A stretch of DNA of 32,000 nt from an uncultured bacterium (GTDB taxonomy: Bacteria; Auribacterota; JACPWU01). The notes beneath the pieces were generated by a model. The model searched no databases. It was not told the DNA's origin and worked only from the letters and a program-made list of their open reading frames with translations. The translations under genes and the position numbers were made by a program. The stretch covers positions 390,001 through 422,000 of the forward strand of contig CAZXEQ010000002.1 in the NCBI GenBank assembly GCA_964640155.1. The letters are read 5' to 3'. Position 1 is the first letter of the stretch. Every line of letters starts with the position of its first letter. Below, one piece after another: positions 1-32,000 of this stretch.

Positions 1-167
1 TTAGCGAAGCAAAAACGACCTATGGTTTGATCGGAGTAAAGACATGGGTTTTTAAAGGATATCAAGCTGTTGAAAATATTGTGAAAGAGAATAAGAATAC
101 TGATTCAGAAAAAGTTGAAGTAGCAGCAAAGGAGTCATCCCATGCCGTTGATGCCAAGCAGAGTTAA
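1..167 (+). CDS. rpsC: 30S ribosomal protein S3, C-terminal fragment (gene begins upstream of window)
   Basis: Frame 3 reads [21 protein letters not shown]... to TAA at 165-167. This matches the conserved S3 C-terminus and lies directly upstream of L16. It overlaps the rplP start. Confidence 0.85.
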
Positions 168-558
168 ATTTAGAAAAGTTCAAAAAGGATGTCGGGCGGG
201 AAAAGCAACGCGAGTGACTTCTTTGAGTTTTGGTGAATATGGTTTGCAAAGTTTGGAAAGAGGGTGGATTACCAATATTCAGTTAGAAGCAGTTCGTGTG
301 GCTGTGACGCGACATATGAAGCGAAAAGGGAAAATCTGGCTACGTATGTTCCCAGATAAACCTATTACTAAAAAACCAGCTGAAACACGTATGGGAAAAG
401 GAAAAGGACCTACTGCGGGATGGGTTATTGTTGTTAAGCCTGGAAATATTTTGTTTGAGATCGAAGGTATCCCCGAAGATATGGCTCGGGATGCTTTGAG
501 ACTTGGATCTTACAAGCTTCCTTTAAAGACACGTTTTATTGTGCGTCGACATTTTTAA
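142..558 (+). CDS. rplP: 50S ribosomal protein L16
   Basis: [16 protein letters not shown]... is a typical L16 N-terminus, in the S3-L16-L29 order. An alternative ATG exists at 151. Confidence 0.95.
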
Positions 559-594
559 CGGTGACAATTTTATTTTGTGTGAGGAGTTTTTGAA

Positions 595-792
595 ATGAAG
601 ATTAAAGAAGTAAGAGAGTTGACAAAAGATGAACTTGATTTGAAACTTCGAGAACTTGGAGATCATCTCTTTAAGTTGAGAACTCAAGGCAAGACGGGGC
701 AGTTAGAAAATTCTGGGAAAGTTCGCCAGACAAAAAGAGATATCGCTCAAGTGAAGACGATTTTAAGAGAGCAGGAGTTGAAGAGTGAATAA
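595..792 (+). CDS. rpmC: 50S ribosomal protein L29
   Basis: 65 aa, [30 protein letters not shown]29-like. GAGGAG lies upstream. Position is between L16 and S17. Confidence 0.93.
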
Positions 793-1051
793 AACGGTTG
801 AAGAAAGAGCAAGTCGAAAAGAAAAAGTAGGTGTGGTCATTGGCGATAAAATGGATAAGACCATTGTGGTTGAAGTTGAACGTAGAGAACCTCATCCCAT
901 TTATGGAAAAGTAATCCGAAAAGTTAAAAAGTTTTATGCTCATGATGAGAAGCAAGAAGCCCAAACAGGCGATCGAGTTCGAATTGTCGAAACCAAGCCT
1001 ATTAGCAAGCTTAAACGATGGCGCCTTGCAGAAGTGTTAGGAAAAATTTAA
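785..1051 (+). CDS. rpsQ: 30S ribosomal protein S17
   Basis: GTG start overlapping the rpmC stop. Contains [42 protein letters not shown], which is S17-like. Confidence 0.93.
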
Positions 1052-1060
1052 GGATCTTAT

Positions 1061-1429
1061 ATGATTCAGTTAAGAACAAGACTTGAAGTTGCAGATAACA
1101 CCGGAGCAAAAAAAGTAGCATGTTTTAAAGTGTTGGGTGGAACACGTCATCGATATGCTTCTGTCGGGGATGTGATTGTAGCTTCTGTGAAAGAAGCTAT
1201 TCCAGAAGGAATGGTTAAAAAGGGAGAAGTTGTTAAGGGAGTTGTTGTCAGGACTAAAAGGCATGTCAGTCGAGCCGATGGTTCTTACATTCGTTTCGAT
1301 TCTAATGCGATTGTGATTATTGATAATCAGATGAATCCACGAGGAACCCGAATTTTTGGACCAGTGGCACGTGAGCTACGTGAAAAAAACTTTATGAAGA
1401 TCATTTCTTTGGCTCCAGAAGTTCTATAA
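1061..1429 (+). CDS. rplN: 50S ribosomal protein L14
   Basis: [27 protein letters not shown] is a canonical L14 N-terminus; 122 aa. Confidence 0.97.
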
Positions 1430-1459
1430 AAATAAAATGTAAAGTAAGAAGAAAATTCG

Positions 1460-1795
1460 ATGAAAACAGAAACAGTAAGATATAAAACTTATTTAAAAAA
1501 GAATGATGTGGTTTTTGCTTTATCGGGACGAGATAAGGGCAAAAAAGGAAAAGTTCTTCAAATTGTTCGAGAAAAGAATCGAGCTATTATTGAAGGTTTG
1601 AATTTTGTGAAACGTCATGTACGACCAACACAAGCCAACCCTCAAGGAGGATTGGTTCAGAAAGAGACATCTGTAAACATTTCCAATTTAGCTCTTTTTT
1701 GTTCGAATTGCGATAAACCTGTTCGTGTTGGATTTAAAATTTTAGAAAATGCAGACAAAGAGCGCATTTGTCGTAAATGTGGGGAGAAAATTTAA
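1460..1795 (+). CDS. rplX: 50S ribosomal protein L24 (with C-terminal CxxC...CxxC)
   Basis: KOW-like [14 protein letters not shown] motif and spc-operon position. The C-terminus carries CSNC and CRKC. Confidence 0.93.
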
Positions 1796-1798
1796 GCC

Positions 1799-2344
1799 AT
1801 GAGTCGTTTGATGGAGTCTTATCAAAAAGAAATTGCACCAGCTCTTATGAAGAGTTTGAATCTTAAGAACCCATTGCAAGTTCCTAAATTAGAGAAGGTG
1901 GTTATCAACATGGGCGTTGCTGAAGGTGCAAAAGATTTCGCGCTTTTAGAATCTCATGTCGAAGAGTTAGGTTTGATTACAGGTCAAAAACCCGTGATTA
2001 CGCGAGCAAAAAAAAGTATTGCTGGTTTCAAGTTGAGAGCTGGGGAGCCTGTGGGTTGCAAAGTGACACTGCGTGGTAAAAAAATGTATGAGTTTATGGA
2101 TCGTTTTGTAAATGTTGTGTTGCCGCGCATTCGTGATTTCAAAGGAGTTCCGCCTCGATCTTTTGATGGAAGAGGAAATTATTCTTTAGGAATACAAGAG
2201 CAAGTTGTTTTCCCGGAAATTGAATTAGATAAAATCAAGCAGGTCCAGGGAATGGATATTATTTTTGTAACAACAGCAAAAACAAATGATCACGCAAGGG
2301 AGCTTCTGACTTCTTTTGGAATGCCCTTTAGAAGTTCAAAATAG
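1799..2344 (+). CDS. rplE: 50S ribosomal protein L5
   Basis: 181 aa, ...[15 protein letters not shown]...[18 protein letters not shown]..., L5-like. Confidence 0.96.
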
Positions 2345-2361
2345 TTTAGAAAGGTAAATGC

Positions 2362-2547
2362 ATGGCCAAGACATGTTTGATGGTGAAACAACAAAGACCT
2401 GCGAAATTTAGCTCTCGAGCTTATAATCGCTGCAAGCAGTGCGGCAGACGCAGAGCCTTTTTAAAAAGGTTTGGTCTTTGCAGAGTTTGTTTTCGTAAAT
2501 TTGCTTCAAATGGCTTGATCCCAGGTGTGATCAAGGCGAGTTGGTAG
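2362..2547 (+). CDS. rpsN: 30S ribosomal protein S14, short zinc-binding (type Z) form
   Basis: 61 aa with CKQC...CRVC and an [10 protein letters not shown]-terminus. Confidence 0.95.
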
Positions 2548-2652
2548 AAAAACAGTGTTGCGTCGCGCGTTGAGCGTATTGCGTTAAAACTTTTGATTTA
2601 CGCATTACACTTTACGTACAGCGCATGACGGCTTTAAATGGAGAGATTAAAG
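2548..2652 (+). promoter_or_regulatory. Candidate structured leader upstream of rpsH
   Basis: At 105 nt this is the longest spacer in the r-protein cluster, where the others are about 2-50 nt, and it is locally GC-enriched. A hairpin pairs 2576-2588 with 2597-2608, with one bulge and one mismatch. An enclosing stem pairs cgtcgcgc (2561-2568) with gcgcatgacg (2621-2630). Confidence 0.3.
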
Positions 2653-3051
2653 ATGAGTATGTCAGATCCGATTGCGGATATGTTGACCCGAATTCGAAAT
2701 GCGAGTACGGCAAAAAAAGAATATGCAGATGTGCCAGCCTCCAGTTTTAAAAAAGAGGTTTTAAAGGTTTTAAAAGACGAAGGTTTTGTTCAAGATTTTA
2801 AAATGGCTGAAGAAGAAGGCCATCCTTGGATCAGAGTTTATTTGAAATTTACTCAAAAAGGGGATCGAGTTCTTCAAGGTATTCGTCGCATCAGTCTTCC
2901 AGGTCGTCGTGTATATGTTGGTGCAGATGAGATCCCAAGAGTTCAAGGAGGATTGGGCGTTTCGATCCTTTCAACCTCCAAAGGTGTGATGGCAGGAAAG
3001 AAAGCAAGCAAACTTCGATTAGGTGGCGAGATTATTTGTAGTGTTTGGTAA
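2653..3051 (+). CDS. rpsH: 30S ribosomal protein S8
   Basis: MSMSDPIADMLTRIRNA aligns with the canonical S8 N-terminus. GGAGAG lies 7-8 nt upstream of the ATG at 2653. The ORF-track start at 2638 is probably too early. Confidence 0.95.
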   Translation: MSMSDPIADMLTRIRNASTAKKEYADVPASSFKKEVLKVLKDEGFVQDFKMAEEEGHPWIRVYLKFTQKGDRVLQGIRRISLPGRRVYVGADEIPRVQGGLGVSILSTSKGVMAGKKASKLRLGGEIICSVW

Positions 3052-3097
3052 AGAATATTCAGGGTATTAGCCCTAAAATTTATGAGGAGTTTTTAAG

Positions 3098-3631
3098 ATG
3101 TCAAGAATAGGTAAGAAAGCAGTATCTATCCCAAGTGGCGTGAGTGTTGAACTTGCTCAAAGTCTTTTTAAAATAAAAGGCCCTAAGGGACAGCTTGAAC
3201 AAGTTTTACCCAAAGGTGTTTTGGCTAAGAAAGAGGGTGAGACCATTTTGTTTACAGTAGGGGATTCTGAGGAGCTTAAGCCTCTTCATGGTTTGATGCG
3301 CAGTTTGTGCGCCAATATGATTGAAGGCGTCACAAAAGGTTTTTCCAAAGATCTTGAAATTCAGGGTGTAGGGTATCGCGCAAAAATTGAAGGGAAGAAT
3401 TTATCTTTGACTCTTGGATTTACGCACCCCGTGGTTTATCCCATCCCTGAAGGGATTAAGGTGGAAGTAGCCGATCAGGTGAAGGTGAAAGTTTCGGGTG
3501 CGGATAAGCAATTGGTGGGCGAAGTAGCCGCTCGCGTCAGGCGTTTTCTTCCTCCGGAACCTTATAAGGGTAAGGGTATTCGTTACGCTGGAGAAATCGT
3601 TAAGAAAAAAGCAGGAAAGACAGTCGCGTAA
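3098..3631 (+). CDS. rplF: 50S ribosomal protein L6
   Basis: MSRIGKKAVSIPSGVSVEL... and two L6 repeats; 177 aa. Confidence 0.96.
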   Translation: MSRIGKKAVSIPSGVSVELAQSLFKIKGPKGQLEQVLPKGVLAKKEGETILFTVGDSEELKPLHGLMRSLCANMIEGVTKGFSKDLEIQGVGYRAKIEGKNLSLTLGFTHPVVYPIPEGIKVEVADQVKVKVSGADKQLVGEVAARVRRFLPPEPYKGKGIRYAGEIVKKKAGKTVA

Positions 3632-3672
3632 AATAAATTTTTATTTTTGATCTGTGGTAAAGGGATTTTAAA

Positions 3673-4041
3673 ATGAGTGTTCAAAATAAGCGGGAAGTAA
3701 AAAGAAAAAATAGACATTTGAGAATTCGCCGTAGGCTTGAGGGTTCAGCAGAACGCCCCCGATTGGTGGTTTTCAGAAGTCATAAACATATTTATGCACA
3801 GTTGGTAGATGATTTTAAAGGTCATACGGTTCTTTCTGTCTCGACTCTTTTAAAAGATGTTCGGGAGAAGATGAAGTATGGCGGTGATGTCAAAGCTGCT
3901 CAAACATTGGGCGGTTATTTGGCAGAGTCAGCAAAACGTTTAGGAATACAACATGTCGTATTTGATCGTGCAGGTTATCAATATCATGGTCGAATCAAAG
4001 CTCTTGCAGAAGCTGCAAGAAGCGGTGGTTTGGCTTTTTAA
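3673..4041 (+). CDS. rplR: 50S ribosomal protein L18
   Basis: RPRLVVFRSHKHIYAQLVDD...FDRAGYQYHGRIKALAEAARSGGLAF, L18-like. Confidence 0.96.
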   Translation: MSVQNKREVKRKNRHLRIRRRLEGSAERPRLVVFRSHKHIYAQLVDDFKGHTVLSVSTLLKDVREKMKYGGDVKAAQTLGGYLAESAKRLGIQHVVFDRAGYQYHGRIKALAEAARSGGLAF

Positions 4042-4050
4042 GGAGGATAT

Positions 4051-4596
4051 GTGGAGAAGGGAAAAGCAGGCAGTTTTGCTACGAAGAATAGAAATAAAAA
4101 AAGAGAAGAAGGTTTTCAAGATAAGACTTCTTCTGGCCCAGAGTTGTTTGAAAAAGTTGTTTATATTAACCGTTGCGCAAAGGTTGTTAAAGGTGGTAGA
4201 CGATTTAGTTTTAGTGCGCTCGTGGTTGTGGGGAATGGGCAAGGACGCGTAGGATATGGTTTGGGAAAAGCTAATGAAGTGTCTGATGCGATTCGAAAAG
4301 GCACTGAATATGCTAAAAAATCTATGAAGTCTGTTTGTCTTCGCGGTACAACGATACCTCATGAAGTTTTTGATAAATTTGATGGTGGAAAAGTTTTCTT
4401 AAAACCAGCAACGCCAGGAACTGGCATTATTGCAGGTGGAGGCGTTCGCCCTGTTTTAGAAGCAGCAGGTGTTAAAGATGTGTTGGCCAAATCGATGGGG
4501 TCTTCTAATGCGATTAATGTTGTGAAGGCAACCATGAGATGTTTAGAGACTTTGCGTGATTTAGCAATGGTAAAAGCTGTTCGAGGAGATTTGTAA
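4051..4596 (+). CDS. rpsE: 30S ribosomal protein S5
   Basis: GTG start 4 nt after AGGAGG. Contains [40 protein letters not shown]5-like. Confidence 0.95.
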
Positions 4597-4597
4597 G

Positions 4598-5074
4598 ATG
4601 GACTTAGCCAAAATTTTAAGTGTTGATGATTCAAGTAAGAAAATGAAACGTATTGGACGTGGACCTGGTTCTGGTCATGGCAAAACCAGTACTAAAGGAC
4701 ATAAAGGGCAAAAGGCTCGTTCGGGCCATGGAGCAAGAATTCGTCCGGGATTTGAAGGTGGACAAATGCCGCTTTATCGACGTTTACCCAAAAGAGGTTT
4801 TATTCATGATGGGAAAATAGTTTGGAATGTGATCAATGTGGGCCAATTAGGTATTTTTGAAGAAGGCGCCATTGTGACTCCCGAAAGTTTAGAAGAAAAA
4901 GGGCTTGTGAAGAACGTTAAAGATGGTATTAAAATTCTTGGGGATGGAGAGCTGAATCTTCCCTTAACCCTGAGAGTTCATGCTATCAGCCAGAGTGCTC
5001 GCCAAAAAGTCGAAAAAGCTCGTGGCAAAATTGAGCTTATCGGTCAATCAACACCAACCAAAAATAAAGTTTAA
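4598..5074 (+). CDS. rplO: 50S ribosomal protein L15
   Basis: RIGRGPGSGHGKTSTKGHKGQKARSG is L15-like. The gene starts 1 nt after the rpsE stop. Confidence 0.95.
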   Translation: MDLAKILSVDDSSKKMKRIGRGPGSGHGKTSTKGHKGQKARSGHGARIRPGFEGGQMPLYRRLPKRGFIHDGKIVWNVINVGQLGIFEEGAIVTPESLEEKGLVKNVKDGIKILGDGELNLPLTLRVHAISQSARQKVEKARGKIELIGQSTPTKNKV

Positions 5075-5091
5075 AACCTTGAATTGAATCT

Positions 5092-6444
5092 ATGCTCTCA
5101 GCTTTTATCAACATATTTAAAATTCCTGATTTAAAAAAGAAATTACTTTTTACTTTAGGGCTTGTTGCTGTTTATCGTGTTGGAACGTATATTCCTACCC
5201 CTGGTGTCGATGGTTATGCGCTGAGCCAATTTGTGGAACAGGCTGCCAAAACTCAAGGCGGACTAGGTTCTATTTTTGGAATTATGGATATGTTTAGCGG
5301 AGGCGCTATGGCCAAATTGACCATTTTTGCGCTAGGTATTATGCCCTATGTCAGTGCTTCCATTATTTTGCAACTTTTGACAACGGTTATTCCTCAGTTA
5401 GAGCGCATGGCCAAAGAAGGTGAAATGGGGCGCAAGAAATTAACTCAATACACGCGCTATGGAACCGTGGTGTTGAGTTTAATACAATCTTTTTTTATTG
5501 CCTTGTGGTTAGAACATCCTGCCCGATTTGGTAATTTTGTCATTGTTCCAGATCCAGGTTGGGGTTTTCGTCTTCTTTGTATATTTACTTTGACAGCAGG
5601 AACAGCTTTTATCATGTGGTTAGGAGAGCAGATTACAGAGCGCGGTATTGGCAATGGAATGAGTTTGATTATTGCGGCAGGTATTGTTTCGCGTATCCCT
5701 GCAGGTATTCATCAAGTCTATATTCTTTTAAGTCCTGGCAGTCAAGATACCTCTGCTTTAAATCCTTTACAGGCTATTTTGATGCTCGCTATTTTAGTGG
5801 GTGTTATTGCTGCGGTGATTCTTGTCACTCAGGGACAACGTAAAATCCCTGTTCAATATGCCAAGCGTGTGGTGGGAAGGAAGGTTTTTACGGGACAGGC
5901 CACTTATATTCCATTGAGAGTCAATCAGGCAGGTGTTATTCCTATTATTTTCGCTGTGTCTATTTTAATGTTCCCTAGAACATTTGCAACACTGGTTCAA
6001 AGTGGTTCTTTGCAAAGAATGTTTGAACATTTAGTAGAAGGACGTTTGCTTTACAATATTATTTATGCTTTTTTAATTATTTTCTTTACATATTTTTATA
6101 CGGCCATCACGTTTAATCCTTTAGATATTTCAGAAAATATGAAAAAGAGTGGTGCGTTTGTTCCAGGTATTCGACCGGGGCAAGCAACAACAGAGTTTTT
6201 AGAAAAAGTCATGAGCCATATTACCTTCTCAGGGGCTATTTTCTTGGCGATTATTGCTATATTGCCGGATATTGTTTATCGTTTGATGGACATTCCTTAT
6301 TTGGTGGCTAGCTTTTTTGGAGGTACTGCTCTTTTGATTGTTGTTGGCGTGATGCTAGATTCTATGCGACAACTAGAATCTCAACTTTTGATGCGTCACT
6401 ACGATGGCTTTATGCAAAAGGGAAGAATTAAAGGGCGGTATTAA
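5092..6444 (+). CDS. secY: Preprotein translocase subunit SecY
   Basis: 450 aa polytopic protein with DLKKKLLFTLGLVAVYRVGTYIPTPGVD and the typical position after rplO. Confidence 0.97.
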   Translation: MLSAFINIFKIPDLKKKLLFTLGLVAVYRVGTYIPTPGVDGYALSQFVEQAAKTQGGLGSIFGIMDMFSGGAMAKLTIFALGIMPYVSASIILQLLTTVIPQLERMAKEGEMGRKKLTQYTRYGTVVLSLIQSFFIALWLEHPARFGNFVIVPDPGWGFRLLCIFTLTAGTAFIMWLGEQITERGIGNGMSLIIAAGIVSRIPAGIHQVYILLSPGSQDTSALNPLQAILMLAILVGVIAAVILVTQGQRKIPVQYAKRVVGRKVFTGQATYIPLRVNQAGVIPIIFAVSILMFPRTFATLVQSGSLQRMFEHLVEGRLLYNIIYAFLIIFFTYFYTAITFNPLDISENMKKSGAFVPGIRPGQATTEFLEKVMSHITFSGAIFLAIIAILPDIVYRLMDIPYLVASFFGGTALLIVVGVMLDSMRQLESQLLMRHYDGFMQKGRIKGRY

Positions 6445-6495
6445 AAGTTGGTGTCTATTTTGCATGTGGGTATTTTTTAAAAAGAAATTCACTGG

Positions 6496-7185
6496 ATGAG
6501 TATGAAGAGAAAAGAAGAGTCTGATAAAAAAAGAATTATATTGCTGGGTCCTCCAGGCGCTGGAAAGGGCACACATGCAAAAGATCTAGCAGTGGCCCTG
6601 GATATTCCTCATATTTCAACAGGGGATATTTTAAGAGAGGCTGTTAAGGCAAAAACATCTGTGGGTTTGCAGGCCAAGACTTATATGGAAAAAGGAGAGC
6701 TTGTTCCTGATCAAGTGATGGCGGAAATTATTTTAGAACGTTTAAAAAACAAGGATTCTCAAGAGGGATTTATTTTAGATGGTTATCCTAGAACCCTCAA
6801 TCAGGCGAAGGTTTTAGAAGAAGGTTTAAAAAAACTTTCTCAAACAATAGATTTTGCAGTGGAAGTTTTTGCCGATACAGATTTGATTGTGTCTCGGCTA
6901 GCCTATCGATGGGTTTGTCGAAAATGTGGTGCAACTTATCATTTAAAAAATATTCCACCAAAGGTGCAAGGTCGTTGTGATCTTTGTGATGGGGATCTTT
7001 ATCAAAGAGAAGATGATCGTGAAGAAACGGTACGTCGTCGTCTTGAAGTGTATCGACAACAGTCCGAGCCATTGGTGGATTATTATGACCAGGCTGGAAT
7101 TTTAAAAAAAGTTGATGGGGGATTGCCAAGAGAAGAAACTTTTAATGAATTGATGCTCAGTGTTGGCATGAAAGTAGCGAAATAA
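6496..7185 (+). CDS. adk: Adenylate kinase (Cys4 zinc lid)
   Basis: P-loop LLGPPGAGKGT and a lid with CRKC...CDLC. It has a short N-terminal extension relative to E. coli Adk. Confidence 0.95.
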   Translation: MSMKRKEESDKKRIILLGPPGAGKGTHAKDLAVALDIPHISTGDILREAVKAKTSVGLQAKTYMEKGELVPDQVMAEIILERLKNKDSQEGFILDGYPRTLNQAKVLEEGLKKLSQTIDFAVEVFADTDLIVSRLAYRWVCRKCGATYHLKNIPPKVQGRCDLCDGDLYQREDDREETVRRRLEVYRQQSEPLVDYYDQAGILKKVDGGLPREETFNELMLSVGMKVAK

Positions 7186-7191
7186 TTCACA

Positions 7192-7938
7192 ATGATTTTG
7201 ATTAAGTCTCCTCAAGAAATTGAGAAAATGAGAGTTGCAGGACGAAAGACAGCTACACTTATGCAAGAGCTGTCTATGATGATTCGACCTGGTATTACAG
7301 GAATTGAACTAGATCAAAAAGCAGGAGAAGTGATTTTAAAACAGGGGGCAAAGACGGCTTTTAAAGGTTATTTAGGTTATCCTTCTCATATTTGTCTTTC
7401 GATTAATGATCAAGTGGTTCATGGGATTCCTGGAAAAAGATCTTTGAAAGAAGAAGATATTGTAGGACTTGATTTGGGATTGGTTGCAGATGGTTTTTAT
7501 GGAGATATGGCTAAAACCTTTGCAGTGGGTCAAGTCAGTGATGAAAAAAGAAAATTGATTCAAGTAACGGAAGAAGCTCTATGGAAGGGTATAGAGCAAT
7601 GCGTTCCCGGTAATCGCTTAGGAGATATTTCGAATGCTGTGGAGCAATGGGTTTTAAGCCATCATTTTTCAGTGGTAAAAGATTTTGTAGGGCATGGAAT
7701 TGGAAGAAAATTGCATGAAGACCCTCCTCTTCCCAATTTTGGTGAACCTCATACAGGTCCTAAGTTGCAGGTAGGGATGGTGTTAGCCATTGAACCTATG
7801 GTGAATGAAGGGGGTTGTGAAGTCAGGATTCTATCTGATGGCTGGACAGTGGTTACTAAAGATGGTAAAGTATCTGCCCATTTTGAACATACGGTAGCGA
7901 TTACTGAAAATGGACCAGAAGTTTTAACTAAGATTTAG
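7192..7938 (+). CDS. map: Type I methionine aminopeptidase
   Basis: 248 aa with VVHGIPG, DLGLVADGFYGDMAKTF, VGHGIG and HFEHTV metal-ligand context. Confidence 0.95.
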   Translation: MILIKSPQEIEKMRVAGRKTATLMQELSMMIRPGITGIELDQKAGEVILKQGAKTAFKGYLGYPSHICLSINDQVVHGIPGKRSLKEEDIVGLDLGLVADGFYGDMAKTFAVGQVSDEKRKLIQVTEEALWKGIEQCVPGNRLGDISNAVEQWVLSHHFSVVKDFVGHGIGRKLHEDPPLPNFGEPHTGPKLQVGMVLAIEPMVNEGGCEVRILSDGWTVVTKDGKVSAHFEHTVAITENGPEVLTKI

Positions 7939-7952
7939 GTTAAGGAGATTAG

Positions 7953-8189
7953 ATGGCAAATTCGCCTGAACAAACGAAGGAAGAGCCGATTCGAGTTGAA
8001 GGGACTGTGGTGGAGCTTTTGCCTAACACAATGTTTCGGGTTGAATTAGTAAATCATCATCGGATTTTGGCCCATATTTCAGGGAAAATGCGAATGAATT
8101 TTATTAAGATTTTGCCGGGAGATAAAGTTACCCTTGAGATGTCTCCTTATGATTTAACCAAGGGAAGAATTGTTTTTAGAGAAAAATAA
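7953..8189 (+). CDS. infA: Translation initiation factor IF-1
   Basis: [18 protein letters not shown]...[20 protein letters not shown]...[15 protein letters not shown]-1-like. Confidence 0.96.
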
Positions 8190-8220
8190 ATTTGTTGGTT
8201 AAGATAGAGGAGAAAATAAA

Positions 8221-8625
8221 GTGCCAAGAATTGTAGGAGTAGATATTCCAAAAGAAAAGAAAATAGATATTTCTCTAACCTATCTTTATGGGGTGGGAAG
8301 AACTTTGGCAAAAGAGATTTTAGCGAAGATTAATATTTCTGCAGATGTTCGTGCTAAAGATTTGACTGAAGAAGAAGTAGCGAAAATCAATTCTATTCTC
8401 CAGAAAGAATATAAGGTTGAAGGAGATCTCAGGCGTGAAATTGCACAAAACATTAAACGCTTGGTGGGTATCGGATGTTATCGTGGGATGCGTCATAAAA
8501 AAGGTCTTCCGGTTTGGGGACAGAGAACCCATACAAATGCAAGAACCAGAAAAGGTGCTCGTAAAACCGTTGGCGTGAAGAAAACAAGCGGTACAGCAGC
8601 ACCTGCGCCAGCAGCAAAGGGATAG
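8221..8625 (+). CDS. rpsM: 30S ribosomal protein S13
   Basis: GTG start after [32 protein letters not shown] is S13-like. Confidence 0.95.
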
Positions 8626-8674
8626 TATAAACCATTGCATCGATGTTAGATTTTCATTTTAGAGGGAGATATGT

Positions 8675-9076
8675 ATGGAAAAAGAAGTTGAAAAAAAAGT
8701 AGTTGTTAAAAAGAAAAAAGTTTCACGTAGTGTTCCTGTAGCGCGCGCTCATGTGAAGTCTACATTCAATAATACATTTATTGCGATGACGGATTTGCAA
8801 GGAAATGTCATTGCATGGTCAAGTTCGGGTGTGATGGGCTTTAGTGGGGCAAAGAAAAGTACGGCTTATGCAGCTCAGGTGGTTGCTACAGATTGTGCAA
8901 AAAAAGCATCTGATTATGGTGTGAGAGAAATCGAAGTTTATGTTAAAGGCCCTGGCGCTGGTCGAGAGTCAGCTATTCGAGCTTTACAGGCTGCAGGTAT
9001 AACGATTACAGCAATTAAGGATGTAACACCCGTCCCTCATAATGGCTGTCGTCCGCCAAAGAGACGCAGGGTTTAA
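8675..9076 (+). CDS. rpsK: 30S ribosomal protein S11
   Basis: [30 protein letters not shown]...[17 protein letters not shown]11-like. Confidence 0.96.
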
Positions 9077-9098
9077 TGAATGGAGGAAAGTAAAGATT

Positions 9099-9725
9099 AT
9101 GTCTAGGTATCTTGGTCCAGTATGTCGCTTATGTCGCAGAGAAGGTATGAAGCTTTTTTTAAAAGGCACCAAATGCGATACAGCAAAATGTACATTTGAG
9201 AAAAGACCCACACCTCCTGGCCAGCATGGTCAGACGAGGACAAAGCTTTCAGATTATGGTATTCAGCTTCGTGAAAAACAGAAGCTTAAACGTATGTGGG
9301 GGATGTTAGAGCAACAGTTTAAGAATAGTTTTAAAAGCGCAGCTAGAAAAAAAGGCGTTACCGGTGTAACCCTTCTTCAATTTTTGGAAATGAGATTAGA
9401 TAATATTGTCTATCGATTAGGCTTTTCTCCTTCCAGAGCTGGAGCTCGGCAATTGGTGCTTCATGGTCACATTCGTGTCAATGGACGAAAAGTGAATCGA
9501 CCTTCTTATGCTTTAAAGGTTGCGGATAAAATTGAAATTGTCGAAAATGCCAAGATTCGTGAAGGAGTGAAAGAGTCTTTAGAGAAACTTGCCTCCAGGC
9601 AAATTCCAGAGTGGCTTTTATTGAATCGAGAAGTTTTTAAGGGAGAGATTAATAAGATTCCTTCGCGGGAAGAGATGACTACTCCTGTCAATGAGCGCTT
9701 GATTGTAGAATTATATTCTAAATAG
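9099..9725 (+). CDS. rpsD: 30S ribosomal protein S4 (N-terminal Cys4)
   Basis: MSRYLGPVCRLCRREGMKLFLKGTKCDTAKC is a canonical S4 start. GGAGGA lies at 9082-9087. The ORF-track start at 9042 overlaps rpsK and is likely too early. Confidence 0.94.
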   Translation: MSRYLGPVCRLCRREGMKLFLKGTKCDTAKCTFEKRPTPPGQHGQTRTKLSDYGIQLREKQKLKRMWGMLEQQFKNSFKSAARKKGVTGVTLLQFLEMRLDNIVYRLGFSPSRAGARQLVLHGHIRVNGRKVNRPSYALKVADKIEIVENAKIREGVKESLEKLASRQIPEWLLLNREVFKGEINKIPSREEMTTPVNERLIVELYSK

Positions 9726-9735
9726 GAGATGACAT

Positions 9736-10749
9736 ATGGTTAAGTTAGGACGTTTTGAATTACCCAAACGTTTGGTCAGGGATGATCAAACTGCAACCCC
9801 GACTTATGCAAAATTTTATGCGGAGCCTTTTGAAAAAGGTTTTGGCGCAACTTTAGGCAATTCTCTTCGTAGAGTCTTGTTGTCTTCAATTGAAGGCGCT
9901 GCCGTTCAGTCTATGAAGATTGATGGTGTGCTTCATGAGTTGAGCACCATTCCTGGCGTTCAAGAAGATGTGCCTGAAATCATTTTGAACATCAAAAATC
10001 TTCTTTTCAAGTCTCATTCTAAAGAATCCAAATGGGTAGAGATTAAAGTTGATAAAGAAGGTGAAGTGGTTGCAGGAGACATCAAGGCCGATAGCACCAT
10101 TGAAGTGGTCAGTCCCCAGACACATATTGCAACCTTGACCAAAAAAACCAAGTTTCATATGGAATTAGAAGTGGGCGTAGGCCGAGGCTATACACCTTCT
10201 GAGAGAAATAAAGAACCAGAGCAATCGATTGGTGTTATCCCAGTAGATTCTATTTTCACACCTGTTCGAAAGGTTAAATATTCGATCGAAGATACTCGTG
10301 TAGGACAGATGACAGATTTTGATCGCTTGGTCATTGAGATCTGGACTGATGGACGTATTACGCCCGAAGAAGCTTTAAGACAAGCTTCTGGTATTTTGCG
10401 TCATCATCTAGGGGCTTTTGTCAATTATGATGAAAATTATGTTGAGTTTGAGCAAGAGCCAACGAAGGAAGATAGAGATAGAGAAAGTTTTGAGAAAGTT
10501 TTGAATATGAGCATTGATGAAATTGAGCTTTCTGTTCGAGCTTCCAATTGTATTCAAAAAGCCAATATCAAGACAATTGGAGATTTGGTTTGTAAGTCAG
10601 AACCTGAAATGCTTAAGTATAAAAACTTTGGCAAAAAATCATTGAATGAAATTAAGAAAATTCTCACAGAGATGGGTCTTTCTTTGGGGATGAGTTCCGA
10701 AGAGTTAGCTGCTAGAAAAGCCGCTCAGGAGAAAGTAGCTGCTCTATGA
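9736..10749 (+). CDS. rpoA: DNA-directed RNA polymerase subunit alpha
   Basis: 337 aa with GNSLRRVLLSSIEGAAV and a C-terminal domain LSVRASNCIQKANIKTIGDLV. Confidence 0.97.
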   Translation: MVKLGRFELPKRLVRDDQTATPTYAKFYAEPFEKGFGATLGNSLRRVLLSSIEGAAVQSMKIDGVLHELSTIPGVQEDVPEIILNIKNLLFKSHSKESKWVEIKVDKEGEVVAGDIKADSTIEVVSPQTHIATLTKKTKFHMELEVGVGRGYTPSERNKEPEQSIGVIPVDSIFTPVRKVKYSIEDTRVGQMTDFDRLVIEIWTDGRITPEEALRQASGILRHHLGAFVNYDENYVEFEQEPTKEDRDRESFEKVLNMSIDEIELSVRASNCIQKANIKTIGDLVCKSEPEMLKYKNFGKKSLNEIKKILTEMGLSLGMSSEELAARKAAQEKVAAL

Positions 10750-11180
10750 GACATCGTAAATTATCAAAAAGACTGAGCCTTTCCACGGCTCATCGTCAGG
10801 CGCTTATTTCTAATATGGTCAAAAGTTTGATCCAGTATGAACGGATCACAACCACTTTACCAAGAGCAAAAGTGATTGCAACTTGGGCGGAACGTATGAT
10901 CACTTTAGCTAAGAGGCAGGATCTTTGGTCTCAGAGACAAGCGGTGGCTTTTTTGACAGATAGAGAGCTTGTGAAGAAGCTTTTCAGAGAAATAGGTCCT
11001 CGTTTTAAAGATCGTCAAGGCGGGTATACGCGAGTGATTCGCTTAGACCGTCGTCCTGGGGATCGTGCCTACACAGCTATTTTAGAATGGGTCAGTCGTC
11101 CAGCTCCTGCTCCGGAAGTGGCTCCTGAAGAAGCCAAGAAGACAAAAGGGAAAAAGCTTCTTGCGGAGTCCAAAGCCTAA
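10746..11180 (+). CDS. rplQ: 50S ribosomal protein L17
   Basis: MRHRKLSKRLSLSTAHRQALISNMVKSLIQYERITTTLPRAK, L17-like. It overlaps the rpoA stop (ATGA). Confidence 0.96.
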   Translation: MRHRKLSKRLSLSTAHRQALISNMVKSLIQYERITTTLPRAKVIATWAERMITLAKRQDLWSQRQAVAFLTDRELVKKLFREIGPRFKDRQGGYTRVIRLDRRPGDRAYTAILEWVSRPAPAPEVAPEEAKKTKGKKLLAESKA

Positions 11181-11554
11181 TGGCGGCTCAAAGTGTGAGA
11201 GAATTAAAAACGCTTTTGGGAGGCGTTTTGGTGAATGATCCTCGTTATGATGTTGAAGCTTATTCTTTTGTCCTAGATGCTTTGGATTTTACTTTAAAAA
11301 AATTAAAAGCGCCTCGGCACGTGACAGCTTCAGAGCTTTTAGAAGGTATTCGACATTTTTCCATTAAATCTTTTGGCCCCATGACTCGGACTGTTCTAGA
11401 AAATTGGGGGATTAAGTCTTGTGAGGATTTCGGAGAGATTGTCTTTCATTTGGTGTCGCTCGGTTTAATGAGCAAGCGGGATACAGATTCAAAAGCTGAT
11501 TTCAAAGGTGGATATGATTTTCAGGAAGCTTTTGAAAAACCTTTTACAGTTTAA
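11180..11554 (+). CDS. Conserved hypothetical protein, Minf_1886-like family (recalled as TIGR04138)
   Basis: 124 aa. HVTASELLEGIRHFSIKSFGPMTRTVLENWGIKSCEDFGEIVFHLVSLGLMSKRDTDSKADF matches my memory of this PVC-associated family. TAATG overlap with the rplQ stop. Confidence 0.6.
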   Translation: MAAQSVRELKTLLGGVLVNDPRYDVEAYSFVLDALDFTLKKLKAPRHVTASELLEGIRHFSIKSFGPMTRTVLENWGIKSCEDFGEIVFHLVSLGLMSKRDTDSKADFKGGYDFQEAFEKPFTV

Positions 11555-14153
11555 AGTCCTCTCAATATTCCTATCATTTTGCTTTGTCTTTTCTTTTTGC
11601 ACTTTTGGTTCTTCCGACAAAATTCCATCTTTTTCTGTTTATTCTGAAGAGCTTCCCAATGGGATGAAAGTTTATTTAAGGCAAGTCCCAGATTCAAGGT
11701 TTGTTGCTTTTGTGTTAACTGTTGGAGCGGGAAGTCGTACAGAAGGTCCCTTTCTTGAAAGTGGAATTTCTCACCTGATTGAGCATTTGGTTTTTCGCGG
11801 AACGGATCAAGGATTTTCTTCTGAGATTGGAAAACGCATTGAGCAATATGGTGGTGACATCAATGCGTATACAACGGCCGATTGTACGCTTTATTATATT
11901 CGTATTCCTCGTGAACAGATCAATATTGCTTTAGATATCTTTTTAGAATCTTTGCTTCATCCCAGTTTTGATCAGACCTCTGTAGAAAATGAAAAACAAG
12001 TTGTTCTTCATGAAGTTCAAATGGGCTTGGATGATACAGATAGAGTGTTACACAAGCTGTTTTGGAAAACGGCTTATCATATTCATCCCTATCAGGTAAA
12101 AACCATTGGAGAAGAATCTCTTTTAAAAGCATTAACTCCGGACAATTTAATTCAGTATTTTGAAAAGATGTATGTGCCTTCTAATATGTCTTTAACGGCA
12201 GTGGGTGATTTTGAAAAAGATGAGATATTAGTTTCTATTTTCGAAAAATTTTCATCGCTCCAAAGAAAATCATTTGAATTTCCCGTGGTTGCTCAAGAAC
12301 CCCCCTCTATAGGACTAAGACGTTCAGAGAGTTTTGGATCCATTCAGTTGACGCATTGGATGATGGGATTTCATATCCCCTCGTTTCAAGATCCTGACTT
12401 TATTCCTTTAGATGTGATTGCAACTTTTTTAGCCAAAGGAAGTCAGTCTCCTTTGCGTTTAAAATTAGAATACGAGTTGAGCGTTGCAAAATCCGTGGAA
12501 GCGGAAACCTCTCCTTTAATGGATCCGGGGATGTTAACCATTCGGGCGACATGCGAAGACAAAAATATTCCCCTGATTGAAGTAGAGATAGACAAGATTT
12601 TGGAGAAATTGAAAAGAGAAAGAATTTCTATAGAAGAATTAAATCGTGCTAAAAAAAGAATATTGTCGGATTTTTATCAAGAGTTGGAATCCATTGAGAA
12701 GCAAGCTCTGTTGATTGGGGTCAGTGCATTTTTAACAGGAGACGCTACTTGTTTGGAAGAATATATCAAAAAAATACAGGCTGTTTCCCAAGAAGATATT
12801 TTGCGTGTTGCTCAAAAGTATTTTTCATTGGATCGTAAAGTAATCAGTGTATTGCGCCCTCAAAAAGCTCAAGAAAGCATCAAAGAAGATTCTATCCAAA
12901 AAATGAGGTTAAAACCTTCTGTCAAGCAACTGAGTAATGGAATCTGGGCAATTGTAGGAGAAGATCATGCTTTGCCCATAGTGAGCATTCAAGCTCTATG
13001 CAAAGGGGGATTAGGAGCAGAAACTGCACAAAATAATGGGATTTTTCAATTGATTGCCAATACGGCTATTCGTGGGACAAAGTCAAAATCAGGGGAGGAA
13101 ATTTTAGGTTCTGTTGAAGCTCAGGGAGGAACTTTGTCAGGTTTCTCAGAATTTGATGCTTTTGGATTTTCTATGAGAATTCCAAAAGATTTTTTGAAAG
13201 AGGGGCTTTTTTTGATCTCTGATATTTTTCAAAATGCCACTCTTGCTTTGGAAGATTTAGAAAAAGAAAAAAGCCAACTTTTATTGGATATTCAAGAAGT
13301 TAAAGAAACCCCCATTTTGTGGGCTCTCTTTCAATTAAAACAGAATTTATGGAGTCAACATCCGTACCGATTTTTGAAATGGGGGTCGGAAAATTCTATA
13401 AAGGCTTTAACGCAAGAAGAAGTTGTGAAGGTTTTTAGAGAATATTGCATTCCTTCTCATCTGATTATTTCAATTTCTGGGGATGTTGCTTCTCCAGAAG
13501 TTTTTAAATTAATCGAAGAGGCATTTTCAAATTTTGTATCTACTCAAAAAGAATTGAAGACTCAAGGTAATTTTGAAGATAGAAATGAGGCTTTGAAAAT
13601 TTGTCTCAATTCCCCTCAAGCCCAATCTCTTGTGATGATGGGTTTTTTAGGAGCCAAAGCAAGTGATGCAGATAGTTATGGACTGGAACTTTTAGCAAAG
13701 CTTTTTTCTGGATTATGTTCCTCCCTGTCTGAAAAATTAAGAACACAAGCAGGTTCTGTTTATCAGCTGGGGGCGGAGAATTTCTTGGGTCTTGACCGGG
13801 GCTTTTTTGTGATTTATGCTGGAACAAGTCTTGAGAAAGAACCAGAGGTAGAGAAAACCATTCAAAGTGCTTTAGAAGAAGTCATGGAAGGCAAAATCAG
13901 TAAAGAAGATCTTTTACGAGCTCAGAATCAGGCTATTGCTGAGAAAATCCAGGATTGGGAGTCATTAACCTTTCGAGCTAGAGAAGCCGCCTATTTTGTT
14001 TTGAATGGAGTTGGGATTGAAGAATTTGATCAGTATCGACAGAAAATCATGGCCTGGGATGAAAAAGCCTTGGCTAAAATAGCGAAAAAATATTTTAAAG
14101 AAGGTCGTTCAGTTTTTTTGACTGTAAGTCCTGAACAAAAAAATAATAAATAG
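11508..14153 (+). CDS. Secreted M16 (pitrilysin/insulinase) family zinc peptidase, two tandem M16 units
   Basis: HxxEH motif (GISHLIEHLVFRGT) in the first half and a degenerate second M16 unit. Hydrophobic N-terminus (LSIFLSFCFVFSFC). The start is uncertain (11508 or 11514), and either overlaps the preceding gene. Confidence 0.85.
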   Translation: MDMIFRKLLKNLLQFKVLSIFLSFCFVFSFCTFGSSDKIPSFSVYSEELPNGMKVYLRQVPDSRFVAFVLTVGAGSRTEGPFLESGISHLIEHLVFRGTDQGFSSEIGKRIEQYGGDINAYTTADCTLYYIRIPREQINIALDIFLESLLHPSFDQTSVENEKQVVLHEVQMGLDDTDRVLHKLFWKTAYHIHPYQVKTIGEESLLKALTPDNLIQYFEKMYVPSNMSLTAVGDFEKDEILVSIFEKFSSLQRKSFEFPVVAQEPPSIGLRRSESFGSIQLTHWMMGFHIPSFQDPDFIPLDVIATFLAKGSQSPLRLKLEYELSVAKSVEAETSPLMDPGMLTIRATCEDKNIPLIEVEIDKILEKLKRERISIEELNRAKKRILSDFYQELESIEKQALLIGVSAFLTGDATCLEEYIKKIQAVSQEDILRVAQKYFSLDRKVISVLRPQKAQESIKEDSIQKMRLKPSVKQLSNGIWAIVGEDHALPIVSIQALCKGGLGAETAQNNGIFQLIANTAIRGTKSKSGEEILGSVEAQGGTLSGFSEFDAFGFSMRIPKDFLKEGLFLISDIFQNATLALEDLEKEKSQLLLDIQEVKETPILWALFQLKQNLWSQHPYRFLKWGSENSIKALTQEEVVKVFREYCIPSHLIISISGDVASPEVFKLIEEAFSNFVSTQKELKTQGNFEDRNEALKICLNSPQAQSLVMMGFLGAKASDADSYGLELLAKLFSGLCSSLSEKLRTQAGSVYQLGAENFLGLDRGFFVIYAGTSLEKEPEVEKTIQSALEEVMEGKISKEDLLRAQNQAIAEKIQDWESLTFRAREAAYFVLNGVGIEEFDQYRQKIMAWDEKALAKIAKKYFKEGRSVFLTVSPEQKNNK

Positions 14154-14171
14154 AAAGATGAAGGTGAAAAT

Positions 14172-14462
14172 ATGAATGCTGAAGGAAATATGACACAAGA
14201 AGCTTTATTTATGGGATTGATTTCCATGTTGGCTCAAGGAGTGATGCAGCATTTAGGAAAATTTGCTGATCCTATGTCGGGGAAGGTAGAAAAAAATTTG
14301 GAAGCAGCCAAAGCAACGATTGATTTGATTGAAATGTTAAAACAAAAAACCAAGGGTAATTTAAGTTCTGAAGAAGAACGTTTAGTGAATACAACACTGA
14401 TGAATCTTCAGCTCAATTACGTTGAGGAAAATGAATTGTCTCAAAAAGGGAGTGCTTCTTAA
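14172..14462 (+). CDS. DUF1844 domain protein
   Basis: 96 aa. LISMLAQGVMQHLGKFADPMSGKVEKNLEAAKATIDLIEMLKQKTKGNLSSEEERL matches the DUF1844 pattern as I recall it. Confidence 0.65.
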   Translation: MNAEGNMTQEALFMGLISMLAQGVMQHLGKFADPMSGKVEKNLEAAKATIDLIEMLKQKTKGNLSSEEERLVNTTLMNLQLNYVEENELSQKGSAS

Positions 14463-14986
14463 TGGAATGGCAAATTCAAGATTTGTCTAAGCACTGTAGT
14501 CAATGTCAGACAATATTTGGAGAGGCGGACTCCTTTCATTGCTTTCTTGTTTTGTCTGAAGAGGATATTCCTCAAAGAAACGATTTTTGTAAATCTTGCT
14601 TTGAGAATGTTAAGGACATTTGGTTGAATTCTCCTAAAACTTATTCTCATTGGGCGAGTTTTGTAAAATTAGAAACACCTCCTCCTAAACCTAAGCCTAT
14701 GCCTTATGAATATTTTGAGACTTTGATGCGAAAGTATATTGTTTCAGAAGAAACAAAAGATAAAAAATTTGCTTATATTTTGATTCTTTTGCTTGAAAGA
14801 AAAAAAATACTCTCATTTAAAGAAAGTATTTTAAAGGAGGCAGAGAAGCGCTTTTTAGTTTATGAGCATTCTGAGACGGGGGAATCTTTCATTTTAGAAG
14901 ATCCTCATTTAGGCTTAGCTCAAGTGGGAGAGTTACAGCTGGAGCTTAAAGAAATCATGGGTCAGGAATTACAATTAACCTCTTGA
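14462..14986 (+). CDS. Hypothetical protein with N-terminal CxxC...CxxC zinc-ribbon-like motif
   Basis: 174-aa ORF with a TAATG overlap with the upstream gene. Has CSQC and CKSC in the first 50 aa and a proline-rich linker PPPKPKPMP. No family recognised. Confidence 0.55.
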   Translation: MEWQIQDLSKHCSQCQTIFGEADSFHCFLVLSEEDIPQRNDFCKSCFENVKDIWLNSPKTYSHWASFVKLETPPPKPKPMPYEYFETLMRKYIVSEETKDKKFAYILILLLERKKILSFKESILKEAEKRFLVYEHSETGESFILEDPHLGLAQVGELQLELKEIMGQELQLTS

Positions 14987-14996
14987 GACAAAACAA

Positions 14997-15395
14997 GTGA
15001 GACTCTTTTTTTGTTTTAATTTCTTCGTTTTAAACCTTCAGTTAATGTGTTCTGCTGTTGAGAATGATAATCGCTCTTGTCCCCTCTATGATCGAGCTCT
15101 GCAATTCTTCTACGAAGGACGTTCTTATCAATCCAGTGAAGATCATATTAAGGCTCTTCAAAAATATGAGGAAGCCTTTCTTCTTTTTCAGAGAGTTACA
15201 CGAGAAGACTCAAAATGGGCAATGAAGGCAAAGAAGAAAATGAGACAAATCGATCGAGATGTTCGACGTATGGGGATGAATATCTATACGAAGCAGTTAG
15301 GTTCTTCCAAAACTTTTAGTAAAGATGCGCAAGTTACGCTAGAGTATTTTGAAGAGTGGAGAAGACAGGAGAAAAATATGAAAGGCATGTCTTAA
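14997..15395 (+). CDS. Hypothetical small protein, hydrophobic N-terminus
   Basis: 132-aa ORF with a GTG start (alternative ATG at 15045). Its stop overlaps the murJ ATG (TAATG). No family recognised. Confidence 0.45.
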   Translation: MRLFFCFNFFVLNLQLMCSAVENDNRSCPLYDRALQFFYEGRSYQSSEDHIKALQKYEEAFLLFQRVTREDSKWAMKAKKKMRQIDRDVRRMGMNIYTKQLGSSKTFSKDAQVTLEYFEEWRRQEKNMKGMS

Positions 15396-16996
15396 TGGCA
15401 TCTCAACAGAAAATAGCCATGGCCAAGTCAGTTTCTAAAGTAGGACTCTGGACTTTTGGGAGTCGTGTGTTGGGCCTGATTCGAGACAGTATGGTCGCTC
15501 GAATTTTTGGTGTGGGGATGGCGACAGATGCCTTTATGTTTGCTTTTACCATCCCTAATCTTTTAAGACGCTTATTGGCAGAAGGAGCACTTTCAGTTGC
15601 GTTTGTTCCTGTTTTTACAGAATCTATTACACAAAAAAAACATGAAGAATCTGAAAAAACATTTCAAATTATTTTTACTTCTTTTTCCATATTTTTAGTA
15701 GGGGTCTCAATCATTGGCATTTTTCTTTCCCCTTGGATTGTGAAGGTTTTTGCTCCTGGTTTTGAAGCAGATCAATATGCGTTAACAACACGACTGACTC
15801 AATGGATGTTTCCTTTTATTTTTTTTACAGGCTCTTCAGCTGTTGTGATGGGTATTTTAAATGCCTTGAATGCATTTTTTGCTCCAGCAGCAGCACCTAT
15901 TTTTTTGAATTTGATGATGATTGGGGCCATCCTTTTTTTTAGTCCTTTCTTTCAGCAACCTATTTTTGCTTTAGCTATAGGTGTGATTTTAGGAGGAATG
16001 GCGCAATGGGTTTTGCAAATTGTAAGAGCCTATCAATTGGGATTTAGAATTATTCCAAAATTTCAATTGTTTCATCAGGATGTAAAAAGAATCTTTAAGC
16101 TTTTGGCCCCTACGGTATTTGGTGTTGCAGTATATCATTTGAATATTTTGGTTTCTAGAGCGTTAGCATCGCTTTTACCACAAGGAAGTGTCACTTATCT
16201 GTACTATTCAGATCGTTTGCTCGAATTCCCTTTAGGAATTTTTGCTATTTCTATTGCAACTGTAGCTTTACCTCAATTGACTCGCGAGGCTTCTGAAACC
16301 AGTTTTGAACGCTTAAAAGAAATTCTATTTTTTTCTTTAAAACTTGTGAGCTTTATTTGTGTTCCAGCGATGATAGGCTTGATTGTATTACGAGTCCCTA
16401 TTATTTCTCTTCTTTTTCAATATGGTCATTTTACAACTGAAGATGTATGGAAATTAGCTCAAGTTTTTTTGACTTCGGCATTAGGATTATGGGCGGTTGC
16501 AGGCCTTCGGGTGAGCGTTCAATCTTTTTATTCTCTAGGAGATGTTCGAACTCCTGTAAAAGTGGCTCTGATTAGTTTTACCCTTAATCCTATCTTGGGT
16601 TTTCTTTTGATGAAAATCATGGGGGCTTCAGGTTTAACCTTAGCTAGCTCTATTTCTGCCTGGGTTCAATGGATTTTACTTTTTTATTTTCTAGGACATA
16701 AAATAGGAAAGTTACCCATTATCCCCTTTGTCAAAAGCATTATGCCGATGTTGGTTGCTGCATTGGTGATGGGATTGGTTTTATATCCGTTTGCTCACTA
16801 CTATGCATGGTTTTTAGCTAAGGCAGTCTTAATAAAAATTTTATATGTTTTGGGTGCGATTGCAATTGGAGCAGGGATATACACTTTCCTTGCCTATCTT
16901 TTGGGAGTGAAAGAATTAAAATCTATTGCTTATCGTGTTTTAATGAAGTTTAGAAAAATGAAACCCGAAAAGATTTCGGAAAATTCTTTAGAATAA
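15395..16996 (+). CDS. murJ: Lipid II flippase MurJ (MviN)
   Basis: SRVLGLIRDSMVARIFGVGMATDAFMFAFTIPNLLRRLLAEGALSVAFVPVF is the canonical MurJ N-terminus in a polytopic protein. The start is taken at the ATG at 15395 rather than the ORF-track start at 15356. Confidence 0.92.
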   Translation: MASQQKIAMAKSVSKVGLWTFGSRVLGLIRDSMVARIFGVGMATDAFMFAFTIPNLLRRLLAEGALSVAFVPVFTESITQKKHEESEKTFQIIFTSFSIFLVGVSIIGIFLSPWIVKVFAPGFEADQYALTTRLTQWMFPFIFFTGSSAVVMGILNALNAFFAPAAAPIFLNLMMIGAILFFSPFFQQPIFALAIGVILGGMAQWVLQIVRAYQLGFRIIPKFQLFHQDVKRIFKLLAPTVFGVAVYHLNILVSRALASLLPQGSVTYLYYSDRLLEFPLGIFAISIATVALPQLTREASETSFERLKEILFFSLKLVSFICVPAMIGLIVLRVPIISLLFQYGHFTTEDVWKLAQVFLTSALGLWAVAGLRVSVQSFYSLGDVRTPVKVALISFTLNPILGFLLMKIMGASGLTLASSISAWVQWILLFYFLGHKIGKLPIIPFVKSIMPMLVAALVMGLVLYPFAHYYAWFLAKAVLIKILYVLGAIAIGAGIYTFLAYLLGVKELKSIAYRVLMKFRKMKPEKISENSLE

Positions 16997-17001
16997 TCGA
17001 C

Positions 17002-17859
17002 TCACCCTATTCTTATCTGTTCATAAAACTCACGAATTTTTCTTGTCCCTTTTCTGGCAGGATCTTTACCAATGATTTTGTTGTCGGATTGAACCCACGG
17101 AATAATTCCCATCGAGGAATTGGTTAGAAAGGCTTCATCGGACTCAAGAATTTCTTCAGGCAAGAGAGAGCGAATTTGTGTTTTCAAACCTAAAGAAGCA
17201 GCACTTTGAAGAATGATTTTACGTGTGACTCCTCCTAGAACGCCATCTTCTAAAGGAGGTGTTAAAAGAAGGTTGTCTTGAAGTAAAAAAAGGTTACTTG
17301 CAGTTCCTTCCGTCAAAAGACCGCGTGTATTGAGGAAAATTCCTTCGTCATAGCCCTTCTCAAGGGCTTGCATACGCCCAAGAATATTATCCAGATAATT
17401 GAGAGATTTAATTTGAGACAGGGGGGATGTTTCATTGCGACGTGTGTTTAAAGTAAGGGTGCGGAATCCTTTTTCGTAGAGTTCTGGTTTAAAGGGGAGA
17501 AATTTTTTGCAAATGATCATGAGATTAGGTTTAGAAGGTATCATGGGAGGGACAGATCCCATCCACTTCCCCCGTGTGACCATGATGCGTACATAACAAT
17601 CTTCAAAGCCGGTTTGCTTTGCAACTTCTAAGGTGATTTTTTCTATTTGCTCTATAGCCCAAGCATGCTCTATTTGAAGTACATCAAGACCTTGAAATAA
17701 ACGTTCAATATGATGCTTTATCCCGATCGCCTTCCCTTTGAAAACACGCATGCTTTCAAAAACACCATCTCCAAAGAAAAGTCCTCGATCAAGAATAATT
17801 TCTGAAATTTCGTTTTGTTGAACGAACTGATCGTTTAGATAGACCCAAGTGTTTGTCAT
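17002..17859 (-). CDS. pabC: Class IV aminotransferase-fold protein, probable 4-amino-4-deoxychorismate lyase
   Basis: 285 aa with the class IV fold pattern (GDGVFESMRV, TEGTASNLFLL, GVLGGVTR). It lies immediately downstream of pabB on the same strand. IlvE or Dat cannot be excluded from sequence alone. Confidence 0.7.
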   Translation of the reverse strand: MTNTWVYLNDQFVQQNEISEIILDRGLFFGDGVFESMRVFKGKAIGIKHHIERLFQGLDVLQIEHAWAIEQIEKITLEVAKQTGFEDCYVRIMVTRGKWMGSVPPMIPSKPNLMIICKKFLPFKPELYEKGFRTLTLNTRRNETSPLSQIKSLNYLDNILGRMQALEKGYDEGIFLNTRGLLTEGTASNLFLLQDNLLLTPPLEDGVLGGVTRKIILQSAASLGLKTQIRSLLPEEILESDEAFLTNSSMGIIPWVQSDNKIIGKDPARKGTRKIREFYEQIRIG

Positions 17860-17890
17860 GAGTTTACTTTATTCACCTTTATAGCGATGT

Positions 17891-18032
17891 TATATATAAA
17901 AGTACGTTCTTTATAAATGCGGGTGACACTCGACGGGGTGCCCCATCGAGCGGAACTTTTTGTGAGCACGATGGGGCTGACGAGTGGCAGGACCCGTTTC
18001 TTTCCTAAAAGAACGCACTTTTTTTATATATA
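17891..18032. repeat. Composite imperfect palindrome filling the pabB-pabC spacer: AT-rich outer inverted repeat enclosing a GC-rich core
   Basis: The left arm tatatataaaagtacgttcttt (17891-17912) pairs with the right arm aaagaacgcactttttttatatata (18008-18032). The arms differ by one substitution and a 3-nt A/T-run length difference. Confidence 0.85.
17919..17996 (+). repeat. GC-rich 78-nt palindromic element, copy 1 (intergenic)
   Basis: 51/78 G+C. Internal stems are CGGGT/ACCCG, CACTCG/CGAGTG and CCCCATCG/CGATGGGG. It is the reverse complement of 18855-18932 at 69/78 positions with no indels. Confidence 0.85.
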
Positions 18033-18038
18033 GAATCT

Positions 18039-19457
18039 TTATAACTCCAAAAATATTTTCCCCTTTACCAGGGTTTCTTCGTATTCTGCTTGAGGATCTG
18101 AATCCCAGACAATTCCGCTTCCTACTTGAAAAGAAAGAGTTCCCTCATGATGAATTAATGTCCGAATGAGTATGGACAAATCAGTCATAGCATTAAATCC
18201 AATAACCCCGAAAGTTCCAGTATAAATATTTCTTCGTGTAGGCTCAAGTTCTTCTATAATTTGCATAGAGCGAATCTTCGGGGCTCCTGTGATAGAACCT
18301 CCAGGGAAGGTGGCTTTGAGAACATCAAAAACATCAAGACCTTCTTTTAAAGTTCCTGAGATATCTCCTGCTAAATGAAAAACAGTTGGATGTGTTTCAA
18401 TGCGCTTAAGATCAGACACATGGATAGATCCATATTCACAAACTCGACCTAAATCATTTCTTTCTAAATCAATAATCATGAGAAGTTCAGCGGCATCTTT
18501 TGAACTACAAAGCAGTTCTTCTTTTAGATTTTTGTCCTGTTGAGGCGTTTGTCCACGAGGGCGTGTTCCTTTGATGGGGGAGGTTTGAATGAATTTATTT
18601 TTGATTTTCAAAAAGCGTTCAGGGGAGAGGCTAAGAAGGGTTGCATCAGGGGTTCTAAAATATGCCGCATGAGGGGCGGGATTTTGAATGAGTAATTTTT
18701 GGAATAAATTAAAAGAATCCCCATGATATTCAGAAGTAAATCGTTGAGAAAGGTTGACTTGGTAAATATCTCCTTTAGCAATGTAGTCTTTTGCTTTTCG
18801 AATCGTTTCCAAATAATTTTTTTTGTCGAAGTTCGATTTCCAGTTAAACCGTAGCGGGTCCTGCCACTTGACAGCCCCACCGTGCTCACTAAAAGTTGCG
18901 CTCGGTAGGGCCCTCCGTCGAGTGTCACCCGCAACATCAATTTTCTTGGCAGATGATATTTCTAGATTTTTCTTTAATTCCAAAATTTTTGATTGAACAT
19001 CTTTTTGATTTTCTCCAGGAAGAGCAATAGCAATGATATTTCCTTTTGTTTCAAAAGAGTTATAAAGATAAGCACAATCGTAAAAACCCATCACAATATC
19101 AGGAAAATTTTGATCATCCTTTGATGGGTGGGGAGTACGTTCTAACTTTCTTGCAAAGTCATATCCAATATATCCGATGAGCCCCCCTTGAAAAAAGGGA
19201 GTTTCTGAAAAACCAGATGCGTAAGATTGATATAATTTCGACAATTCTTTTAAAGGGTCAGAGGAAGAAAAAGTTTTTATTTCTCCATTTCTTTTAATGA
19301 TTTCAACGTGGGATCCTTTGCTTTTGAAAATGAGAAAGGGATTGAATCCCATTAGAATTTGTTTTTCATGATGGAAAAAGAAAGAATAAGATTCTTGACT
19401 GAGTGAGAAAAAGACTTCAATGGGAGGGAGTTTTGGAGTCCAAGATTGAATTTCCAT
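18039..19457 (-). CDS. pabB: Aminodeoxychorismate synthase component I (chorismate-binding enzyme)
   Basis: GDIYQVNLSQRF, IDLERNDLGRVC and FPGGSITGAPKIRSMQIIEELEPTRRNIYTG are chorismate-utilising enzyme motifs. Pairing with a class IV aminotransferase favours PabB over TrpE. Confidence 0.82.
   Translation of the reverse strand: MEIQSWTPKLPPIEVFFSLSQESYSFFFHHEKQILMGFNPFLIFKSKGSHVEIIKRNGEIKTFSSSDPLKELSKLYQSYASGFSETPFFQGGLIGYIGYDFARKLERTPHPSKDDQNFPDIVMGFYDCAYLYNSFETKGNIIAIALPGENQKDVQSKILELKKNLEISSAKKIDVAGDTRRRALPSATFSEHGGAVKWQDPLRFNWKSNFDKKNYLETIRKAKDYIAKGDIYQVNLSQRFTSEYHGDSFNLFQKLLIQNPAPHAAYFRTPDATLLSLSPERFLKIKNKFIQTSPIKGTRPRGQTPQQDKNLKEELLCSSKDAAELLMIIDLERNDLGRVCEYGSIHVSDLKRIETHPTVFHLAGDISGTLKEGLDVFDVLKATFPGGSITGAPKIRSMQIIEELEPTRRNIYTGTFGVIGFNAMTDLSILIRTLIHHEGTLSFQVGSGIVWDSDPQAEYEETLVKGKIFLEL
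18855..18932 (-). repeat. GC-rich 78-nt palindromic element, copy 2 (in-frame inside pabB)
   Basis: Exactly 26 codons, translated as AGDTRRRALPSATFSEHGGAVKWQDP, and inverted relative to copy 1. Confidence 0.85.
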
Positions 19458-19501
19458 GGAAGTTTATGATCCTATACAAAAGTATGATCTTTTAAGAAGA
19501 G

Positions 19502-19512
19502 GCGGGTCCTGC
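19502..19512. repeat. 11-nt fragment identical to the element terminus (GCGGGTCCTGC)
   Basis: Identical to 18854-18864, in the 59-nt spacer between the acyl-CoA ligase stop and the pabB start. Confidence 0.45.
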
Positions 19513-19516
19513 TATT

Positions 19517-21223
19517 TTAATCTAATGCTCCACCAATGGGTTGAGCCCCTTTCTGTTGGAGTAAATCAAATATTTCTTTACGCTTGAGTTTAAGTGTGGT
19601 TGTTTTGGGAAGTTCATCCCATATTTCAAAGCCACGTATTCTTTTATAGTCTGCAACTCTTAAATTAGTTTCCTTAATGGTTTCTTGCAACTTGCTTTCA
19701 ATTTCTGAATTGTTCCGAGGAATTTCTCCCGGTTCTATACCCCAAGCTCTGAAAACCTCTAAATTCGGAACTAGAAGAGCATAAACCCATTCATCCATTT
19801 TAAAATCTTTAGATTCTTTTTTAAGTCCAACCACACAGGCTTCTTTAATCCAGGGATGCCGTCCAAGTTCTTCTTCTAATTCTTCTGGGTAAACATTTTT
19901 TCCGCCTCGAGTAACAATCACATTTTTCATGCGGCCTGAAATGTGTAAGAACCCTCGGGCGTCAAAAAAGCCTATATCTCCTGTATGAAGCCATCCTTCT
20001 TTTAGAATCTCAGAAGTTGCTTCGGGATTATGATAATAGCCTTTCATGATGTTAGGTCCTCTAGCGATAATCTCTCCATTCTCGATTTTAATTTGAACAC
20101 CAGGAATGGGACGGCCCACGGAACCGATGGTGTTTTGAGTTGGAGTGTTAACCGTAAGAATAGGACTTGTTTCTGTGAGGCCATAGCCTTGATAAATGGG
20201 GATACCTAGAAGCAAAAATTCTTCTATGATTTTAGGGTCAATAGGAGCTCCCCCTGAAATAAAAAATCTAAAAGAAGGACTTAACCGATTCTTGATCGGT
20301 TTAAAAAGAATATGCCCAATCGGGAGTCCAAGCCATTGTGAAGTTTTAGAAATAATCCGTAGTGTTTTAAAAACGATATTTTGAACCTTTGAGAGAGCTT
20401 CAATTTTAGCTTTGATTTGGTGATACATCAATTGAATGAGAGCAGGAACAGCGATTAAGACGGTCGCGTTATTTTCCTGCATGCGTTCGACGAGAGTCGG
20501 CCCTTTCAGATTTTCAACGTAAGTCACTGTTATTCCCATATGGATTGGAATGAGGAAGTCTGCTGTGATCGCATAGGTATGACAAAGAGGTAAACAAGAA
20601 ACAAATTGGTCATTAGGCGAGAAAGGAAAAATGGAAGAAACAGACTCGACATTCGATGCGATATTATGATGAGTTAACATCACCCCTTTGGGAGATCCTG
20701 TGGTCCCAGAAGTATAGAGAATGATAGCAAGATCTTCTGTTCGAACCTTTTCAAGAGATTGTGTCCCAGACTCTTTTGCTGTGGAAATAAATTTTGAAAG
20801 AGTAAGGAGCTCAGACGTTTCTTCATCCAGGACAATGAGTTTAGGTTGAGAGGGTGCTTTTGGGGCAATGGTCAAAAGAATAGATTTAAATTTAGACGAG
20901 GTGAAAACGACTTTACATTCTGAATGATGGATAATGTTTTCAATGGAATGGTCTTTAAGTTTAGAATCAATAGGAACAACGACCCCTCCGGCCCACAAAA
21001 TGCCAAAAAATGCGAGGCCCCAATAGGGATGGTTTTCTGTCATGATTCCAATACGATCCCCTTTTCGTATGCCTATATTTTTAAGGGCAATCGCTATTTT
21101 TTGAGAAGAATCATGAAGTTCTTGATAGGTGATTTTGAAATAATTTTTTTCTTGTTTAATCTGTAGAGCAATCTTCGATCCAAAAGAAGATGTATTTTGA
21201 ATAAAATGAACGAGTGTATTCAT
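19517..21223 (-). CDS. AMP-forming long-chain acyl-CoA ligase family protein
   Basis: 568 aa with AMP-binding motifs YTSGTTGSPKGVMLTHHN, QGYGLTETSP and TGDIG. Substrate unknown. Confidence 0.82.
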   Translation of the reverse strand: MNTLVHFIQNTSSFGSKIALQIKQEKNYFKITYQELHDSSQKIAIALKNIGIRKGDRIGIMTENHPYWGLAFFGILWAGGVVVPIDSKLKDHSIENIIHHSECKVVFTSSKFKSILLTIAPKAPSQPKLIVLDEETSELLTLSKFISTAKESGTQSLEKVRTEDLAIILYTSGTTGSPKGVMLTHHNIASNVESVSSIFPFSPNDQFVSCLPLCHTYAITADFLIPIHMGITVTYVENLKGPTLVERMQENNATVLIAVPALIQLMYHQIKAKIEALSKVQNIVFKTLRIISKTSQWLGLPIGHILFKPIKNRLSPSFRFFISGGAPIDPKIIEEFLLLGIPIYQGYGLTETSPILTVNTPTQNTIGSVGRPIPGVQIKIENGEIIARGPNIMKGYYHNPEATSEILKEGWLHTGDIGFFDARGFLHISGRMKNVIVTRGGKNVYPEELEEELGRHPWIKEACVVGLKKESKDFKMDEWVYALLVPNLEVFRAWGIEPGEIPRNNSEIESKLQETIKETNLRVADYKRIRGFEIWDELPKTTTLKLKRKEIFDLLQQKGAQPIGGALD

Positions 21224-21308
21224 GTTCTAAAAATATACACGATTTTTAAGCAGAAAGGGTATTAAAAAAGGTATATGGAGGATAAATTCTCTCACTCCTA
21301 ATATGGAC

Positions 21309-21336
21309 TTGAATTTCAAGGGGGGGATGGTAAAAT
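21309..21336 (+). promoter_or_regulatory. Candidate sigma70-type promoter for the pgs cluster
   Basis: TTGAAT (21309-21314), a 16-nt spacer, then TAAAAT (21331-21336), about 30 nt upstream of the pgsB ATG. Based on pattern match only. Confidence 0.3.
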
Positions 21337-21366
21337 GCCCGATAAACTTAGGGGTTTTAAGGCTTC

Positions 21367-22590
21367 ATGGTTGTTGTTTCAGTTCTTATTGTCTTTCTGC
21401 TGATATATGGTTTCTGGGAATATTTTTCTCATCTTAGAAATCTTAAAGCCATCCCATTGCGCATTCATGTCAATGGCACTCGCGGGAAATCAAGTGTGAC
21501 ACGATTGATTACTGCAGGTCTTCGTGCGGGAGGCAAAATGGCTTTAGGCAAGACAACAGGAACTGCACCGCATGTGATTTTAGAAAATGGTGCTGAGACA
21601 CAAATTTATCGGCCAGGATCGGCAAATATTATCGAACAAGTAAAATTTATTTCAAAAGCCAGGGAACGTCGTGCTCAAGTAGTTGTTGTTGAATGTATGG
21701 CACTTCAGCCTGTTTTTCAATGGCTGACAGAGCATAAAATCATTAGAGCTCAAAAAGGAGTTATCACCAATATTAGATCAGATCATATGGATGTGATGGG
21801 TACATCCTTGGAGGAAATTACGGATGCTTTATCTAATACGATTCCTTTTCACGCAAAGTTTTTCACCGCCGAGAACAAGCCCGAGTTATTAAAACAGTTA
21901 AATGACATTTGCCAAAAGAGAAATACAGAATTTATAACAGCTCATGAGGATGATGTTGCTTGGGCAGAGATGAAAGGTTTTAGCTATATTGAGCATAGAG
22001 AAAATGTTGCTCTGGCATTGAAAGTTTGTGAAGATTGCGGAGTGGATCGTGAAACGGCTCTGGCTGGAATGATTCAGGCTATTCCAGATCCGGGTGTTTT
22101 AAGAATGTATCATATTCGATTTTTTAACAAAGATATTCAGTTTGTAAATGCCTTTGCAGCCAATGATGCTGACTCGACTGTTTTAATATGGAATCGATTG
22201 ACAGAAGGGTTAGAGGCGGATCGCAAAAAAATTGTGTTGCTCAATTCAAGAGCGGATCGCATTCAAAGAAGTGAACAAATGGGTGTTTTAATTGCAAAAG
22301 ATTTACCTGCAGATACATATTTTCTAGCGGGAGATTTTACGAAAGCTATTGAGGATGAAGCTGTTCGTTTAGGGTTGCCAGAAGAAAAAATAGAAAATGT
22401 TGGAACAACATCTGTTTCGAATATTTTTGAAAAGGTTTTGGAATATACTCCAGAGCGTTCAATGGTTTTTGCCATTGGCAACATTGGGGGAATGGGACAA
22501 GAAATTGTGGATTTTTTTAAACATCGTGGAGGTTTAAGTGATTCAGGAGTCAGTGGGATTAGGCCTGGTTCTGAGCCTTATATTTTCTGA
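21367..22590 (+). CDS. pgsB: Poly-gamma-glutamate synthase PgsB/CapB
   Basis: N-terminal TM segment, then PLRIHVNGTRGKSSVTRLITAGL, IRSDHMDVMG, NAFAANDADST and NSRADRIQRS. These are collinear with B. subtilis PgsB as I recall it. Confidence 0.88.
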   Translation: MVVVSVLIVFLLIYGFWEYFSHLRNLKAIPLRIHVNGTRGKSSVTRLITAGLRAGGKMALGKTTGTAPHVILENGAETQIYRPGSANIIEQVKFISKARERRAQVVVVECMALQPVFQWLTEHKIIRAQKGVITNIRSDHMDVMGTSLEEITDALSNTIPFHAKFFTAENKPELLKQLNDICQKRNTEFITAHEDDVAWAEMKGFSYIEHRENVALALKVCEDCGVDRETALAGMIQAIPDPGVLRMYHIRFFNKDIQFVNAFAANDADSTVLIWNRLTEGLEADRKKIVLLNSRADRIQRSEQMGVLIAKDLPADTYFLAGDFTKAIEDEAVRLGLPEEKIENVGTTSVSNIFEKVLEYTPERSMVFAIGNIGGMGQEIVDFFKHRGGLSDSGVSGIRPGSEPYIF

Positions 22591-22981
22591 GATTTTTGGA
22601 TTGGCCGCTGGAGGAATGGTCGTACCAGGGTATTTGGCTTTAAATATTCATGATCCTCAGAAAGTGACAGGTACGATTTTAGTGGGCTTAGCAACGTATG
22701 CGTTGGTGCGTTTTCTTTCTAATTTTATGTTTATTTATGGTAGACGCCGCACCGTGATTACCATTTTAATAGCATTCGCCTTTGGATGGGTGTCCCGCTC
22801 TTTTTTTGCATGGCAAATAAAAGATGTAGATGTGGAATTGGCTTCCATTGGGTATATTATTCCAGGCCTTATTGCTATTTGGATGGAACGACAGGGTATT
22901 ATTGCAACGATTTCAACCATGTTAATTGTTTCGGTTTTGATTCGCCTTATTTTGATTGTTTTAACCTTAGGAAAGATTTAA
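22538..22981 (+). CDS. pgsC: Poly-gamma-glutamate biosynthesis membrane protein PgsC/CapC
   Basis: 147 aa. LSLIFSEIFGLAAGGMVVPGYLAL, YGRRR and IIPGLIA match PgsC. GTG start with a 53-nt overlap with pgsB. Confidence 0.85.
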   Translation: MIQESVGLGLVLSLIFSEIFGLAAGGMVVPGYLALNIHDPQKVTGTILVGLATYALVRFLSNFMFIYGRRRTVITILIAFAFGWVSRSFFAWQIKDVDVELASIGYIIPGLIAIWMERQGIIATISTMLIVSVLIRLILIVLTLGKI

Positions 22982-24094
22982 ATGCCTGCAAAGAAAATCT
23001 CTCATCGAACATTGGTAGGACTCGCCATGATTGCATTGTTACTCTTTTTTCTTGCTTTCAATTCTTACCAAATCATCCAACAGCCCTGGCATAATGAAAA
23101 GCTGAAAGCATCTCGTTTGGCTTTGATTGCAGCCAATGCTCTTAAAGCCCGTGCAATTGAAAAGGGTTTGGTTATTGATGCAGTGAACGATCCAAATTTG
23201 ACAGGATTGATTGGGGAAGAACGCACGTATATCACCACCGATGAGGGTCTTTTACAGGCAAAATTGACGACCACCAACCCTAATTTTGCAGCTGCTATTG
23301 TGGATATGCTTAAACAAGCAGGCCTTAAAAAGGGCGACACTCTTGCGGTGGGACTTACAGGTTCCATGCCTGCGATGAATTTAGCCGCTTTGGCCGCGAT
23401 AGAAGCTTTAGAGTTAAAACCTATTATTATTGCCTCTGTAGGTGCATCTAATTGGGGTGCGACAAACCCTGATTTTACCTGGCTTGATATGGAAAAATAT
23501 CTTTTTGATAAAAAGATATTTCACTTTCGTTCAGTAGGTGCTTCTATTGGAGGAGGCCATGACAAGGGGAGAGGATTAAGTAGCTTAGGACGGCAACTTA
23601 TCGAAAAAGCCATTCAAAGAACAGGTTTGACGCTTATTCAAGGAAATAGTTTAGAAGAGTCGATTCAAAAAAGGATGGAAGTCTATGATCAATATTCAAA
23701 ATCTCATCCCATCAAAGCCTATATCAATATAGGTGGTGGGTTATCGAGTTTAGGGGCAGCAATTAATGGACAACGAATTCCACCGGGTCTTTCCAAAAAT
23801 TTGGCTTTGAAAAATCTACCGGTAAAAGGCGTCATCGTCCATATGGCAGAACGAGGAATTCCTATTATTCATTTGCTGAATGTTCAAACATTGGCGCGAA
23901 TGTATGGTTTCCCCATTGCCCCTCAACCTCTGCCTGAAATTGGAGAAGGAAAGATATTTTTTGAAACCCGCCATCATGTTATGATTGCTGGCCTATGTAT
24001 TGTCCTTTTAGTAGGATGCATTGTTGTTTTTGTAAGATTAGATCTGTTTCATCGCCTTTTTATGAAAAGAGTTTCTCAAGGATCAAAAATTTAA
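22982..24094 (+). CDS. Poly-gamma-glutamate system protein, non-CapA type (recalled as TIGR04332-like)
   Basis: 370 aa with N- and C-terminal TM segments. It shows no resemblance to the CapA/PgsA metallophosphatase-like sequence. It sits in the third-gene slot, with its ATG directly after the pgsC TAA. Confidence 0.5.
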   Translation: MPAKKISHRTLVGLAMIALLLFFLAFNSYQIIQQPWHNEKLKASRLALIAANALKARAIEKGLVIDAVNDPNLTGLIGEERTYITTDEGLLQAKLTTTNPNFAAAIVDMLKQAGLKKGDTLAVGLTGSMPAMNLAALAAIEALELKPIIIASVGASNWGATNPDFTWLDMEKYLFDKKIFHFRSVGASIGGGHDKGRGLSSLGRQLIEKAIQRTGLTLIQGNSLEESIQKRMEVYDQYSKSHPIKAYINIGGGLSSLGAAINGQRIPPGLSKNLALKNLPVKGVIVHMAERGIPIIHLLNVQTLARMYGFPIAPQPLPEIGEGKIFFETRHHVMIAGLCIVLLVGCIVVFVRLDLFHRLFMKRVSQGSKI

Positions 24095-24107
24095 AATATG
24101 GACTTAT

Positions 24108-25061
24108 ATGTTTCAGAATAAGAATTTTGTTGAAAATAGAAAAATTTTTAGTTTTGCTCTTTTTTTCTTTATAGGGATGATGGTGCATATTGATGGGGCG
24201 AGTGCAAAAAATCTGGTTTGGGATGAATTTGCTCCAGTACAATATGACGAAAAAGTGGAAGCAAGTTTGAAAGGAAAAAAAGCAGATCTTTACAGTTGTA
24301 CTAAAGCTCATGCGATTGAATTTGAGTTAAAAGGCCCTCGTAAAATTTTGATTCATATACGAAATGTTTTCCAAACACAACACGAAGAAATGAAAGCATA
24401 TCGTATTAATGTTTTGTTAGATGGCCGCAATTTTGATGAATATTCTTTTCGCTCAGCCCCTACAAATCTAGCAACGATTTTGGGAGACAATATTTCGTCT
24501 CGTAAATTAGGCATGCTACGTAAAATTGTGTTAGAAATTCCGGAAGGGGTTCATCGATTAAAATTTTTTCCATCTCATGAAGAAGAACCCTTGCTTTTGA
24601 GATGTTTTGCTTCTGAGATTTTTTCTCAAGGAGAAAAACATGTTGCTATGAGCCCAGAAAAGTATGCCCAAGTTGTAGGTATGATTTTTCAAGAGAAGGA
24701 AATGACCTATTATCGCATGACGCCAGAAAAACCTATTCAATTGACAGTCGTCGGTCCTACCGAGATCAAAGTCGTAACTCGATTAGAATTTAATCAACGG
24801 ATGAAAGGCAAGTTTTCTTATCAAATTCAGGTTTTTGAAGATGATCGTTTGGTTCAAACCAGGCAATATCGTACGTATAAGTCGGATGTTGTTTCTTATC
24901 AGAAAGTGACCAACGTGACTGCAGGACGGTCGCGTTCTTTTTTAATTCCTGTACGTAAGGGAAAACATGTTTATCGGTTTGTTCCTGTGACTTCACAAAA
25001 AGAAACAGTCATAGCAAAAATACTAATTCCACGTAAGGATGTGGGAGTGACGGAGAAATAA
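24108..25061 (+). CDS. Hypothetical secreted protein with two tandem homologous modules
   Basis: Signal-like N-terminus ending in ...GASA. Modules at aa 69-168 and 209-308 share GP..I...R..F, Y.I.V..D and G.H...F.P motifs. No family recognised. Confidence 0.6.
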   Translation: MFQNKNFVENRKIFSFALFFFIGMMVHIDGASAKNLVWDEFAPVQYDEKVEASLKGKKADLYSCTKAHAIEFELKGPRKILIHIRNVFQTQHEEMKAYRINVLLDGRNFDEYSFRSAPTNLATILGDNISSRKLGMLRKIVLEIPEGVHRLKFFPSHEEEPLLLRCFASEIFSQGEKHVAMSPEKYAQVVGMIFQEKEMTYYRMTPEKPIQLTVVGPTEIKVVTRLEFNQRMKGKFSYQIQVFEDDRLVQTRQYRTYKSDVVSYQKVTNVTAGRSRSFLIPVRKGKHVYRFVPVTSQKETVIAKILIPRKDVGVTEK

Positions 25062-25062
25062 A

Positions 25063-25524
25063 ATGAAATTTTTAGATTTTTTAAAACCTGAGAGTATTCG
25101 TATTCATATGAAGGCTGCGAACAAGGAAGAAATTATTCGAACACTTGTTAATTTAGCTGTTACCACCTGTAGATTTGCTCAACCTCAAGAAATATTGAAA
25201 GCGGTTCAGGACCGAGAAGCTCTTATGAGTACAGGTGTGGGTAAAGGAGTCGCAATTCCTCATGGTAAAGCGGATTGTGTATCAGAATTAGGAGGAGCTT
25301 TAGTGATTTTAGATTCAGGGGTTGATTTTGGATCTCCTGATGGGCTTCCTGTGCGCATTGCTATTTTATTATTGTCTTCAACAAAAGAAACAGGGCCGCA
25401 TATCCGTGCACTCGCTCACATTTCTAGAGCTCTTCAAGACGAAAAAATCAGAGAAGGTCTTCTTCAGGCAAAAAGTGTCAGAGAAGTTTTAGATGTTCTT
25501 GCTCAGAAAGAAGCTGTATTTTAA
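25063..25524 (+). CDS. ptsN: PTS EIIA(Ntr)-type regulatory protein
   Basis: 153 aa with REALMSTGVGKGVAIPHGK, the active-site His context of the EIIA fructose/mannitol/Ntr family. Confidence 0.8.
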   Translation: MKFLDFLKPESIRIHMKAANKEEIIRTLVNLAVTTCRFAQPQEILKAVQDREALMSTGVGKGVAIPHGKADCVSELGGALVILDSGVDFGSPDGLPVRIAILLLSSTKETGPHIRALAHISRALQDEKIREGLLQAKSVREVLDVLAQKEAVF

Positions 25525-25579
25525 AAATAATTCACAATGAGTTTCAGATTTAAAGTTCATTTTAACCAAATGACTTTAG

Positions 25580-26263
25580 ATGATCAACCGCATGATCTCT
25601 ATCATTATCCCCACTTTTCAAGAAGAACATTTTCTTGAACCTTTACTTCATCAACTTACTACAGATTCATTCCCTCATGAAATCATTGTAGTAGATGCAG
25701 GAAGTAAAGATAAAACAGTTGAAATCGCTCAAGCTTTTTCAAAAGTTGTGTATTCACTTAAAGGGCGAGGTCTTCAAATGAATGCAGGAGCCAGAGAAGC
25801 CCAAGGGGATGTCCTTTTATTTCTTCATGCAGATTGCTTGATTGAATCAGGATCTTTAAGACAAATAGACAAAGTTTTAAAGCAGGGGTTTATTGGAGGA
25901 TGTTTGAAACAAAAAATTAAAGCAAATCACGCGTCTTATCGTTTCTTAGAGTGGTCTGGAAATGTGCGTGCTAAATTAAGACATATTTTTTATGGAGATC
26001 AGGGTATTTTTGTAAGAAAAGATGTTTTTGAATCTTTGAATGGATTCAAGCCGTGGCCTCTTTTTGAAGATGTTGAATTTTCTCAAAGATTACGACTAAA
26101 AGGTCGCACCATTGTTCTATCAAAAAAAATATTTGTCTCTAATCGCAGATGGGCAAAACAGGGAATTCTGAAAACCACTTGGATGAATCGACGGCTATTA
26201 ACTTTATATCGGCAAGGGGTCTCACCTCACATTCTAGCTGAACAATACCATGATATACGATAA
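25580..26263 (+). CDS. Family 2 glycosyltransferase (TIGR04283-like)
   Basis: ISIIIPTFQEE, VVDAGSKD, LLFLHADC and PLFEDVEFSQRL are GT2-like. It is paired with a DUF2064 gene. An alternative start exists at 25592. Confidence 0.8.
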   Translation: MINRMISIIIPTFQEEHFLEPLLHQLTTDSFPHEIIVVDAGSKDKTVEIAQAFSKVVYSLKGRGLQMNAGAREAQGDVLLFLHADCLIESGSLRQIDKVLKQGFIGGCLKQKIKANHASYRFLEWSGNVRAKLRHIFYGDQGIFVRKDVFESLNGFKPWPLFEDVEFSQRLRLKGRTIVLSKKIFVSNRRWAKQGILKTTWMNRRLLTLYRQGVSPHILAEQYHDIR

Positions 26264-26924
26264 GTGCGTTTTAGCTATTCTGATCAAAAGTCCTATTGCC
26301 AGAGAGGTTAAAACACGATTGACTCCATTCCTTTCAGGGAAATCAGCAAATCTTCTTTATCATTCTTTTATCAAAGATATTCTTTATCAATTTTCTCGCT
26401 TGAGTCATATAAAAAAGGTGATTGCTCTTTCAGGAAACCCCTCGTTTTTAAATCAAATTCATTTCAAAAGGTTTGATTGTATAGACCAGGGGGCAGGTTC
26501 TTTTGGAGAAAAATTACTTCGTGTTTTTCAAATGCTTTTTCAGCAAGGATTTTTTAAAGTGATTGTCATGAGTTCAGATAGTCCCAATTTACCTTCTTCT
26601 TTTATTAAAAAAGCTTTTCAAATGTTAAGAAGTAAAGATGTGGTGTTAGGTCCTGCTTGGGATGGAGGGTATTATTTGATGGGGTTTAATCAAATGCCTG
26701 ATAAACGCTTTTTTGAAGGGATTTCATGGAGTACAAGTTCTGTTCTTCTTGAAACAGTGATCCAGGCTAAGAGACTAAAAAAAAGTATGGGATTTCTTCC
26801 GGCTTGGTATGATATTGATCGTCCATCGGATTTAAAACTTTTGAGTTTAGATATTCAATCATCAAAGAGGGGAAAAAATATTAAAAATATCTTTGGAACT
26901 TTAAAATTTCTCAAGATGGTGTAA
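26250..26924 (+). CDS. DUF2064 / TIGR04282-family putative glycosyltransferase
   Basis: AILIKSPIAREVKTRL, VMSSDSPNLP and GPAWDGGYYLMG are typical DUF2064 motifs. 14-nt overlap with the upstream GT2 gene. Confidence 0.75.
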   Translation: MIYDKCVLAILIKSPIAREVKTRLTPFLSGKSANLLYHSFIKDILYQFSRLSHIKKVIALSGNPSFLNQIHFKRFDCIDQGAGSFGEKLLRVFQMLFQQGFFKVIVMSSDSPNLPSSFIKKAFQMLRSKDVVLGPAWDGGYYLMGFNQMPDKRFFEGISWSTSSVLLETVIQAKRLKKSMGFLPAWYDIDRPSDLKLLSLDIQSSKRGKNIKNIFGTLKFLKMV

Positions 26925-26983
26925 GATTAGTAGCATAAACTCTTTTGAGTCGGTAAGTTAACTTATTTAAGAAAGGTTATTTT

Positions 26984-27460
26984 ATGAAAAATTTTAAAGT
27001 TTGGTTGAGCGTATTCTTTTTGATAATCGTTTCTAACTTGGGTCATGCAGAGCTAGCAAAAGATTTTATCTCAAGCGATTTGGATGGTAAAACTTTTAAA
27101 TTTTCAGATGTGAAAGGCAAGGTGATTATCTTAGATTTTTGGGCAACCTGGTGCCCTCCTTGTCGAGAAGAAATTCCTCATTTTATTGAATTACAAAATA
27201 CTTATGGGGCTCAAGGTCTTGAGGTGATTGGGATTGCGCTAGATCGCAAGGGCGCTAAAGTGGTGAGGCCTTTTGCAAAAAAGTATAAAATTAACTATAA
27301 AGTGTTGGTTGGAGATGCTTCAAAAATTGCTGAAAGCTATGGGGGTGTGGTAGGAATTCCCACTACCTTTATAATTGACAGAGATGGGAATGTTATTGAG
27401 AAATATGTGGGATATGTTGAAAAGGAAGAATTTGAGAAGCATATCAAAGCTTTGCTTTGA
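26984..27460 (+). CDS. TlpA/ResA-like periplasmic thiol:disulfide oxidoreductase
   Basis: Signal peptide plus FWATWCPPCREEIP thioredoxin motif; 158 aa. Confidence 0.88.
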   Translation: MKNFKVWLSVFFLIIVSNLGHAELAKDFISSDLDGKTFKFSDVKGKVIILDFWATWCPPCREEIPHFIELQNTYGAQGLEVIGIALDRKGAKVVRPFAKKYKINYKVLVGDASKIAESYGGVVGIPTTFIIDRDGNVIEKYVGYVEKEEFEKHIKALL

Positions 27461-27484
27461 TCGAGGAATTAGGGATGGTTCATT

Positions 27485-30400
27485 GTGGATCGGAAAAGAA
27501 AAAGACGCAGCTTGAAAAATCACAATACACAATCCCCCCTATCTCATTTACTTATTGAAAAGCTTAAACAAGCGCTTCTCTCAAAAAAATTAGCTCTCTC
27601 TCTAGAGAAAAAATTAAAAAGTTTTGGTTTTTCAAATCCTCAAACTGCGTTTAGAAATCTTTTAACCCTCAGTGAAAATCCTGTTGCACAACAGGATTTT
27701 TTTGAGATTTTAATCTATCTTTTAGAATTACTTCAGAAATCTCCCTCTTGTGATTTGTCGCTCAATCATTTCGAACGTTTCTGCGCGAATGTCTCTAGTC
27801 CCTCACGTCTCTATACTTTCTTAAAAAAAGCTCCACGTAGTTTTGAAATGATAATTCGTCTTTTTGGTACAAGTCCTGCGTTGTCACAAACTCTGATTCG
27901 CAATCCAGAATATTTTGATTGGCTCTATGACCCTTTTGTTTTAGATAGGACGTGGGGAAAAGAAGATTTTCATAATGAAATTGATGCTGTTCTTGAACAA
28001 ACTCAATATTCTACATCTGCATTAAATACGCTTAGACGTTTCAAACGCCGACAAATGTTAAGAATTGGTGTTAGAGACATGCTCTCTTTAAGTGATCTGG
28101 AAGAAACAACACGTGACATTTCATTTTTAGCAGATGTTTGTTTAGAATGGGCAATGCGTGTGGCGTATCGAGAGTTAAAAGTAAAATTTGGAGAGCCTCA
28201 ATGTGAAACAAATGTGAGTCAGCTTTCTTCTTTTGTGGTGATTGGAATGGGAAAATTAGGAGGACTTGAACTCAATTACAGTTCGGATATTGATGTGATG
28301 TTTGTTTATTTAGAAGAAGGGAAAAGTTCAGGAGGAAGCGAAAAATCAATCGATAATCATCGCTTTTTTACACGACTTGCTGAAAGAATGCTGCAAATCT
28401 TGAGCTCCATGACATCGGAAGGAACGGTGTATCGCGTAGATACACGTTTGAGGCCTGAGGGTGCTACAGGCCCTTTGGTAAGGTCTTTAGAGAGCTTTGA
28501 GCATTATTACGCGACGTGGGGGAGAGCTTGGGAAAGACAAGCCTTGATAAAAGCCAGGGCAGTTGCAGGCGATATCGCTCTTGGAGAGCATTTTTTGAAA
28601 ACGCTTAATCCCTTCATTTATCGGCGGTATATGGATTATCAAGCCATTGAAGAAATGAAAGCCATTAAGCTTCGTATTGAGGAAGAAGTGACTCGAAAAG
28701 GAGAAAATGCACGTGATGTTAAATTGGGGGTAGGAGGGATTCGTGAAATTGAATTTGGTGTTCAAATTCTTCAACTGTTGTATGGAGGGAAAATAGAATC
28801 TTTGCGACAAAGAGGGACTTTGGGTGCAATTCGTAGTCTCCAGCAAGAAGGTTTGCTCAAGAAAGAAGATGTAGATCTTTTAAAAGAGGCTTACGTTTTT
28901 TTAAGAAGGGTGGAACATCTTTTGCAATTGGAGCAAGAAAGACAAACGCATGTTTTGCCTGAGGATTTGGAGAGATTAGATTTATTAGCCCGTCGTCTGG
29001 GATATGCTTCAAAGGAAAAATTTTTGGAACAACATCAAGCCTATACGAAAAAGGTACATTCTTTTTATCAAAATGTTTTTTCAGATTTACAGGCATCAAA
29101 GAGGACAGAAAATCCGCTAGCTCATTTTTTTGAGACAGGAGAGTTGACAGATGAAGAAAAAAAAGTATTCCAAAATTTAGGGTTTAAAGATATCGAAAGC
29201 GCAGCAAGAAATTTTTTGTCTTTGTCTCGGGGACAAGATTATACGCATATTTCATCAGAGACTTTGCGTGATTTTATGAATTTTTTACCCATTCTTTTGA
29301 AAGCCCTTGAAAAATCATTTGATCCAGACCAGTCTTTGATTGGATTAGAAAGGTTTATTACTTCTTATCAAACACGAAGTGGGTTTTTTCAAACGCTTCA
29401 GTCTAGTGAAAAGTTGTGCGAGCTTTTGGTCTTACTTTTTGGTTTAAGCCCATTCTTGGGAGATATTCTGATTCGCAATCCTCATTTTTTTGATTTTGTT
29501 GCAAGTGGGATGTTTGAAGAAAATTATTTCGAAGAAACAGGTCATGATTGTATGCATATCCTGGAGAAAACTCATGATTTTGAAAAGAAAATTTTAATGC
29601 TTCGAGAGTATCGAGACTTAGAAATCTTGAAAGAGGGATTAAGGGATATTTTAGGATTACATGTTTCAATGCAAGTGATCGAGGGGCTAAATCTTCTTGC
29701 AGAAAGAGTTATGATTTGTGCTTTTGAAATTTCAAAAAATTTTTTCGAAGAAAAATATCATCGTCTTTGTCCTTCTCTGGCGGTTATAGGCCTTGGAAAA
29801 TTAGGGGCGCATGAACTCAATTATGCCTCTGATTTAGATGTTCTTTTTGTAGGGCCTGAAAATCAGGAACAACTTCAAGAGGCTTCTCGTTTAGCCAACA
29901 TCTTCATGGATGTTCTGTCAGGGAAGATGACAGGTAAGGCTTTGTATGAAGTGGATACTCGCCTAAGACCCGATGGTTCTAAAGGACCTTTGGTTCCTTC
30001 TCTAGGGGCTTGCCGGGATTATTATCAAGCTTCGAATGCGATTTGGGAAAGAATGGCTTTTACAAAGGCTCGTTTCATTGTGGGAGATGAGACTTTAGGA
30101 AATGCGGCAATCCATCTTCTTTCGCAATTTGTATTTCAAAATCTTCCTATGACAACGCAAGTTGAAGAAATTAAAAGTCTACGTGAACAGATTTTTCAGG
30201 AACGCTGTAAAGATTTACCTGAAGGTTTTGAAGTGAAATCGGGCATAGGGGGTCTTTTAGATATTGAATTTCTTGCGCAATTTCTGCAATTGAAGTGGGG
30301 ACAAGAACATCCAGAATTAAGACAATCTCACACTCTTATTTTACTTCAACGCCTTGCTTCTAGTGGCATTTTACCTCAAGAAGAGGTAGGGCTTTTGGTC

Positions 30401-30604
30401 GAGGCATATCTTTTTTATCGTGATATCGAAAGCACATTGCGTTTGGTGCAAGATCGGTCCACGAACTTTATCCCACATGACCCTGAATGGGCTCGCAAGA
30501 TTCAAAAAAAGATGGGATTGGAAGTAAATCCTGAGAAGTTTTTTGAAAGGCTAGAGCATTTTTCAAGAAATGTGAGATATCTTTATATGAAATATCTAAA
30601 ATAA
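27485..30604 (+). CDS. glnE: Bifunctional glutamine synthetase adenylyltransferase/adenylyl-removing enzyme
   Basis: 1039 aa with two nucleotidyltransferase cores: GMGKLGGLELNYSSDIDVMFVY...YRVDTRLRPEG and GLGKLGAHELNYASDLDVLFV...YEVDTRLRPDG. The GTG start is uncertain. Confidence 0.9.
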   Translation: MDRKRKRRSLKNHNTQSPLSHLLIEKLKQALLSKKLALSLEKKLKSFGFSNPQTAFRNLLTLSENPVAQQDFFEILIYLLELLQKSPSCDLSLNHFERFCANVSSPSRLYTFLKKAPRSFEMIIRLFGTSPALSQTLIRNPEYFDWLYDPFVLDRTWGKEDFHNEIDAVLEQTQYSTSALNTLRRFKRRQMLRIGVRDMLSLSDLEETTRDISFLADVCLEWAMRVAYRELKVKFGEPQCETNVSQLSSFVVIGMGKLGGLELNYSSDIDVMFVYLEEGKSSGGSEKSIDNHRFFTRLAERMLQILSSMTSEGTVYRVDTRLRPEGATGPLVRSLESFEHYYATWGRAWERQALIKARAVAGDIALGEHFLKTLNPFIYRRYMDYQAIEEMKAIKLRIEEEVTRKGENARDVKLGVGGIREIEFGVQILQLLYGGKIESLRQRGTLGAIRSLQQEGLLKKEDVDLLKEAYVFLRRVEHLLQLEQERQTHVLPEDLERLDLLARRLGYASKEKFLEQHQAYTKKVHSFYQNVFSDLQASKRTENPLAHFFETGELTDEEKKVFQNLGFKDIESAARNFLSLSRGQDYTHISSETLRDFMNFLPILLKALEKSFDPDQSLIGLERFITSYQTRSGFFQTLQSSEKLCELLVLLFGLSPFLGDILIRNPHFFDFVASGMFEENYFEETGHDCMHILEKTHDFEKKILMLREYRDLEILKEGLRDILGLHVSMQVIEGLNLLAERVMICAFEISKNFFEEKYHRLCPSLAVIGLGKLGAHELNYASDLDVLFVGPENQEQLQEASRLANIFMDVLSGKMTGKALYEVDTRLRPDGSKGPLVPSLGACRDYYQASNAIWERMAFTKARFIVGDETLGNAAIHLLSQFVFQNLPMTTQVEEIKSLREQIFQERCKDLPEGFEVKSGIGGLLDIEFLAQFLQLKWGQEHPELRQSHTLILLQRLASSGILPQEEVGLLVEAYLFYRDIESTLRLVQDRSTNFIPHDPEWARKIQKKMGLEVNPEKFFERLEHFSRNVRYLYMKYLK

Positions 30605-30620
30605 AAAACCCAAAATTCAT

Positions 30621-31085
30621 ATGAAAAAAATCTATTTTTTTATCCTTTCATTTTTGTTTTCTTTCTCTTTCCTTTATGCGGGAGAAAAATATTCTTTTAG
30701 AGTTCAACGTGTCATTGATGGAGACACAATTGAATTAGAAACAGGAGAACACGTCCGTTATATTGGTATTGATACCCCTGAAACACGTCAGCGTAAAGGA
30801 GATCAATGGATTTATAAGCCTCAACCTTTTGCTAGAGAGGCAAAAATCCTAAATGAAAAATTAGTTAAACATCAACAAGTGCAATTGGAGTTTGATGTGC
30901 AACCTAAAGATCGGTATGGTCGACTCTTGGCCTATGTTTATGTAGGAGATCGCTTTGTCAATCTTGAGCTTATTCAATCTGGTTTAGCCCGACTTTTAAC
31001 GATTCCTCCCAATGTGAAGTATGCGCATCAATTTCGTGATGCTTACAGGAAAGCAAAAGAAAAAAAGCAAGGGATGTGGGAATAA
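30621..31085 (+). CDS. Secreted thermonuclease (SNase/micrococcal nuclease family)
   Basis: Signal peptide, then VIDGDTIEL...VRYIGIDTPE...DRYGRLLAYVY, SNase-like. Confidence 0.85.
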   Translation: MKKIYFFILSFLFSFSFLYAGEKYSFRVQRVIDGDTIELETGEHVRYIGIDTPETRQRKGDQWIYKPQPFAREAKILNEKLVKHQQVQLEFDVQPKDRYGRLLAYVYVGDRFVNLELIQSGLARLLTIPPNVKYAHQFRDAYRKAKEKKQGMWE

Positions 31086-31090
31086 AAAAA

Positions 31091-31118
31091 GCCCTCTGAG
31101 TGATCAGAGGGCTTTTTT
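31091..31118. terminator. Bidirectional intrinsic terminator between the convergent nuclease gene and glnA
   Basis: Perfect 8-bp GC-rich stem gccctctg (31091-31098) / cagagggc (31105-31112). It is flanked by an A-run upstream and a T-run (31113-31118) downstream. Confidence 0.85.
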
Positions 31119-31140
31119 GTTCTAACAGATGCTTTAGGAA

Positions 31141-32000
31141 TCACGCATCATAGTACAAGAAGAATTCATAAGGATGAGGTCTTAAACGAACCGCATCATA
31201 TTCTGCTTTTGTCTTGTACTCAATCCAGGTTTCAATCACATCATCTGTGAAGACATCACCTTTCATTAAGAATTCATGATCTTTTTCCAAAGCCTTTAAG
31301 GCCTGATCTAGAGAAGAAGGTACACTGGGTACTTTCTTTAACTCACTTGGAGGAAGATCATAAATGTTCTTATCAAGAGGTTCCCCAGGATGAATCTTAT
31401 TTTGAATTCCATCCAAGCCTGCCATCAACATGGCTGCAAAAGCCAAGTAAGGATTGCAAGAAGGATCAGGGAATCTAACTTCGATTCTCTTGGCTTTTGG
31501 ACTTTCTGAGTACATCGGGATTCTGACAGAAGCACTGCGATTACGTGAAGAATAGGCCAAATTTACTGGAGCTTCATAGCCTGGAACCAATCTCTTGTAA
31601 GAGTTGGTTGTTGGAGCTACGAAAGCACAAAGGGCTGGCGCATGCTTTAAAATACCACCGATATAATAAAGACACATATCGCTTAAGCCTGCATAACCTT
31701 TGCCAGCAAATAGGGGCTTGCCAGCCTTCCAAATGCTTTGATGAACATGCATTCCAGAGCCATTATCACCGAATAAAGGCTTAGGCATGAAAGTCGCTGT
31801 CTTTCCATACTTTACAGCAACGTTTTTAACCACATATTTGTAAATCATGACTTGATCGGCCATGGAGGTCAATGGGCTGAAGCGAATATCAATTTCAGCT
31901 TGACCCGCCGTAGCAACTTCATGATGCTGTCTTTCGATGGAAAGACCCATGACTTCCATCATGGCAACCATTTCGTTACGAATGTCTTGAAGGGCATCTG
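31141..32000 (-). CDS. glnA: Type I glutamine synthetase, C-terminal part (gene continues beyond window)
   Basis: [44 protein letters not shown] and [15 protein letters not shown]. The reading frame stays open to position 32000. Confidence 0.95.

Follow-up and report, generated by a model that had tools for sequence, protein, structure and literature searches.

Copies of a dispersed, very probably mobile palindromic element in and beside pabB of an uncultured PVC-group bacterium

The window, by which we mean the whole 32,000-nucleotide stretch of DNA analysed here, comes from an uncultured PVC-group bacterium; its closest relatives carry the label Candidatus Auribacterota or Chlamydiae. Minus-strand genes for an acyl-CoA synthetase, PabB and a PabC-like aminotransferase are accompanied there by copies of a GC-rich palindromic sequence: copy A between pabB and pabC, copy B inside pabB and a truncated third copy next to the start of pabB. 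The features of this region are as follows.

17002-17859, minus strand: gene for a pabC-like class IV aminotransferase, in the position of an aminodeoxychorismate lyase and downstream of copy A
17877-17883, no strand: CTTTATA, first repeat of a candidate 7-bp target-site duplication (tentative)
17887-18030, minus strand: copy A at full length, that is, the core with AT-rich outer arms (AAAAGTACGTTCTTT / AAAGAACGCACTTTT) that lengthen the hairpin
17919-17996, minus strand: GC-rich core of copy A, in the spacer that separates the pabB stop from the pabC start; in the orientation of our covariance model it reads CGGGTCCTGCC...GTCACCCGC on the minus strand and scores 100.8 bits
18037-18043, no strand: CTTTATA again, the other repeat of this candidate duplication, which overlaps the stop codon of pabB
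18039-19457, minus strand: pabB, aminodeoxychorismate synthase component I (472 amino acids), the host gene of copy B
18855-18932, plus strand: core of copy B, in frame in pabB (covariance model, 102.2 bits); its peptide is AGDTRRRALPSATFSEHGGAVKWQDP, about residues 176-201 of PabB
19459-19515, plus strand: truncated third copy, comprising the last ~12 nt of the core (GCAGGACCCGCC, minus strand) and the right-hand AT-rich arm
19517-21223, minus strand: gene for an AMP-binding acyl-CoA synthetase, upstream of the truncated copy
21224-21366, no strand: empty site; the orthologous spacer in a related metagenome-assembled genome (MAG; locus L054, 8100-8245) contains a full copy

The arms 17918-17996 and 18855-18933 form by a wide margin the longest inverted repeat of the window (79 nt, 89% complementary, 858 nt apart), the runner-up being 35 nt long at 71%. 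The original prediction described 17919-17996 as the reverse complement of 18855-18932, with 69 of 78 positions equal and no indels, and recomputation by script returned the same alignment, the same differing positions (15, 17, 26, 36, 44, 51, 53, 58 and 60) and the same base composition (51 of 78 G+C per copy against 38.5% for the window). The pair changes were likewise reproduced: T-A versus C-G at pair 26-51, C-G versus T-G at pair 15-66 and C-G versus C-A at pair 24-53. Each copy folds, on either strand, into the predicted three-helix hairpin, at -35 to -42 kcal/mol and with z scores of -3.7 to -4.9 against dinucleotide shuffles. As a GC-rich core the predicted 78-nt unit stands; as the whole element it does not, the intergenic form being ~145 nt long. 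The in-frame position of copy B in pabB, the truncated copy at 19459-19515 and a GT(A/G)G tag that flanks the core on one side in most copies go beyond that prediction.

Two contigs from the Logan assembly of run SRR8893623 enter both cores. Because these independent contigs are identical to the window where compared, the inverted copies are not an artefact of one assembly. Both contigs stop within the cores, at window positions 17950 and 18872. The longest exact run shared by copies A and B is 19 nt, and if the word length of the assembler, which we take to be 31, exceeds this value, the breaks would point to more copies of nearly the same sequence; loss of coverage caused by the hairpins could explain them equally well.

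We searched for the element in genomes, metagenomes and proteins. A genome collection, excluding the genome of the window, was scanned with an 18-mer from the conserved end of the core (GCGGGTGACACTCGACGG). Of the 49 loci returned, 48 lie in GC-rich genomes and are isolated matches due to chance. The other one, L047, corresponds to contig 100 of the MAG GCA_041906865.1 (labelled Candidatus Auribacterota, 39% G+C), and it carries two full copies with 82-88% identity, both of them intergenic; a third full copy of the same MAG lies in L054, a locus syntenic to the window. A gapped-pattern scan of metagenomes picked up two JGI contigs, L050 and L052, that share a diverged copy at orthologous positions; the other two loci of that scan were chance matches. 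A covariance model built from the copies recovered seven full cores at 82-103 bits in 96 kb, with everything else at the level of noise. The 32-kb window holds no match beyond its two full copies and the remnant, eight matches among viral contigs are all attributable to chance and the plasmid and phage collections contain no match to the element.

Copies were also traced through proteins. A full HMMER search with the peptide of both window copies, covering 1.84 billion protein representatives, returned five further proteins (E values of 3e-16 to 8e-9), four of which are short open reading frames called over intergenic copies. The fifth, P0125, is an alpha-2-macroglobulin-family protein of 1913 residues that carries VGDARRGAPSSATFTEHDGADERQDPLLF at residues 983-1011. 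P0125 shares an NCBI contig of 501,885 bp with one of the short reading frames; the contig with the window pabB has the same length, and the two contigs are most likely one and the same. The other three short reading frames lie on NCBI contigs of 620,977 and 198,033 bp. Detection through proteins is limited to copies that a gene caller has translated in one frame, and it recovered none of the three window copies; the documented total of about a dozen copies is a floor. A word-indexed protein search with a profile built from five reading frames returned only P0121 and missed P0001 (E 0.002 locally), so that it carries no evidence of absence. Exact-protein look-ups with P0001, P0125 and a staphylococcal-nuclease-like protein gave no match.

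These results bear on a rival account of the two sequences, a one-off local event that duplicated an 80-nt segment in inverted orientation around pabB, without a wider family, which the original prediction had named as the alternative that could undo its reading. Both full copies and the remnant do lie within 1.6 kb, with the rest of the window free of matches, as such an event would leave them. Further copies were nevertheless found at unlinked loci and in other genomes: full copies at unlinked loci of another MAG, copies on metagenome contigs and peptide traces on large contigs. A local duplication fails to explain copies that are dispersed in this way, and we regard it as excluded.

Nor could we assign the element to a named family, in agreement with the original prediction. 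Rfam gave no match at its gathering cut-offs and, with more permissive ones, noise alone, the plasmid and phage searches were equally without a match, and the literature searched describes no such element for Chlamydiae or Auribacterota. On these searches the family is previously undescribed; the kind of element is already known. A hammerhead ribozyme, suggested by CTGACGAG in copy A, was considered and dropped: the motif is conserved in neither copy B nor the first L047 copy (L047a), and Rfam reports none.

The core is 78-80 nt long and GC-rich (65%), with about 25 modelled pairs in three helices and conserved bulges. In the four full intergenic copies, homologous sequence continues for about 25-30 nt past the core on each side, giving the total of about 145 nt. 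The left arm has the consensus ...AAAGTRYRTTCTTTATAnATG and the right arm ...CTACYTTTTCAAAAnAYRCACTTT; the arms are mutually complementary and extend the hairpin. With DNA parameters the 144 nt of copy A form one long hairpin (z -7.5), and a profile built from the four full copies matches full-length copy A at E 1.8e-44 (nhmmer). The truncated third copy, which occupies the spacer between the synthetase stop and the pabB start, aligns with the right ends of the same four copies (nhmmer, 19474-19515, E 4e-4), and Logan contig L070 from the SRR8893623 assembly has the same synthetase–pabB spacer. Copy B is essentially core only. It lacks the outer arms and amounts to a net gain of 72 nt, with junctions that are ambiguous by a few bases. 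The P0125 copy, judged by its flanking residues, includes the arms. Reading frames over the copies are only short read-throughs, and the element contains no transposase gene.

A four-base tag stands beside the CGGGT end of the core. It reads GTAG in copy B, L047a and the L054 copy (L054c) and GTGG in the second L047 copy (L047b), and it is missing from three of the seven DNA copies, namely copy A (GAAA), the remnant (AGAG) and the L050 copy (AACG). The PL or PP that follows QDP in P0122-P0126 is compatible with GTAG or GTGG. The last G of the tag is able to pair.

The original prediction suggested that the hairpin itself is maintained, and the stems indeed covary across six distinct cores, a small sample. 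Standard pairs fill 92.7% of pair cells, and at five pairs both partners have changed. Covariation scores 0.181, compared with 0.082 for the shuffles, none of which reached as high a value in 500, and when the partners are slid as a control, pairing falls to 35-51%. The diverged copy in L050 follows the same pattern. Its termini (GCGGGTCCTGCC and GTCACCCGC), CCCC bulge motif and loop (TCAC-AAAAGTTGCG) are unchanged, and its inner stem has a different sequence that is nonetheless paired over 12-13 bp with no mismatches and one G-U pair. The covariation supports, rather than proves, the view that the hairpin has been kept; templated correction inside the palindrome, as opposed to selection, could also give rise to it.

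Mobility can be read from orthologous sites in related genomes. The closest PabB, P0002 (74% identity, 448 residues), comes from the MAG that contains L047, and its locus, L054, keeps the gene order of the window (synthetase, pabB, pabC). A second relative, L056, has 62% PabB identity. The three sites of the window compare with these relatives as follows.

Site inside pabB: 24-26 extra residues in the window; absent in L054; absent in L056
pabB–pabC spacer: 179 nt in the window; 12 nt in L054; 62 nt in L056
Synthetase–pabB spacer: 59 nt in the window; 6 nt in L054; 7 nt in L056

In DNA alignments all three window sites are empty in both L054 and L056, and the extra 24-26 PabB residues are missing from P0002 and from nine other homologues. 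The reverse case is the full copy at L054 8100-8245, between a capB-like ligase gene and the synthetase gene, a position that is empty in L056 and in the window (21224-21366). Neither a copy nor a remnant occurs in 64 kb of syntenic loci from three relatives at a greater distance. Because the filled and empty sites run in both directions, we conclude that insertions have occurred in the window lineage and in the L054 lineage after their split. These four filled/empty site pairs, together with the dispersed copies at unlinked loci, bear out the earlier view of a small non-autonomous palindromic repeat (MITE/REP/RPE-like), and both window sequences are very probably copies of a dispersed, non-autonomous palindromic mobile element of this kind.

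The sequence CTTTATA bounds the copy A segment twice, and the empty L054 site has a single TTATAAA, which makes CTTTATA a tentative target-site duplication. It is an AT-rich, common word that recurs within the element, and a chance repeat may account for it. The other insertion sites are too diverged between the compared genomes for target duplications to be read, and the homologues of P0125, which share no more than 41% identity with it and are hypervariable where the insert lies, offer no clean empty site.

The insertions are found at the ends of genes or, in frame, within disordered linkers between protein domains. The peptide of copy B falls between the two PabB domains, Anth_synt_I_N (10-137) and Chorismate_bind (212-465). 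In the AlphaFold model of the window PabB (pTM 0.84), the stretch of residues 169-203 scores below 50 in pLDDT, lacks secondary structure and stands between a helix (151-166) and a strand (206-208); invariant columns in an alignment of 11 PabB proteins, the window protein included, lie on both sides of the insert. As the insert coincides with a low-pLDDT region and is flanked by invariant columns, it is modelled as an added loop in a disordered interdomain linker. The same holds for P0125, whose peptide is located between bMG6 (839-948) and the bait-region domain (1022-1161). Both copies use the same stop-free reading frame, which encodes a hydrophilic peptide. We suggest that selection would leave only insertions that do not break genes.

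A strong hairpin that recurs near genes could instead be an RNA or DNA structure that the host retains for its function, such as an mRNA-stabilising or terminator-like hairpin or a protein-binding site, and that spreads by recombination and not by transposition. Compensatory changes in a strong hairpin would be expected of such a structure, REPs have been reported in such roles (PMC3733652), and four independent intergenic copies lie in co-directional gene pairs in the same orientation to transcription, an agreement that has a chance probability of about 0.125. Against it, the in-frame copies in two unrelated proteins have the opposite orientation, one copy lies between divergent genes, one is a truncated remnant and the filled and empty sites occur regardless of gene function. 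The G-T wobbles, two per strand, also show no strand bias, which speaks against this account; being equal on both strands, they give no information on which strand acts, nor on whether DNA or RNA does. A simple terminator scan found no site at either core, and an intrinsic terminator was dropped as a candidate. We consider a host-kept structure improbable.

Returning to the mobile element, we compared it with three known kinds of palindromic repeat. The Rickettsia palindromic elements (RPEs), in the summaries of Ogata et al. 2000 given by PMC10969869 and PMC3733652, are palindromic, roughly 100-150 bp long, encode no enzyme and have no known transposase; they occur in intergenic DNA and in frame in unrelated genes, with a conserved peptide in one frame at fold-compatible places. 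PMC10969869 describes them as about 150 bp long and in frame in many genes. As in those descriptions, the element is palindromic and stands in frame in PabB (176-201) and P0125 (983-1011), in the same frame and with a conserved peptide. It differs in its host, which belongs to the PVC group and not to Rickettsia, in its GC-rich core (65%) within a genome of 38.5% G+C, and in number, with two in-gene copies documented here against the dozens that these accounts give for R. conorii. The likeness is one of behaviour, as the comparison was made with published descriptions of RPEs.

GTAG-tagged REPs, which RAYT tyrosine transposases mobilise, are known from the PVC superphylum, with GTGG in Opitutus terrae and intragenic inserts of 20-30 residues (Di Nocera et al. 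2013, PMC3733652). The element shares with them a GC-rich stem-loop, complementary stem changes, a location mostly near gene ends with some intragenic in-frame inserts and, in four of its seven DNA copies, GTAG or GTGG at one end; with the repeats of O. terrae in particular it shares the host superphylum. REPs, however, are 20-40 bp long with stems of 5-13 bp (PMC3733652), whereas the core measures 78-80 nt, with its three helices of about 25 pairs, conserved bulges and extra outer arms, and thus falls outside the REP size range. The tag, moreover, is not present in every copy, and we saw no RAYT gene, clusters or dimers. A head-to-head REP dimer was rejected as a description of the core, the tag being on one side only.

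Bacterial MITEs, such as Correia/NEMIS, ERIC and the Coxiella QMITE (PMC10969869), are similarly small, non-autonomous and dispersed, with inverted-repeat ends, a hairpin on transcription and occasional in-frame fusions with host genes. Like MITEs in general, the element is shorter than 300 bp, has no transposase gene, shows dispersed presence and absence and, the pabB copy excepted, has terminal inverted repeats. It departs from them in that the core termini and unpaired motifs are most conserved, not the outermost ends, and in that its target duplication is only a candidate.

If the element were a classical MITE, it would have arisen from an insertion sequence by deletion. A DDE transposase would then move it by recognising the AT-rich inverted repeats that end the ~145-nt form, a short target-site duplication would result, and the GC-rich hairpin would be mere internal cargo. 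The homologous outer inverted arms of the intergenic copies, the CTTTATA direct repeat around copy A with its single counterpart in the empty site, and the size, lack of coding capacity and presence/absence polymorphism all fit this account. The pabB copy, however, reached a new site without outer arms, and the target duplication remains a candidate. It is the termini of the core and the unpaired motifs that are conserved between lineages, and the outer arms that are diverged or, in L050, different, which is the opposite of what is predicted for terminal repeats bound by a transposase. Covarying internal stems would not be expected in passive cargo either. We judge this origin unlikely.

Because the element encodes no enzyme, we propose that it would be mobilised in trans by an enzyme encoded elsewhere. 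The mobilising machinery may recognise the hairpin itself, as a folded single strand, because the stems covary, the termini, bulges and loop are conserved, the GT(A/G)G tag is one-sided and a core-only copy reached a new site. On these sequence features, an HUH/Y1 transposase of the RAYT/IS200 type is a possible, if doubtful, hairpin-recognising enzyme, and it would fit better than classical DDE cut-and-paste; in our estimate the two routes are about equally probable. The gene tables of the window and of the related loci that were fetched list no transposase of any kind, no Y1 transposase and no RAYT. A more speculative version, which we put forward with little confidence, is that the element propagates via a folded single strand and that a RAYT-like or novel nuclease or transposase reads the bulges, the loop and the GT(A/G)G of the ~80-nt hairpin, which is unusually large. 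If true, the element would form a bridge between REPs of 30 nt and RPEs of 150 nt, and the clean filled and empty sites would provide a system for finding the activity behind in-frame palindromic insertions. Selfish palindromic DNA in frame is best known from Rickettsia, where the mover is still unidentified, and the PVC group offers a second, independent setting for asking how palindromic elements move and how proteins absorb them.

For the host genes, the insertions would give the shared pabB–pabC transcript two strong hairpins, one within the coding region of pabB and the other in the spacer before pabC. Annotators of related genomes should know of the element, as copy B adds about 24 residues to PabB and the element may break short-read assemblies. 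The window and its relatives also encode glnE, a glutamine synthetase fragment, pabBC and capsule genes.

The three copies of the palindromic mobile repeat that the 32-kb window contains are clustered around pabB, in a 1.6-kb stretch (17877–19515) and in two orientations. Copy A occupies the pabB–pabC spacer and copy B lies in frame inside pabB, and the third is a truncated copy:

19459–19515, retaining the core's terminal part and the right arm, and filling the gap from the acyl-CoA synthetase stop codon to the pabB start codon.

This insert is missing in relatives, in which the same synthetase–pabB spacer is only 6–7 nt long. This arrangement suggests that the element hops locally or that the region is a hot spot for insertion. 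On a single pabBC transcript, copies A and B could form a mutual duplex of 79 nt; they could also mediate inversion of the intervening segment (17997–18854).

Two contigs from an independent assembly of run SRR8893623 (Logan contigs L069 and L070) are identical to the window over the compared stretches, and both terminate inside element cores. Position 1 of L069 corresponds to window position 17950, within the core of copy A, and L070 ends at window position 18872, within the core of copy B. The longest exact match between copies A and B is 19 bases. These breaks may reflect other near-identical copies of the element or difficult assembly through the hairpin.

The element family extends past the close relatives of the window, as indicated by a diverged copy on two JGI metagenome contigs (46–47% G+C):

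L050, 11145–11227, diverged element copy.
L052, 5455–5537, diverged element copy.

On both contigs, this copy begins immediately 3′ of the TAA stop of a gene for a 661-residue membrane protein. Outside the window, on an NCBI contig of 501,885 bp, an alpha-2-macroglobulin-family protein (P0125; 1,913 residues) carries the same element-encoded peptide as PabB, in frame, at residues 983–1011, between the bMG6 and bait-region domains. Homologues of P0125 share at most 41% identity and are hypervariable at the peptide site. The word-indexed protein search missed the PabB of this window (P0001) and all five proteins with the element peptide from the HMMER scan (P0122–P0126) despite their good scores against the same profile. 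Alignment rows that contain X seem to supply no words; short-peptide negatives from this search are untrustworthy.

Two direct repeats, with 72–74% identity and copies about 1.55 kb apart, lie inside a 1,039-codon glnE-like open reading frame:

27860–27920 and 29435–29495, direct repeat of 61 nt.
28227–28305 and 29772–29850, direct repeat of 79 nt.

Both agree with the known homology between the two halves of GlnE and are not a mobile repeat.

Relatives in which the genes are arranged in this way carry the label ‘Chlamydiae bacterium’ (GCA_016178055.1 and GCA_016178005.1) or ‘Candidatus Auribacterota’ (GCA_041906865.1). The gene content of the locus, which includes glnE, a glutamine synthetase fragment, pabBC and capBC-like genes, suggests a PVC-group host that is free-living, not obligately intracellular.

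Follow-up and report, generated by a model that had tools for sequence, protein, structure and literature searches.

We report an in-frame insertion in pabB within a 32,000-nt stretch of DNA (hereafter, the window) from an uncultivated bacterium of the PVC group. The 78-nt segment concerned is an insertion, and the hairpin family to which it belongs is dispersed, structured and strand-asymmetric, with insertion sites that vary between genomes; the family appears to have gone undescribed so far. In the interpretation that we consider probable, it is a small non-autonomous mobile hairpin repeat, similar to RPEs, REPs or MITEs, one copy of which inserted in a length-variable linker of PabB and persists there as a tolerated, selfish element. 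The most likely outcome is that translation turns the insert into a surface loop of 26 residues, disordered in the predicted structure and tolerated by the protein, and we infer that the PabB protein carrying it remains an active enzyme.

Results

The host gene and the in-frame hairpin core

The open reading frame on the minus strand at 18039-19457 matches the Pfam families Chorismate_bind (E=1e-91) and Anth_synt_I_N (E 2e-21), and the top matches of its product among solved structures are 7qu9, 7pi1 and 1k0e (E about 1e-83), which correspond to the B. subtilis and E. coli PabB proteins. In the window it follows a gene for an AMP-dependent ligase and precedes a pabC-like gene (Table 1). Alignment with 16 PabB homologues reveals that the invariant columns are kept in the window protein (P294 I295 K296 G297 T298 R299, S278 P279 E280 and E458/Y459/E461), and with them the catalytic-core motifs PIKGT and SPE and the C-terminal EYEET. 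The lysine of the PIKGT motif is presumably the equivalent of E. coli K274.

Table 1 Host genes, copies of the element in the window and family copies in other sequences
Feature	Sequence	Coordinates	Strand	Description
pabB (aminodeoxychorismate synthase component I)	Window	18039..19457	-	Intact 472-aa ORF; hosts the insert
pabC-like gene	Window	17002..17859	-	Class IV aminotransferase fold, aminodeoxychorismate lyase family; downstream partner of pabB
GC-rich 78-nt hairpin core	Window	18855..18932	-	In frame in pabB, residues 176-201 of 472; reads AGDTRRRALPSATFSEHGGAVKWQDP
Full-length copy	Window	17885..18031	+	Core 17919-17996 plus AT-rich inverted arms; pabB-pabC spacer; orientation opposite to pabB copy
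Truncated third copy	Window	19473..19515	-	Last 11 nt of the core (GCAGGACCCGC) plus right AT-rich arm; just upstream of pabB start codon
Family copy	L047	1412-1495		Sister MAG; among thyX, permease, merR and kinase genes
Family copy	L047	4321-4402		Sister MAG; among thyX, permease, merR and kinase genes
Family copy	L050	8132-8213		Sister MAG; between Mur-ligase-like and AMP-ligase genes
Family copy	L052	11146-11226		JGI metagenome; 2 nt past the stop codon of a membrane-protein gene
Family copy	L053	5456-5536		JGI metagenome; 2 nt past the stop codon of a membrane-protein gene
Family copy	L055	2100-2181		Logan assembly

The original prediction placed a 78-nt element in frame within this gene, and the location and reading that it gave are borne out by the translation of the full-length protein. 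On the minus strand the segment reads GCGGGTGACACTCGACGGAGGGCCCTACCGAGCGCAACTTTTAGTGAGCACGGTGGGGCTGTCAAGTGGCAGGACCCG, and its GC content (65%) stands against about 38% for pabB. A covariance model scores it at 103.6 bits; the nhmmer match spans model positions 37-131, and the profile alignment may reach 18839. The length of exactly 78 nt that had been claimed holds for the segment in pabB, but in the family at large 78 nt is the extent of the GC-rich core, and full-length members reach about 125-150 nt with their AT-rich arms. The position, described as immediately before the W-x-S-N region, is roughly right, the insert ending four residues (LRFN) short of WKSNF. The term palindromic does not survive, because the forward strand reaches about 100 bits with the covariance model, against no more than 25 bits for the reverse strand, a difference that identifies the element as an asymmetric, imperfect hairpin. 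At the pabB copy the left arm is not recognizable and the right arm amounts to a few bases at most, suggesting that this copy either was a bare core on insertion or is a full-length element that was later trimmed.

The absence of stop codons from five of the six frames of the intergenic copy had been taken as a sign that the element tolerates translation. The count is correct, but it conveys nothing beyond GC content: shuffled sequences of 65% GC have on average 3.1 open frames, and five or more are found with a probability of 0.11. The pabB copy has only three open frames, as do other copies, and on the shuffle test (P about 0.1) we reject open frames as an adaptation to translation.

Additional copies around pabB

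The core of the full-length copy in the pabB-pabC spacer (17919-17996, plus strand) is 88.5% identical to the pabB copy, from which it lies 860 nt away, and none of 100 shuffles yielded a comparable match. With a covariance model built on six copies, both window copies score 99-104 bits (E about 1e-24), the full-length spacer copy obtaining 99.3 bits and an nhmmer E-value of 3e-45; a scan of the entire 32 kb with this model returned no copies besides these two. The truncated copy matches model positions 103-145 in nhmmer (E 1.2e-4) and sits in a 53-nt insertion (19460-19512) between the stop codon of the AMP-ligase gene and the start codon of pabB. The spacer between these two genes measures 59 nt in the window versus 6-7 nt in two relatives (6 nt in the sister locus, L050). 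The additional 53 nt open with GCAGGACCCGC, after which comes sequence alignable to the right AT-rich arm of full-length copies. Together, the pabB copy, the spacer copy and the truncated copy constitute three element-derived insertions in or around pabB. The truncated copy had no mention in the original prediction. Two small ORF calls, P0121 and P0122, are spurious and stem from the element.

Empty sites in relatives

In all 16 aligned PabB homologues, the closest included, the 26 residues correspond to a gap, and the lineage specificity that had been proposed as a check on the insertion is thereby supported. Besides the window's own entry (P0001, 100% identical), the closest PabB among 5.8 billion proteins is P0002, a protein of 448 aa that is 74% identical by BLASTP and has no such segment. 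P0002 originates from the metagenome-assembled genome (MAG) GCA_041906865.1, which carries the NCBI label Candidatus Auribacterota, a PVC-group phylum. The ribosomal-protein operon DNA of this sister MAG is 88-90% identical to that of the window, indicating that the genomes are related yet clearly distinct.

The sister locus (L050) has the same order of AMP-ligase, pabB and pabC genes, and its DNA alignment with the window displays a clean gap under the pabB element, with flanks that align on both sides. The flanks of the pabB copy align to orthologous pabB, and the resumption of the reading frame after the insert is exact. The pabB-pabC spacer spans 179 nt in the window versus 12 nt in the sister locus. 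Three further syntenic loci of 21 kb each (L054, L061 and L063) contain no copy of the element; L061 and L063 are MAGs, and NCBI names their PabB proteins as from 'Chlamydiae bacterium'. Among the four syntenic relatives with the AMP-ligase-pabB-pabC cluster, none has any of the three insertions of the window. The empty sites are also devoid of the AT-rich arms, so the arms belong to the element.

A dispersed family

The closest relative harbors copies of the element at other sites. The spacer between the Mur-ligase-like and AMP-ligase genes is filled in the sister locus and empty in both the window and L054, and the comparison of orthologous sites identifies three where only the window has an insertion and one where only the sister locus does. 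The family is hence dispersed and its positions differ between genomes. Covariance-model scores of the copies on L047 (two), L050, L052, L053 and L055 range from 78 to 105 bits, and pairwise identity of the 78-nt core among copies ranges from 81 to 92%, with no grouping by genome. Across the seven copies compared, from at least four assemblies, conservation is seen at the ends and in the apical loop, and the stems covary.

Broader searches yielded few additional loci. A scan of genome contigs (the window's genome not included) with the 18-mer GCGGGTGACACTCGACGG returned 49 loci, among which only L047 is real; the other 48 are chance matches in high-GC genomes, where similarity ends at 19-21 nt. 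A two-gap pattern gave zero matches in viral contigs, and in metagenomes the same pattern matched only two loci, which represent one shared insertion in two samples. At the protein level, a HMMER scan for a second in-frame copy, using a 30-aa window peptide against 1.84 billion representatives, gave a single match, a spurious ORF of 56 aa that overlies an intergenic copy. A profile of five open frames joined by X retrieved only a spurious 83-aa ORF on L047 and also missed its positive control, P0001, and a consensus peptide used as a single-sequence search produced zero matches, missing that control as well; these two outcomes hence carry no weight as negatives.

Anatomy and fold of the element

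Conservation across copies is concentrated at the 5′ end (GCGGGTGAC), in the apical region (GCAACTTTT.GTGAG) and at the 3′ end (GGCAGGACCCG). Every copy yields the same hairpin, with dG values from -33 to -42 kcal/mol, and the pabB copy is no weaker than the rest (dG -37.4 kcal/mol, z -3.3). Compensating changes occur in the stems (CACTCG/CGAGTG versus CGTTCG/CGAACG, and CCCCATCG/CGATGGGG versus CCCCGTCA/TGACGGGG). In the six-copy alignment, standard pairs occupy 94% of cells versus 88.5% in column shuffles, none of 500 shuffles reaching the observed value; both sides have changed at four pairs, and slid controls give 32-48%. Obtained from six related sequences, this covariation of the stems is supportive of the fold and does not amount to proof.

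The five full-length copies, all intergenic, have AT-rich inverted arms outside the core, with approximate sequences AAAGTryGTTCTTTATAnAT (left) and CTACyTTTTCAAAA..ACACTTT (right). The bases after the core are CTAC in four of seven copies, equivalent to a GTAG abutting the stem on the reverse strand, and CCAC (GTGG), TTTC or CGTT in the others. Comparison of filled and empty sites uncovers short direct repeats, TATAAAG at the pabB-pabC spacer and CTTCAC..AT at the L050 site, both of which are AT-rich, imperfect and weak matches; the same comparison at the pabB copy reveals no visible direct repeat.

Rfam 15 gives no matches at gathering scores, and at permissive thresholds its best match is a eukaryotic snRNA model with 18 bits (E 0.26). 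No sigma-70-like promoter and no intrinsic-terminator pattern (GC stem followed by a T-run) was found at the three window copies, and no transposase gene is present in the window or beside any of the copies, whose neighbors encode ThyX, an amino-acid permease, MerR, a hybrid kinase, an HTTM protein and similar products. A literature search for the terminal sequences returned unrelated primer matches only and no description of the element.

Predicted effect on the PabB protein

The AlphaFold2 model of the window PabB has a mean pLDDT of 86.8 and a pTM of 0.87. Values of pLDDT below 50 are confined to residues 170-200, which score 30-38, and confidence is about 90 elsewhere. The model superimposes on the E. 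coli and B. subtilis PabB structures with TM scores of 0.81-0.85 (0.85 for E. coli), and it places the insert between the helix at residues 151-166 and a short strand that precedes the helix at 212-227, in a linker whose length varies among homologues. The structure prediction that had been suggested as a check is therefore favorable: it predicts a disordered loop for the insert, which occupies a linker of variable length, and the catalytic motifs are preserved. The retained piece comprises 26 codons and is free of stops in frame, which keeps the gene open and makes translation of the element the most likely outcome.

Discussion

Proposed origin of the insert

In the scenario that we favor, a small non-autonomous hairpin repeat would have landed in the length-variable surface linker of PabB after the split of this lineage from its closest sequenced relative. 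Its 26-codon, stop-free piece would keep pabB open and would be translated as a disordered loop, leaving the enzyme functional, and the insert would represent a tolerated selfish insertion rather than an adaptation. As to how such a repeat may move, the conserved unpaired bases, the covarying stems, the strand asymmetry and the frequent GTAG point weakly to an HUH/RAYT-type single-strand transposase that recognizes the hairpin, and the AT-rich inverted arms and the possible short direct repeats would rather fit a classical MITE.

Relationship to known repeats

In-frame insertion of small repeats is known for RPEs, ERIC, QMITE1, Anabaena MITEs and intragenic REPs (PMC10969869, PMC3733652). RPEs are palindromic repeats found both between genes and in frame within genes, with dozens of in-frame cases (Ogata et al. 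2000, via PMC10969869, PMC3733652), and they have a CGTC tetranucleotide at one end (PMC3733652). The parallel with Rickettsia palindromic elements drawn in the original prediction is apt insofar as one copy lies in frame in an enzyme gene and several are intergenic; it falls short in that no second in-frame case was found, and the Rickettsia-like in-frame habit is thus a matter of a single instance. Likeness extends to the small, dispersed nature of the repeat, its occurrence between genes and in frame in a housekeeping enzyme gene, the tolerant surface position and the full-length size, which is similar (about 125-150 nt). In contrast to RPEs, the present family ends in GCGGGTGAC...GGCAGGACCCG, often followed by CTAC, and has no terminal CGTC; its in-gene copy lacks the arms and consists of the GC-rich core alone; and it resides in an uncultivated bacterium of the PVC group instead of Rickettsia, with one in-frame case versus dozens. 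By the terminal-tag criterion we provisionally place the family outside the RPEs.

GTAG-tagged REPs and REPINs, which are moved by RAYT tyrosine (HUH) transposases, measure 20-40 nt and have been reported in PVC bacteria, occasionally within genes (PMC3733652). The present element shares with them conserved unpaired bases, a covarying stem and strand asymmetry, and a GTAG lies beside the stem in four of seven copies, with a GTGG in a fifth. The GTAG beside the stem recalls these REPs and is only a lead: unlike the 20-40 nt REPs, the present element consists of one 78-nt hairpin whose internal loops are asymmetric, and it forms no obvious doublet, its tag is not invariant, and no RAYT gene was found nearby. 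With MITEs (Correia/NEMIS, ERIC, RUP, Nezha, QMITE1) it has in common a non-coding sequence of about 125-150 nt, inverted arms and a long hairpin, as well as a presence that differs between related genomes, truncated copies and an occasional in-frame fusion. It departs from them in that conservation is highest in its interior, at the GC-rich core, and not at the termini, its candidate target-site duplications are weak and no parent insertion sequence sharing its ends is known. The element thus agrees with MITEs in some respects only, and its size misfits the REPs.

Alternative interpretations

Core conservation between genomes (88-92%) is close to that of ribosomal-protein operon DNA (88-90%) and greater than that of pabB, and this could reflect functional constraint rather than pure selfishness. 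The family might accordingly be a functional structured RNA or DNA module under selection, such as an mRNA stabilizer, an attenuator, a protein-binding site or a small-RNA gene, with the pabB copy regulating pabB. Conserved ends and apical loop, stems that covary across genomes, a cross-genome core identity that equals or exceeds that of housekeeping DNA, the gathering of three copies around one operon, and the TTTATAnAT upstream and T-rich tract downstream that are common to intergenic copies all speak for such a module. We nonetheless regard it as unlikely: the sites differ among close relatives and the same operon exists without the element in four syntenic genomes, orientation relative to neighboring genes is mixed, an Rfam match is absent, as is a promoter- or terminator-like consensus at the window copies, and the covariation is equally expected from a transposase that recognizes the hairpin. 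In a more speculative proposal, which we consider rather improbable, the core would belong to a new class of large single-strand mobile hairpins recognized by their structure, as a giant GTAG-tagged, REP-like element of the PVC group that is moved by an HUH/RAYT-type enzyme and seeds protein loops as RPEs do in Rickettsia; recognition by the transposase would then account for the conservation of the loops and the covariation of the stems. Alternatively, the core would be a functional RNA domain, conserved and since turned mobile.

The segment, a GC-rich hairpin of great stability (dG -44.6 kcal/mol over 111 nt) in a gene that is AT-rich, also brings to mind inserts that are not translated as written, in which case pabB would be turning into a pseudogene or the hairpin would be skipped or removed, as in the translational bypassing of phage T4 gene 60 and of the GC-rich 'byp' elements of yeast mitochondria. 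Yet the insert is divisible by three in length and open in frame, and none of the family-invariant residues is missing from the 472-aa ORF, which makes bypassing unnecessary; moreover, inspection reveals no match between take-off and landing codons: the take-off codon would be GTT, and the only nearby downstream GTT runs straight into TAA. We deem this reading very unlikely.

An assembly artefact, which had been named beforehand as a possible source of error, could take the form of a repeat-induced misjoin or of a larger insertion between two copies that was collapsed. Logan contigs of run SRR8893623 are 100% identical to the window. One of them, L060, matches it at 100% over 10,292 nt (from 29163 down to 18872), comprising the upstream genes, pabB up to codon 175 and 61 nt of the element, and another, L059, begins within the intergenic copy and continues through pabC. 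The contigs break inside both window copies, in line with the behavior of a multi-copy repeat in de Bruijn graph assembly, and the right junction was not recovered from this assembly by exact look-up of PabB and of the predicted C-terminal fragment; the repeated nature of the element, the breakage of short-read contigs within it and the missing right junction lend the artefact some plausibility. Against it, the left junction is reproduced in this independent assembly, where L060 joins the 5′ half of pabB to an element portion that includes variants specific to the pabB copy. Furthermore, substitutions present in both halves of the pabB copy are not found together in other copies, both flanks align to orthologous pabB with exact in-frame resumption, and a length of 78 nt is probably below that of typical short reads. 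An artefact is in our estimation extremely unlikely. Finally, the possibility that the 26 residues are ancestral to PabB and were lost by the relatives, the intergenic copies being gene-derived, is practically negligible, given their absence from 16 of 16 aligned homologues, four syntenic relatives among them, the occurrence of the same sequence with extra arms at unrelated intergenic sites of other genomes, and a GC content of 65% against about 38% for the gene.

Significance

Rickettsia provides the best-documented examples of selfish palindromic repeats that colonize enzyme genes in frame, and such colonization constitutes one route to new protein surface loops. Short-read contigs break at the element and spurious ORFs are called on it (P0121, P0122), so that recognizing the element improves the annotation of MAGs of this kind. 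The mobile hairpin repeat that we propose also defines a test system, in which PabB can be compared with and without the 26 residues and in which three nearby copies represent the bare core, the full-length element and a truncated form. As a clean filled-versus-empty case in an unrelated, uncultivated PVC-group lineage, the pabB insertion shows the phenomenon to have a wider reach.

Element copies in related genomes and metagenomes

In the sister genome, the closest relative of the window (MAG GCA_041906865.1), the spacer between the Mur-ligase-like and AMP-ligase genes on locus L050 carries a full-length copy of the element, while the orthologous spacer is empty both in the window (21224-21366) and in a further syntenic relative, L054, so that the two spacers constitute a reciprocal filled/empty pair. 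Upstream of pabB, the window contains a truncated third copy, made up of the final 11 nt of the core followed by the right AT-rich arm, whereas in two relatives the AMP-ligase/pabB spacer is only 6-7 nt long.

Features over and around copies of the element
Feature	Sequence	Position	Strand	Context
Full-length copy	L050 (sister genome)	8132-8213	+	Mur-ligase-like/AMP-ligase spacer
Truncated third copy	window	19460-19515	-	between AMP-ligase stop codon and pabB start codon
Metagenome copy	L052 (JGI)	11146-11226		antisense to neighbouring gene
Same copy	L053 (JGI)	5456-5536		antisense to neighbouring gene
Small ORF starting in or crossing a copy	window	18608-18940	-	
Small ORF starting in or crossing a copy	window	17984-18169	+	
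Small ORF over a copy (deposited predicted protein P0121)	L047 (sister genome)			
Small ORF over a copy (deposited predicted protein P0122)	L055 (Logan assembly)	2063-2233		

Two contigs of an independent Logan assembly of run SRR8893623, L060 and L059, show 100% identity to the window and break inside its two core-bearing copies, L060 ending at window position 18872 and L059 starting at 17950. The last 31 nt of L060 ahead of its break recur unchanged in the L050 copy of the sister genome, which suggests that the sample holds many near-identical copies of the element. The copy shared by the two JGI metagenome loci lies 2 nt past the stop of a gene for a 661-aa membrane protein. It differs from the other copies in having shorter arms of another sequence and a stem that has diverged strongly, though with compensating changes. 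The organism carrying it seems to be a more distant one with a higher GC content.

Genomic context

The small ORFs over element copies look like spurious gene calls arising from a stop-poor, GC-rich repeat. A sister-genome copy adjoins a ThyX homologue (L047 62-1363, +) of 433 aa, about twice the usual length, with two Thy1 stretches. Elsewhere in the window, the diverged direct repeats at 27860-28305 and 29435-29850 (72-74% identical), within the gene for a 1039-aa GlnE, are ordinary, corresponding to the two homologous adenylyltransferase halves of this protein. NCBI labels of the syntenic relatives conflict, with the closest MAG (L050) assigned to Candidatus Auribacterota and the next ones (L061 and L063) to 'Chlamydiae bacterium'; any placement of the window's lineage inside the PVC group is provisional.

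Sequence flanking the core

Directly 3′ of the core, four of seven copies carry CTAC and one further copy carries CCAC; the flanks concerned are those at window 18851-18854 and in L047, L050 and L055. Read on the opposite strand, the CTAC flank is a GTAG adjoining the stem, GTAG being the tag borne by RAYT-associated REPs.
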